DNA from: Octopus vulgaris
Taxonomy: Eukaryota
Direction of reading: 5' to 3'
DNA: 64,000 bases
Assembly (NCBI GenBank): GCA_951406725.2
Contig: OX597817.1
Coordinates: forward strand, 54,560,001 to 54,624,000
Of the stretch, positions 1 through 64,000 are shown in pieces. Within the stretch, counting starts at the first letter, position 1. The number at the start of each line of letters is the position of its first letter. The notes below the pieces were generated by a model. The model saw only the letters and a program-made list of their open reading frames with translations, ran no database searches and was not told the DNA's origin. The translations under genes were made by a program, and so were the position numbers.

Positions 1-127
1 GTCCTGAAAATTCCACACAGCCTTGGCATTGTTGTCTCATTTTATTTAACACACACACACACACACACGCACACACACACACACACACACACACGTACAC
101 ACACACACAGATACACATAAGTATATA

Positions 128-585
128 GAGTAATCCCTCGATTATCGCGTGTGGTATGTTCCAAACCACCCCCGATATAGGAGAAGATCCGCGAAGTAGA
201 GACAGTACTGTACTGTATATATATTTTTATCATTTTTATAATTTGTATATATTTATTTTATTATAAATGCAAAACAACACCCCACACTGCCTCCCGAGTT
301 TCGTTTTCCATACAGTATGTGCGATTCTTTGTTTTCTCCTTCACAGTACACTTACGTATTTTCTTTTAATATATTTTAATTAATGTGTGATACAGTGCAG
401 TACTGTACTCTATTTTTATTAATTTATTAATTTTTAGGCGTGAAAATGCTTGTTTTACCGCAGAAATAGTTAAAATTTTAAAAGAATATAAATACCTATC
501 GGCCGCAGAGATCCGCGATATATGGGGAGTCCGCGATATAAATTTACATATATTAGCCAGAAAAATCCAAAACATGTACCGAGTG
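128..585. mobile_element. pogo/Tigger-type MITE, one end truncated
   Basis: Starts GAGTAATCCCTCGATTATCGCG after TA; internal and terminal parts match the element at 3101-3396 in reverse orientation. Confidence 0.6.
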
Positions 586-589
586 TTAT

Positions 590-1204
590 ATAAATCAAAC
601 GTCCAGTCGACATCATGGTGTTTCGAGTGATCACTAGTGCGGTTGACGTTTTGCTACCTTTCATCTTCCCACACGGCCTCACACTCAACATGGAGGCTTA
701 CATGTAGTGCCTGGAGGAGGTAGTGCTGCCCTGGGTGAAGTGGATGGCTGCTGGAAAACCATATGTCTAGCAACAGAACTTTGCACCATGCACACAAGCA
801 GGAGAACCCACTCATGGCTGTCAGACAATTTCTGCGACCACATCATGCCTAACATCTGGCCACCTAACTTTCAAGACTGCAACGCCCTTGATTATTATGT
901 GCGTGGCGCAGTTGGCCAATAGACCAACAAAACTCCTTGTAATACCAAAAATGAACTGAAGGCAAGGATTATGGCAACATCTACCAACTTAAACAGGGAG
1001 ACCGCCTAGAAGAATTGCAGGAGACTTCGAAGTCGTCTGGAGGTCATCGCTAAAGCCAGTGGCGATTTTATTGAATAAATTTACTCTTTAGTATTTCAAG
1101 ATATCTTTTATGTAATTTTGGTAAATATATCTTTTAAAATGAAATGTCAGTATTATTTTCATTTTTGCATAATTTAGACGACAATTTATTCACCGCACTC
1201 TCTG
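590..1204 (+). pseudogene. Decayed Tc1/mariner-superfamily transposase (3' part)
   Basis: Translation contains IWPPNFQDCNALDYYV, a decayed WPPNSPDLNPLDY motif; stops and frameshifts present. Confidence 0.75.
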
Positions 1205-1516
1205 CATTCACTACCACCATGCACAGATATGAGCGCTGACACAAAAATAGTGTATACGTATGTACTTTTTATGTGCATGCATTTATGAATATATGTAAAA
1301 ATACCTGCGTAAATGCATACATACACACATATACACTCGCGCGGACACACGCATATATAATCCATTTAACGTTCTCTTATCCATTCTTACAAGTATCACA
1401 TGTGGTTTAGTGGAGCGGATTATCTACGGACGGATGCCTTTCCTATCGCCAACTCTCACCTAATTCCAAGAAAGGTAATGTTTCCCCACACCAAGCATAC
1501 ATGCATAAATACATGT

Positions 1517-1609
<93 letters not shown>

Positions 1610-2350
1610 CATATATACATATAAATATATATATATATATTTATATATGTATATATATATGTATGTATGTTTAAGTGTGTGTGTGTATATATATATATAT
1701 AGAAAGAGAGAGAGAAAGAGGGAAAGAGAGAGACGGAGAGACAGAGACAGAGTGAGACACAGAGGTAGAGAGAGAAAGAAACGGAGTGAGGAAGCTAGTG
1801 GTAGAGAAACTGTCATATGCAGACATGTACGGATATGAATGTGTTTATATACATATGTGTGTGTGTATGCATTTTCTTACACACATTGACACACACACAG
1901 ATACATTCACAAACACACTGGCACACACACATACACACGCACACATGAGTGTGCGTCAATCTATAAAGATCTACGCTGGATTGTGTGGTCCGGGTGTGCG
2001 TATGAACGTATGTTTCTACGTACGTGTTTATTGATCTTTGACTTAACAAAAGCCGTAAATGTCTATGTGCGTATATATATTCATATATGTGTGTGTGTGT
2101 AGATTTTGTAGGAGCCATATTGTCATGTTCGGGTTAGGAAACAACGGTCAAACATGATGGAAGAATTGTCTTGTGATATTTCGAGTTCTATGTCTGGCAA
2201 TTTTTATTTCTTCCCCTGTCATAATCTTAAGACAAACCTCTTCCATTGTCTCAATGGCAAACACATAAACACACACATATATGACTGCATGGGTATATAT
2301 AAACACACACACATCAGTGTTTATACATACATAAATACTCAAACACACAT

Positions 2351-2399
<49 letters not shown>

Positions 2400-3100
2400 T
2401 TGGGGCTGTAAAAGTTTTTCACAATAACCTTTGGAATGTTAGAGTTAGCTGTGAGCTGTAAAATATATTTTATTAAAGTATTTATGGCATGGCAACTAAC
2501 ATGATTGTGAGATATCTATTTGTATGTTAGATGCATAAAGTGAAACGATTAAATATGTGAATATAGCGAAAGATTTAAATGACAGAATATGTGACGCAGT
2601 TGGATGTCTGCTACATTATCTAAAGGTTAAAATAGATTTACTTAGGTACAGACGTGCATATAAATAAATATATTAATATGTATAAATACGTTTGGTTTTG
2701 CGAAAGGGAGAAAGAGAACTCAATACCTTTAATAGAGTGTAAATATGCCTTTCATAGTCCTATAGTGTTCTCAGCTCATAGAATATCATATCATATCATA
2801 TATAATTCGATGTACACTATATTTACAAAGCGCTTCTAAATAGTTTCTTACCAGTAAGACACGTGGTTAGGTAAGTTTTTATAACGTGCATTGTGTCTCC
2901 AAGCAGTCTCCAAGTTCTGAGCACGTGCATTGTAGTATCTTAAAATCAGGACCCCGGTGCATAAGAAACCGCAAGAAAAGAGAAAAAGTTTGATGGAAAA
3001 TGTTGAAAGAGAAGGCAAGCGGAAAAAGAAACGAAAACAAATTTAGAGTTACGTCCCCTTTAATCACAGAAGTCATAATTAAACTAGTTGTTTTAGAATA

Positions 3101-3396
3101 CAGTAATTCCTCGCCATATCGCGTTTCACCTATCGCGCACTCAGTACATCACGGTTCACCTATCGCGCACTCAGCACATTGCGGTTCACCTATCGCGCAC
3201 TCAGCATATCGTGGTTCACTCATCGTGCACTCAGTAGATCGTAGATTTTTCTGGCTAATATAAATAGATTTATATCACGGATTCCTCAGTATATCGCGGG
3301 TTTCTGTAGCCGATAGGTATTTATATTTTTTTACATTTTTATTATTTCTGTTCGAGGTTTAGGAACGTTACACCCGCGATAGTCGAAGGATTGCTG
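3101..3396. mobile_element. pogo/Tigger-type MITE with internal 30-bp tandem repeat (about 4 copies)
   Basis: TA-flanked imperfect TIRs CAGTAATTCCTCGCCATATCGCG / CGCGATAGTCGAAGGATTGCTG; unit GGTTCACCTATCGCGCACTCAG... repeated at about 3117-3240. Confidence 0.75.
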
Positions 3397-4026
3397 TATT
3401 TCAACATACAAGGTTCCAGGTTTGGGATACTGTTATTCAATCTGAAGTCGGTAGTGTCCTCATGTCTGCCAAAAGAAATTTTTCCATATGCTTATATTTG
3501 CTGAAAATTTCGGATCTAGAATTAAGTAATGTGGCCGAATGTTTGGAACTAACTGAAACAGCGATATATCAGTTACGCATATGTTGCATTTCTTACGACC
3601 ATTTACACAAGGCGTGGATTTCTCCTCGATTCTCCCACGATTACATCCGGTGTTCCTAACCACTTGTATTAATGCCAAGAAAAGTACTAGTAGCTCTTAT
3701 TTTGATAATTGTATGTTGCATGATATTCATATCTCACTAGAGGGAGTACGTTTTTCGTTTATCTTAGCTCACCGGAACAATAAGCAATACATATACGGAT
3801 ATATGATATAATATGCTATGATATATATGTATATATATATACACACACACACACATATATATACATATATGTATGTGTATATATATATGTAAGTATATGC
3901 ATATATATATATGTGTATATATATATATGTATATATGTATGTATATATATAAATATATATATATATATCATATATATATATGTGTGTGTATGTGTATATA
4001 TATATATATGTATATATATTTCCATA

Positions 4027-4426
4027 TACTCTTTACACTTTTACGCATTTCACTCATTTGAATGCGGCCATGCTGGAGCACCGCCTTTAGCCGAAGAAAT
4101 CGACCCTATGACTTATTCTTTGTACTTATTCTAATAGCCTCTTTTGCCGAAACACTAAGTTTCGGATACATAAACAAACCAGCATTAGTTGTCAAGCGAT
4201 GGTGGGGGACGAACACAGAAACAAAGACACACACAAATAAATATAGATACATACATATATACATATATACGACAGGCTTCTTTCAGTTTCCGTCTACCAA
4301 ATCCACTCACAAGGCTTTGGTCGGCCCGAGGCTATAGTAAAAGACACTTGCCCAAGGTGCCATGCAGTGGGACTGAAGCCGGAACCATGTGGTTGAGAAT
4401 CAAGTGTCTTACAACACAGCCACGCC
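4027..4426 (-). mobile_element. tRNA-derived SINE family A (CORE-like CCTTGGGCAAG motif, internal microsatellite)
   Basis: Homologous to more than 10 other copies in the window; A/B-box-like head GGCTGTGTGGTAAG...GGTTCAGTCCC; tail GGCGGTGCTCCAGCATGGCCGCA. Confidence 0.85.
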
Positions 4427-4447
4427 AGTGTCTATCTATCTATCTAT

Positions 4448-5837
<1,390 letters not shown>

Positions 5838-5937
5838 AATATATTGTCTATTGACTATTTTCTACATGCTAGGACACTGGTAGAAAAATTTCTATAATTA
5901 CCCTACCAAGCATATTTCTCTCTCTCTCTCTCTCTCT

Positions 5938-5972
<35 letters not shown>

Positions 5973-5974
<2 letters not shown>

Positions 5975-6185
5975 AGGTTGGCCAAGAGGCACCCGACAGT
6001 AAATCAAAATTCCATAAATACATACTAAATATTCAACTTTATTTATTCATTCTAATTACGAATGTTTAATAATTGAATCCTGTGAATTAAAATCACCGTT
6101 TTTTTCCAACATTTGATTATTTTTGGTTTTAACCTTTGAATTAAATGGGTTTGATTTACTATCAGGTGACTTTTGACCATCGCTG
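5973..6185. mobile_element. Tc1/mariner-type MITE
   Basis: TA-flanked imperfect TIRs CAAGGTTGGCCAAGAGGCACCCGACAGTAAATCAAA / TTTGATTTACTATCAGGTGACTTTTGACCATCGCTG. Confidence 0.7.
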
Positions 6186-6218
6186 TATATATACATATAC
6201 ATACAGGGAGATAAATAA

Positions 6219-6289
<71 letters not shown>

Positions 6290-7635
6290 TAGGGAGAGAG
6301 AGAGAGAGAGTGAGAGAAAGACACGGAGAGAAAGACGGGGAGAGAAAGTGAGAGTGAACGAAAGAGAGTGTGAGTGAGAGAGAGAGAGAAAGAAATAGAG
6401 ACAGAGAGGGAGAGAGAGAAAGAAGAGAGAGAGAGAGAGATAGTCCCATACCATAGTAGAAATAAAATGAAATTTTTATAGATGAAGGATCCCTGTTTGA
6501 ACCAAAATATGTCCCGTCAGTTTCGGAACCTTAAAAAACCCCGCCCAGATACATTTAAGAACCATGTACGTTTAAAGTTAAACCTTATGAATTGTAGATA
6601 CAGATGTTTTCAACATCGTATGTTATTTACTTGGATGTGGTATTTGAGTCCTTACTCCGCTTTACCTTCTCTAAGTTGACGTTTGCTGGATAGACGTAGT
6701 CAAGAGTGAAGGTATATTGTCTGAAGTTTGTAAGGTCGCAAAGAAGGTTGTTATTTAATACGTTGCACTTATTGATGTTTAGCTCCAAGCCAGTATAACA
6801 TCAAAAGTTCTCCAAACATACCTTTGCCTGCTTTGAAGCTCTATCTTTGACATGGGCTTTAGGTCAAGTCCAGTTACTGGAATCAAAACGGTAGCCCTTG
6901 AGATAGAAGATGCACATCCCAGGTTTTATAGGCAGGTAGAGATCTTTGGACACAGAAAAGTTTTTAATTTTTTGAGGAATGGAGCTAGCTTTAATACACA
7001 CCAGTTGAGAGCAACAAAAGCCATCATGCTCAGATCTCTAGCTCGGTTGATACAGATGAGAGAGGTAAACATTGGGGGAAAATTAAGCAAGTAATTTACT
7101 TTTACATGGAGGAAGTTCGTCAAGAAATCCAGGTTCAATTACATCAGCGTTTGTCAACCTTACACGGAATGTCTGTATCTTTATGAGCGCCACATATACT
7201 GTAGTAATAGTTTTACTAAATTTCATGCTTTCATTTAGAATAGAAGGCCAGTTTAACAAAGTAGGTTTCTGTTGAGGTCCAACAACGATAAAATAAAAAA
7301 TTTAAACTAGAACTACATATAAGGCCGAGGTTAAAACTAAATGTCAGAGTCTAATTAACTTCTGAATTTTTCTCTAGCAAATACGGGAAGCAAACTCCGA
7401 AGAGGATTCATTTTATTTTCCGACTTCTTTCCGAAGTATAGATATCGCAGTACTACTTTAATAAGGAGAAACTGAATCAATAAATAAATATAACAGAAAT
7501 AGTTATTTTTTGTGAGGACTACACACGTTAAGCATTTGAATGATTCATATGTCAGGCACATCATCTATAATAATATTCTTAGTTTTGACATTCTCAATGT
7601 AATGAACATCAGAAGGTTGATAGGAAAACTTGTGC

Positions 7636-7710
<75 letters not shown>

Positions 7711-7775
7711 TAAAACAGTAAGATAACAAAAGAAAAAAAGAGACTTCAATATTATGTAAATAGAGGAAATTTATC

Positions 7776-7966
7776 TATAAAATAATATGTTACATTACTC
7801 GATAGTCAAGATAAAACTCTGAGTTTCAGATGCCGAAGTGGGAATCCACAACGTCATCTCTTCGGTTATCTGGCTATTTTTCAAACCGAAGAGATGACGT
7901 TGTGGATTCCCACTTCGGCATCTGAAACTCAGAGTTTTATCTTGACTATCGAGTAATGTAACATAT

Positions 7967-7975
<9 letters not shown>
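7776..7975. repeat. Perfect 92-bp inverted repeat with 16-nt spacer, between (TA)n tracts
   Basis: 7776-7867 is the reverse complement of 7884-7975. Confidence 0.95.
7809..7871 (-). ncRNA. Type I hammerhead ribozyme, U4C core variant
   Basis: AGATAA-CCGAAGA-GATG...CATC-T-GAAA-CTCAGAG-TT-TTATCT: 6-bp stem I, stem II, near-palindromic stem III ACTC(A)GAGT. A second copy on + at 7884-7942 has a truncated stem I. Confidence 0.7.
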
Positions 7976-8007
<32 letters not shown>

Positions 8008-8026
8008 CACACACACACACACACAT

Positions 8027-8101
<75 letters not shown>

Positions 8102-8104
<3 letters not shown>

Positions 8105-8480
8105 GAGCAAAATGCCGCCCCGTCCAATGGACGGTGATAAGTTGTCAAACATTTAAACTAAATTTTCTGAGAACAACTTGTCTGACCGTCCCATTTCGTG
8201 GTATTATTTCAAGCCAGCCGGCTTTTTTTTGCGCAAACTGCACGTGCATTTTTCTCGCGTACGCGTAGTATCAATCGCAACAGCTGATGCACTTGCGCGT
8301 ACAAATGCACGTTCTCACGGCTTTATCGATCGCATTCTCACCTGGAATCGATTTTTGTACTTTTTTCAAGACTTATACATGCCCTAATACCGTCAGTATT
8401 TACATATCAAATTTGAGCGCAATCGGATGGAGGATGCCCGAGATCCTAGAAGACACATACACAGACAGACAGAACGGATT

Positions 8481-8490
<10 letters not shown>
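8102..8490 (-). mobile_element. Probable non-autonomous Helitron-like element
   Basis: Minus strand starts TATATAC..TCTGTCTGTCTGTG and ends with a GC-rich segment plus CTCGTA (decayed CTAG); no TIRs. Confidence 0.4.
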
Positions 8491-8529
<39 letters not shown>

Positions 8530-8531
<2 letters not shown>

Positions 8532-8684
8532 GACGTTCTTCTTTCAGTTTCCACCTACGAAATCCACCCATAAGGCTTTTGTCGGTCCGAGGCTATAAAA
8601 GAAGACACTTGCCCAAGGTGCCACGCTGTGAGATTGAACCTGGAGGTATGTAGCTGGTAAGCAAGTGACTTACCACACAGCCAC

Positions 8685-8686
<2 letters not shown>
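8530..8686 (-). mobile_element. SINE family A, 5' half
   Basis: Homology to other family A copies. Confidence 0.8.
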
Positions 8687-8750
<64 letters not shown>

Positions 8751-8758
<8 letters not shown>

Positions 8759-9744
8759 ATACTGGGAGGAAGAGAAATGGAACGAAGCGATGAATCGAAT
8801 CGAACCTGACGCGAACGCGCTGTCAGACAATAATGTAATAAATAAAATATATGCATACATACAAACATATATGTACATACCTACATCTACATGTATATAT
8901 ACATGCATATATATATATATATATACGTGAGTACAGGACACCACAACTAGACGTAGTACTCAATGAAAAACGAAAACGGAAAAGCCATTTTTTTACAACA
9001 AAAAAACAGAGACGTGGAACTCAACGAGAAACGAAAACGGGAAAAACATTATTTTTTACAACAGAAAAACAAGGTACAGGACATACTACACAAGGAAAAA
9101 TCTCCAATCATCAGCTGTCACTAGCAGACTCAAGCGTGTTTCGAAGGCAAGACAGGACACGACTCGTCAACTAATCCTTCCTGCGAGAGAATTAAAATAA
9201 AATTGCCTCGCAGAGGGGTAAAAACAGACAATGAAAAAAATGTAACAAAAACAGGACGCAAAAACGACACAAATAAAACTGCAAAATAAAATACAAGATA
9301 AAAATACATGTACAAGAAAGTACAAAACGAGAAATAAAAAGAAATTACAATACGAGAAATCAAAATGGACAAGAAAAACAAACGAGAAAAACAAACGAAA
9401 AGGCCTTTTTTTCTGGCATAGACGGAGGATGTTGTAGTAGCAGCGCATAGGAACACGACTCTTCAGCTTGAAAACAGGGTGCAAAAGTAAGTGGTTTTGG
9501 CTAGGAGTGACAATGATGAGGAGGAGTGAGAGAGAGAGATAGAGGAAGACAAGCGGCTGAGAGAGAGATGAGGAAGAGTGAGAGGGAGAGAGTGTGGGGA
9601 AGGTAAAGCAAAGGGAGAGAATTTCGCGTCATAATTATATATAAAACAATACTGGGAGGAAGAGAAATGGAACGAAGCGACGAATCGAATCGAACCTGAC
9701 GCGAACGCGCTGTCAGACAGCTACTACAACATCCTCCGTCTATG
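8751..9744. repeat. Composite rearranged element: 79-bp direct repeat (8751-8829 / 9641-9719) and 25-bp inverted repeat (9417-9441 / 9720-9744)
   Basis: ATAAAACAATACTGGGAGG...CTGTCAGACA occurs twice with 1 mismatch; CATAGACGGAGGATGTTGTAGTAGC recurs as its reverse complement. Confidence 0.85.
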
Positions 9745-10005
9745 CATATTTATGCATATATATAAAAATAAATGGTGGTCAAGTTGGTACCAGTTTCGAA
9801 ATTTAGCGCCAAATAGATGCCTGATTTCTCATCGGCCAAAGTCTGCCAGCTATTATTGTTCACTGATATTTCTTCCTATCATGTCTGTAACATATTTGTG
9901 ACTATTCAGTGGTACAGAAATGTGTTTCACTTCTATTTTAGCAATGTAGGTACTCATGCAGTCCCTTCTGTAATTATGTACAAATCTAGTATTGCATGTA
10001 TGTGC

Positions 10006-10059
<54 letters not shown>

Positions 10060-10170
10060 GAAAAACTGCACATTACAGGACAAAATACCAAATGAAGTTC
10101 AACCCCTCCTTAGTTGTCGACTATGATATTACACCCTGCTTTGCGCACCAAATATGAAGACGACTGCAAA

Positions 10171-10200
10171 TACGTTTCAGCATAATTCTGACATCATCAG
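10171..10200 (-). ncRNA. HHR-like core with decayed stems
   Basis: Minus strand CTGATGA-TGTCAGAATTATGCT-GAAA-CG-TA; canonical core with ACGT palindrome, but stem I does not pair. Confidence 0.45.
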
Positions 10201-10382
10201 CGAAATATGCTTTGCACAGATTTATAGAGGTAGTGTGAATGTCGCTTTCTTTAATCTTTAGTTAAAATAAAGACGATTTTTACATGAATCTAAGAGGAGA
10301 CTCAGATTAACAGCGTCACGTTTGTTAGTTTTGTAGAGTGAAAATCTATTCTTAAACAGCATCCTTTTCGTTTTCTTTGTCT

Positions 10383-10570
10383 TATTTCAGTCATTTGACC
10401 GCGGCCATGTTGGAGCACCCTCTTTCTAGTCGAACAAGTCGACCCCAGGACTTACTCTTTGTAAGCCCAGTACTTATACTATCGGTTTCTTTTGCCGAAC
10501 CGCCAATTTACGGGGACGTAAACAGACCAACATCGGTTATCACGCGATGATGGGGGACAAAAACAGACAC

Positions 10571-10645
<75 letters not shown>

Positions 10646-10820
10646 CATATTTACACGACGGGCTTCTTTCAGGTTCCGTCTACCAAATCCACTCACAAGG
10701 CTTTGGTCGGCCTGAGGCTATAGTAGAAGACACTAGCCCAAGATACCACGCAGCGGTACTGAACCCGGAACCATGTGGTTGGTAAAGAAGTTACTTACCA
10801 CACAGCCACTCCTACGCCTA
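10383..10820 (-). mobile_element. SINE family A, full length
   Basis: Head, body, internal (CA)n and tail all present. Confidence 0.9.
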
Positions 10821-11023
10821 CATTCTTGTTGACAATGACTTCGAAGTTTCGACCTGTTAAGCCGTCATTGGAATGCATTGCGACGATGGTTTAACTGGCC
10901 GGAATTTCGAACTCACTGTCATAAACACACACACACATACATACACATTCATATATGCATGTATATGTGTATGTTATGTATATGAGAGAGAGAGAGAGAG
11001 AGAAAGAAATGAGAGAGGGAAAG

Positions 11024-11084
<61 letters not shown>

Positions 11085-11379
11085 GAATGAAAGCAAGTGA
11101 ATGAGTGTCCCTAATGAGAAGGGTCAGAGAAAGGTTTTGCCGGTTTGGGCGGAGGCTTAGATATTGTTTAAATCTGATTAGTTCCAGGTTCTTTGACTCG
11201 TTGAATAATGGCGTTGTGGAGAGGATATGGGGTTGAGGTGGGGCTGTGGTGAGTTTTCGGGCAGTTATATGTGTATATATAGGGAACACAAAAACCCCAG
11301 TAGCAGCAGCAGCAGCAGCAGTAAACACCGTGCTAACAAGAAGAATAAAAACGATGACAACAACAGCAACAACAACTAG

Positions 11380-11533
11380 AGTGACTTCAATAAAATTAAC
11401 GAACAATCATAGGGGGGAAAAGAGGCAACAACAACAACAACAACAACAATTGACTACATTGACAGTAACATCAGCCACAAGAAAGCAAATAAACAACACA
11501 AGCATCGCCACCAATGACAACAAGAATAACAGC

Positions 11534-11602
<69 letters not shown>

Positions 11603-11635
11603 GATAATACTAATAGTAGTTGTAGTAATGATGAT

Positions 11636-11674
<39 letters not shown>

Positions 11675-11871
11675 TATAATAATAAAGAATATAATAATAA
11701 TACTGGTGATAATAATAATAATAATAATAATAACAAAGATAATAATAATAGTGGTAGTAGTAGTAGTAATAATAATAATAATAAAAAAGATAATAACTGT
11801 AGTAGTAGTAGTAATGATAATAACAATAATAATAATAATAAAAATAATAATTTTAGTAGTAGTAGCAATGA

Positions 11872-11921
<50 letters not shown>

Positions 11922-12001
11922 TCATTGCTACTACTACTATTATTATTATTATTATTATTATTATTAAAACAATTATAATAAAGATAATAGTAGTAGTAGT
12001 G

Positions 12002-12043
<42 letters not shown>

Positions 12044-12209
12044 ATGATGATGATGATGATGATGATTTTGTTTTATTTGCCACCAGGGTGAAGATTGGGG
12101 GTACAATACAAAAACTGATACAAAGTGACGGGGTTTACATACAATGAAATAACAAATATGTATGTGTGTGTGAGTGTGTGTGTCGTGTGTGTATACACAC
12201 ATGCACACA

Positions 12210-12258
<49 letters not shown>

Positions 12259-13900
12259 ACACTTGGTATAGAGTAAAACAAAGAACGGAAGCATAGAGAG
12301 TAAAGCGAAAGGATGGTAGGGATGTGGCCCTCGTGATATTTACAAAAACAACAACAACAACAATAATAATAAAAATAATAAAAAGCAATATAAATAACAA
12401 TAACACCAAATGCGACGATTGAAGAATCCACAACTCGAAAAAGAATTGTATGTGTACCAATAACAACATCTACAACAACAACTACAACAACAAAATCAAC
12501 AACGATGACACCACCACCACCACCACCACCACAAGCACCACCACCAACGGCAACAACAACAACAGCAGCAGCAGCAACAACAAGTTCAAAAGCAGCACTA
12601 CAAACTACAGCTTCCCCACAACCACCACTACCACCACCACCACCACCACCACTACTATTACCACCACCACCACCACCACTACCACCACTGCTACTATCAC
12701 CACCACCACCACCACCACCACTACCCCCCACCATCACCACCACTACTACTATCACCACCACCACCACCACCACCACCACCACTACTACTATCACCACCAC
12801 CACCACCACCACCACTACTACTATCTCCACCACCACCACCACTACCACTATCACCACCACCACCACCACCACCACCACCACCACTACTACTATCACCACC
12901 ACCACCACCACTATTACTATCACCACAACCACCGCCACCAATGCTACTACTACTACCACACCGCCACCGTCACCGCCGCCACCACTGCAGCAACGGGAAC
13001 AAAGGCAACGCATGCACCGTTACCACCACCGCCGCCGCCGCCAACGGCAAAGATAGGCGCAAATACCACCACCACTACCACCAACACCATCAACATTAAC
13101 AACAACAATAACAACAACAATAACAACAACAACAACAGCAACAATACAATACAAACAACACCAACCTCTCCACCACCACCAACAACAAAGCAACAATAAC
13201 AACAACAGTAGCAAAGATAACAGGAATACAACCATCAGTAACAACATCAACCAGCAGCAGCAGTAGCAGCAGCAACAGCAGAAGCGGCAGCGACAGCAGC
13301 AGCAGTAGGAGCAGCAACAAGCGTTTAAGCATGAAATGGAATAGAGAAGGTGGAGAGGAGTAGTGGTGTCAAGAGAGGTTATAGAGGAGTGGGAGGATGG
13401 TGTTGTGGTCGGGTGAGGTTGAGGGTAAGGGTGAGAGTGAGTATAATGGAAGGAGTAGACTGGGGGTGGGTGGGAGGAGGTGGGATATGGCACAAAGGTT
13501 TCGGAATAAGTAGTAGTAGTAGTAGTGTTGGTGGTGGTAGCGAACGTGGTTGTGTTTTAGTTGTGTGGTGGCGCTGGTAGCGGCCTTGGATGTAATGCTT
13601 GTATCGGTGTTGTTGTTCTTGGTGGTGGTGGTAGTAGTGGTGGTGGTGGTAGTAGTGGTGGTGGTGGTAGTGGTGGTGGTGATGGTGGTGGTAGTGGTGG
13701 TGGTGGTGGTTTAGGAGGTGTTGGTGGTGGTGGTTTTAGTGGCGGGAAATATTGTTCTGATTGACAGTAATAGGCTTTGCCGATGTGGTGGTCGTGGCAG
13801 GTGTGGTTGATGGTAGACGTTATTGTTGTTGTTGTTGTTGTTGTTGCCAGAGTACTCGGAGTAGCTGAAGTCATGTTGTTGCTACTATTGTTAATAGTGT
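11380..13900. repeat. Compound trinucleotide microsatellite domain (AAT, AGT, ATT, CAC, CAA, GGT)
   Basis: Direct reading; explains the long homopolymeric ORFs. Confidence 0.9.
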
Positions 13901-13907
13901 TGTGGGT

Positions 13908-14155
13908 TTGGCAGAATCGTTAGCGAGTCAGGTAAAAAAGCAATCTTATTTTACTTCTTTTTACGACTCTTTACGTTCTGAGTTCAAATTCCGCCGAGGT
14001 CGACTTTGCCTTTCATCCTTTCGGGGGTCGATAAATTAAGTACCAGTTGTGTCCTGGGGTCGGTCTAATTGGCTGGCCTCTCCTACCAAATTTCAGGCTC
14101 ATTGTGCCTATAGTACAAAGGATCATCATCATCATCGTCACCATCATCATCATCA

Positions 14156-14207
<52 letters not shown>

Positions 14208-14500
14208 ATTCCACCGAGGTTGATTTTGTCTTTCATCTTTTGAGGTCGATAAAGAAAGTACAAGTTGAAGACTGGGACGTTTATTTTTATTATTATTGAT
14301 ATCATTACTAAGGTGGCGAGCCGGTAGAATCGTTAGAACGCCTGGTGAAATGCTTAGCAGAATTTCGTCTGTCTTTATGTTCTGAGTTCAAATGCCACCG
14401 GGATCGACTTTGCCTTTCATTCTTTCGGGGTCGATAAATTAAGTAGCAGTGAAACACTGCAATCGAAATTTCAAGCATCATTTTGTCTATAGTAGAAGGG
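13908..14500 (+). mobile_element. Cluster of SINE family B copies (about 13908-14120, 14205-14280, 14310-14500) among (ATT)n
   Basis: Shared motif GTTCTGAGTTCAAATTCCGCCGAGGTCGACTTTGCCTTTCATCCTTTCGGGGTCGATAAA. Confidence 0.8.
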
Positions 14501-14504
14501 TTTG

Positions 14505-14876
14505 TTCACAGCTTCTAACACTGGAGATGTACTACGGTGCGAGCTGTTCCCTACCAGTGAACTAAGGTAACACCCCTTATTTTTCGAGCACCTTCCGGAG
14601 TATTTGAGCGATTCCAAGCAGTGCTGTTTCCTGCAAGTGCTCCACCCTTATTGCAGCCCCTATTTGTTCTATGTACTTCTCAAGGATTTTACTCACTGTT
14701 CCCAGGGCTCCGACAGTTATTGGTACCACTACCACCTTTTTTTTGAGACCACAACTGCTTTACCTCCCAAGCTAACCCGTCATATCTATCAACTTTTCTT
14801 TCTTCCTTATCGCATACCTTGTTGTCAGCTGGACATGCTATATCTATGATCCAGTATAGTTTGCTTTGTTCCTCAA

Positions 14877-14878
<2 letters not shown>
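14505..14878 (-). mobile_element. 3' fragment of an RLE-type (R4/Dong-like) non-LTR retrotransposon
   Basis: IIDIACPADNKVCDKEERKVDRY..L..EVKQLW, then after a frameshift VGALG...LRKVLEK*; 5' end abuts (TAA)n. Confidence 0.75.
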
Positions 14879-14929
<51 letters not shown>

Positions 14930-15464
14930 GAGTGAGAGAGCAGTTCATGCCATCAAAGTGACACTGGGGTAAAATATACGAAGCCCAATATACCCATCAT
15001 GACTACCCGTCTGATAAGGGTACACCAAGCACATGCATCACAACCATATGTGCGCGACATGGTGATCTCATATCAAGATAAACAGCACATGACCTTGCAG
15101 GTGGGGCCCAGTTAGAATTTTCTTCAGGTCGAGTAGCCCATCCCGCTCAAAAGGTCCCTGAATAAGGGTTGTTTAAGGATGTTGAAAGAACCACCCATGT
15201 TTCCAGAGGTGAATTATTCAAACCCCAAAGAATCCCTCTCCCCCACTACTTCTGCTCGTGATCAGAGATGCACATATCGTCAGCCACTAAGGGACATGCT
15301 CAACTGGTTAAGGTCAAACAACTGACAAGCAAGTCTGTGGTATTGAGCAGAATATTTGCTGTAGCTCATCCTTTATACCAAGACAAAACAACGTACATGA
15401 TAACACTTCCAATCAGTTAAGATGAGAAGCCATGAGAGCCACTGCCTGGTACTGCATCAGGGCA

Positions 15465-15465
<1 letters not shown>
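14930..15465. mobile_element. Non-coding insert inside an (ATT)n tract; probable non-autonomous TAA-associated element
   Basis: About 535 bp of complex sequence bounded on both sides by pure (ATT)n; no ORF. Confidence 0.45.
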
Positions 15466-15521
<56 letters not shown>

Positions 15522-15526
15522 CAAAG

Positions 15527-15720
15527 GAAGCAAACTAGTAGAAATAAGCATGCCGGACAAAATGCTTAAAAGAATTTATTCTGAGTCATTACATTCCGTG
15601 TTGAAATTCCGCAGAGGTAGACTTTGCTTTTCATCCTGTTGTAATCGATAAAATGAGTACCAGTTGCGTTTTAGGGTCGATGCAATCAACTGGCCCCTTG
15701 TGCCTAGAGCAGAAAGAATT
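15527..15720 (+). mobile_element. SINE family B, diverged
   Basis: GACTTTGCTTTTCATCCTG...GATAAAATGAGTACCAGTT motif. Confidence 0.7.
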
Positions 15721-16262
15721 AACTGTTTAGGTGATAGTAGTGTTAGTTGAGGTTATAGTATGTTGCTGATAGCGTTGTACTGTTGTTGGTGGAACTAGTA
15801 ATAGTAGTCGTAGTAGTGGTGGTGGTGGAAGTTGTGAATAGATCAGTGCGTGACAGAAGTTGTCTCGATGGTGGTGGTGGTGGTGATAGGAAGGGCGAGG
15901 AGGTGTTTGATAGAGAACTAGAATGTAGAGGTGCGGTGTGAGGCGATGTAAGAGGAACGTGAAATGGAAGGGGAGGGGTGAAGGTCGTGTTGTAGAAGAA
16001 GGGGGAAGGGTGTTTGTCTCGTCGTTGTGGCGGAGGAGTTTGGGATGGGATGGAGGAGAGAAGAATTATATTTGAAAAATGGAGGGAGTAGGAAGGAGGA
16101 GAAAGGAGAAGAAGGACAGAATATATTTAGGGAAGAATGAGAAGGAAAACACAGAAGGAAAGTGAAAGTGAAAGAACGAAGGAAAAAGAACGAAAGAAAA
16201 AGAAGGCTGTTAAATAATCAAGGAATAAAAATAAGCGAAGGCAGCAAAGAAGGAAAGAGTCA

Positions 16263-16320
<58 letters not shown>

Positions 16321-16715
16321 TGTGTGGTAAGAAGCTTGCTTCCTAACAACATGGTGCCGGGTTCAGTCCCACTGCGTAGTGCCTGGGGCAAGTATCTTCT
16401 ACTACAGCGAGAAGACAACCAAGGCCTTGTGAGTAGATTTGGTAGACAGAAATTCATCAACATATATATATATATATGTTATATATATATACATCTTTGT
16501 GTGTGTGTGTTTGTTTCCCCGGTGTTGGTGTGTTTATGTTCCCGTAACTTAGCGGTGCAGCAAAAAAGACCGATACAGTAAGTACTAAACTATATTTTAA
16601 AAAAACACGAACAAAAATGTCCTGGGGTCGATTTGTTCGACTAAAACCCTCCAAGGCGGTGCTCCAGCATGGCCGCAGTTAACCGACTGAAGCAAGTGAA
16701 AGAATAAAAGAATAA
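16321..16715 (+). mobile_element. SINE family A
   Basis: Homology to other copies, including the tail. Confidence 0.85.
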
Positions 16716-19275
16716 AGGAATAAAGAGAGAGGGAGAGAATGAAATAAGAGACAGAAATAAAGCCACAGAGAGAGAGAGAGAGAGCGAGAGAGGCTGAGTG
16801 AGAATGATTATGAATGAGTATGAAGAATGGGAAGGTAGGAGGAAAGAAAAGAAAGAGATAAAGAAGAAATGAAAGAAAATACGGGAAGGAGGAATTATAA
16901 ATAAAAGAAAGAGAAGAGAGAGGCATAGAAGGGGTTGAAAGAAAGTTTTATAGAGAGAGAGAGTGGGGAGGAGATAGAGTAAAAGGAATGAACGAGTTTT
17001 GGGAGACACAAATGGGAATGACGAATTGGTGGTGTTTAAATGAAGGAGAGAGGGTGAGAATGAAGGAAAATAGTAAAAAAAATAGAGAGAGACAGAGAGA
17101 CAGAGAGACAGAGAGAGTGAGAGTGAGAGAGAGGAGGAGTAGTTGTAGTAAAGGTCATGAAGAAAAAAAGAGGGTGGTAGTATGTGATGGTTAGCCGGGG
17201 GTGTTGGTGTGAGATAAGAAGTTTAAAGGTGGTAGCTGTGAAAGAATGGAGAAGAGAAGGAATGGTTATGTATGTTGAAGAGAATAGAGTTGTTGGTGAT
17301 ATAAAACGTGAGGGTTAGTCGGAGGAGATGGAACCGTCGAAGGTGTCGGTGGGAGATAAGAAGGGTAGGTGCGGTGGGAGGTAAGCGAGCAAGAAAGAAA
17401 GGTTATCTGTATATACAGAAGTGAAACGAGGGGAATAGGAAGAGGTGATAGATAGACGAGGGTGTTGGTGGGAGATAAGAGAGTAAATGGTGGTGGCGGT
17501 GGTGGTGGTAGCAGTGGATAGGCGGAGGTGGGTGGAGAGAGAGATAGTTGAATGTGTCGTCTGCAAAATGGTGGCAGAGAAAGAAAGAAAGATAGAAAGA
17601 AAGATAGAAACAAACGAAAAAAAGAAAAAAAAAAGAAAAAAGAAAAAGCGCTACTAAATCAAAGAGAGACCTTGCTTTTCGGTTCGTGTCTAGATTGAAA
17701 ACTGGCGAATCAGTGAACGAAAGAAATGGCGCGCTGCTCAGCTGGAAATGCTGATTTCTGCTTGATTCCTGCCAGGGAAGCTGCAGCAATTCAAAAGAGA
17801 ACATAATATTACGCAAGTCTTTGAAATTGCTTTTCAAATTCTTACTTTCATATCGAACAGGGAGAAGAAGAAGAAGCAGAGACGAAAAAGTAGAAGAGAA
17901 AATGGCAACCATCGATTTTTCCTTCGTTCATTTTGTTTGTTTTACTAATTTTATTTTATTATTATAGTTTTCTTTCTCCTTTTTCTTTCTAGAGAGATCA
18001 CCCCCTCTCTCTCTCGTTCTCTCTTTCTCTATTTCTATCTTTCTCGTTAATTATTCATCTACCCTCTGTATGTGTATATGTATGTGTATATGTGCGTATA
18101 TGTGTGTGTGTGTGTGATTCTGCAACGCTCATCTCATCCATTCACTCACTCATTCATTCTCTCATTCACGCCTTCTTCTACAGCTTCATTTTCCCTCCTC
18201 TTTCATTCTTTGTCTCTTCTTCAATAATGGCGCTCACAATCTCCATCCTTACATCTCTATCCCCCTCTATTTATGTTTCTGCGTTTATCTCTAGGTTCTC
18301 CTCCTCCTGTATCTCTCTCTCACTTTCACCTCCCACTATCACTCATTCTATACTCCTCTTCCTTCTTTCTTTAATAAAACTCATTCAGTTTTTTTTTTTT
18401 CTCTTTTATTCACTTCTATGCTCATTTCTTCTTTTGTGTATGTCTCTCTCACTCTTTCTCTCTCTCTCCCTTTGAATCTTACCTCCTACTGTCACTCATT
18501 ATAAATTCCTTCTTTTTTCAATAAATCCCTTTCGAGCCTTCTCCTTCCTTGCTCTAACTCTTTCACGTATTCTCGTCTCACTTCGTATTCGTTCCTTCTC
18601 ACATACTCGATCACACTCGTTCACTCTCACATCATTACCTCCTCCACCCCTTTTCTTTCAATCTCTCTCTCTCTCTCTTCACTCCTACTCTTTCTACTAC
18701 TCTAACATCTTTCCACCCCTCTCATACTTATTTCCCCCCCGTTCCAGTCCCTCTTTCTTCTACTCTCTTAAACTTTGCACCTCCGTTATTCCATTCATCT
18801 TCACATAAATCTCTCTCTCTCTCCTTTTCCCCCTCTTTCTATTTCTTTATACTAACCCTCACTCTCCACTTCACTCCCACCTCTACTGCCGCAGCTTCTC
18901 TCTTTCTTACTTACTCTCTCTCTCTCTCTGACTCTTTCTCTCTTTCTCTCTCTCTCTCTCACCCTCACTCACACGCAAGTATTGGCTCCTCCCACATATT
19001 TTCTCTCTATCTTTTTCTGCTACCCAGCTACCCAGCTACCCTTTTACTTTTTCATCTCACCCGTTTCCTCCACCCCCAGGATTTCTTTATATTTATACTC
19101 CCCTCTCTTTCCATTTCTCTCTCTATGTCTCTTTCCTGCTATCTTTAATACCCTATCTTCCACTACCCCTCTCTCATTTCACACTTTTCTCTTCTACCCC
19201 GTCAAACTCTACTCACAATTTCCTTATCTCTCGTTTTTCCGCCCCCCTTTCAACCATCCATCCGTCTCTCCTCGC

Positions 19276-19321
<46 letters not shown>

Positions 19322-20850
19322 AATCTCTCTCCCTCTAATCCCTTCCTTTCTTCGTTCTTTTCCATCCACTAACTCCGCCTATTATCCTTTCACCAATCCC
19401 TCTTACTACCACTCTGACACCTCTCACTATATCTATCAGTTATCAACACCACACTTTCTCTTTATATATATATACATACATACATGCTTACACACACTCA
19501 GACACGCACACACACACACACACACATACACACGCACACACACACGCACACACACACGTACCTTACTCATCTCTCTCTCATTGTCTTTCTTTTTTTCTCT
19601 TCACTCTGCTTCCAAATGTCTTCCAAAGTTCTTAATTTTTCCCCCTCTCCCTTCTCCAACTTCTCACTATTACTTTCTAACAGTAGTCTCTCTCTCCCTC
19701 CCTCTCTCTCCTTCTCCCTCTCTCTCCTTCTCCCTCTCTCCCACCCTCTCTCTCCTTTCATTCTCTTTTTCCCTACACGTCTTTCTCTCCTTTCTCTCCT
19801 GTCTTTTGTTTTTTCTCTCTCTCTCTCTCAATCCTCATCCTAACTCTTTACAATTCCCTATCCACCTGTTTTCCTACTTCTACCCTGCTGTTTCATACTC
19901 ACTCTCTCCCTCTCTTTATCCCCTTCCCTACTCTTCCTCTCTCTCTCACTTTTCTCTCTTCTTCTCTCTCTCTACCTTTCCCTCTATCACATATCTCACC
20001 ATCGCTTTCTCTATTTCTCCCTCTCCCCACTCTTTATTCATTCCTATCCCTCTTTCTCCTTTTGACACTATGTCCCGGTTATATTTTCCTTCCATTCACT
20101 CATTCCACCCTGTTACACAATAAACTCCCTCTAATCCTACCCCCGTCCTCTCCTTCAATCCCTATACCCTGACTTTTCACCCTGTTACGCCTTACTCTCC
20201 TCCCATCTTTCTCTTTCTTCATTCACATCTACATCCTTCTTTCTTAAACCTTTTCTCTGTCTCTAGTTCATTCTCCATCTTTTCTGTATACCATTCCATC
20301 TAATCTCTTCATACTTTCTCTCACACTCTACTCACTCTCCCTCTTTCAGCTTTACTTATCAATCTTCAATATCCTTCGTACACCTTTTCCTTTAAGAGTC
20401 TCTCTCTCTCTCTCTCTCTCAATTTCTCGTTGTTTAACCCCAGATCATCTATAATCCCACACACCTAACACCGACTACATCTCAACCGTTGCCATCTTGA
20501 GCATTTTCAACACAAGTGAATCGGGAATAGCATTGTTTAGTCCGCCCTTTCATTTTACAACAGCAAAGTGTAATCTGAGGAAAGTTTCTCAGATATTTCT
20601 AGCAGTCAGAGTTACTAATTAGGGGGCATTTCATTGGCTGGTTATATCTTGTATAGGATGTCTTCAGATATTTTCCATTTAGGAACCTTTCAGATTTTCG
20701 TCTTTAATATTCGTTTCAAGATTCCATGATTCTGTTTTCTACTTTGAATTCCCTCAGTGCTTTAAGACTGTGCATTGTTGCTGCATGGAGTGTAATTACC
20801 ACATGTTATATATGTATATGCATGGGTCTTTACGTATCTGTTTTTATATA

Positions 20851-21297
20851 CAGGTTGGCCCAAAAGTAGGTTTACAGTTATTCAACTATCTTTTTCGCCT
20901 TCATATAGTAACAGTTAAGATCTTAACCCATTAAGTCCCAGAGTACTTAAATTTCTGTATATTACTTTTAAATTTTTACAGATGATTGAATATAGGTTAA
21001 AATGAAAAAAAATAATTATTAACACTCCTTTACTTTAAGTAAAAATGGAAATAAATAGGACACTGAGACAATGTGATTATAGCTGATTTAATGTTCTCAT
21101 TTAGTGTCCTATTTATAGGACAGTGGGTCTTAATGGGTTAATTATAAAAAAATATGAAACTATTATTCTATGCTAATTTAGTTAATTTTATCAAGTTCTC
21201 TTTTCAGTTTGTAAGATAGAAATTTAAATGTAATAAAATGTTTTAAAAGAAAATTATAGTGCCAACGTGATAACTGTAAGCCTAATTTTGGGCCACC

Positions 21298-21300
<3 letters not shown>
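20851..21300. mobile_element. Tc1/mariner-type MITE hosting a nested piggyBac-type MITE
   Basis: TA-flanked TIRs CAGGTTGGCCCAAAAGTAGGTTTACAGTTA / TAACTGTAAGCCTAATTTTGGGCCACCCTG. Confidence 0.75.
20927..21137. mobile_element. piggyBac-type MITE
   Basis: TTAA on both sides; TIRs CCCATTAAGTCCCA / TGGGTCTTAATGGG. Confidence 0.7.
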
Positions 21301-21352
<52 letters not shown>

Positions 21353-21397
21353 TATATATATATATGTATATGTGTGTGTGTGTATATATATATATAT

Positions 21398-21585
21398 AGT
21401 GAGAATTTGCAAAAAAAGAAAAGACGAAGACGTGTGTGTAAACAACAAACAGACGTATTAGTTTAACGCTCGGGAAGTAAGAAAGTCTTTCACGTTTCGA
21501 GCCTACGCTCTTCGACAGAAAGTATCACAGGAATAAACAGGGAGAGAAAATAGAAAAGGTTTAGTGGCTAGAGATCTATCGTGCC

Positions 21586-21587
<2 letters not shown>
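21398..21587 (-). mobile_element. TA-embedded element of about 190 bp (family E) with HHR-like motif at 21487-21522
   Basis: Minus strand CTTT-CTGTCGA-A-GAGC-GTAG-GCTC-GAAA-CG-TG-AAAG; homologous to 35487-35663 and 57826-57985; (TA)n on both sides. Confidence 0.7.
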
Positions 21588-21635
<48 letters not shown>

Positions 21636-21751
21636 AATATTTGCATAAAATGTATGCTTCCCTTCTTCTTGCAGTTTGACTCTGCACACTTCATGCAGTC
21701 CGTACACTCTGATTATGCATGTCTACTGTTACATACATTGTCCCTACATCT

Positions 21752-22390
21752 AGCGCTGGATTAACTATTAAGCAAGATAAGCGCGTACTCAGGGCTTGAA
21801 TGGGGACAGCACAGATATGGTAAATAGTTTACGGCACAAATAAATCACTTTAAACTTATTAGAATAATATTCGGGATGTCGTATCTCAACTAAGTATAAA
21901 AGGAAACGTGTTACATAAGATTAATTTTGAGCATCTGATCAAAGACTTTTCAATTCAAAAAAGTAGGAGAAAACTTTTCAAATATAAATAAAGTAGAAAT
22001 ATACAAAAATAAGCATTATTTTTTTATCTTACTGTTAGTTTTGTCTTATTTTGAAAAATATTCATTTTATGGTTTATTGTTATTAATATTTTGAACATCT
22101 TGGTGGCGAGCTGACAGAAACGTTAGCATGCCGGGTGAAATTCTTAGCGGTATTTCGTCTGCCGTTACGTTCTGAGTTCAAATTCCGCCGAGGTCGACTT
22201 TGCCTTTCATCCTTTCGGGGTCGATAAATTTGAGTACCAGTTACGCACTGGGGTCGAAGTAATCGACTTAATCCGTTTGTCTGTCCTTGTTTGTCCCCTC
22301 TGTGTTTAGCCCCTTGTGGGTAGTAAAGAAATATATATATTCAACATCTTTTAAGCGCTTAGGATGTCTATGGGTCATAATCCGGTCCTG
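21752..22390 (+). mobile_element. hAT-derived MITE interrupted by a SINE
   Basis: Ends AGCGCTGGATTAAC / CATAATCCGGTCCTG; internal FEHLIKDFSIQKSRRK resembles a hAT C-terminus. Confidence 0.5.
22102..22333 (+). mobile_element. SINE family B, full length
   Basis: tRNA-like head GGTGGCGAGCTGACAGAAACGTTAGC; imperfect TSD ..AACATCTT on both sides. Confidence 0.9.
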
Positions 22391-22983
22391 CCTACCCCGT
22401 ATTCCATATCCCGATATATTTCTATCCATCAACACCAAAGTCCTTTCTGAACATCGGCCATTTTGTGTTTATAAATCTAAACACTCCTTATAGTCTCCAA
22501 TTCTTTACATTCTCAAACATATTTTATTGATATCAATTCTATACCATCTCTTTCTCTCTCTCTTTCTGTCTATCTGTCTGTCTGTCTCGCTCTCCATTAC
22601 ATTTCCTTCGACATCTTCCTCCATCTCATCTTGTCTACTTGCAATTCTCATTGACTGTTTGTATTTTCTTTTGTTTATAACTAATAGTTGACTTAAGTTC
22701 TCATACTCTCAGCCTCTTCACTTGACTAGATTCTCGCCGCCATCTTCTAACTTCAGCTGACCTACTAACACGCTGTGGTTATTTACCTCTTTCTACCACT
22801 CTTCCATCTCTGTTCACCTCCTCCCTCATCGTCCGTCTCGCACACCAGTCACCATTTCTTAGTGAATTTTACTTGCTTCGAACATCATCTCTTTATACAT
22901 CATTCATTTCCTCTATTTCATCTTTTACATTCGCATTTCTTCGACAATACAGTCAGATTTTAAATATTCTTTCTCTCTCTCTC

Positions 22984-23042
<59 letters not shown>

Positions 23043-23057
23043 GTTTGTGTGTGTGTG

Positions 23058-23094
<37 letters not shown>

Positions 23095-23304
23095 TCGAAA
23101 TACGAGAGTAGAAAAACAGCTAACAACTGATGAAGGGTCGTTCTTTGTGTCTTTCGTTGTTCGAAAAAGTAGTTCATATTCCATGTACTCGTACACCGTA
23201 TTTTTTGTTGTACACGTTTCGTGACATCCTGTGCCCACATATGCATGTATATATACGTATAGATGTAAGTATGTACATATACGTATATAGATATATGCAT
23301 ATAT

Positions 23305-23374
<70 letters not shown>

Positions 23375-23414
23375 ATATGTATATACATATACATATATAT
23401 ATATATATATATTT

Positions 23415-23448
<34 letters not shown>

Positions 23449-24102
23449 ACTGTATATATCTCATACATATTAAATGAAGCATAAAATATATAATACACAT
23501 TCTATAAGGCCCCATAATAGCAAAAAGAGTCGGTAACTGGTATCGTTTGAACGACAAATAAAATATATTATATTGCAGTACCTCTTCCAGGTCGTAACGT
23601 CCAATGCCAACTGAGATAAACTTCGTATTTCCTGCTTCCGGAGCCAACGAAACAAAGTACCCATACAGTATTGGCTCAATTCTCAGTATTGTAGAAAATA
23701 GTTTTCACTATTTCTTCCTGATCTCCAAATTCTGAGTGTCTACTTGCTTAGAGTCACCCTGAATGCGACTGACCGACAAGAAAACGTCCTGTAAAGAAAG
23801 TGAGATTCTCCAACGAAAATTCCGTGACAAACAGGATCGTGTCTGCTGTCGAAGTCAACAGTTGTCCTCGTGTGAATTTAAGTGAGTATGGATCAAAGGG
23901 GACACGTTGCGGGAGGTTCCAATAATGGCCTTCTTTTTCCGCCCCTTCACGTTCCTCTCTCCTTCTCGCTCTCTTCTAGTCTACTATGATAACGCAACTG
24001 TCCCGGGGTCAATTTCCTCGACTAAAGGTGATGCTCCAGCATGGCCACAGTCAAATGACTGAAACAATAATAGAGTAAAAGAGTATTATTATTATTATTA
24101 TT

Positions 24103-24728
24103 CTATGTTTGACTTTTGCTTTATGTCTGTACAAGTTGGCTCCAAGTCTCACCCAGAGACCTCAAGAGACAACAGGTTGGAAGTTCTGTGCCCTATATTT
24201 GGCTTTTTTTTTTTTTTTTTTTTGGTGTTGTACTAGTGAATGTCTAATACATAAAAATAATAAATAAATAAATAAATAAAAATAAATAAAAGAAAAGTTT
24301 GTTTTAAACCTTGGGATTACATAGAGAGTATTTTGCGTAGGATATGAGCAGTTCCCATGAGCACTATCTTTTGAATTTCTGCCATTTTGGGGTTTCCTGG
24401 TATCTGAGTTAGGTAGCAATCAGTCCCTTTCGCTATCATTCCCAGGGCACCTATGACAACAGGTATTGTTTTAGTCTTCAGCTTCCACATTTTGCTGATT
24501 TCTATTTCAAGATCTTTATATTTGCTCAGTTTTTGGTAGGTCTTGACAGATACGTTTATATCGATTGGGACAGTCATATCAATGAGGAGGTATGTTCTTT
24601 GTCTGAAGTCTTTCAATATAATGTCTGGCCTATTTGCATCTATCTTCCTGTCAGTTTGAATGGTGAAGTTCCAGAGGAGTGAGATGTGGTCATTTTCAAG
24701 CACAGGAGGTGGATTGTGTTCCCACCAG

Positions 24729-24732
<4 letters not shown>
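24103..24732 (-). mobile_element. 3' fragment of an RLE-type (R4/Dong-like) retrotransposon in a (TAA)n tract
   Basis: Open frame WWEHNP...ANRPDIILKD...LLIDMTVP..KLSKYKDL..EISKMW...PVVIGALG...ILRKILSM* (PD-D/ExK-type RLE); (ATT)n on both flanks. Confidence 0.85.
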
Positions 24733-24814
<82 letters not shown>

Positions 24815-25799
24815 CATTATTATTACCAATATCTTAATTATCATGTTGTTTCATCTGATATGTCCCGTGGTAACAAAATACCGATAGTAAAGAATGGTAA
24901 AGAATGATTGTGTAATGAAGAACACTCTGCTACAATGGAATTATCTCCAAGATATGGAATACTTGAAGCCATTTACCAAGACACACTGCCTGCCTAAGAA
25001 CACATCGATGTGAAAATAGACGAGTGGTTTGAGTATACGTTGATGTTGATGATATCACCGTCGTGGTCGTCGCCGTCGTTGTTATTGGAGTCGTTGTTGA
25101 TAGAATTTAGGATTATACACTGCAATGTTCTTATAATGGAGCGAATAGAAATAATGGAAAATAATGGAATGGAATTATCAGACAAGAAAGTAATAAAATA
25201 GGCTGGAATGATGGCTATAAATATTTAGAGGTTTTAGAAACGGTTTGGATCAAGACAACTAGCATGAAGTAAACTATTTGGAACGGAATATATAAGAAGC
25301 TTGGAACTAGCGCAGAAATCTAAGCTGGGAAATAATAATAAAACATTTTCTAGTCATAAAAATATGGGCCATATTTCTTGTCGGATATTCTAAAGTGAAA
25401 TATAGAGTAACACGTTAGATTAGGATAGGAATATTTCGAAACTAATGCGTTTGAATGAGTTCTGGAACACTTCAGAGATGGGGAAAAAGCAGTCTTGGTT
25501 CTCGTTCTTCACACAATCAATATATTTCTTATTTCATCTCTTCTTAATTCTCATGACTTCTAGTAGTTTCTTCTTTTCGCATGAATTTATTTCTAATTAA
25601 AATGGTGGAGACAGTATAGCGAGCAAGAATTTAGTAAACAAGGAATTGGTTTCCAGTCAGCTTCGGTATAAGTTATATTGAGGAATCGGAGAGTGTTCCA
25701 CGAATTTTGCTTTGCATACAGACAAGGCGCTCGTCCTGGAATATAAACAACCCCCTCGAAGCCCTCAAAGCAACAGTATATAACTTATCTTTTTCTTGT

Positions 25800-26243
25800 T
25801 TTAGTTATAGTTATTCAACTGTGGCCATGCTGGAGCAGCGTCTTCAAGAAGTTTTAGCCGAACGAATCGATTCCCAGTATTTAATTCTTCTAAAGCCTGG
25901 AATTTATTCGGTTGATCTCTTCTGCCGAACCGCTAAGGTACTGTGATGTAAAGACATCGCTATTGGTTGTCAAGCAGCGGTGGGGGACAAACACAGATGC
26001 AAACGCGCGCGCGCACAACGCAGGCACACACACACACACACACAAGTATACACACACATAAAAACACGCACACGTCAACGACAAGCTTCTTTCAGTTTTC
26101 GTTGACCAAATCCACTCACAAGGCTTTGGTCAGCCCGGGGATATAGTAGAAGGCTCTTTGCTAAGGTGCCACGCAACAGGACTGATCCGGAAATGATGTG
26201 GTTGAGAAGCATCCTTACTACCACACAGCCATGCCTGCGCCTA
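25800..26243 (-). mobile_element. SINE family A
   Basis: Homology to other copies. Confidence 0.85.
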
Positions 26244-26937
26244 CATATTTTTCAAGTTTTAAGTTCAGGACTCCATGGTAACATTTTATGCCACTTCTAC
26301 TATGATATTTACCACTGACTCCTCCTCCTCCTGTCACCCTTACTGAGTCACACCTGTAATTCCGCGCTAATCCTCACTCGTTGTTGTTCCTTTTCAAAAC
26401 CTCGGACCTATGGAATTCCATTTCTAATCATGTTTTTTTTTTTTGCCGGTAAGGTTCAAGATAATCATTAAAGGCCCCAATTTCACGAAACTACAAGAAG
26501 GCTCTTCTTCAATGCGAGCAAGTAAAAAGCAAAGTAAATAGATAATTGAAAACAAAAAGGCATCGGGGTGGGGATTGTGGGCGACGTATACCCTGCGCGC
26601 AGATACAATTTTTTCGCAAATTATAGTGCGGCTTAAAGAAGGATCAGCATACCGAAGCTGCAAAGGCAATGGCATAGATTACAGCTACACTACCTGCAGG
26701 TTTTCCTAGGCGTTGTTCGCTTCATAAATCTATAGTTTCGGGTTCAATCCCTCGGTACACCACTTTTCCTGAAATGTCCTTTGCCATACATTTGCTTCTT
26801 TGGGGGTTCGGCGAAATCATTGTGAGGGAAATTTGGTTGGCCCTAATTTAGCGATATTGAACTTTATTGAGTTTATTGTAAAACTAATTTTAATTACGAA
26901 AATTACTCATTCATTTTACTGATATTTCTTTCAATCA

Positions 26938-27297
26938 CTTCAGTCATTAGACTGTGGCCATGATGGGGCACCGACTGGAAGAATTTTTAGTCGAATGAAT
27001 CGACCCCAGTACTTCCTTTTTTTAAAGCCTAGTACTTATTCTATCAGTCTCTTTTGCCGAACCGCTAACTTACGGGAACGCAAACAAACCAATACCGGTT
27101 GTCAAGCAGTGGTGGTGCGGTCAAAGACACACACATACATATACGACTGGCTTCTTTCACTTTCCGCCTACCAAATCTACTCACAAGGCTTTGGTCGGCT
27201 AGAGGCTTTAGTAGAATTCACTTGCCCAAGATGCCACACAGTGGGACTGAACCCGGAACCATGTGATTGAGAAGTAAGCTTCTAACCACACAGCGCC
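26938..27297 (-). mobile_element. SINE family A
   Basis: Homology to other copies. Confidence 0.85.
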
Positions 27298-28452
27298 TGT
27301 GATTTCGCATCCCGATAAGTTTGTTGCTACTGACTTTCTTTCACGAGAGAAGTCACGTGACCTAGTGGTTAGAGTTTTATTTTCGTATCCTATAGGTTGT
27401 GGTTTCAATTCCTGGGTGGGGCTGTGCGTTTTTTCGTTGATCAAGGAACATCAATTTATGATCCTTCAATCTGGTCATCCGACTACTGGGTGCAGTCTTT
27501 CCTCACTGTAATAGTCACATCCACCGACGTCCCATTGCGTTGAGTGGTTCGAGGGCTAAGATCGTGCCTGTGTCTGCTCGTGACTCCACAGGTACCTAAA
27601 AGAATGGACGAAAGCATGGTGCTAGATATCACGTGATACTCGCTTCTGAATGGTTGTCAATTTTTTTTCTTTTATTTTAACTCAAACAGGAATCCATATT
27701 TTATCAGGAACTCGTCGAATTTAGAGCTGCAAAAGAAGAAGAAGAAGAAGGAGGAGGAGGAGGAGGAGGAGGAGAAGAAGGCGGAGGGGAAGGATGAGGA
27801 GGGGGAGAAGAAGAAGAAGTAGAAGAAGAAGAAGAAGAAAAAGAAGAAGAAGAAGAAGAAGAAGAAGAAGAAGAAGAAGAAGAAGAAGAAGAAGAAGAAG
27901 AAGAAGAAGAAGAAGAAGAAGAAGAGGCTATGGACATGGTAGGAAGGAAATAATACAATGAAGACGAATATAAGGATAGAAAGAAGGAAAAAAGCAAAAA
28001 ACGCAAAAAACGAGAAATGTGGATTAGATAACAGAGAAAGAGAAAAAGATTTTAAAAGATTTACCAAATTTAAAAAAAAATAGGAAATTCGAATGTAAAA
28101 GCGGAAGCAATATTGAATGAAATAAAAAGTAACAAATGAAGGAGTAATAAAACAATTTTGAGAGAAGAAAAGTGAATAAATGAATGAATGAGGAAAGAAA
28201 AGTAAAAAGGAACAAATTTCTGCGATTGTTGAATGTTTTTCAGCAACATTTATATTTAAACGAAGAAATTGTGAAAATATTTTATCGAGGAAAATGTCAC
28301 CGGATTTTATTGAATATTTTGTTGGTGTTCTTGATGTTGTTGATGATGGTGATGATGTTATCGTGGTAGTCGCTGCTTTTCTTCTTCTTCTTCTTCTTCT
28401 TCTTCTTCTTCTTCTTCTTCTTCTTCTTCTTCTTCTTCTTCTTCTTCTTCTC

Positions 28453-28483
<31 letters not shown>

Positions 28484-28672
28484 AATCTTTATTTATAAAA
28501 CAAGTCCACCATTGCATCATCATTACCACTATTGCTACGACGACTACAACCACGTCACCACCACCTCACCACCATCACCTTACCACCACCACCTCAACAC
28601 CACCACTACCACCACCGCCCCCACCACCACGACAACAACAACAACAACGACGACGACGAAGCTGCTATTAAC

Positions 28673-28902
28673 TATTTCTTTATTATCTACAAGGGGCTAC
28701 ACACAGGGGACAAACAAAGACCGACATAGGTATTAAGTCGATTACATCGACCTCAGTGCGTAACTGGTACTTAATTTATCGACCCCGAAAGGATGAAAGG
28801 CAAAGTCGACCTCGGCGGAATTTGAACTCACAACGTAACGACAGACGAAATACGGCTACGCATTTCGCCCGGCGTGCTAACGTTTCTGCCAGCTCGCCGC
28901 CT
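28673..28902 (-). mobile_element. SINE family B
   Basis: Reverse-complement homolog of 22102-22333. Confidence 0.9.
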
Positions 28903-28904
28903 TA

Positions 28905-29272
28905 CCATGGCACTCCGTTGGTTACGACGATGAGGGTTCCAGTTGATCCGATTAACGGAACAGCCCACTCGTGAAATTAACGTGCAAGTGGCTGAGCACT
29001 CCACAGTCACATGTACCTTTAATGTAGTTCTCGGGGAGATTCTACGCGACAAGGCTGGCCCTTTAAAATACAGGTACAACAGAAACAGGAAGAAAGAGTG
29101 AGAAAAAGTTGTGGTGAAAGAGTACAGCAGGGTTCACCACCTCCCGCTGCCGAAGCATCGTGGAGCTTCAGGCGTTTGCGCCCAATAAACATACACAACG
29201 CACAGTCTGGGAATCGAAACGGCGATCCCGCGATCGCGAGTTCACTGCCCTAACAACTGAGTCATTGCGCTA
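28905..29272 (-). mobile_element. tRNA-derived SINE family C
   Basis: tRNA-like head on minus strand; 3' half homologous to 61760-61950 (GTGGAGTGCTCAGCCACTTGCACGTTA). Confidence 0.75.
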
Positions 29273-29489
29273 CCGCTGCTATTATAAGCTACTGCGTAAT
29301 TGTTCGATCTGCTAAAAATAATCACCAAATCTCTCTCAGATCGGACACCACTCTATTAACAAGGGATGGACAAATTATTCAAGATTTCTCCAGTCTACAA
29401 ATAGATGGAATGGTCATTGATGGAACACATTTTGTTATTGACCTGATCGATTGCAGACACAAAAACATTTATATATATATATATATATA

Positions 29490-30340
29490 CGACGGGCTTC
29501 TTTCAGTTTCCGTCTACCAAATCCACTCACAAAGCTTCAGTCGGCCCGAGGCAATAGTAGAAGATACTTGTCCAATGTGCCACGCAGTGGGACTGAACCC
29601 GGAACCATGTGGTTGGGAAGAAAGCTACTTACCACACATCCAGGTCCGCGCCTTATGTTTACTTTAAATAACAAAGATAACTGCATTTTGTGAAGATAGA
29701 TTCCTTCCAGGGGCAGCTGTCCTGCGCTTGGTCTTGATCCTTTGTTGCACACGTTAACCTTCATTTAAATTTCTGCTCATTTATTTCGGTTGCAGATATT
29801 TGAATTAAGTTCAAACTACGTCACTATTTCATCCGTGAGAGGCATGAACGTCACACATTCTCATTTCTTTTATCAGATTCTTTCATTTTTTGTTGTTTGT
29901 TTTTTCTTTTTATTTGTTTCAAACATTTGACTGCGGCCCTGCTGAAGTACCGCGTTTAGTCGAACAAATCGACCCCAGGACTTATTCTTTGTAAGCCTGG
30001 AACTTATTCTATCGGTCAGTTTTGTCGAACCGCTAAGTTATGGGGATGTGAACACAACACCATCGGTTGTCAAGGGATGGTTGGGTGGGGGGACAAACGC
30101 AGACACACAAACATGGATATATATATATACATTCTTTTATTCTTTTACTTGTTTCAGCCACTTGACTGCAGCCATGCTGGAGCATCGCCTTTAGTCGGGA
30201 AAATACATCCCAGGACTTATTCTTTGTAAGCCTAGTACTTATTCTATCGATCACTTTTGCCGAACCGCTAGATAACGGGGACGTAGACACACCAACATTG
30301 GTTGTCAAGTGATGTTGGGGGACAAATGCAGACACGCAAA
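29490..30340 (-). mobile_element. SINE family A fragments (5' half 29490-29650; 3' halves about 29915-30110 and 30134-30340)
   Basis: Homology to other copies. Confidence 0.75.
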
Positions 30341-30440
30341 CATACATACACACACATATACATATACATTTATATATATACATATTATTATTATTATTAT
30401 TATTATTATTAGTAGTAGTAGTAGTAGCAGTAGTAGTAAT

Positions 30441-30471
<31 letters not shown>

Positions 30472-32043
30472 GTAGTAGTAGTAGTAGTAGTAGTACTGTA
30501 GAAGAAGGAAAATATTGTTTCTAAGACAAGGCTGCACGAATAGCGATGGTGTGTGAAAAAAATCCGAGTTGGGTCTGTTGCGACAGAATTCATTTTATAG
30601 GGCCTGACTAATCGATAATACTGTACTTTCATAACTGACTTAGAAGACGTAAATAATGTATCGGCACCTGTTATGGCTCATGGCTGTTCTCTGAGAATCA
30701 ATTAGTCATGTGACAGATATAAGGGCTGGGTTGAAATGGATAGGGGTTTGGGCGGGGCGGATTAGCGTTTGCCAAATCACAAAGAATATTCGGGAAATGG
30801 TAAGGATTAGGTAGATGGGAACTGGGAAAGTAGAGTGGCGATGGAGACGACGACGACGATGATGATGATGATGAGGATGATGATGGCAATGATGATGATG
30901 ATGGTGGTGGTGGTGATGATGCTGGTGGTTGTGTTGGTGGTGATGATGCTGGTGGTGGTGTTGATGGCAGGCAATACGATGATGACATCGATGATGCTGT
31001 TGAAGAAGAGGAAGAAGAAGAATAGGAGGAAAAGAAAAAGAAGGACGGGGGAAGATGAAGTAGAAAAAGAAGTAGGAGGAGGAGGAGGAGGAAGAAGAAG
31101 AAGGAGAAGATGACGATGAAAACGAAAAAGGAACGTGGGGAAGACGAAGTAGAAAAAGAAGGAGGAAGAAGAAGAAGAAGAAGAAGAAGAAGAAGAAGAA
31201 GAAGAAGAAGAAGAAGAAGAAGAAGAAGAAGAAGAAAAAAGGAACGAGGAGAAGACGAAGTAGAAAAAGAAGAAGGAGGAGGAGGAGGAGGAGGAGGAAG
31301 AAGAAGAAGAAGAAGAAGAAGAAGAAGAAGAAGAAGAAGAAGAAGAAGAAGAAGAAGAAGGAGAAGGAGGAGGAAGTGGAGAGATTTTAGAAGAGAAAAA
31401 TAGTCTTCGAATGTAAGAGGAAAATGAATGATGTGAGAGGCTAAAGAAGCGAGCGCAGCTGTAGATTACCAATTAAAGTGAGGTAGTTAATGATCCACTG
31501 AATAGCTCTGGATATTATCGTTGTCCAAGAGAAAACCAGTAGACCTTTCATTGAGAAGTACATTAATCATGAAAGATTGAAGTCTTCCGGGAGACTTTTA
31601 GACATATTCTTGGTCTGAACAAATTATCAATGATCTGCAAGGTTAGCTGTTGAACTGGGAATCATGTGATGTTACCAGTTCCAATGTAGGTGATTATGTG
31701 TAATGCAAAATAGTTTTCTTCGATCGGTAATGATTTCGGTTGGGTTTTCGCTTGTAATAATTTCACTGACCTAAAACTGAGATCCTGGTCGTTTCAATAA
31801 CATTCCAGCGGTGCCGTCTAAGAGAATTTATCTCCCTTTCCAAATACATAGAACTATATTAAAAAAAACAAAGCAAAAAACAATAGTATACTAGTGCATT
31901 TATATAGAGCTTTGGTTTTCAGTGTTATATTCTACAACAATATAATATATTTTCAAATTTCTAGCACATATACATATATAGTAGCATATGAGTTATTATG
32001 ATACATATATACTTACGCATGTATGTATAATACTTTAGCAAAT

Positions 32044-32088
<45 letters not shown>

Positions 32089-32099
32089 AAATATAAATA

Positions 32100-32153
<54 letters not shown>

Positions 32154-32237
32154 TGTTGTATCTGGGAAGAGTAATTTTCTTTTTGTGCCTTATAATGTAA
32201 CACACTCACCGGTAAAATTTCCACTTATTTCTAATTT

Positions 32238-32274
32238 CTTAAAATTTCGTTGCGTCTTGCAACCTTTTCAATAG
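32238..32274 (-). ncRNA. Possible HHR with compensatory U3-A8 core
   Basis: Minus strand cta-TTGAAAA-G-GTTGC-aagac-GCAAC-GAAA-TTTT; perfect 5-bp stem II but weak stems I and III; inside a TA-flanked insert at 32152-32332. Confidence 0.35.
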
Positions 32275-32564
32275 TCTTGACTCTCAACACACGAACTCAT
32301 ATAAAGAGTCTTGCAAACCAAATCCCCAAACGATATATATATATATATAGCAATAATAATTCTCTAAAAGAGATATAGACAGTAACTGCTCGATAACATA
32401 AGGGACTAAAGCCATCTGAATATGGCTAGGGACAGGGTAGGGTGGTGGGGGTGTTACTGTTGCATTTAGCCCCTGGCGAACATCGACGTCACCAGAAAGG
32501 CCCGACACCGTCACGGTGTCCTTAACCTGCAAAGGGAGGTAATTCCCCGATGAAGCGGAAACCA

Positions 32565-32610
32565 CACACGGACCATGGTTTCAAGGTGTATTGCCTATCG
32601 TCGGCGTGTG
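32565..32610 (-). ncRNA. Type I hammerhead ribozyme, U4C core
   Basis: Reverse complement of 33035-33080. Confidence 0.75.
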
Positions 32611-33034
32611 GTAGGCTTCCGCTTCCTCGACGAATTCTCACTCTGCAGGATATTCATATATAGATTTTCAAGCAAAATACATTTGCTGATTTCGAAAATC
32701 TGTTCGAAAGCAATAATAATTCTCTAAAAGAGATATAGACAGTAACTGCTCGATAACATAAGGGACTAAAGCCACCTGAATATGGCTAGGGACAGGGCAG
32801 GGTGGTGGGGGTGTTACTGTTGCATTTAGCCCCAGGCGAACATCGACGTCACCAGAAAGGCCCATTCAGATGGCTTTAGTCCCTTATGTTATCGAGCAGT
32901 TACTGTCTATATGTCTTTTAGAGAATTATTATTGCTTTCGAACAGATTTTCGAAATCAGCAAATGTATTTTGCTTGAAAATCTATATATGAATATCCTGC
33001 AGAGTGAGAATTCGTCGAGGAAGCGGAAGCCTAC

Positions 33035-33080
33035 CACACGCCGACGATAGGCAATACACCTTGAAACCATGGTCCGTGTG
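33035..33080 (+). ncRNA. Type I hammerhead ribozyme, U4C core
   Basis: CACACG-CCGACGA-T-AGG-caataca-CCT-T-GAAA-CCATGG-TC-CGTGTG; palindromic stem III ACCATGGT; GUC site at 33074; stem I extends via GAAGCGGAA/TTCCGCTTC. Confidence 0.8.
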
Positions 33081-33389
33081 TGGTTTCCGCTTCATCGGGG
33101 AATTACCTCCCTTTGCAGGTTAAGGACACCGTGACGGTGTCGGGCCTTTCTGGTGACGTCGATGTTCGCCTGGGGCTAAATGCAACAGTAACACCCCCAC
33201 CACCCTGCCCTGTCCCTAGCCATATTCAGATGGCTTTAGTCCCTTATGTTATATATATATATATATATACAGGTATTTGGAACAATTTTGGGGGGTATTA
33301 TATGATAATATTATTTTATTCTCAGTCAGAAGAATTCAGAATAGGAAATTTCTTACACGTTTCTCCTTCATCATATACAAATTTTTTTA

Positions 33390-33776
33390 TTTGTTTCACT
33401 CAAATGACGGGAGCCGTGCTGGAGTACCGCCTTTAGTCGAGACAGTCGACCCCGGGACTTATTCTTTTTAAGCCTAGTACTTATATTATCGGTTTCTTTT
33501 GCCGAACTGCTAAGTTACGGGGACATAAACACACCAGCATCGGTTGTCAAGCAATGCTGGGGGGACGAACACAGACACACAAACATACACACACATATTT
33601 ATACATATATAAGACGGGCTTCTTTAAGTTTCCGTCTACCAAATCCACTCCTAAGATTTTGGTTGGCCCGAGGCTATAGTAGAAGACACTTGCCCAAGAT
33701 GCCACACAGTGGGACTGAACCCGCAACCATGTAGCTGGTAAGCAAGCTACTTACCCCACAGCCACTCCTGCGTCTA
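33390..33776 (-). mobile_element. SINE family A
   Basis: Homology to other copies. Confidence 0.9.
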
Positions 33777-34038
33777 TGAACTGTTAGCAAATGAAACACG
33801 TGTAACGGTGAATATATAATACCAAAATATTTCAACTTCCTGCTTTGTTATATAAGCTCTCTGCAAACAATATTTCCAGAATAAAATACAAAAACAACAC
33901 ACTACAATAAATAATAATTGTAGTAATAGAATACCCAGGTGTGCTATACCCAAAGATATAGCCTTGATTTCATCCTGCCTACATGTTACATATATATAAA
34001 TATATGTGCGTGTGTGTGTATGTGCGTGTGTGTGTGTG

Positions 34039-34113
<75 letters not shown>

Positions 34114-34120
34114 GCATATG

Positions 34121-34166
<46 letters not shown>

Positions 34167-34757
34167 ATATATAATATATATATACTCTTACTCTTTACAT
34201 GCTTCAATCACTTGACTGTGGCCATACTGGAGCACCGCCTTTAGTCGAGCAAATCGACTCCAGGACTTATTATTTGTAAGCCTAGCACTTATTCTATCGG
34301 TCTCGCAGCACCTCCTCCACCGCCACATTCACCACCATCACCACCATCACTAGCAGCAGCAGCACCAACACCACGAAAATCACCAGAACCACCACCACCA
34401 AAAACAAAAACAACAACAACAACATGACTACCACTACAAGCACCGCGACAACCACCACCACCACCACCAAGTCCATCAGAGAAATGTCGATGTGGAAGTC
34501 ATCTGAGGATTACGGATGAGAAGCAGTAAAAATAGTAACTTACGAAGTGTCAGTTTCGAAATAAGAATATCCAATCTGTTTCTTGTATTAAGAACTGTCT
34601 CAGACTTCATTTACTTACAAAGAATTAGTTATTACCATATCTTCTCTCCTTCGTTCCCTCCACACACACATATGCATACATATATCTATACACACACACG
34701 TACACACATATATATTGATATATGTAAGTATATACATATATAAGCACATACATAAGC

Positions 34758-34798
<41 letters not shown>

Positions 34799-34916
34799 AA
34801 AATGTGCGTATATATACACTCATACACACACATATATGTATATATATATATACATATATATATATACGCACACACGCGCACACACACATACATATATTAT
34901 GTATATATATATATAT

Positions 34917-34958
<42 letters not shown>

Positions 34959-34965
34959 GACATAT

Positions 34966-34998
<33 letters not shown>

Positions 34999-35001
34999 CA
35001 T

Positions 35002-35380
35002 AGGCGCAGGAGTGGCTGTGTGGTAAGTAGCTTGCTTACCAACCACATGGTTATGGGTTCAGTCTTACTGCGTAGCACCTTGGGCAAATGTCTTCTACTA
35101 TAGCCTCGGGTCGACCAACGCCATGTCAGTGGATCTGGTAGACAGAAACTAAAAGAAGCCCGTCATATATATAAATATATATATGTTTGTATATCTGTGT
35201 TTGTCCTCATAGCATCGCTTGACAACCAATGCTGGTGTGTTTACGTCCCTGTAAACTAGCGGTTCGACAAAAGAGAACGATAGAAAAAGTACTAAGGTTA
35301 CAAAGAATAAGTCCTGGGGTCGATTTTTTCGACTAAAGGCGGTGCTCCAGCATGGCCGCACTCAAATGTCTGAAACCGAA
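35002..35380 (+). mobile_element. SINE family A, full length
   Basis: Head AGGCGCAGGAGTGGCTGTGTGGTAAG through to tail. Confidence 0.9.
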
Positions 35381-35436
35381 GGAAGAAAAGAAAAAAAAAG
35401 AATATATGTATACACGTATGTGTGTGTGTGTATATA

Positions 35437-35486
<50 letters not shown>

Positions 35487-35487
<1 letters not shown>

Positions 35488-35663
35488 CCATGATAGATCG
35501 CTAGCCACTACACATTCTTTATGTTCTCTCCATGTTTCTTTCTGTGTTCCATTCTGTGGAAGAACCTAGGCTCGAATCGTTAAAGACTTTTTCACTTCCC
35601 GAGCGTTAAACTAATACATCTGTTTGTTGTCTACACCACCAGTCTTCGTCTTTTTATTTTTTG
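35487..35663 (+). mobile_element. Family E element with decayed HHR (35551-35585), truncated by a SINE
   Basis: CTGTGGA-AGAACCTAGGCTC-GAAT-CG-TT-AAAG; homologous to 21398-21587. Confidence 0.65.
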
Positions 35664-36016
35664 TGGCTGTGTGGTAAGTAGCTTGCTTACCAACCACATG
35701 GTTCCGGTTTCATTCCCACTGCGTGGCACCTTGGGCAAGTGTCTTCTACTATAGCCTCGGGTCGACCAATGCCTTATCAGTGGATCTGGTAGACAGAAAC
35801 TAAAAGAAGCCCGTCGTATATATGTATATATATGTATGTGTGTATATGTTTGTGTGTCTGTGTTTGTCCCCCCACCATTGCTTGACAACCGATGCTGGTG
35901 TGTTTATGTCCCCGTAACTTAGCGGTTCAGCAAAAGAGCATGATAGAATAAGTACTAGGCTTACTCGACTAGAAGGCGGTGCTCCAGCATGGCTACAGTC
36001 AAATGACTGAAACAAG
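35664..36016 (+). mobile_element. SINE family A
   Basis: Homology to other copies. Confidence 0.85.
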
Positions 36017-36028
36017 TATAAAAAAAGA

Positions 36029-36065
<37 letters not shown>

Positions 36066-36082
36066 ATATGCAACTATAAAAA

Positions 36083-36643
36083 TATTTATTTCTTTATTGC
36101 CCACCGAGGAGACAAACAAGGACAGACAAAGAGATGAATTCGATTACATCGACCCCAGTGCGAAACTGGTACTTCTTTAATCGACACCGAAAGGATTAAA
36201 GGCGAAGTCGACCTCGTCGGAATTTGAACTCAGAACGTAACAGCAGACGAAATACCTATTTCTTTACTACCCACAAGGGGCTAAACCCAGAGAGAAGAAA
36301 CCAGGACAGACAAACGGATTAAGTCGATTACATCGACTCCAGTGCGTAACTGGTACTTAATTTATCGACCCCATGAAAGGCAAAATCGACCTCGGCGGAA
36401 TTTGAGCGTTAGACAAATTACCTATTTCTTTACTACCGACAAGTGGCTAAACACAGAGAGGACAAACAAGGACAGACAAACGGATTAAGTCGATTATATC
36501 AACCCCAGTGCGTAACTGGTACCTATTTAATCGACCCCGAAAGGATGAAAGACAAAGTCGACCTCGGCGGAATCTGAACTCAGAACGTAAGGGCAGACGA
36601 AATACTGCTAAGCATTTCACCCGGCTTGCTAACGATTCTGCCA
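36083..36643 (-). mobile_element. Tandem trimer of SINE family B units
   Basis: Three consecutive units starting TATTTCTTTA at about 36086, 36258 and 36423. Confidence 0.85.
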
Positions 36644-37295
36644 GTTGTGAAAGAGAATGAGGAGACAGAGAGAGAGAGAGAGAGAGGGGGGGGGAGAAGT
36701 TCAAGCGGGAAAGGAGGAAGTAAAGGAAAGAGGGCAAATGAAGTGAGTTATATGTATGTGTGTATTTGTTTGAATTTATAAATACATTTATATACATATG
36801 TGTATGTGTGTGTGTGTGTGTTTGTGTGTGTGCATGTAAATGTAAATACGTGCATGTTAGTATACAGAGTGAGAGAGGAGAGGAAGTTAAGTCCATGTAT
36901 AAAGATAAGCAAGTGTGTTAAGATGCTGCGTATATAGATTGGTAGACAGGTATGTCGCTGTATAACTTCCCTAAATCTGATATTTTTTCTGTTTTAAATA
37001 TTGAAACGGCAGCAGCTACCAATTATATGAATCCAGTAAAAAGCTAGTCGAAGACTCCGCCGCCATCTTTGATTCCAACGCTTTGCCAAGATGCAAGAAA
37101 AAAAATTGGAAGAAAGAAATATTGTTTTCATGCTAGATGTTGAAAATAGTTTGGTGAAAGCCTTCTGGAAAAATATCGAGATATGTCTAAGAAAAAAAAA
37201 ATTGGTGATAACATCAAAGGAAATTTAGCAGTACTCTGCGAATGTGTGTGTTTGTACGTGTTTGTATATACACATACATGCATGCATACATACAT

Positions 37296-37357
<62 letters not shown>

Positions 37358-37616
37358 TTATATATGTATATGTACGTATATATGTATATACATATATATA
37401 CATTAATATTAATGTATATGATTATTACTATATAGGTGTGTATATATATATATATACATACATATATATACAAACACATACACATATATATTTCTGTATA
37501 TATATATATACATAAAATTATATATAGATACATACATATATACTCGCACACGTGCAGGCATAGAATACATAATATATATTAATATATGCAGACATACACA
37601 CGTATATGAATACACA

Positions 37617-37667
<51 letters not shown>

Positions 37668-37801
37668 GTGTGTACATATATATGTGTGAGTGTGTGTGTA
37701 TTTATGTACATTTATGTATGTGTATATACATATGTAAACTACTGTATATGAATGCATAAATATTTATACGTCAATCTATAAGTTCACATGCATTTACCTG
37801 C

Positions 37802-37832
<31 letters not shown>

Positions 37833-37990
37833 CATACATACATACATACATACATACACACATACACACACACATACACACGTGTATGTATGTTTGGCTG
37901 CTCTCTGTACTTGCGCATTTTCGTGTTTGTATTTTTGTATCGGTTTCTTTAAAAGTGTAATTTATGTTTCTGTAGAATGAAAATGAGTTT

Positions 37991-38057
<67 letters not shown>

Positions 38058-38715
38058 TGTGTGTATGTGTGTGTGTGAGTGAAAGAGAGAGAGAGAGTGG
38101 GTGGTAAAGTGGGGTGGGAGAATAAAATTTCGCTAGTAAACAAATTCGTAGTCAGAAACACATCTCTCTCACACACACACACATACACACAAACATACAC
38201 ACACACACACACATGCGTATACACATATACCATATATCCAACTACACACATTCATTTGCGCATATACAGTCACGTACATGCACACGCACATGTATGCGTG
38301 TATGCATGTGTATGTCTACCTGTATGTTTTGGTTGATAGTATGTGTGAGTTTTACGTAAACAAGCGTATATAATGTAGCCCGTATATACATACATACATA
38401 CATACATTCATACATAAATACATACATATAAGCATACATAAATACATATATGTATATGTATATATATATTAATATATTTATAAATATATATATATACATA
38501 TATACACATATTTATATGCATATATAAATTCATACATATGTATATATAAAAAATAAGTTTAAGGACTCTGCACACATACAAGCACATATATACTCACACA
38601 CACACACACACACATATTTACAAAACCAAGATGGATTTGTAAAATTATATATATATATACACTTATTTTTATATCCATATATACGTTCAAATATATGTAT
38701 ACATACATATATATA

Positions 38716-38777
<62 letters not shown>

Positions 38778-39111
38778 TATGTTTAAGGTCTATGGACACA
38801 CACACACAGTGAAACTGACATTCACGTACATATGTTGTTACACGCATGCAATCACACATCCATATTTTTCTATATGAATAATATTTTCGTCTTATGACTA
38901 ATTCGTCTTTTGTGCTGGGCACCTGGTAGTAAATAATATTACTACCCTTCTTGTTTATATTCGCATACTACATGATGAATTTATTCGTAAAATTCTTCCC
39001 GGCATGCCCGTGTAAATTTTGCGTCTGCGCAGAGATTTGAAAAGTTAAGATCTGCTAGTAGTCGGGTTTAACATATAGCCCCACATCGCTGAAGACCTCG
39101 ATTAAATTCAG

Positions 39112-39191
39112 GCGACTCGCTGATGAAGCCAGCCTTAGCAAACATATTCTGTGTTTTGCTAGAAAGAAGCAGAAACCGCGGTACGAGTTGT
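39112..39191 (+). ncRNA. Type I hammerhead ribozyme (canonical core)
   Basis: GCGACTCG-CTGATGA-...TAGCAAACATA ttc TGTGTTTTGCTA...-GAAA-CCGCGG-TA-CGAGTTGT; 8-bp stem I (2 G-U pairs), palindromic stem III ACCGCGGT, GUA site at 39183; base of stem II is weak. Confidence 0.8.
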
Positions 39192-39556
39192 TAAAATTAT
39201 CGGTAAACGTTTTTGATTTTCACTCTCGATAAATTCATCCCCTTTTTGTGTTCCCAGCACTCGGCATCTTTATTTAGGAGCCCTTAATTGTATAACCACA
39301 TGAATAATATTTTTCTATATGAATAATATTTTCGTCTTATGACTAATTCGTCTTTTGTGCTGGGCACCTGGTAGTAAATAATATTACTACCCTTCTTGTT
39401 TATATTCGCATACTACATGATGAATTTATTCGTAAAATTCTTCCCGGCATGCCCGTGTAAATTTTGCGTCTGCGCAGAGATTTGAAAAGTTAAGATCTGC
39501 TAGTAGTCGGGTTTAACATATAGCCCCACATCGCTGAAGACCTCGATTAAATTCAG

Positions 39557-39636
39557 GCGACTCGCTGATGAAGCCAGCCTTAGCAAACATATTCTGTGTT
39601 TTGCTAGAAAGAAGCAGAAACCGCGGTACGAGTTGT
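39557..39636 (+). ncRNA. Type I hammerhead ribozyme (second tandem copy)
   Basis: Same sequence as 39112-39191, offset by 445 bp. Confidence 0.8.
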
Positions 39637-39830
39637 TAAAATTATCGGTAAACGTTTTTGATTTTCACTCTCGATAAATTCATCCCCTTTTTGTGTTCCC
39701 AGCACTCGGCATCTTTATTTAGGAGCCCTTAATTGTATAACCACATGAATAATATTTTTCTATATATATATATATTTATCTGTTGGTAACAATCCAGCGT
39801 GGAGACGCGCACCAACGTCAGTTGTGGCAC

Positions 39831-39876
39831 ACTTGATAATTGCTTAGTATTTCCAGCATGAAACCAATGGTAAAGT
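39831..39876 (+). ncRNA. Degenerate HHR-like motif
   Basis: ACTT-GATAA-T-TGC...GCA-T-GAAA-CCAATGG-TA-AAGT; stem III ACCA(A)TGGT and ACTT/AAGT stem I are present, but the 5' core is damaged. Confidence 0.45.
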
Positions 39877-39959
39877 ATATTTATTCACCAATGCGATGTT
39901 GAGTCTCTTATTCCCACTGTTCGATATCATCTTATACATATACGTACATACATATCTCT

Positions 39960-40038
<79 letters not shown>

Positions 40039-40075
40039 CCTATCTATCTATCTATCTATCTATCTATATATCTAC

Positions 40076-40144
<69 letters not shown>

Positions 40145-40275
40145 CATCTATCTGCACATATATATGTAGCTATGTATGTATTTGTATATATAGAGACGAT
40201 AAGAAATGGAGCAATTAACAGTGAGAAGTAGATCATTGGTGTTTTTAAAGTTATTGTTTAATTAAAAAGAGAGTA

Positions 40276-40355
40276 TGTTTACAGCTGTTTCTGTATATCA
40301 AGCTGGGGATAAATTTGCATTTACCTCGTTACAATTGATAGACATCTTCGGAACA
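40276..40355 (-). ncRNA. Type I hammerhead ribozyme, U4C core, in the 3' region of a Penelope-like remnant
   Basis: TGTT-CCGAAGA-TGTCTATCAA...TTGATATACA-GAAA-CAGCTG-TA-AACA; stem II pairs at 9 of 10 positions; palindrome ACAGCTGT. Confidence 0.8.
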
Positions 40356-41084
40356 GTTATATGGCAAAAGATAAATAGAAAGAAAATAGAGTAGAAAATA
40401 TAAGGAAAGGAAAGGAAAAAGGAAAAAAATGTTCCTTAATTCAATAGTCTTACATTTTAGTGACTTCCCATAATTTATTGTATCAGTTAGAGGAAAGAAG
40501 AGAAGAGAGTTTGATAAATCCATGGTCTTATAATTAGTTAGTTTCATAATTCCTCGTGTCCGTAGGTTCTAGCATCCGCTGCCCATTGCTGGTTGACCGC
40601 CGGTGTAAGCCGAGGGGTTTATAGCTATTGGGGATGTCCCGGTGTAGTTATTTGGACATATGTGACGCTAATTTATAACTTGTAATTTAGTTCATGCAAT
40701 TTCAAAGGAAGCCGTAGTATAAGTTTAATGTTATTATTTAAAGTATCTACGATTCTGTGTGTACAATAGGCTAAGTAAATGAATAATATAATGTGTTTAA
40801 GAGTACATAGAAAAACAATAAGATCGCCAGGGAAATTATAGCGTGTAAAATGAGTCGGTAGTGTAGCTTTAAAGTGAAATTAAATAATGGGAAAATAGTG
40901 TCCTAGAGTAGTACGTAAAATAAGTATAAAGTTCAGTAATTAGTTATATTGTGGAGTGAAGTTGGGTAGTGATAAGTGGTACGTGGGAAGGTTAAGGGGA
41001 GGTAATAAGAGGTTAAGCAGGTTCGCTAATAACCCGTAAAATAGGGATTAGCGATACTTAAAGGATCAAATGTTTTAGCGATAT

Positions 41085-41320
41085 TTTGAGAATACGAATC
41101 GGCCTTTATGCAAACAAAAATGATTTTATTATGTAGATGTGATCTGGCCATTAAAATAAAGAATTTCTCATTTAGACAGAGATCCCAACGATTATTGTTG
41201 ATGTTATATGAGGAAGTTTTGGCTAGGATACGCCATTCTAAGGTATAGTTATTGTTTTTGTCTTTCAATTTCCCAAATGTAACTACTCAGTCCGGTAGAG
41301 TTCGCTATACTTCTGTTTGA
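41085..41320 (-). pseudogene. Penelope-like element GIY-YIG endonuclease C-terminal remnant
   Basis: NSTGLSSYIW / (frameshift) LKDKNNNYTLEWRILAKTSSYNINNNRWDLCLNEKFFIL...HKGRF matches the T-LS-YIW-LK...W-IL...C-LCL-EK pattern of Penelope-like endonucleases. Confidence 0.75.
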
Positions 41321-41479
41321 ATAAAACTGTTTTGACCCATACATGCAAATTCATTACACTCACAGTTTCTTAAAGCCAATAAACAAATCGATTTGCAATT
41401 TTCCATGCCTTTCAGATAAGACATCTTGCTATACTGACACTAGATTTTGTGAGAATCAGTGAAATACCCATTGAGATAT

Positions 41480-42620
41480 TTAGTAGAAAAGAACAGGTTG
41501 AAATCGATTTGCGCCAGCCTCACCATGTCTTTCCAAATAAGCAATGCCTTCACTAATGGTACCAACATTAATTCTGTGTCTTCCATTTTTAAAGTACATT
41601 CAAGAACCACCAAGAGAATTCTGAAAAAGGTTTGAGAAAGAGGGAATTGTAGAAAGGAAAACTGGATCAGGAGTTCATAATCGCAAAAGGGATCATCGTT
41701 TTAATCTGGAAGTGAAGAGCTCAATCAGAAACGATATCCAACTCAATCCATAAGACGTTTGACTCGCAAGAGAGGTAAGTTACATGAAAGCTCCAAGAGC
41801 GGTGACAGAAAACTTGAAGAGGAAATCGTAGTGAGACCTATGAGGCACCTCGTTACTCCAGGACAAAATGTTAGAAGGTTGGAGAGAGTGTAGATGATCT
41901 TGAACAAAGTGAGGCATAATCCTGGATTGTTCTTTCAAAGACCAGAACAATTTCGCTCAAGAAACAGACACAACAGCCCCATTCTGGCTTCACCTTCTCA
42001 CGAGAGAGTCAAAAATGTCATTTTCATGTGTCAAAACCGATCTGTGATGGAAAGAAAATACCATTGATCACCTTTAAGAAGGCTGTGAGACTGACAGAAT
42101 TTTGTTTTGTTCAGGTTTTGAAAGATGTAAAGACCTGAATTCTTTTTGAATATCCTTAGGCAACAGACGAGGGAAACCCCAACAAGATTGCTAAAAACTT
42201 CAAGTTTACATTCTAGCAAGCTCCTTGTCACACAAGTGCAGTTGCTCAAAAATTTCTCAGGGATGAGTTTGGGAACAGGTTTGGTGATAAGGACACTTGA
42301 CCTCCTTCATCACCTGATTTGAACCCTTTAGACGTCAGCATCTGGAATGAACTGGTCAGAAAAGCTTGTGAGGAGCCTCAGAGCAACTTGCAAGCCCTCA
42401 AAAACCCATCCGTAGGACGTAGGAGTAAGACATTAGTAAGAATTCATTAAGAAAGCGCTGTGGTGCAGTCGGAAAGAAGGTTGAGAAAATAATTACGAAA
42501 AGAGGAGCAACTCTTGGTGCCGAACAAGTAGAATTTCGGCCAGACTTGTCCCTGGCAATTTGAAATAAAACTATAAGTTTCCATTCAAATTTTATATCCT
42601 GAGCTATGGTTAATTATTTA
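41480..42620 (+). pseudogene. Highly decayed Tc1/mariner transposase
   Basis: 42298-42350 reads *PPSSPDLNPLDVSIWNEL; boundaries approximate. Confidence 0.65.
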
Positions 42621-43066
42621 TGAAAATGTCATTTTCATCCAGGATCAACCTCATCATGATTCTTTTGGTAAGCTTGGAAAGTAACCTTCATTTTTTCTTA
42701 CTCAAAGTAGAGTCCAGTAGTGCTGGAAAAACCCCTGATAACCCCATTATGCTATCTTTAAGCATTCCCGAGATACAAAGTTTCGAAGATGATTCTAAAA
42801 CTTGGACAATTTCGCTGATACACCTGGTATATATATATACACACACACACACACACAAAACACACTCACACAAAAACACATTCACACACACACATGGATA
42901 TTTATATGCATATTCATATGAATACATACATACGTACATACATACATGCACACATATATATATATATATAAATAGGTGTGTGCAGAATGAATAGTGTTTT
43001 GATAATTGAAGTCACGTCCGACGAAGTTGATTGGTCATTTTGTTCTCCCCACCCCCTCTCTCTCTC

Positions 43067-43142
<76 letters not shown>

Positions 43143-43276
43143 GGGAATTAGGAGTATTCCAGGTTATCAGGAAGTTTACTAATTTACATTTTTCTAATGA
43201 AATGTAAAATGCATATTTATAATATTATTATTACAAATTTGAGATATTTACAATAGATAAGCAACTCCTATTTCAG

Positions 43277-43345
43277 GATAACCTCATATATAGAGAGATG
43301 GCGGCGTGGATTTCCACCTCGCCATCCGAAACTCGGAGTTTTATC
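43277..43345 (+). ncRNA. Disrupted HHR homologous to the 7809-7871 family
   Basis: GATAA-CC[tcatatata]GAGA-GATGGCG..GTGGA..TCCAC..CGCCATC-C-GAAA-CTCGGAG-TT-TTATC; core interrupted by a short AT-rich insert. Confidence 0.6.
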
Positions 43346-43378
43346 ATCGCTACCGAATAATCGTCACATATTACGTTT

Positions 43379-43460
<82 letters not shown>

Positions 43461-43476
43461 ATATGTATATATACAT

Positions 43477-43576
<100 letters not shown>

Positions 43577-43588
43577 GGAGCTTCTACA

Positions 43589-43622
43589 GGACTAGAACTG
43601 TTTCATTCAAAAGAAATCATCA
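43589..43622 (-). ncRNA. 5'-truncated HHR-like motif
   Basis: TGATGA-T-TTC-tttt-GAA-T-GAAA-CAG-TT-CTAGTCC; the 5' strand of stem I is replaced by (GT)n. Confidence 0.45.
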
Positions 43623-43905
43623 CACACATATTATAGTCACACGATATGATTTGGTTTTACAGTTTAATACTGGAAGGATTTTACGTCCAAAGTTACAAAT
43701 ATAAAAGCGCTTATTTTCTTTGCTTGACTGTCGCCGGAATTTCTAACTCAAATTCAAACCTGTCATAAACACTCTATCGTTACTTCGGAAACTTATCTAA
43801 AAGAAAGATATCAGTCACTCACATTTGATTTGCTTGCGGCTTCTGGAGTGTTTCTGCATGCTATTTAGTGCCACATATACAACAATTTCTTAATATACCG
43901 CAGTA

Positions 43906-44292
43906 ATATATATATAAAGCTGAAGTTGTCTGTGTGTGGCAGGTTTGGCAGCCTTCATCTAACACTATCTCCTCCGAGACCCTGCGGCGCAAGTTGACCA
44001 AAACTGAGAGTATGATAGAAGGAGGCTTGCTCTTCCTTTCGTAGAAGAACAATCCAAATCGTACTATGTTAACACCAAAAATTATTTACATCAAAAAGGT
44101 GCTTTTTTCTATGAAAATCCGTATTTTTTACGACTTTTTGACTGCTGTGTCGCCATTTTTCGGTGTATTTCAACCGGAAAAATGTTCACTTAAAGAGAAT
44201 AACAAGCTACATAAATGCAAAATTTTAACTTTTCAAACATTCTAATTCTAAAGGGTCGAAACAAACCCGAGCAAGCTGGGCGATACTGCTAG
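43906..44292 (+). mobile_element. Non-autonomous Helitron
   Basis: No TIRs; subterminal hairpin CCCGAGCAAGCTGGG then CTAG|T; second copy at 51187-51571. Confidence 0.7.
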
Positions 44293-44559
44293 TTTAACAA
44301 TAAAATTATTTAGTTATCATGTTATCCCACCATATGACATAAGCCTAAAGAAATATCATGACCCAAACTGTAACGAAGAGTAGGCAGTAGTGTTGCTGTA
44401 GAATCATTAGGCCTTGTGCTGTTGATTTCAACAACCATAATTAATTTACTTGACGATTGAAAGATACCACGCATTATTCTAAATGAGCAGAACGTTTTAA
44501 CGAAACAAGTACACGTAACAAAATCATGAAAAATACGGACAAAAAGGCTAATTAGTTTT

Positions 44560-44890
44560 CTGATTGATATGCCACCGTGCCACTTGCCTCTCATCCAAGC
44601 CATTATCCCACAGAATGCGTTGAATTTATTTTAATAATTTCAAAGAAAAGAAGCTGTGAAATGCAGTGAAACGTTTGTTACCTCTCGTGGTGGCTTTGAA
44701 ATGTTCGAAAAGCGATCTGGTAATGATGGTATTCAATTAACAGAGTAATTAGCAAGGATCCATTTCCAGGCTGTCTCAGGATTTACTGCAATATTGAAGC
44801 GTATTATAGGAAGAAGCAAATATCCGCCAAAATTAATTTTTCAAACAGGCGAAGGGTTACAGTCTTTGAAATATTTACCCCACAAAAAAT
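44560..44890 (+). pseudogene. Decayed pogo/Tigger transposase fragment
   Basis: FVTSRGGFEMFEKRSG resembles F-ASxGWFxxFxKR, followed by a YPPKLIF-like segment. Confidence 0.45.
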
Positions 44891-46143
44891 TGAATCGAAA
44901 ACTAGGTTTTAAAATGATACGAGGTTATAAATGCTGGTTTCTGTAGAATTTGAACATTGCATGTTTTTCATTCTCACGCTGAAATGGACAAAGAAAGAAA
45001 CCTGCAAATCTACTCTTATCGCTATATGATATCTAAATGAAAAGCTTTGGTAGGTCATAAAGGATTTTAGTCGTTCGTTGAATATTTCCCCGCGGCCAAA
45101 TACTGCAGGGAGAACAATAATTTCAAAGGTAAAAAATAATAAACCCATTTTTGGAATGCTTATGATCACCCCCTTCAGACCCCACTTCATTCTAAACCTG
45201 TTGAAGTTCTTTTCATTCTATTAATCGCTGCTTTAATTCAGTCTTGCAATATCTTAGAAGAAGATCTTTATGTCAGCTGATTACAACGACTGATGTTATA
45301 TTTAAGTCTATCAAAGACTTCTCGATAAATTATGTAACGATTCCAGCGTCTATTCCACACGGCAAGCCTACCGTGGAAATCTTCTGCTTGAGGGACGTCC
45401 ATTGCTGCTCACAATAATTCCCTTTAATTTTCATCTACAGTTTCCAAATTGTCCTCCTTCAGTTTGAATTCCATTTTGGGAAACCTTTCGTTGTCCCTAG
45501 AAATAAACCAGGCAAGTATTAGGTGTGTAATACGACCGCCATGTTTCTTTTTTAAAAAATCCGACGATTTTGAAGTTTCTCACGATAATCTCTTGGCAGA
45601 TTCATAACTGATACCAGTCATATCAATGAGGCAATAAATGTCTCGATAGCCATCATTATATAGCAGTTACGTATTCTATATTTCCGATTGTTTTGTTATT
45701 GATTGCTCAGCTCGAACGCTCATCATCTTTACATAAAATTCAACGCGATTTGAAACACGAATATTTCAAACACGTGTTCGATCTAAAAATGTTTCCTCAA
45801 ATCCTAAGGAAATATTTAATAGGTCTTGATAGATCTGGCAAGCGTTATGTAAAGTTTTATGCAGATGAACTGTTCGAATTTGCCATCTCCAAACTGCAGA
45901 GCCATTCAAACGCAACATCAAAAAAGTCCCGTTAAAGAATTCCGTAAAGTGAATAACATGAAGAATATTCATAGACGAGTTCAATCGGTTGGCATCCAAT
46001 GATCGTCTGCTAGACAAACATTTTCGTTGAACAGTACAATGATGGCACGTAATATATGGAAGCTTTCCAATAACAACTTGTAATCTTTCTTCCTCTCTGA
46101 CTGTCTTCCTCTCTGTATATAGAATAACAATACTATACACACA

Positions 46144-46200
<57 letters not shown>

Positions 46201-46686
46201 GTGTGTGTGTATACTGTGCCTGTGAAAATTTTTATCCCAGCCGTAAGGCTTTACTTCAAAACACGCCAGCTTAATTTAATTCGTTCCTTGTCGAAAGACA
46301 ACTGTTGTTATGTCCTGTTATTTGTATTTGTGTAACCTTCCCCGTATTTTTTCCGTCCTTGTTTTCGTATACATTCGCTGCTTTCTTCCAAGGAATCTAA
46401 TGCTCTTGGCTTAGTTTTTCCTTGGGGCTGGCCAGATTAGAGTAATCTCGAGTATAACCAGCCGAAATTGCAAAGGTAATCTGGAACACGACTGAGAAAA
46501 GAAAACTCCGAATTACCCGTCTTTGTTTTCTTTATATCGTCTATCTGGATGCTTTGTTATCCATTCCTTGTATCACTTAACTGTTTGGATGTTTTGCGTT
46601 TTTGTCCCATTTTGTATTTTTTATAGATATACATATACACATTTATATATCTATATATATATAAATATCTATACACACACACACAT

Positions 46687-46742
<56 letters not shown>

Positions 46743-46744
46743 TC

Positions 46745-46787
<43 letters not shown>

Positions 46788-47073
46788 TATATATAGAAAT
46801 ATATATATATACGTATATATACATATATATATATATATATTTAAATACATATATATATATATACATATATATGTACACACACACATATATATATACATTC
46901 ATATATATATATGTATACACATGTAGATATGTATGCTTGTATGTGTGTGTGTGCATATATATGTATATATGTTGTGTATGTATGCATGTACATACAACAA
47001 AAGCACGGTAAATACGCTATTTTTCATATAAGCTTAGATGTATATAGTTACATATGAGCAGGAATGTGTATAC

Positions 47074-47282
47074 TCTTTTACTCTTTTACTTCTTTCAGTC
47101 ATTTGACTGCGGCCATGCTGGAGCACCGCCTTTAGTCGAGCAAATCGACCCCGGGACTTATTTTTTTGTAAGCCCAGTACTTATTCTATCGATCCCTTTT
47201 GTCGAACCGCTAAGTGACGGGGACGTAAACACACCAGCATCGGTTGTCAAGCAATGCTAGGGGGACAAACACAGGCACACAA

Positions 47283-47333
<51 letters not shown>

Positions 47334-47500
47334 TACGACAGGCTTCTTTCAGTTTCCGTCTACTAAATCCACTCACAAGGCATTGGTCGGCCCGGGGCTA
47401 TAGCAGAAGACACTTGCTCAAGATGCCACGCAGTGGGACTGAACCCGGAACCATGTAGTTGGTTAGCAAGCTACTTACCACACAGCCACTCCTGCGCCTA
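47074..47500 (-). mobile_element. SINE family A, full length
   Basis: All modules present. Confidence 0.92.
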
Positions 47501-47861
47501 TATGAGAGAATATTTTTATGTGTAGATTCCAGCTTTTATACTTTCGTGTTGTACTATTCCGTTCTCGTATATTTTTATTTTTATTGTATTACCATTTGTT
47601 TTTATCATTTTTTGTCGTTCAGTTACAAATTTTCTTTATTCTTGTGTTACTACTAATAAATAGTTCAAAATTGTTATTTTCCTACATCAAAGCCACACTT
47701 TGCCTTATACTTAACCACATTCAGAGTATTTGCCTCATATATTTGCCTTATAATGGCGCCTATCATTACGCGATCAACATGGAGCCACCGAACTCGGAGT
47801 AGCTACACTCGATAATTTCTGTATCATATAAAAATCACAACTGCTCTTGTAAATTTTCCTC

Positions 47862-48065
47862 GTGGCGAACAGGCAGAATCATTACGGTGCCGGAAGAAAA
47901 CGCTCAGCAGGGTTTGTTCCCATTTACGTTCAAATGCCACTGAGGTCGACTTTACTTTTCATCCTTTCGTAGGTCGATAAAATAAAATACCAGTTGAACA
48001 TTGGTCGGTCGATGTCATTGAATCTCTTCGGAAACGTTGGTCTTGAGTCAAAATTTCAAAACGAA
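47862..48065 (+). mobile_element. SINE family B, diverged
   Basis: GAGGTCGACTTTACTTTTCATCCTTTCG motif. Confidence 0.7.
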
Positions 48066-48495
48066 TATTTCTAACTTCAATCGAATACACACACATACAT
48101 CCACAGACATACATATACACATCCTAATGCATATAAAAATACATACATACTTACATACACACACATAGGCTCAAGTTTATTCACTGAGATCCTAATGAAC
48201 ACATACACGAACTCACCCTAAACATGGTTCTCATCTGTATACACACGTATTTATGTGTGCATTAGATATATATTTGTATGTATGTATATATATATTTATA
48301 TATACGCACACATTTTTCTCTCTGTATATATACACAAACACGCAAATACACATGTTATATGTGCGCGTTTGTATGTAAGGTGTTATACATATATATTTTA
48401 TATATATATATATGTGTGTGTGTACCCACAAACATACTTACATAAATATTCAGAGACATTTAACATTCACACAAGCATACAAACACACACACACG

Positions 48496-48539
<44 letters not shown>

Positions 48540-49234
48540 GCTATATATTTTTATACGTATCCATGTATTGACAACATGAACACATAGGTAAAATGCAAAC
48601 AAAGGATTCTAGGAGGAGGATATTCTAGAAGGAAGCGAATATTGGACGAGATAATGAGCCATGATGCATTGAAGTAGACAGAATTTTGGCGAAGTCTCCT
48701 GCAGAGCAAGCAGTGAAATTGCGATACCAACAGGGACTCTGACAAAACATCCGTACGACACATATTGCATTCTTGCAGGGTTGCCTTGGAAACGAAGGCA
48801 GTTCCTGAAAGGAATACCAGTCTACCTTGTCTGCTGTGAACTTTGATCCTCATATTTTATTTCTTTCACTGTATGTGTGTGTGTGTGTATTGAAGTATGC
48901 TTGAATATATGTGTATTTATGTGTGCGCGTTTATGTAGTTATGAATGTATGTATGAAGGTATGAATGTATGAACGTAGCAAAATAAGCAAACGCACAGAG
49001 ACTCAGTCACAAAGAGAGGGAGAACAAAGAGGAAATGAAATATTAGCATATATGCAAATGTATACACAATAATACATTCATATATACAAACATATATATG
49101 TATGTACGCATATATTAATATGCACATGAATATACATATAAATATACATACATACACACATATGTATACATACATATATATACATATACATATATATAAG
49201 TATACATACATATATATATAAGTATACATACATA

Positions 49235-49265
<31 letters not shown>

Positions 49266-49397
49266 GTATATAAATACATACATGCATACATATATATGCA
49301 TATAGGCACGAATATTCATATAGGCATTCCTACATATATGTATGTATATATATATATGTATATATATATGTGTATGTATGTATATATATGTATACAG

Positions 49398-49438
<41 letters not shown>

Positions 49439-49522
49439 TATATATATATATAGTCTCACATATACTTTCAGATGTATTTTAATGAATATATGGATTTGTA
49501 TACATTAATATATGTATATATG

Positions 49523-49580
<58 letters not shown>

Positions 49581-49714
49581 GTATATATATATATGTAAAT
49601 ATATATGTGTATGTGCATTAGTGTGTGTATACACATATAAGTATATTTGTATATACATACGTATAACTTTCTTTGAATATATTCACTCTATATGTTGTGT
49701 GTTTGTTAGTGCCT

Positions 49715-49754
<40 letters not shown>

Positions 49755-51186
49755 GAAATCGCGTATTTGCAGCAGTCATCCTACGAATGAATATTCAAAC
49801 CTTTACTATACGAAAATCAGTAAGAGGTAAAAACAAAACAAAAAATAAATAAATGAAAAACAACAACAATAAATACTGCAAACATCGAAACAAATCGAAT
49901 AAGGTTTTGTAATTCTTTAAAGTTGGGCAAATGCAGATGAGGGGGGGAGTGGGGGTAGATGATACAGCAGTAGAATGGAGAAGAGGGGAAGAGAGAGAGT
50001 GGAGAGGGGGAAATAAGTGCCAAGACACAACCAAATATTCTTCAAAAGCACTGGAAAACGAAGAATATAAGACAAAGGGGGGAAGTTATCTGTATTCCAC
50101 TCTGCCCACCACTCCAATGACTTCGCAAAGAAAGGAAATAAAATATATATTGTATTATACATACATACATACATACATACATACACATATGTATATGTAT
50201 GTATAGATATGCGTATGTATATGTGTGTGTGTGTATATATGTATGTATGCGTTATATCAGAGAAATGTATATTGATAGAAATATATATGATGTTGGAAAG
50301 CTAGGAAACGGTGAGACGCGTGGGACGGCGGGAGGGGGGAGACAATAGTTGAGTGATATATATGTATTATATATATATATGTGTGTGTATGTGTGTGTGT
50401 GTGTGTGTGTATAGGCATACACGTTCATACATACATATATGAATACGTATATGCATATATATATATATATATGCATAGATATAATATATATACATAAACC
50501 TGTATATTTAGGAACACACACACGAATATAAATATATATATATATATATATATACATATATACATAAATACTTGCATATACACACACATTCGCTAGCATG
50601 CAATACATGAACATACCTGCACATTCAGTTCTACATATGTATATTGAATGTATGTATATATTTATATATATGCGGTTGAGTGTATGTATAGTGTGCATGC
50701 GCATGTGTGTGTGTGTGTGTGTGTGTGTGTGCCTAAATAAATAAAGACGGAAAGAAAGAAAGAAAGAAAGAAAGAAAGGGAGAAAGAAAGAAAGAAAAGG
50801 GGAGTTGGAGAGAAATGTATCAAAAAAGACATTTCTTATTGTGTCTCGTGCATCTCATTATTAAACATTCTTCAATAAGTTTTGTAACGTCTTGCGGAGT
50901 CGTTTCTGATTAAAACAATAAAGAATGGTCTTTGAAACCGTTGTTGTCTCTCATTTGTGATCTATAATTTTTATAGTCAGACATAAACAATTAATAAATG
51001 AAAAACAAACACGAATTTATTCTTCTCTTTGTTCATGTCACACGATCTAAGTACAGAGGAGTTCGCATATAATCGCATACTGCTATCAAACCGTTACTGG
51101 TATGAAATTTAATGAGTACGAAGAGTAACGAGCTGTTAGGACCGTTAAGGACCTCGGTCAAAAGAATTAGCGAATTTCTTCTGGTA

Positions 51187-51571
51187 CTAGTAGTATCGCC
51201 CGGCGTTGCTAGGTTTTGTTTCGACCCTTTAAAATTTGAGTTTTTGAAAAGTAAAAATGTTGCTTTATGTAGCTTGTTATTCCCTTTAAGTGAACATTTT
51301 TCTGGTTGAAATACACCGATAAATGGCGACACAGCAGTCAAAAAATCGTAAAAATGTTGGGATTTTTATAGAGAAAAAGCACCTTTTTGATGTAAATAAT
51401 TTTTGGTGTTAACATGGTCCGATTTGATTTCTTTCTTCTAAGGAATGAAGAGCAAGCCTTCTTCTATCATACTCTCAATTTGGTTAACTTGTGCTGCAGG
51501 GTCCCGGAGGAGATTGTGTTAGTTGAAGGCTACCAAACCTGCCATACACAGACAACTTCAGCTTTATATAT
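51187..51571 (-). mobile_element. Non-autonomous Helitron (same family as 43906-44292)
   Basis: Reverse-complement homolog ending in CTAG. Confidence 0.7.
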
Positions 51572-51809
51572 GAGATTTTACGTACAGATTTCAATTACCA
51601 ACGAGGCCAATTTTGCGTAGATGTGAATATTACAGTAGGGGGGTAACTACTGTAAGATTGCTTTGTAGACGACATATTTAGTTTTTCCTTCAGGTGCATA
51701 GATGAATAAGTTGTCTGAATGGCCAACTCTGGAACAACCAACGTAAAACTGTTCATGGGTAAAGCATGACGTTCGAAGGTTCAATCCGACAACTCTCAGC
51801 GATTGACCT

Positions 51810-52192
51810 TATGCTTTGTTAATTGTCATGGTGAAGCTGAGTTTCAGAGGGAACTGAAGACACCGCGTCCTCTACAAAGGTCTGGATCACATCACATAAG
51901 AACATTGCGATACAATTTCTTCACGGCAAATGTTTATGCACTTTTCAACGTTATCCCAAAAGAAATTAAAGTAGAAAAAGACCCCTCAACTTTCAAACGC
52001 TACCTGGACAAATTCTTCCAGGAAATACCGGATAAACCACATACACCTGGATACGTTTCAGCCAACAACAACTCTCTGTTTGAGTGGTCCATGGTGTCAT
52101 GAAATTATTAACTAAAAGGCTTTTCCATGTGGTGCTATTGAGTTAGTCATAGCCTGGGCTGATAATGGCCGAAACGAATCTAAGATATCTAA
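51810..52192 (+). mobile_element. 3' fragment of a second CR1/L2-group LINE
   Basis: LFNVIPKEIK...FKRYLDKFFQEIPDKP...NNSL parallels the C-terminus of the 52511 ORF (LFNILPKNLR...FKMKLDLFLSGVPDEP...SNSL). Confidence 0.7.
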
Positions 52193-52414
52193 GTTACACA
52201 CACACACACACACGCGCGCGCACACACACACACCCACACATACACACACACACACACATATATATATATATGCATATATTTATGTGTGTACGTATAATAA
52301 TAGGTATACATACATGCATACAATCGCACACACGTAATTATGAATGTACAAACATATTATACATATACAAACATACATACATACATACATATATATGTAT
52401 ATATACACACATAT

Positions 52415-55400
52415 GATTGATTGATTGATTGATTGATTGATTCTAGTTTCAGCTTATGAGCTGTGGCCATGCTGGGGCACCGCCATTTGGTGTCGCTACT
52501 TGGTTTCACTTCATGGAGGCTTTCTAGCAACTGCTATTTGGTGCATGAGAGAGTTCGATGCAGCTGCCCTCATCTGCCCCTCCTGCTGTGAAGTTGGTTC
52601 ATCTGGGACACCTGACAGGAAGAGATCCAGCTTCATTTTAAAGACATCTGTATCCACCCCATGCAGGTCTCTCAGGTTCTTCGGGAGGATATTGAAGAGC
52701 TGTGGGCCTCGGAAGCCCAGGCTATCACAGAATCTTGTCCTACATCTTGATGGCAGGTTTGGAGTCCTAGGCACCACGCAGTGGCGCCCAGTTCTGGCAT
52801 TTGCGTAACTCTCGATGCCAAAGTTCAGGACACTTCCCTCCAGGATCTTCCAGATGTATATTATGGCATATCTTTCCCGCCTACGCTCCAGGGAATATAA
52901 TTTTAATCTCTTGAGTCTTTCCCAGTAGCTTACATTCTGCATAGAGGCTATCTTCTTTGTGTAGCTTCGTTGGATCGCCTCAAGTTCTGTGATCAACTTG
53001 ACACTGGATGGTGACCATAGCTGAGAGCAATAGTCAAAGTGGCTTAGGACAAGTGTCTTCCAGAGGACCATCATGGTTTCTTGTTCTCTTGTTCTAAAGG
53101 TTCTAAGAATCCATCCAGCCAGCCGTCTACATTTCATTGTCAGTTTAGCAACATGTACATGAAAGGTCGCGTCATCACTCATGTGAATACCCAGGTCACG
53201 CACTGATTGTGCCTCTGGGATTGCAATCCCTCCGGGTCCAGTGTATTCATTGGGTATTGCATTCAGTTTTGCATGCTGATAGTATAAAGCTTGAAACTTT
53301 CCAGCATTGAACTGCATGCTATTCTTTTCAGCCCACTTGTATATTTCGTCCAGCTCACATTGCAGGTGTTTAGTGTCCTCAGGGTTCTGTATTGCCTGTG
53401 AAACTTTTGTATCATCTGCATAACTTGTGATCGTGGCTCTCTGCGTGGCTGAGGGCATGTCTGAGAGGGCCATTATGAACAGTAGTGGTCCCAGAACAGT
53501 GCCCTGCGGAACACCGCTCACTATTTGTGTGTTAATGGAGGTGGCCCCATTGGCTACTACCACCTGACTTCTATCCTTCAGAAAGTCATGAAGCCATTCT
53601 CCCAGTTTTCCAACTATGTTGAGATCACGCAGTTTGTGACATATCATTCCATGATCGACTTTATCAAAGGCCTTTGCAAAGTCGAGATATGTCACTTCCA
53701 CATTTGAGTGGTTGAGCAGCCGTTTCAGCACCCAGTCATAGTGTTGTAGGAGCTGAGTTAAACAGCTTCTCCCTGGTCGGAAATCATGTTGGGTGTCGGG
53801 CAGCAAGTCATTCTCTTCAAGGAAGGTGATCAGCTTCCTTCTGACTATTCGTTCCATGACCTTGCTGATGTGTGAGGTCAGAGAGATAGGTCTATAGTTC
53901 TTGGCTTCCGCTCTGCTACCTCCTTTATGAATGGGGCATATTTTACCTTCCTTCAGTTTTCCTGGAAGTTTGCCAGCTGCAAGGAAGCTCTGAAAGAGGA
54001 ACTGCAGTGGTCTTGCTAGGACTCTCTTACATGCTTTTAGGAGGATTGCCGGGAATCCATCGGGGCCAGTAGCTGAGTCTGTTTTCATTTCATCTATAGC
54101 CTTGGTTACATCGTCTTCCTTTATATCGATGTAATCTATCGTCGCCGCCTCTGATTTTATATCTGCAGTGGTAAAAAAGTCAGTTGGATTGGTGATTTGG
54201 AGATGCCCAAGGGGTGGAGTGAAAACACTCTTGAATTGCTCATTCAGTATTTCACTTACCCTCATTGGTTTTCCTGTAAGTGTGCCATCCTTTTCGAGGA
54301 GTGGCCCTATTCTACAGTGCACTGTAGCTGTTTCTTTGGCATACCTGTAGAAAGCTCTGGGGTTAGATTTTATGTTTTCTATAGCCCAGGCTTCTTTGTC
54401 TGCTCTTTCTTTTTCATGGGAGAGTTGCAGACATTTTTCGATTTCCAACAGTTTTATTTTTAGGCGGGACTTTTCACTGCTTTCAATCTGTTTGTTTAGG
54501 CGATTTGAAAATTTCGTACGCCGTCTCATTAAAATTTTCCTCTCTCTGGGGATTTTGTTCTTGTGTACAGTGGCCTTTCTCTCTGGGACACATTTGTAGC
54601 ATATGGCTTGCATTACAGACATGAATTGTTGAAGTTTCACGTCGATGTCTGGCGAGGAGAGACATTTAGGCCAGTTTTGTTTGAGGATCTCTTTCTCAAT
54701 TTGTTTCCAGTTTGCCTTATGGTAGTTCAAGCTGGAAAGATTTTGAGGGTTTCTTGTAGGCTGCATGTCCGTGCTCTCTTTTGGCCCGTACATGGTCAGC
54801 TCTATCATGTTGTGATCCGAGAGTAGTGTCGGTGTCACTTTCACATTATGGATGAGATCCATGTCATTTGTGAAGCAGAGATCCAGTGTGTTACCTGCCC
54901 TGGTTGGTTGGAGTATTACCTGCTCCATGTACAGGGTGTTGATGAGGTTCAGGAGGGACCTCGCCTGTCCTCGTTCACATCTTGTCATTCCTGGGAGAGA
55001 AAGGCCCTCGGGCCATCTGACATTGGGCCGATTGAAGTCTCCCATAAGAAGCACACCTATGTGTTGTTCTAATGTGGTTAGAATTTCTTCTATTTTTATA
55101 AGGCAGTCTTCAAACTTGCCCACATGGCTTGGGGCATCTGGAGGGCGATATGTAGCACACACAACTACATCAAGTTGCCTAATATGTACAATTAGTGTGT
55201 CACACACCGAGTTTGAGTATGACAAGAGGACCTGGGGTGTGAGGTCCTCACGGATGTACATAGCAACACCTCCATGACTCCTTTCTTTCCTGTCGGTCCG
55301 TAGTACAGCATACTGTGGTATGTGTAACTCCGCATCTGCTATGTCCGGTTTCAGGTGCGTTTCCGTAAGTGCTATGCATAAGGCTTGATTGCATGCAACA

Positions 55401-55456
55401 AAGTCTCTCAGGAACGGGATCTTTGTCCTGTTACTGAGTGTTTGCAGTCCTCTGAT
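52415..55456 (-). mobile_element. CR1/L2-group LINE with short 3' UTR and (AATC)n tail; 5' end lost in (TA)n
   Basis: ORF2, 3' UTR at 52443-52510 and (GATT)n at 52415-52442. Confidence 0.9.
52511..55456 (-). CDS. LINE ORF2: APE endonuclease plus reverse transcriptase (about 980 aa open; native start missing)
   Basis: APE motifs IRGL, LTETHL, GDFN, LDL, SDH; RT motifs NYRPISLTS, YLDFAKAFDKV, GVPQGTVLGPLLF, YADD, DLG; no stops. The ORF-track extension to 55612 is microsatellite read-through. Confidence 0.92.
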   Translation of the reverse strand: MRGLQTLSNRTKIPFLRDFVACNQALCIALTETHLKPDIADAELHIPQYAVLRTDRKERSHGGVAMYIREDLTPQVLLSYSNSVCDTLIVHIRQLDVVVCATYRPPDAPSHVGKFEDCLIKIEEILTTLEQHIGVLLMGDFNRPNVRWPEGLSLPGMTRCERGQARSLLNLINTLYMEQVILQPTRAGNTLDLCFTNDMDLIHNVKVTPTLLSDHNMIELTMYGPKESTDMQPTRNPQNLSSLNYHKANWKQIEKEILKQNWPKCLSSPDIDVKLQQFMSVMQAICYKCVPERKATVHKNKIPRERKILMRRRTKFSNRLNKQIESSEKSRLKIKLLEIEKCLQLSHEKERADKEAWAIENIKSNPRAFYRYAKETATVHCRIGPLLEKDGTLTGKPMRVSEILNEQFKSVFTPPLGHLQITNPTDFFTTADIKSEAATIDYIDIKEDDVTKAIDEMKTDSATGPDGFPAILLKACKRVLARPLQFLFQSFLAAGKLPGKLKEGKICPIHKGGSRAEAKNYRPISLTSHISKVMERIVRRKLITFLEENDLLPDTQHDFRPGRSCLTQLLQHYDWVLKRLLNHSNVEVTYLDFAKAFDKVDHGMICHKLRDLNIVGKLGEWLHDFLKDRSQVVVANGATSINTQIVSGVPQGTVLGPLLFIMALSDMPSATQRATITSYADDTKVSQAIQNPEDTKHLQCELDEIYKWAEKNSMQFNAGKFQALYYQHAKLNAIPNEYTGPGGIAIPEAQSVRDLGIHMSDDATFHVHVAKLTMKCRRLAGWILRTFRTREQETMMVLWKTLVLSHFDYCSQLWSPSSVKLITELEAIQRSYTKKIASMQNVSYWERLKRLKLYSLERRRERYAIIYIWKILEGSVLNFGIESYANARTGRHCVVPRTPNLPSRCRTRFCDSLGFRGPQLFNILPKNLRDLHGVDTDVFKMKLDLFLSGVPDEPTSQQEGQMRAAASNSLMHQIAVARKPP

Positions 55457-55467
55457 ATATATAAATG

Positions 55468-55539
<72 letters not shown>

Positions 55540-56132
55540 CATATATACATATGTGTGCATATACATACACCGAAGTGCACATAAGTACTTTACTGTATAA
55601 AAACAAAACCATTTCTTTTTATCCCTTTTTCTTTTCTAAATATCAAAAGTGAAATAGTTTTACCACTGATCTAACATCAATAAATTCCATGACCTGATTA
55701 CCCAGCGGTAACAGTATTAGTCTAGTCTAGAACTGGGTTCCAACCCTATTAAATTACACTCAACCATCATCGCATTGATCCCGTACCATTCCACATAAAT
55801 GTGGGACAAAATATATACATATTAGGCAACTACATCAAGTTGCCTAATATGTACAATTAGTGTGTCACACACCGAGTTTGAGTATGACAAGAGGACCTGG
55901 GGTGTGAGGTCCTCACGGATGTACATAGCAACACCTCCATGACTCCTTTCTTTCCTGTCGGTCCGTAGTACAGCATACTGTGGTATGTGTAACTCCGCAT
56001 CTGCTATGTCCGGTTTCAGGTGCGTTTCCGTAAGTGCTATGCATAAGGCTTGATTGCATGCAACAAAGTCTCTCAGGAACGGGATCTTTGTCCTGTTACT
56101 GAGTGTTTGCAGTCCTCTGATATATATAAATG

Positions 56133-56184
<52 letters not shown>

Positions 56185-56456
56185 CATATATACATATGTG
56201 TGCATATACATACACCGAAGTGCACATAAGTACTTTACTGTATAAAAACAAAACCATTTCTTTTTATCCCTTTTTCTTTTCTAAATATCAAAAGTGAAAT
56301 AGTTTTACCACTGATCTAACATCAATAAATTCCATGACCTGATTACCCAGCGGTAACAGTATTAGTCTAGTCTAGAACTGGGTTCCAACCCTATTAAATT
56401 ACACTCAACCATCATCGCATTGATCCCGTACCATTCCACATAAATGTGGGACAAAA
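55162..56456. repeat. Tandem duplication of about 650 bp (55162-55811 / 55827-56456) spanning the LINE 5' junction
   Basis: Copies match apart from (TA)n length; fold-back at the junction. Confidence 0.92.
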
Positions 56457-57123
56457 GATATACTCTGAAATTTGATAATAAAAAAACAGAGGCGAATTCT
56501 CTATTTATCTAATGAACTAGAAAGAGAGTGAGTTATTACAGTAAAAAATAGCACTAGATCTACTATCGAAGAGAAAAAAATCAGACATTAAAAAATAGAT
56601 GAGGCATGAAGACAAGGGGGAGAGATCCTAGCAAGAAAATATTAAAACAATTGATCCGAGCAAAGACGATCTGGATTAAAGGGGAAATAAACCAAACGAG
56701 TGGACAGCTTCAAAGAGAAAACACAGATATTGGAAATGAATAGAAAAACAACTTCTACTGAAAGAGTCGATAAAAAAATTCAATGTATGTACGTATATAT
56801 ATATATATATATATATATATGCATATATATACATACATATACATATATATATACATATTTATACATATATATACACACATACATATACATTTATCTGTTT
56901 GTGTATATATATATATACATGTGTGTGTGTGTAGACATATATATTGCTATCTATCTGTCTGTCTCTATAGTTATCACACACATACAGAGTCTGTCTGATT
57001 ATATACACACACACATAAATATATTTACATATCTGTAGATGTGCATGCATATATATTTGTATATATATATATATACGTATATATACACATATACACATGC
57101 ATATATATACATATATGTATCTC

Positions 57124-57186
<63 letters not shown>

Positions 57187-57220
57187 CATGTACATACATA
57201 TATATACATATATGTATATT

Positions 57221-57822
57221 TAACGTTCAGGACCAGAGAGAAGGAAACCATGATGGTCCTCTGTAGGACACTCATCCTCAACCTCCCAGCTATGGTCACC
57301 TAACAGTGTAAAATTAACAGCGGATCTTGGAGCAATGCAGCGAAGCTTCACAAAACAGATCGTTTCATTACAACAGTTCAGCTACTGGGGAAGGCTGAAA
57401 GAGCTAAGACTCTACTCCCTGGAGTGAAGGCGGTAGAGGTGTGCAGTAATATACATGTGGAAGATCCTGGAAGGAATTGTGTCAAATTCTAGAATTCAAA
57501 GCTACACCAATGCTAGAACGGGTCGACACTGCACAGTGTGAAACATCCCAGCAATGCCATCGCGCTTCAGAACCAGTTACTGCAACAGCTTGGGTTTTAG
57601 GGCCCACGGTTTTTTTTTATTCTTCCAAAGAATCTGAGGGACTTACACAAAGTGGATGTAGGTGTTTTCAAATCAAAACTGGTCCTCTTCCAGTCGTGAG
57701 TCCCAGAGAGGTGCAAATGAGGGTAACGACATCAAACTCCCTTATTCACCAAATGCCACATATTAGAAGAGGCTCTCAATAATAACAGCTTAGCAAAACG
57801 GCGGTGCCCCAGCATGGCAACA
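57221..57822 (+). mobile_element. Diverged 3' fragment of the same CR1/L2-group LINE family, opposite orientation
   Basis: [13 protein letters not shown]... and GGCGGTGCCCCAGCATGGC tail; many stops and frameshifts. Confidence 0.85.
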
Positions 57823-57825
57823 ATA

Positions 57826-57985
57826 TGATAGATCGGTAGCCACTACACACATTTTTTTCTCTCCTTGTTTTTTTTTTCTGTCCCTTTCTGTAGAAGAGCG
57901 TAGGCTCGAAACGTAGAGCGTTATACTAATACATCTGTTTGTTTTCTAAACCACTTGTCTTCGTCTTTTGTTTTTTTCGCGAACT
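57826..57985 (+). mobile_element. Family E element with HHR-like motif at 57884-57918
   Basis: CTTT-CTGTAGA-A-GAGC-GTAG-GCTC-GAAA-CG-TA, followed by a deletion relative to the other copies. Confidence 0.7.
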
Positions 57986-58010
57986 CTCCCTATACCTATC
58001 TATCTCTCTC

Positions 58011-58127
<117 letters not shown>

Positions 58128-58162
58128 ATATATATATATACGTATGTATATATATGTATTTA

Positions 58163-58226
<64 letters not shown>

Positions 58227-58704
58227 TACATATCTGTATATGTATATGCATATATGTATATATATATATATGTTATAAAGTAAAAGGAGGAAAAATTACA
58301 TAAAAATATCACAGAAGATATACTTCTATAATATAAATAATATTGTATTAATAGATAAGTATATAAAGTATGATAATTTACAAAGGTTTGATATATCCTT
58401 CGAACGTTACCCTTCGAAATGAAATCCAAAATTGATAATCATTATTAGGTACTTTATCCACTCATCAGAAAAAAATGGGTGAATTTCCGTGTAGTCAAAC
58501 GAATGAGAGAGATGCTTTATTACCCACAAGTGGTCAACATAGAGGGGACTGTACAAGGTGGGGACAAAACAGCATCAAGGTAAAGGATGTATAAAATAAT
58601 GGATGCAAATGAAGAATGAAACGCTCCTCCCCCTCCCCCTGTTAAATATTAAATGAAATAGCGAAATACATCCCTTTGAAGGAATTATTTTCCCCATCGT
58701 TTGA

Positions 58705-58774
<70 letters not shown>

Positions 58775-58801
58775 CATATACACATAAGTATATGTATACT
58801 T

Positions 58802-58840
<39 letters not shown>

Positions 58841-58874
58841 TATACATATATTCTTAGATGTGTGTATATATATA

Positions 58875-58914
<40 letters not shown>

Positions 58915-59699
58915 CATGTGTATATGTATATATATGTGCTTAGATGTGTGCATATATATAACAATATATTTTTATGGCGACATGTGTATTTGTGTGTGTG
59001 TGAGTGTGTGTGTTTGTGTGTGTGTATGTATGTGTGTATGTGTGTGTGTATATGCATGTATGTGTATGCGCGTGTGCGTGTCTGTATGTGTTTGTGTGTG
59101 TGTGTGTGAAAGCTCTTAACGGCATCTTCAGATAACTTTCGAATTGTCCAGCTTCTCCGTTTCCATGGTTCCATCATAAATATCCTTTCCATAGGTTTTC
59201 CTCCCAATGTTTCGAGATGAACTGGTCGTAGATTATTTATTTAAATATCTGTAAAACTTTGACTGACACTGCTCTGTGCTACTGTAGAACATTTCGAAAA
59301 CAATTTCCTCATAGAAGGACATACACTGAGTTAGAATCGAATGGAATACGAAAACCTGCCCCTACAACATTATAAATATTATAATAAATGCATATCATTA
59401 ACAGCTGAAAAGAATTCTACAGTTGATGCAGTTACCAATTATTAGGATGAAAGTATGCAACCAGTATGTAACAATTATAATTGTGTAACAATAACGTTTA
59501 ATAATTCACTTCAGAGGCTGAAATCAATAGACGTGTGGTTACTTAAGGGCATAACTATATTAATTTCTCAGTATCAAATGAATAAAGGTTACCAAAATTG
59601 AAGTCCAGTCGCCTGTCTTACCATGCAGGAACAAAATCATGCAAACTATCCTTTAAAACTGGTTTAAAATTTTGGCACAAGTATTGCAGTTTCGGGGTT

Positions 59700-59990
59700 A
59701 ATATAACTGGTAATTAACGTTAATTACCGACCCCGAAAGGATGAAAGGTAAGGTCGACTTCGACGGAATTTGAACCTACAACGTAAAGCAGGACAAAAAG
59801 CTTCTAAGCGTTTTTGCCCGCCGTGCTAGCAGAACAATTCTTCAATATAGGTTTCATATTCTGGCACAAGACCAGAAATCTTGGGAGAGCGTGTCAGTCG
59901 ATGCTACTAACCCCAGTGTTCAACTGGTACTATTTTGTCGGCACCGAAACAATGAAAAAACAGTCGACCTCGGTGGAATTTGAACTCAGA
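59700..59990 (-). mobile_element. Two diverged SINE family B fragments
   Basis: CGACCCCGAAAGGATGAAAGG and GTCGACCTCGGTGGAATTTGAACTCAGAAC. Confidence 0.7.
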
Positions 59991-60012
59991 ACTATCTATC
60001 TATCAAGAAATA

Positions 60013-60108
<96 letters not shown>

Positions 60109-60111
<3 letters not shown>

Positions 60112-60442
60112 GGCATATGGCTAATTGGTTAGAGCGTCGAGCTTACGATCGTGTGTTTGTGAGTTCGATTCCCGGACCGGGCTGCATGTTGTGTTATCGA
60201 GCAAGACACTTAATTTCACGTTGCTCCAGTTCACTCCGCTGTAGAAATGAGTTGCGACGTCACAGGTTTCAAGCTGTATCGGCCTTTGCCTTTCCCTTGG
60301 ATAACACTGGTGGTGTGGAGAGGAGAGGCTGGTATGCATGGGTGACTGCTGGCCTTCCTTAAACAACCTTGCCCGGTCTTGTGCCTCGGATGGTAATCTT
60401 CTAGGTGCAATCCCATGATCATTCATGACCGATGGGTGTCTC
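60109..60442 (+). mobile_element. tRNA-derived SINE family D
   Basis: A box TGGCTAATTGG, B box GAGTTCGATTCC, CORE-like GAGCAAGACACTT shared with 61626, but a different 3' half. Confidence 0.7.
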
Positions 60443-60463
60443 AGTTCATATATATATATATAA

Positions 60464-60508
<45 letters not shown>

Positions 60509-61311
60509 GCATGTGTGTAAGTGTGAGTCTGTGTGTGTGTGTGTGTGTCTGTTATGCGGCTTATTATTTATGATTTTGTTCTGCTACGAGTTTCCTTTCA
60601 GCTTAATCGATTTTAGCAATCGTAATAAAAAATATTAAGGAAAAAGACTCTGCAACCTGTGTAATGTGGAGATATACTAAATATTATCTAATACATTTGG
60701 CATATTAAATAGCAAGAAAAAATTTACTTAGTCGACACCAGCAAAGTATTCGAACGGTATCTAGATGCCGGATGTAGATGGCCGTCACGCCGTAAGCTTA
60801 TCAAGATCCATACCGGATGCCATCAAACGGAAGTCCGCAACACGATGTCTCATTAGTGCCGTATCATCCAAATGTACCGGAATTCTTTCTACCAGTCAGC
60901 TCCATCTGAAGAATGCCTTCGGGCATGATGCTTTCACAAACAAAGTATAAAATAGTTGCAGCTAATACATGACAGACATATTACTCTATCTATGATGTCA
61001 GGCATTTTTTCTTTTGCTTCGTTTGTGAAAGTTAATTTGTATCTGGCTACATTTAGTAATACATAGTTGATAATTAGGCGCGCGCGCGCGCGCGCGTGTG
61101 TGTCTGTGTGTGTGTACGTGTTTGTGTGTGTGTGAGTGTGTGTTTATGCGTGTGTGTGTGTTTGCTCGCATTAGGATCCTTACGGAATTATAGGATCGTA
61201 TCGATCGAGGAGATGTGATGCGACGGAGCAACGGATTGAATCTCCAGCTTTATGCATATTAAAAATATATCGTATATATGTGTATGAGAGTATATATATA
61301 TATATTTTTTT

Positions 61312-61518
61312 TCTTTACTACCCACAAGGGGCTAAACACAGAGGGGACAAACAAGGACAGACAAAGGGATTAAGTCGACTACATCGACCCCAGTACGTAA
61401 CTGGTACTTAATTTATCGACCCCGAAAGGATGAAAGGCAAAGTCGACCTCGGCGGAATTTGAACTCGGAACGTAACGACAGACGAAATACGTGCTAACGT
61501 TTCTACCAGCTCGCCGCC

Positions 61519-61520
<2 letters not shown>
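61312..61520 (-). mobile_element. SINE family B
   Basis: Homolog of 22102-22333 with a small deletion. Confidence 0.88.
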
Positions 61521-61558
<38 letters not shown>

Positions 61559-61624
61559 GAACTATCAATACACACACAGAGATACGCGCGCGCGCACACA
61601 CACACAGAGTAAAAACGAGAGATT

Positions 61625-61950
61625 GAAGGCGCCTTGCTTAGTGGTTAGGGTGTTCGGTTAACGATCGTTAGGTCGTGAGTTCGAATCCTGGCGCCGCGTT
61701 TTGTCCTTAAGCAAGGCACTTTGTTTCACGTTGCTCCAGTCCACTTATCTGGCAAAAGTAAGTTGTACCTGTAATTCAAAAGGGCCAGCTTCGTCACATT
61801 CTGTATCACGATGTATCTCCCTGAGAACTACTTTGAGGGTACGCGTGTCTGTGGAGTGCTCAGCCATTTGCACGTTACTTTCACGAGCATGCTGTTTTTG
61901 TTGATCAAACCAACTGGAACACTAGTCGTCGTTACCGACGGAGTACCAGT
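61625..61950 (+). mobile_element. tRNA-derived SINE family C
   Basis: A/B boxes (GCTTAGTGG, GAGTTCGAATCC); 3' half homologous to 28905-29080. Confidence 0.75.
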
Positions 61951-62056
61951 GATTAGCGATGGAAGCGGTATTAACACCGAACGACAATACCACAAATAAT
62001 ATTGTATTCGCCTTGGGATGTCTTGCCATATTGACGTACAGTGTATATCTATACCT

Positions 62057-62131
<75 letters not shown>

Positions 62132-62944
62132 CATATATATAATCTCCATACAAACACTTTGACACGTATATATACATACACATGCATGCGTACATACAGA
62201 CACATATACATGCATGCATTCATACATATATACATACATGCATGCATACATACATGTTGAAACATAGCATCTGTTCAAGACTTGTGAATTAAAAAAAAAT
62301 GGTTGAATACATGATTTAGACTGACAGAAACATAATAAATATTGGTAGAATTATTTGCCGAAACCAAACACTGTAGGAACTACAGAACCATATAATGTCC
62401 ACAGCTTTTGTCTTTCAATCTATTCTTTATCTCAATTTGATCTTATAACCTTTCTTTATGTGTTCCACCACACTCATCCAGCCACAGTTCCAAAATCCAT
62501 TCCGATCAGACATGGTTTCTTCTGGATTGTTAAAGCTAGACATTGCCGTAATACAGAAGGCGTCTGTAAACTTACATAGAAAGTGTCCCATCAGAATTAG
62601 CTTGACATGGATTTTATTCCTTCTATTGATAAAGTGATGGTAGTGGGGGAGACTATGCTTGTCAAAGAGGATAGATGTAAGGGGGCGGGCAGGTGGGGGT
62701 GGCGAAGTCTGTTATGGAACTGATGTTGAGGATGGAAGTGACAGCGGAAATTCCCTGGTGAACTGACTTACGTTGAGTTGAAATTTTCTGTGTATATATA
62801 TGGCGGAATAAAGAAGGCTGGGAAAGAACGAAGTGGATAGAGTGGAGTGTGGGAATGCATACGTGTATGATGCAGAGAACAGGGGTGAAGGTGTGTCTAG
62901 CCACATGCTTTTCAGTGTGTGCACTTGAATGTATCTTATGTAAC

Positions 62945-63120
62945 TTGTTTTAGTTACTTAGCCGCGGCCACACCGGGGCGAAGCGCTTCGGAAACTTTTC
63001 TCAGACGAACGGATCGAAACCATGAGTTATTTCTAAAACCTCGTACTTATTTCATCAGTATCTTTTGATACATGCATAAACAAACCAACACCGGTTGTCA
63101 AATGGTGCTGGGAAATAAAT
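62945..63120 (-). mobile_element. Decayed SINE family A, 3' half
   Basis: AAACAAACCAACACCGGTTGTCAA motif and tail remnant. Confidence 0.55.
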
Positions 63121-63154
63121 TACAGGCAAGCACCTCCTCTCATATATATATATA

Positions 63155-63293
63155 TATATACATATTAGAGGGGAACCACTATGTGGACACATTTATGCTA
63201 GAATTAGATCCGCTATGGTCGTAGTAAGACCAGACCTGATCTATTTCTAGCATAAGGGTGTCCACATAGTGGTTTTCCTCTAATATGTATATA
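63155..63293. repeat. Imperfect inverted repeat of about 55 bp next to (TA)n
   Basis: 63155-63210 versus 63238-63293, with a few mismatches; spacer contains TGGTC/GACCA hairpin. Confidence 0.88.
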
Positions 63294-63395
63294 AAACAAT
63301 TTTGCTGAACGTTCAGTTTTTTTATATGCTAGACCACTGGTGTGAAATCAATGTTAATTAAATTAGTATCTAATTTCTCACCCTCATTTTAAATT

Positions 63396-63494
<99 letters not shown>

Positions 63495-64000
63495 AAAATG
63501 CACACACAGACATATATAGAGATACTTGATCAAAGTGGGTATATAAAGAATCGAAGTATAACAAAGTGAGGCATGTCACAATTATTGGCTAGACAAATTA
63601 ACGCAAATCAGATAGGTAATCCATCATAATGTTCCCATCCTAATGTTAAATAGATTATGCACTTTTCAGAAGAAATTTGAATGCCCGCTAGGAAATAAGT
63701 GCCTGACCAAAAACGTTGTATTTAAATAAAAATGTTAAGACTAATTTACGTACTTTCATTCACGTAATTTCCACTTCTTCCATTTCTAAATCATGATTAT
63801 GTAATCATCTTCATACATTTAGATGAAGAGATAAAGCAAAAACAACAGTGTTCTCCGCAAAAGACTGGGACTTTAATGACAAAAATAACTATTATCATCT
63901 ATTGGAACATCGCTCGTCACGCTAAAATTTATGTTAGTGTTAGATATGGTTGCAATCTCTGCAGCTTGGAAAGGTTGAAAATCTTAAAATGTGCATTTGA

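Follow-up and report, generated by a model that had tools for sequence, protein, structure and literature searches.

The locus described here lies in a window of 64,000 nucleotides from Octopus vulgaris (contig OX597817.1, positions 54,560,001 to 54,624,000). It raises the question of which enzyme, working on which RNA template, could leave two oppositely oriented and circularly permuted copies of one small ribozyme-bearing unit in a single target site. Two life-cycle steps that bear on this question are called open in the literature, namely which enzyme moves animal retrozymes and how the one-tailed inverted repeats of Penelope-like elements (PLEs) originate. The locus is one among hundreds of young copies of a small non-coding mobile family, and a family that is young, high in copy number and very uniform offers countable footprints for both steps.

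Architecture of the locus

Two head-to-head arms of a 360-nt hammerhead-bearing unit lie within a (TA)n tract at positions 32333-33269 of the window (Table 1). Phase 1 of the unit was set to window position 33075, the base right after the GUC of the hammerhead. Phase mapping confirmed the arm boundaries, the numbers of turns, the opposite orientations and the differing phases that had been proposed in a sequence-only reading of the window, and both sense 3' ends point outward into (AT)n, as that reading had stated. The left arm begins with its 5' end at phase 68 and terminates at the long start site (phase 221/222), and the right arm terminates at the short one (phase 176-178). Positions 33251-33252 probably belong to the target rather than to the right arm, and the 45-nt tail would sit between two reverse-transcription start sites. 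At this locus the right arm is nested within the left arm. The arms mismatch at four of 389 shared positions; three of these differences (32438, 32474 and 32775) had been noticed from the sequence, and a fourth, at phase 199, with G in the right arm and C in both left-arm turns, had been missed. Besides the insert at 32349-33252, no further copy of the unit was found in the window.

The unit is non-coding and has no LTR. None of the three short frames tested has a Pfam match, and a coding role for an 89-codon frame at phases 351-258 was rejected, as it has no Pfam match and is broken by one-base indels elsewhere. Folded as a circle, the unit reaches -119.9 kcal/mol (z = -5.9 relative to 100 shuffled sequences; z = -3.9 for the antisense strand), and the three hairpins that had been pointed out before are present. 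The long stem that prolongs helix I of the hammerhead would, according to the predicted fold, keep both cut ends together. The fold of a hairpin in the tail is unsupported (z = 0.26). Other repeats in the window are two 79%-alike copies of an interspersed repeat, presumably SINE-like (33386-33496 and 34194-34304), which is also present at other loci of the analysis, a 445-bp tandem duplication (38862-39777, 99% identical) and a 166-bp tandem duplication (36245-36577, 86% identical).

Table 1. Features of the insert and its target, in window positions; phases refer to the 360-nt unit.
Feature	Position	Strand	Description
Left (AT)n target tract	32333..32349		sequence
Left copy of target duplication, putative	last 11 nt of 32333..32349		flank pure TA, hence uninformative
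Left arm	32349/32350-32863	minus	515 nt, phases 68 -> 222, 1.43 turns
One-sided tail	32350..32394	minus	45 nt, phases 177-221, left outer end only
Left-arm type I hammerhead, predicted	32565..32610	minus	predicted cut 32571/32570
Head-to-head junction of both truncated 5' ends	32863..32864		no microhomology
Right arm	32864-33252	plus	389 nt, phases 150 -> 178, 1.08 turns
Complete non-coding 360-nt unit	32864..33223	plus	46.7% GC, strongly self-paired as a circle
Long stem prolonging hammerhead helix I	33009..33104	plus	fold of 33005-33105, z = -5.78
Right-arm type I hammerhead, predicted	33035..33080	plus	predicted cut after C33074
Right (AT)n target tract	33251..33269		sequence

Predicted hammerhead ribozyme

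One type I hammerhead fold per unit is predicted from motif, pairing and covariation, and both hammerheads of the insert are present as claimed from the sequence. In the right-arm hammerhead, helix I comprises 6 bp, helix II has a U.U at its base and helix III is palindromic (ACCAUGGU); the core reads CCGACGA (U4C) instead of the canonical CUGAnGA. An Rfam search of the window returned no hammerhead, either at the gathering score or with the E limit relaxed to 5, where two chance microRNA matches were the only results; the ribozyme call therefore rests on motif, pairing and covariation. Across 17 variants from the unit's family and a sister family, helices I-III are paired in 97.7% of cells, compared to 15-49% in slid controls. 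Both-sided changes occur in four pairs, namely CG to UA in helix I, AU to GC in helix II, CG to UA in helix III, and C3-G8 to UA. As these variants are related to each other and were collected by a pattern that favors pairing, pairing and covariation are support rather than proof. The helix covariation across subfamilies suggests selection on cleavage.

Within the family the core reads CCGAYGA in young copies and UUGAYRA in older copies, which carry U3.G8, and is canonical in none. U4C is described as a natural variant with lowered activity in vitro that is tolerated by a viroid in vivo (PMC3088659), and a short palindromic helix III is reported as typical of animal hammerheads that act as dimers (PMC4209133). 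Another repeat, at loci L165 and L211, contains a compact type I hammerhead with a helix I of 8-10 bp and the core CCGACGA; U4C cores seem to be frequent in this genome.

A young family with two fixed 3' ends

Genome-wide searches with exact patterns, whose counts are lower bounds, gave at least 1310 hammerheads, at least 750 junctions of phase 222 and at least 527 of phase 178 with (AT)n, and at least 995 internal read-throughs of phase 222. The 2.8-Gb genome thus contains at least 750 insertion ends of the family. Arms were mapped in 124 loci, 64 of which were found via internal sequence and 60 mostly from junction lists. Segments shorter than 60 nt or below 84% identity were dropped from the analyses of core variants, haplotypes, arm reach and array mosaics, and ends outside both end classes were dropped, together with the scrambled locus L160, from the counts of end classes, cut-site ends and stop coupling. 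At L160 (G000:C1:132674000-132679000) fragments of the unit are scrambled and split by TA runs and other short sequence, which sets this locus apart from the rest. On contig C1 the arms show a median identity of 96.8% to the window unit.

The 5' ends of the arms are scattered over all phases. The sequence-only reading had expected such scatter of end phases in general, but the outer 3' ends lie at two fixed internal sites separated by about 45 nt. By hand count, 92 of the 111 segments in the 64 loci retrieved via internal sequence terminate precisely at phase 178 or 222, and 109 terminate within phases 160-182 or 212-226. Head-to-head pairs with 5'-truncated arms occur at 61 of 80 C1 loci. A short end is combined with a long one in 88 of the 91 inverted pairs (p = 1e-22 if the choice were 50:50), and one of the three exceptions (L159, also dropped from the stop-coupling analysis) is cut by the edge of the extracted stretch. 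No tail-to-tail pair was present among the 91. (AT)3 adjoins 205 of 214 ends, about half of the loci having been picked by such ends. With the ends placed at phases 176 and 221, the target duplication measures 11, 11, 11, 11 and 12 nt at the five informative loci among 69 pairs. Phases 177-178 are probably target-derived and the tail is about 45 nt long, because a haplotype with G at phase 177 shows A only in the terminal unit of the short end.

Copies longer than one unit had been predicted, and the longest arms indeed reach 14.7 turns of near-identical units. In single insertions both arms can be long (2933 + 2948 nt; 5304 + 3025 nt). Six of ten loci longer than 2 kb contain 0-2 internal substitutions, five of them arrays of 2.5-8.3 kb and one an array of 2.2 kb with two; the other four loci contain 8-27.

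A sister retrozyme family (L202:6780-7018 and L206-L215) is about 60% identical to the unit round its whole length. It has a canonical CUGAUGA core, the same 3' terminus running into (AT)n, and permuted as well as head-to-head copies; a first look gave 2621 candidates, and its copies are about 90% alike. The tail (phases 177-221) is the best-conserved stretch between the two families.

Penelope-like integration footprint and search for a helper

The integration footprint of the family is a PLE signature. PLEs are described as leaving an inverted 5'-truncated copy and a tail of 30-40 bp on one end, with target duplications of 8-10 bp, a preference for microsatellites and a hammerhead in the terminal repeat (PMC3846280; PMC8557442 / 10.1101/2021.04.23.441226). 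In the octopus family the tail is likewise present on one end only, though at 44-45 nt slightly longer than reported, and the targets are AT-rich microsatellites with a duplication of 11-12 nt. This duplication and the outward sense 3' ends support the earlier proposal of priming from both sides of a cut in the TA tract. In vitro, the Poseidon PLE protein of the green anole cuts and extends both strands of AT-rich DNA (Frangieh 2024, PMC11167929). Downstream of the hammerhead cut, two neighboring sites within the RNA, between which the tail lies, are reported to serve as starts of reverse transcription; insertion needs no hammerhead cleavage, uncut RNA being the main template, and a PLE dimer is predicted (PMC11167929).

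Two young PLE families were encountered in the genome. The first (L191-L200, e.g. G000:C16:20833500-20842000) is autonomous, with (AT)n targets and a 40-nt tail. Its two long frames encode 479 aa without a known domain, followed by a 781-aa protein with RT and GIY-YIG. Copies of the latter frame are near-identical; the family's own two ends lie 40 nt apart and run into (AT)n, and one of each end is present in both of the two inverted copies that have both ends in view. The second family (L202:3024-6178 and L045:3600-5001) is head-to-head with a tail on one end; its protein is 99% identical between copies and 46% identical to the 781-aa family. Its terminal-repeat hammerhead shares with the unit a U4C core (here CCGAAGA), a U.U at helix II and a palindromic helix III. 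Both PLE families carry the CxxxxCxxC motif that was described for Neptune/Nematis PLEs.

A GIY-YIG search, in which 150 of 6136 candidates were scored, yielded 45 loci without similarity to the unit. Among the PLE loci of this search there was no autonomous PLE with the unit's tail, nor any pLTR homology of the unit. The sole similarity to the unit came from a neighboring copy of the sister retrozyme. The window contains no match to a PLE protein; such matches occur at 6 of 134 family loci, all outside the arms, so the insertions are not themselves autonomous PLEs.

One template or two

Haplotypes were compared between the arms of each pair. All copies of a locus agree at 123 variant sites, and at no site is a variant fixed in just one of the arms. 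Nine of 63 pairs are discordant, at one site each, compared to 46.9 expected by permutation, and in the youngest clade 4 of 30 pairs are discordant, compared to 15.1 expected. This shows that the two arms are on the same haplotype. The stops of the arms are also correlated (rho 0.54, 86 pairs). In 16 of 20 short pairs on contig C1 the arms stop at most 25 nt apart, and in a set of 22 short pairs 17 stop within 21 nt, compared to 8.0 expected. In 20 near-symmetric pairs the arm from the short site is ahead in 12, behind in 3 and level in 5 (p = 0.035), as expected if the enzyme at the long site queues behind on one RNA. Passage beyond the hammerhead cut site is shared by both arms of a C1 pair with an odds ratio of 21, and similar values were obtained at other thresholds. 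Two template classes split exactly at the hammerhead cut were therefore rejected as the source of the coupling, which holds at all five thresholds tried. Taken together, shared haplotype and coupled stops suggest that a single RNA served both ends of the cut as template. That both arms came from one and the same molecule is what we infer rather than observe, because haplotypes could likewise match if a single source locus were active in each cell.

Three other explanations bear on these pairs. Copying of two separate RNAs of the same haplotype, one per DNA end, by an asymmetric PLE dimer is improbable. It would suit the predicted dimer (PMC11167929) and a single active source locus per cell, and in long pairs the two lengths correlate only weakly (rho 0.35, p = 0.06). 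However, short pairs stop almost together with a one-sided lead, a given point tends to be crossed by both arms or by neither, and the offset of +44 that equal running times predict was found in only 4 of 86 pairs. Self-primed fold-back, by which the first arm would be copied into the second, has been proposed for PLE palindromes with an antisense template (PMC3846280) and would account for the nesting at the window locus and for the perfect palindromes in 5 of 86 pairs. This origin is very unlikely and already largely refuted, because 14 of 21 short C1 pairs are non-nested, the tail-less arm reaching further 5' while the other has the tail; in addition, 25 of 91 central junctions have no overlap to prime from, and arm lengths differ by up to 2.2 kb in either direction. 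Just as hard to credit is that a one-unit insert grew after insertion by unequal crossing-over or slippage, or that the inverted repeat is an assembly artefact. Unequal crossover of satellites is discussed for vertebrate retrozymes (10.64898/2026.07.22.740005), and the inverted repeat is known here from assembled sequence. Against this stand hundreds of dispersed young insertions with exact common ends and target duplications, single insertions whose two arms are both long and nearly free of mutations, and the four differences between the window arms.

Circle or linear multimer

Of 136 C1 arms, 79 extend across the hammerhead cut site, with two crossings in 28 and three in 14. No indel was found at 289 cut-site junctions matched by pattern, although indels inside the motif could escape the pattern. 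As arms cross the cut site up to three times and more, a cut linear monomer was not the sole template. An uncut linear multimer would give the same DNA, so the multi-turn arms alone fit either a multimer or the circle that the sequence-only reading had proposed. Since linear multimers would become shorter with each generation through truncation alone, growth is most simply explained by a circle. Two alleles, each private to its locus, occur in all copies there. On our analysis the case for a circular template is a little better than even. Retrozyme circles were demonstrated in coral, mussel and axolotl, and their copying by reverse transcription was proposed (PMC7229834).

The main alternative to a circle is PLE double priming on a linear multimeric transcript of a tandem array that is left uncut or partly cut by a weak hammerhead, which we consider rather unlikely. 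The U4C core and the weak helix III speak for it, as does the use of uncut RNA as the main PLE template in vitro (PMC11167929). At the second crossing, six 5' ends lie at most 4 nt from the cut site compared to 1.3 expected (L003, L031, L086, L088, L137 and L155), as a linear template would give. At the first crossing there are two such ends compared to 3.8 expected, one of them not a true end, and at the third none in 26. Stopping at whole turns, a possible sign of a circle, is not enriched among the 5' ends of long arms (13 of 61, p = 0.32; first against second pass, p = 0.04-0.06) and was not counted as evidence. In the arrays of L046, L156, L044 and L089 the units alternate between family haplotypes in non-mirrored turns; these mosaics could be template switches, multimer templates or polishing errors, and homogeneous parents would also yield homogeneous daughters of a multimer. 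However, 5' truncation bars the daughters of linear multimers from outgrowing their parents, yet arms reach 14.7 turns. Minority alleles recur at the same turn of the partner arm in only 4 of 56 cases, although most of these alleles are probably later mutations, long pairs lack a common stop (2 of 30 stop within 25 nt), and the hammerhead covariation suggests that cleavage is under selection.

The unit was present in 20 of 24 sequencing runs, none of the 20 being listed as RNA and 14 being RNA by guess. Three presumed-RNA runs each contain the whole unit in one contig of 390-391 nt, two of them with an end-to-start joint (back 360), and the same joint occurs in a large run of unspecified kind, probably DNA. 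As the joint is seen in assembled contigs, including probable DNA, a circle and tandem DNA look alike in these data. In run X17, over window 33145-33252, the summed contig depth is far higher at phases 70-178 than in the hammerhead half; this skew may reflect many short truncated arms or related families and is not a copy number.

Proposed mechanism

The reading that we somewhat favor is that of a non-autonomous 360-nt non-LTR retrozyme moved by the RT/GIY-YIG protein of a PLE through double priming on one circular RNA. As in known retrozymes, hammerhead cleavage of transcripts from tandem copies would release a 360-nt unit that is closed into a circle. The PLE protein would make a staggered double cut in (TA)n, leaving 3' overhangs of about 11 nt as suggested by the target duplication, and each DNA 3' end would prime reverse transcription, presumably by the PLE enzyme, at one fixed RNA site, at about phase 176 or 221. 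Two enzymes would then run on the same RNA in the same direction, the one from 221 behind the one from 176, and displacement of the cDNA may allow up to about 15 turns. The truncated products would finally be joined, probably by end joining, which leaves the arms head-to-head and the tail at a single side of the insert. More tentatively, and with a chance that we put a little short of even, two PLE reverse transcriptases, one per end of the same staggered cut, may chase each other round a single circular ribozyme RNA. If this is true, the head-to-head repeats and the one-sided tail of PLEs are explained without self-priming, and the family gives direct footprint evidence that PLE enzymes roll animal retrozyme circles. 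If the circle holds, this would be a natural target-primed rolling-circle reverse transcription that writes multi-kilobase arrays into the genome.

Comparison with known systems

The element fits the non-LTR retrozymes, a known class; the sequence-only reading had recognized neither this nor the large family and its known type of PLE integration signature. Animal non-LTR retrozymes are described as tandem units of 150-450 bp with a GC content below 50% and one type I hammerhead each, self-paired as circles, without LTR and with target duplications of more than 4 bp (PMC7229834). Cervera and de la Pena (2020) propose that a circle is reverse transcribed into tandem cDNA, with PLEs as candidate helpers (PMC7229834). 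The octopus family, with dispersed tandem units of 360 nt and 46.7% GC, is alike in all of these traits, the U4C core being a feature of the octopus unit. The passages of that study compared here contain no mention of (TA)n targeting, of arms set head-to-head or of a pair of fixed internal 3' ends. Circles and cleavage were demonstrated there and are predicted for the octopus family.

For vertebrate retrozymes, Li (2026) proposes an origin as non-autonomous PLE derivatives that are mobilized in trans, based on homology to pLTRs and on co-occurrence, and calls the mechanism open (10.64898/2026.07.22.740005). As in vertebrates, retrozyme and PLE co-occur in the octopus and have the hammerhead type in common. 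Unlike the vertebrate retrozymes, the octopus unit yielded no pLTR homology among the PLE loci compared, yet its integration footprint is PLE-type. As retrozymes, their link to PLEs and the end structure of PLEs are all in print, this is a known kind of element. In the open literature, no published retrozyme with a PLE footprint and no rule of different start sites on one haplotype was found; nor was an account of a footprint of one RNA with two primers. Subscription papers, Repbase/Dfam entries or the supplement of PMC7229834 may hold this family.

A related arrangement arises by twin priming of LINE-1, in which two target ends prime on one RNA and yield an inverted insert with the 5' ends joined. 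Its segments are adjacent, non-overlapping parts of the RNA, one of which starts at the poly(A), whereas the octopus arms duplicate one and the same stretch, starting from two fixed internal sites. With PLEs the family shares the head-to-head truncated copy, the one-ended tail, the duplication, the microsatellite target and the hammerhead (PMC3846280, PMC8557442). It differs from them in lacking an ORF, the whole element being a 360-nt repeat with up to 15 turns per arm, in its tail of about 45 nt and duplication of 11 nt, and in the inversion at 61 of the 80 C1 loci. A biochemical parallel is Poseidon, with the same cutting and extension of two strands at AT-rich DNA and two adjacent internal starts (PMC11167929). 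The in vitro reaction on a linear template showed no link between strand and start site, whereas the octopus arms use different sites in 88 of the 91 pairs. The rule that emerges, with both start sites used in every insertion, a different one at either DNA end, and a single haplotype throughout, is testable by the existing in vitro PLE assay.

Follow-up and report, generated by a model that had tools for sequence, protein, structure and literature searches.

Within the window analysed here, a stretch of 64,000 nucleotides of Octopus vulgaris DNA (contig OX597817.1, positions 54,560,001 to 54,624,000) from a microsatellite-rich genome of 2.8 Gb, two head-to-tail copies of a 445-bp sequence lie side by side. 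The locus raises the question of what kind of element they represent, whether its RNA could cut itself, and how the two copies came to be adjacent and identical. Direct sequence comparison showed that positions 38862-39320 equal 39307-39765 at a lag of 445 with zero mismatches and with dissimilar flanks, and the two identical units described in the initial annotation are thereby confirmed; TRF reported the array with a period of 445 and 2.1 copies. With position 1 of the unit set at 39184, the insertion comprises the following features.

38862..39765, plus strand: whole insertion, 904 bp, 2.03 head-to-tail units, from unit position 124 (5'-truncated) to unit position 137
39184..39628, plus strand: cut-to-cut monomer, 445 nt, 37.8% GC, non-coding
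38855..38875, plus strand: 5' junction, starting with ATAT, with a 14-bp overlap ATATTTTTCTATAT
39756..39777, plus strand: 3' junction, where the unit sequence TCTATAT enters a short (TA)n target run

The ORF list of the window contains no frame of at least 110 amino acids in the 445-nt unit. The predicted fold of the monomer was better than that of shuffled sequences (z -3.15), with 0 of 100 shuffles equally good. The ATAT at the 5' junction is readable as microhomology to a TA target. Other copies contain the 14-bp sequence ATATTTTTCTATAT within the unit, so that it need not represent a target-site duplication, and a duplication of this kind around each unit was ruled out.

Each unit was expected to contain a hammerhead with an 8-bp stem I, cleaving after 39183 and 39628. 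Both ribozymes were located by pattern at these positions, and stem I is present in the local minimum free energy (MFE) fold.

39112..39191, plus strand: type I hammerhead 1, with stem I at 39112-39119/39184-39191, core at 39120-39126, an A·A stem II base, GAAA at 39172-39175, palindromic stem III at 39175-39182 and the predicted cut after 39183
39557..39636, plus strand: type I hammerhead 2, identical to the first, with the predicted cut after 39628
39135..39162, plus strand: extra hairpin of 28 nt within loop II, followed by AAAGAA (second copy at 39580-39607)

The unit is laid out as GCGACTCG-CTGATGA-(stem II)-GAAA-CCGCGG-TA-CGAGTTGT, with CTGATGA at 39120 and 39565 and GAAACCGCGGTA at 39172 and 39617, and stem I, formed by GCGACTCG and CGAGTTGT, comprises six Watson-Crick and two G-U pairs. 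A loose scan for the core pattern on both strands of the window gave 11 matches, only two of which have a stem I (9 pairs versus 0-2). Since no core with a stem I occurs on the minus strand of the window, a viroid-like ambisense unit was dropped from consideration. The earlier description of canonical-core hammerheads holds for the core bases and fails for stem II, where A·A (39127/39171) takes the 10.1/11.1 position at the base and the loop carries the extra hairpin. A search against Rfam returned no match, either at the gathering score or at E≤10, and the assignment is therefore based on the pattern and on comparative evidence. The stem II variant may help to explain why profile searches miss such ribozymes.

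Stem III is an 8-nt palindrome, ACCGCGGU, which in the monomer would form one pair and a palindromic tetraloop. Hammerheads with such a stem III are described as dimer-active in the available text of PMC7229834 and PMC4209133. This palindrome, together with a predicted double-hammerhead fold that gains 9 kcal/mol over two single folds, supports in silico the proposal that two adjacent copies would be needed for activity, as in retrozymes. The constrained active dimer fold lay 15.9 kcal/mol above the unconstrained MFE, which lacks stem I, and the probability of stem I in a 651-nt folding ensemble was 0.0; tertiary contacts are outside the model.

Comparison with other copies indicated how this structure varies. 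N7 and H17 are free positions of the hammerhead core, and the common haplotypes are distinguished by N7 (T/C), H17 (A/T), loop II and a variant of stem III, CCGTGCGG. A set of 167 motifs, including some overlapping loci, had T or C at N7 in 135 and 32 cases and A, T or G at H17 in 95, 71 and 1, and stem I pairs 1-6 held in 161-167 of the motifs. The search pattern imposed the invariant core and A10.1, so these counts show pairing and not core conservation; the latter was seen directly in an alignment anchored on the 3' side. All 167 motifs have A·A at 10.1/11.1, with 10.1 fixed as A by the search pattern. Three further hammerhead families in the genome have the same layout in other letters: between families, stem I pairs are altered on both sides, stem III is often another palindrome, and the A at 10.1 stands opposite A, C or T throughout (A·A in 24 of 27 motifs of a short-stem family, A·C in a family with a 546-bp unit). 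In a canonical type I hammerhead a small loop II docks on stem I; the AAAGAA of the 445-bp family, which comes after the inserted loop II hairpin, is retained and has its counterpart in the AAATAA of the short-stem family. Judged from these alignments, the A·A stem II base is a consistent variant and not damage at the window locus. The best-tolerated 10.1/11.1 mismatch described is U·U, not A·A (PMC3088659).

The two units belong to a dispersed family. Scoring 40 of 1088 candidates yielded 164 matches; the scored copies are 81-100% identical and the full-length ones 93-100%. A 20-nt motif of the unit occurs in 213 exact copies in the genome (0 for the reversed control). The copies are spread over many chromosomes, and their arms are between 0.05 and 9.85 units long. 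For the analysis of insertions we used 93 loci, namely the 40 best-scoring ones and 53 from motif listings (C1-C5 matches and matches of the GTT subfamily), a selection by score or motif that biases the sample towards long or motif-bearing copies. By its sequence, the window array is one insertion of a dispersed family that fits the non-LTR retrozymes of animals, a young insertion of a mobile, non-coding repeat with a probable self-cutting RNA in each unit. This class of element is known, and the window locus alone is an ordinary member of it.

The genome and the window hold further repeats. A second young hammerhead tandem family, the one with the 546-bp unit, is found at L202:1026-1571 (G000:C2 near 8.13 Mb) and many other loci, and is probably more numerous than the 445-bp family; long-stem motif matches in the genome number 674 in all. 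L195 (G000:C8:86114200-86118500) is a chimera of a 445-bp family hammerhead and a 546-bp family body, which suggests template switching between the two RNAs. The loci L070-L109 represent an older, partly tandem hammerhead family with a short stem II and an AAATAA loop (93 motif matches, control 1), L073 carries another long-stem hammerhead with ACGCGCGT as stem III, and L226 and L227 hold an older relative of the 445-bp family, similar to sequence seen by eye in loose ends of sequencing run X8. On the minus strand of the window, an open LINE frame with an APE endonuclease and a reverse transcriptase (52511-55618; 979 amino acids scanned) starts at a (TA)n run, and a partial copy of the LINE 5' end lies upstream of it at 55822-56181. 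A fragment at 24317-24730 (minus strand), beside (TAA)n, resembles a restriction-like LINE endonuclease; Pfam gave no match for it. TRF also detected a 30-bp repeat of 4.1 copies at 3118-3241 and two copies of a 166-bp SINE-like repeat at 36245-36577.

The ends of the insertions follow a defined pattern. In the 93 loci, 118 of 141 arms run into (TA)n, with at least 8 TA steps within the next 24 nt. The 3' ends of 135 arms fall into two zones of the unit, which were delimited after inspection of the histogram, and those of 6 arms lie elsewhere.

39263..39328, plus strand: zone B of 3' ends, unit positions 80-145, mode 111 (39294 and 39739), 57 of 141 arms
39373..39419, plus strand: zone A of 3' ends, unit positions 190-236, modes 222 and 230 (39405 and 39413), 78 of 141 arms

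Zone A lies directly 3' of a hairpin (39370-39391), and the modes of the zones coincide with short TA-like stretches of the unit. We infer that the two zones are starts of reverse transcription, one for each arm. Head-to-head inversions were present at 45 of the 93 loci, three of them with an unclassified end, and in 41 of the 42 classifiable inversions an A end was paired with a B end about 110 nt away (permutation p ~1e-5). The window copy is a single arm ending at unit position 137, a minor B end shared by 2 of the 141 arms. Pairing of A and B ends recurred in the 546-bp family, which has no sequence alignable to the 445-bp family: among 26 loci, mostly chosen as inverted, we counted 18 AB, 2 AA, 4 with an unclassified end and 2 single arms, a pairing of 18/20, with end modes at 275 and 168. 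In both families the main ends lie 10-12 nt past the end of a CCCT motif, which is present in 3 and 5 copies in each unit; this is a post hoc observation. By analogy, these paired-end scars point to the 'tail' signature of Penelope-like elements (PLEs), yet are longer than the 30-40 nt described.

This pattern bears on two alternatives. Tandem arrays in microsatellite-rich surroundings could also come from a passive satellite spread by recombination at the DNA level, with the hammerhead as a relic, and we regard this as very improbable. The reading is largely refuted by the way the copies end: 3' ends are fixed and 5' ends scattered, the TA junctions are strand-asymmetric, and the ends of inversions are paired; the spread over many chromosomes and the conserved ribozyme structure also speak against it. 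Mobilisation through twin priming by a LINE of the APE or REL type, instead of by a PLE, is also improbable, if less extremely so. It would draw on the long open APE and RT frame beside (TA)n in the window (52511-55618) and on the inversions that twin priming yields in L1, according to the available account. LINE copying begins at the RNA's 3' terminus, and twin priming combines one terminal with one random internal start; in the present family, by contrast, the two outer ends lie in fixed internal zones, each in a different one, both arms can be longer than a unit, and the end pattern matches the PLE tail.

The perfect identity of the two units had been taken to imply either a very recent event or an assembly duplication. 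The identity itself stands, and the choice of causes was too narrow, for in this family the units of an insertion usually have their variants in common. At informative sites, opposite arms differed by 1.3%, units within an arm by 1.9% and loci from each other by 24.4%. Seventeen locus-private substitutions were common to all units of their locus, 7 of them across both arms, and the 17 include the private base of the window copy (unit position 354, found at 1 of 84 loci). Private changes were confined to some units in 9 cases, so that long arrays are not uniform, and to one unit in 119; both counts tell against a clean single template. Given the usual sharing of variants, identical units are expected from the copying of a single template, and an assembly duplication is not needed to explain the window dimer. 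A later duplication of a single unit, by unequal recombination or by the assembler, is accordingly judged unlikely. Perfect identity that includes the rare substitution at unit position 354 would agree with it, as would the resemblance of the 14-bp overlap to a target-site duplication, and three private changes are common to two neighbouring units of L166, showing that local duplication occurs; the four sequencing runs, none of which covers the flanks or bridges the locus, are uninformative by themselves. Against these points, the 14 bp belong to the unit, arms with several units are frequent (23 of at least 2.0 units among those listed), 29 of 165 same-strand pairs within loci are without any difference, and private changes in all units of a locus, seen 17 times, are impossible by duplication in the 7 cases that extend across inverted arms.

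What served as template can be narrowed down from the same insertions. Among the 141 5' ends, a single one falls no more than 3 nt from the predicted cut, and at 12 of the 45 inverted loci each arm is longer than one unit. These two observations rule out a linear cut monomer and leave a circle or an uncut multimer. Whole-number arm lengths, as expected from a circle, are weakly enriched, with 14 arms in the length window versus 32 in its flanks (binomial p 0.07, permutation p 0.02; p 0.10 and 0.07 in the motif-sampled subset). On balance, a circular template is slightly favoured over an uncut multimer.

The competing reading retains the family and the PLE and takes the ribozyme to be weak or dispensable, the templates being uncut read-through multimers of one homogeneous source array at a time. 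We assign it a substantial probability, still well short of even, which refers to the template being an uncut multimer. It is favoured by the Anolis PLE, whose hammerhead mutants still insert, with unprocessed RNA as the main substrate (available text of PMC11167929), and by the non-canonical stem II, the unfavourable predicted fold, the weak whole-number signal, the variants present in some units only at L031, L038 and L166, and a contig from sequencing run X1 described below. Its difficulty is that four diverged families have kept the core and stems while N7, H17, loop II and the stems, on both sides, have changed. In addition, the 17 private substitutions found in all units of a locus come most simply from one short template, although unsampled source arrays could carry them.

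The run X1, guessed to be RNA, contained the unit as one contig of 444 nt across the cut site, and run X8, likewise guessed to be RNA, as one contig of 475 nt across the cut site; no listed run that bears the unit is on record as RNA. The figure of 475 equals 445+30, which we take to be the length of a closed cycle if the contigs were built with 31-mers; the same length would be expected from a multimer or from a tandem in DNA. The X1 variant has 0 differences from the units of L031, an array of 9.85 units, and of L035, as the multimer reading would have it, and the X8 variant is at least 3 changes away from any sampled copy. A run guessed to be DNA contained the unit in 717 pieces. A single dominant variant per run is compatible with RNA.

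A candidate for the partner enzyme is present in the same genome. GIY-YIG matches are abundant (148 of 150 scored, among 6136 candidates), and one young TA-targeting PLE family has intact frames of 781 amino acids with RVT_1 and GIY-YIG domains. Its CxxxxCxxC linker is read as Neptune-like on the basis of the accessible literature. The 3' repeat of this PLE carries a minimal hammerhead-like motif with U3-A8, a reported covariation (PMC3088659), and the exact motif occurs in 605 copies. Copies of the PLE run out into (TA)n, with two classes of ends separated by about 36 nt: the 39 motif hits inspected, of which 2 repeat a single locus, comprised 29 short, 6 long and 4 other ends, and in both inverted PLE loci seen, a long end was paired with a short one. 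The PLE loci L169-L171 and L228-L257 show an overlapping upstream frame and insertion into (TA)n. The one PLE frame near a copy of the family (L167) was considered as part of the element and rejected as a separate insertion on the other strand. The 445-bp unit, which lacks an RT and GIY-YIG frame, unlike an autonomous PLE, had no sequence link to 31 GIY-YIG loci taken from the 150 of 6136 candidates that were scored (best E 0.004 over 31 nt), and no pLTR homology of the unit was found among these 31 loci. The 781-aa PLE is a candidate for the partner, not an identified one.

Taken together, the family is probably a non-autonomous hammerhead retroelement (a non-LTR retrozyme) mobilised in trans by an EN+ Penelope-like element. 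A tandem copy would be transcribed, and adjacent hammerheads may then pair through the palindromic stem III and excise the 445-nt monomer, which a host ligase could circularise as in known retrozymes. The RT/GIY-YIG protein of a PLE, the putative enzyme, would cut (TA)n DNA and start reverse transcription inside the RNA at TA-like sites, in zone A for one strand and about 110 nt upstream in zone B for the other, as the end pattern suggests. Consistent with the anatomy of the copies, synthesis would continue past the cut site of the ribozyme over 0.1 to about 10 units, and the ends of the cDNA would be joined to each other, giving inversions, or to the target; the window copy would be a single-arm product of 2.03 units. 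More specifically, a Penelope RT dimer may have copied a ribozyme-made circle by rolling-circle reverse transcription, proceeding from the two target strands simultaneously, with two structure-defined starts about 110 nt apart, on RNAs without sequence alignable to the autonomous element or to each other and with an active A·A, hairpin-extended hammerhead variant; in this full form the proposal is tentative, and we would sooner doubt it than rely on it.

Parts of this scheme have precedents. The available text of PMC3846280 and bioRxiv 10.1101/2021.04.23.441226 describes PLE copies that are inverted and tailed at one end, and a (TA)n bias in some clades. For a PLE in vitro, PMC11167929 reports, in the text available, that both AT-rich strands are cut and that two internal RT starts define the tail. 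Two reports run counter to the scheme: the RNA inserted by the Anolis PLE is uncut, according to the same text, and of 9 vertebrate retrozyme dimers tested in one study, 8 did not cleave.

Metazoan non-LTR retrozymes, as portrayed in the available text of PMC7229834 (Cervera & de la Pena 2020) and of bioRxiv 10.64898/2026.07.22.740005 (Li, Clavereau & Pollet 2026), resemble the 445-bp family in being non-coding tandem units of less than 45% GC that occur as dimers to multimers, with one type I hammerhead per unit, no LTR, PBS or PPT seen, and PLEs in the genome. The stem III of the unit is of the amphibian HHR_Amex1 type (one pair and a palindromic tetraloop), and its length of 445 nt exceeds the 170-400 nt of the former source and lies within the 51-972 bp of the preprint. 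The octopus family differs from the retrozymes presented there in its A·A stem II base and in the hairpin inserted in loop II. In the text available, the two papers do not describe inverted arms, 3' ends at fixed internal positions, tails or a preference for (TA)n targets, and their link between retrozymes and PLEs rests on co-occurrence and pLTR homology. Mobility of retrozymes with circles as templates is put forward as a hypothesis in PMC7229834, and the preprint states that the mechanism remains to be elucidated, again as far as the available text goes. In the literature covered (supplements, Repbase and Dfam being outside its scope), we found no description of the family itself, the ribozyme variant, the 110-nt tail or a scar-based PLE link; in the main text of PMC13282606, 'ribozyme' and 'retrozyme' have 0 occurrences.

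Plant LTR retrozymes are likewise non-autonomous, with two hammerheads that bracket the monomer (available text of PMC7229834 and PMC4918200). They have type III hammerheads, LTRs, a PBS and PPT, 4-bp target-site duplications and more than 55% GC, none of which applies to the 445-bp family, and a plant-type LTR retrozyme was ruled out by the type I topology, the 37.8% GC and the permuted tandem units. EN+ PLEs (Poseidon PAc; PMC11167929, in the text available) share with the family 5' truncation, copies in tandem and inverted form, a tail confined to one end, AT-rich targets and a hammerhead upstream of the RT start sites. In contrast to them, the 445-bp family is without an ORF, its hammerhead is full-size instead of minimal, and its tail measures about 110 nt, not 30-40 nt, the candidate PLE's own tail being about 36 nt. 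Its ends have TA microhomology to the target, whereas the PAc start site is described there as not homologous to the cut DNA. The family thus offers dozens of young, sharp-ended insertions with a Penelope signature, a second family that repeats the pattern and an intact candidate enzyme, and its end modes name exact start sites that are testable in the existing in vitro PLE assay.
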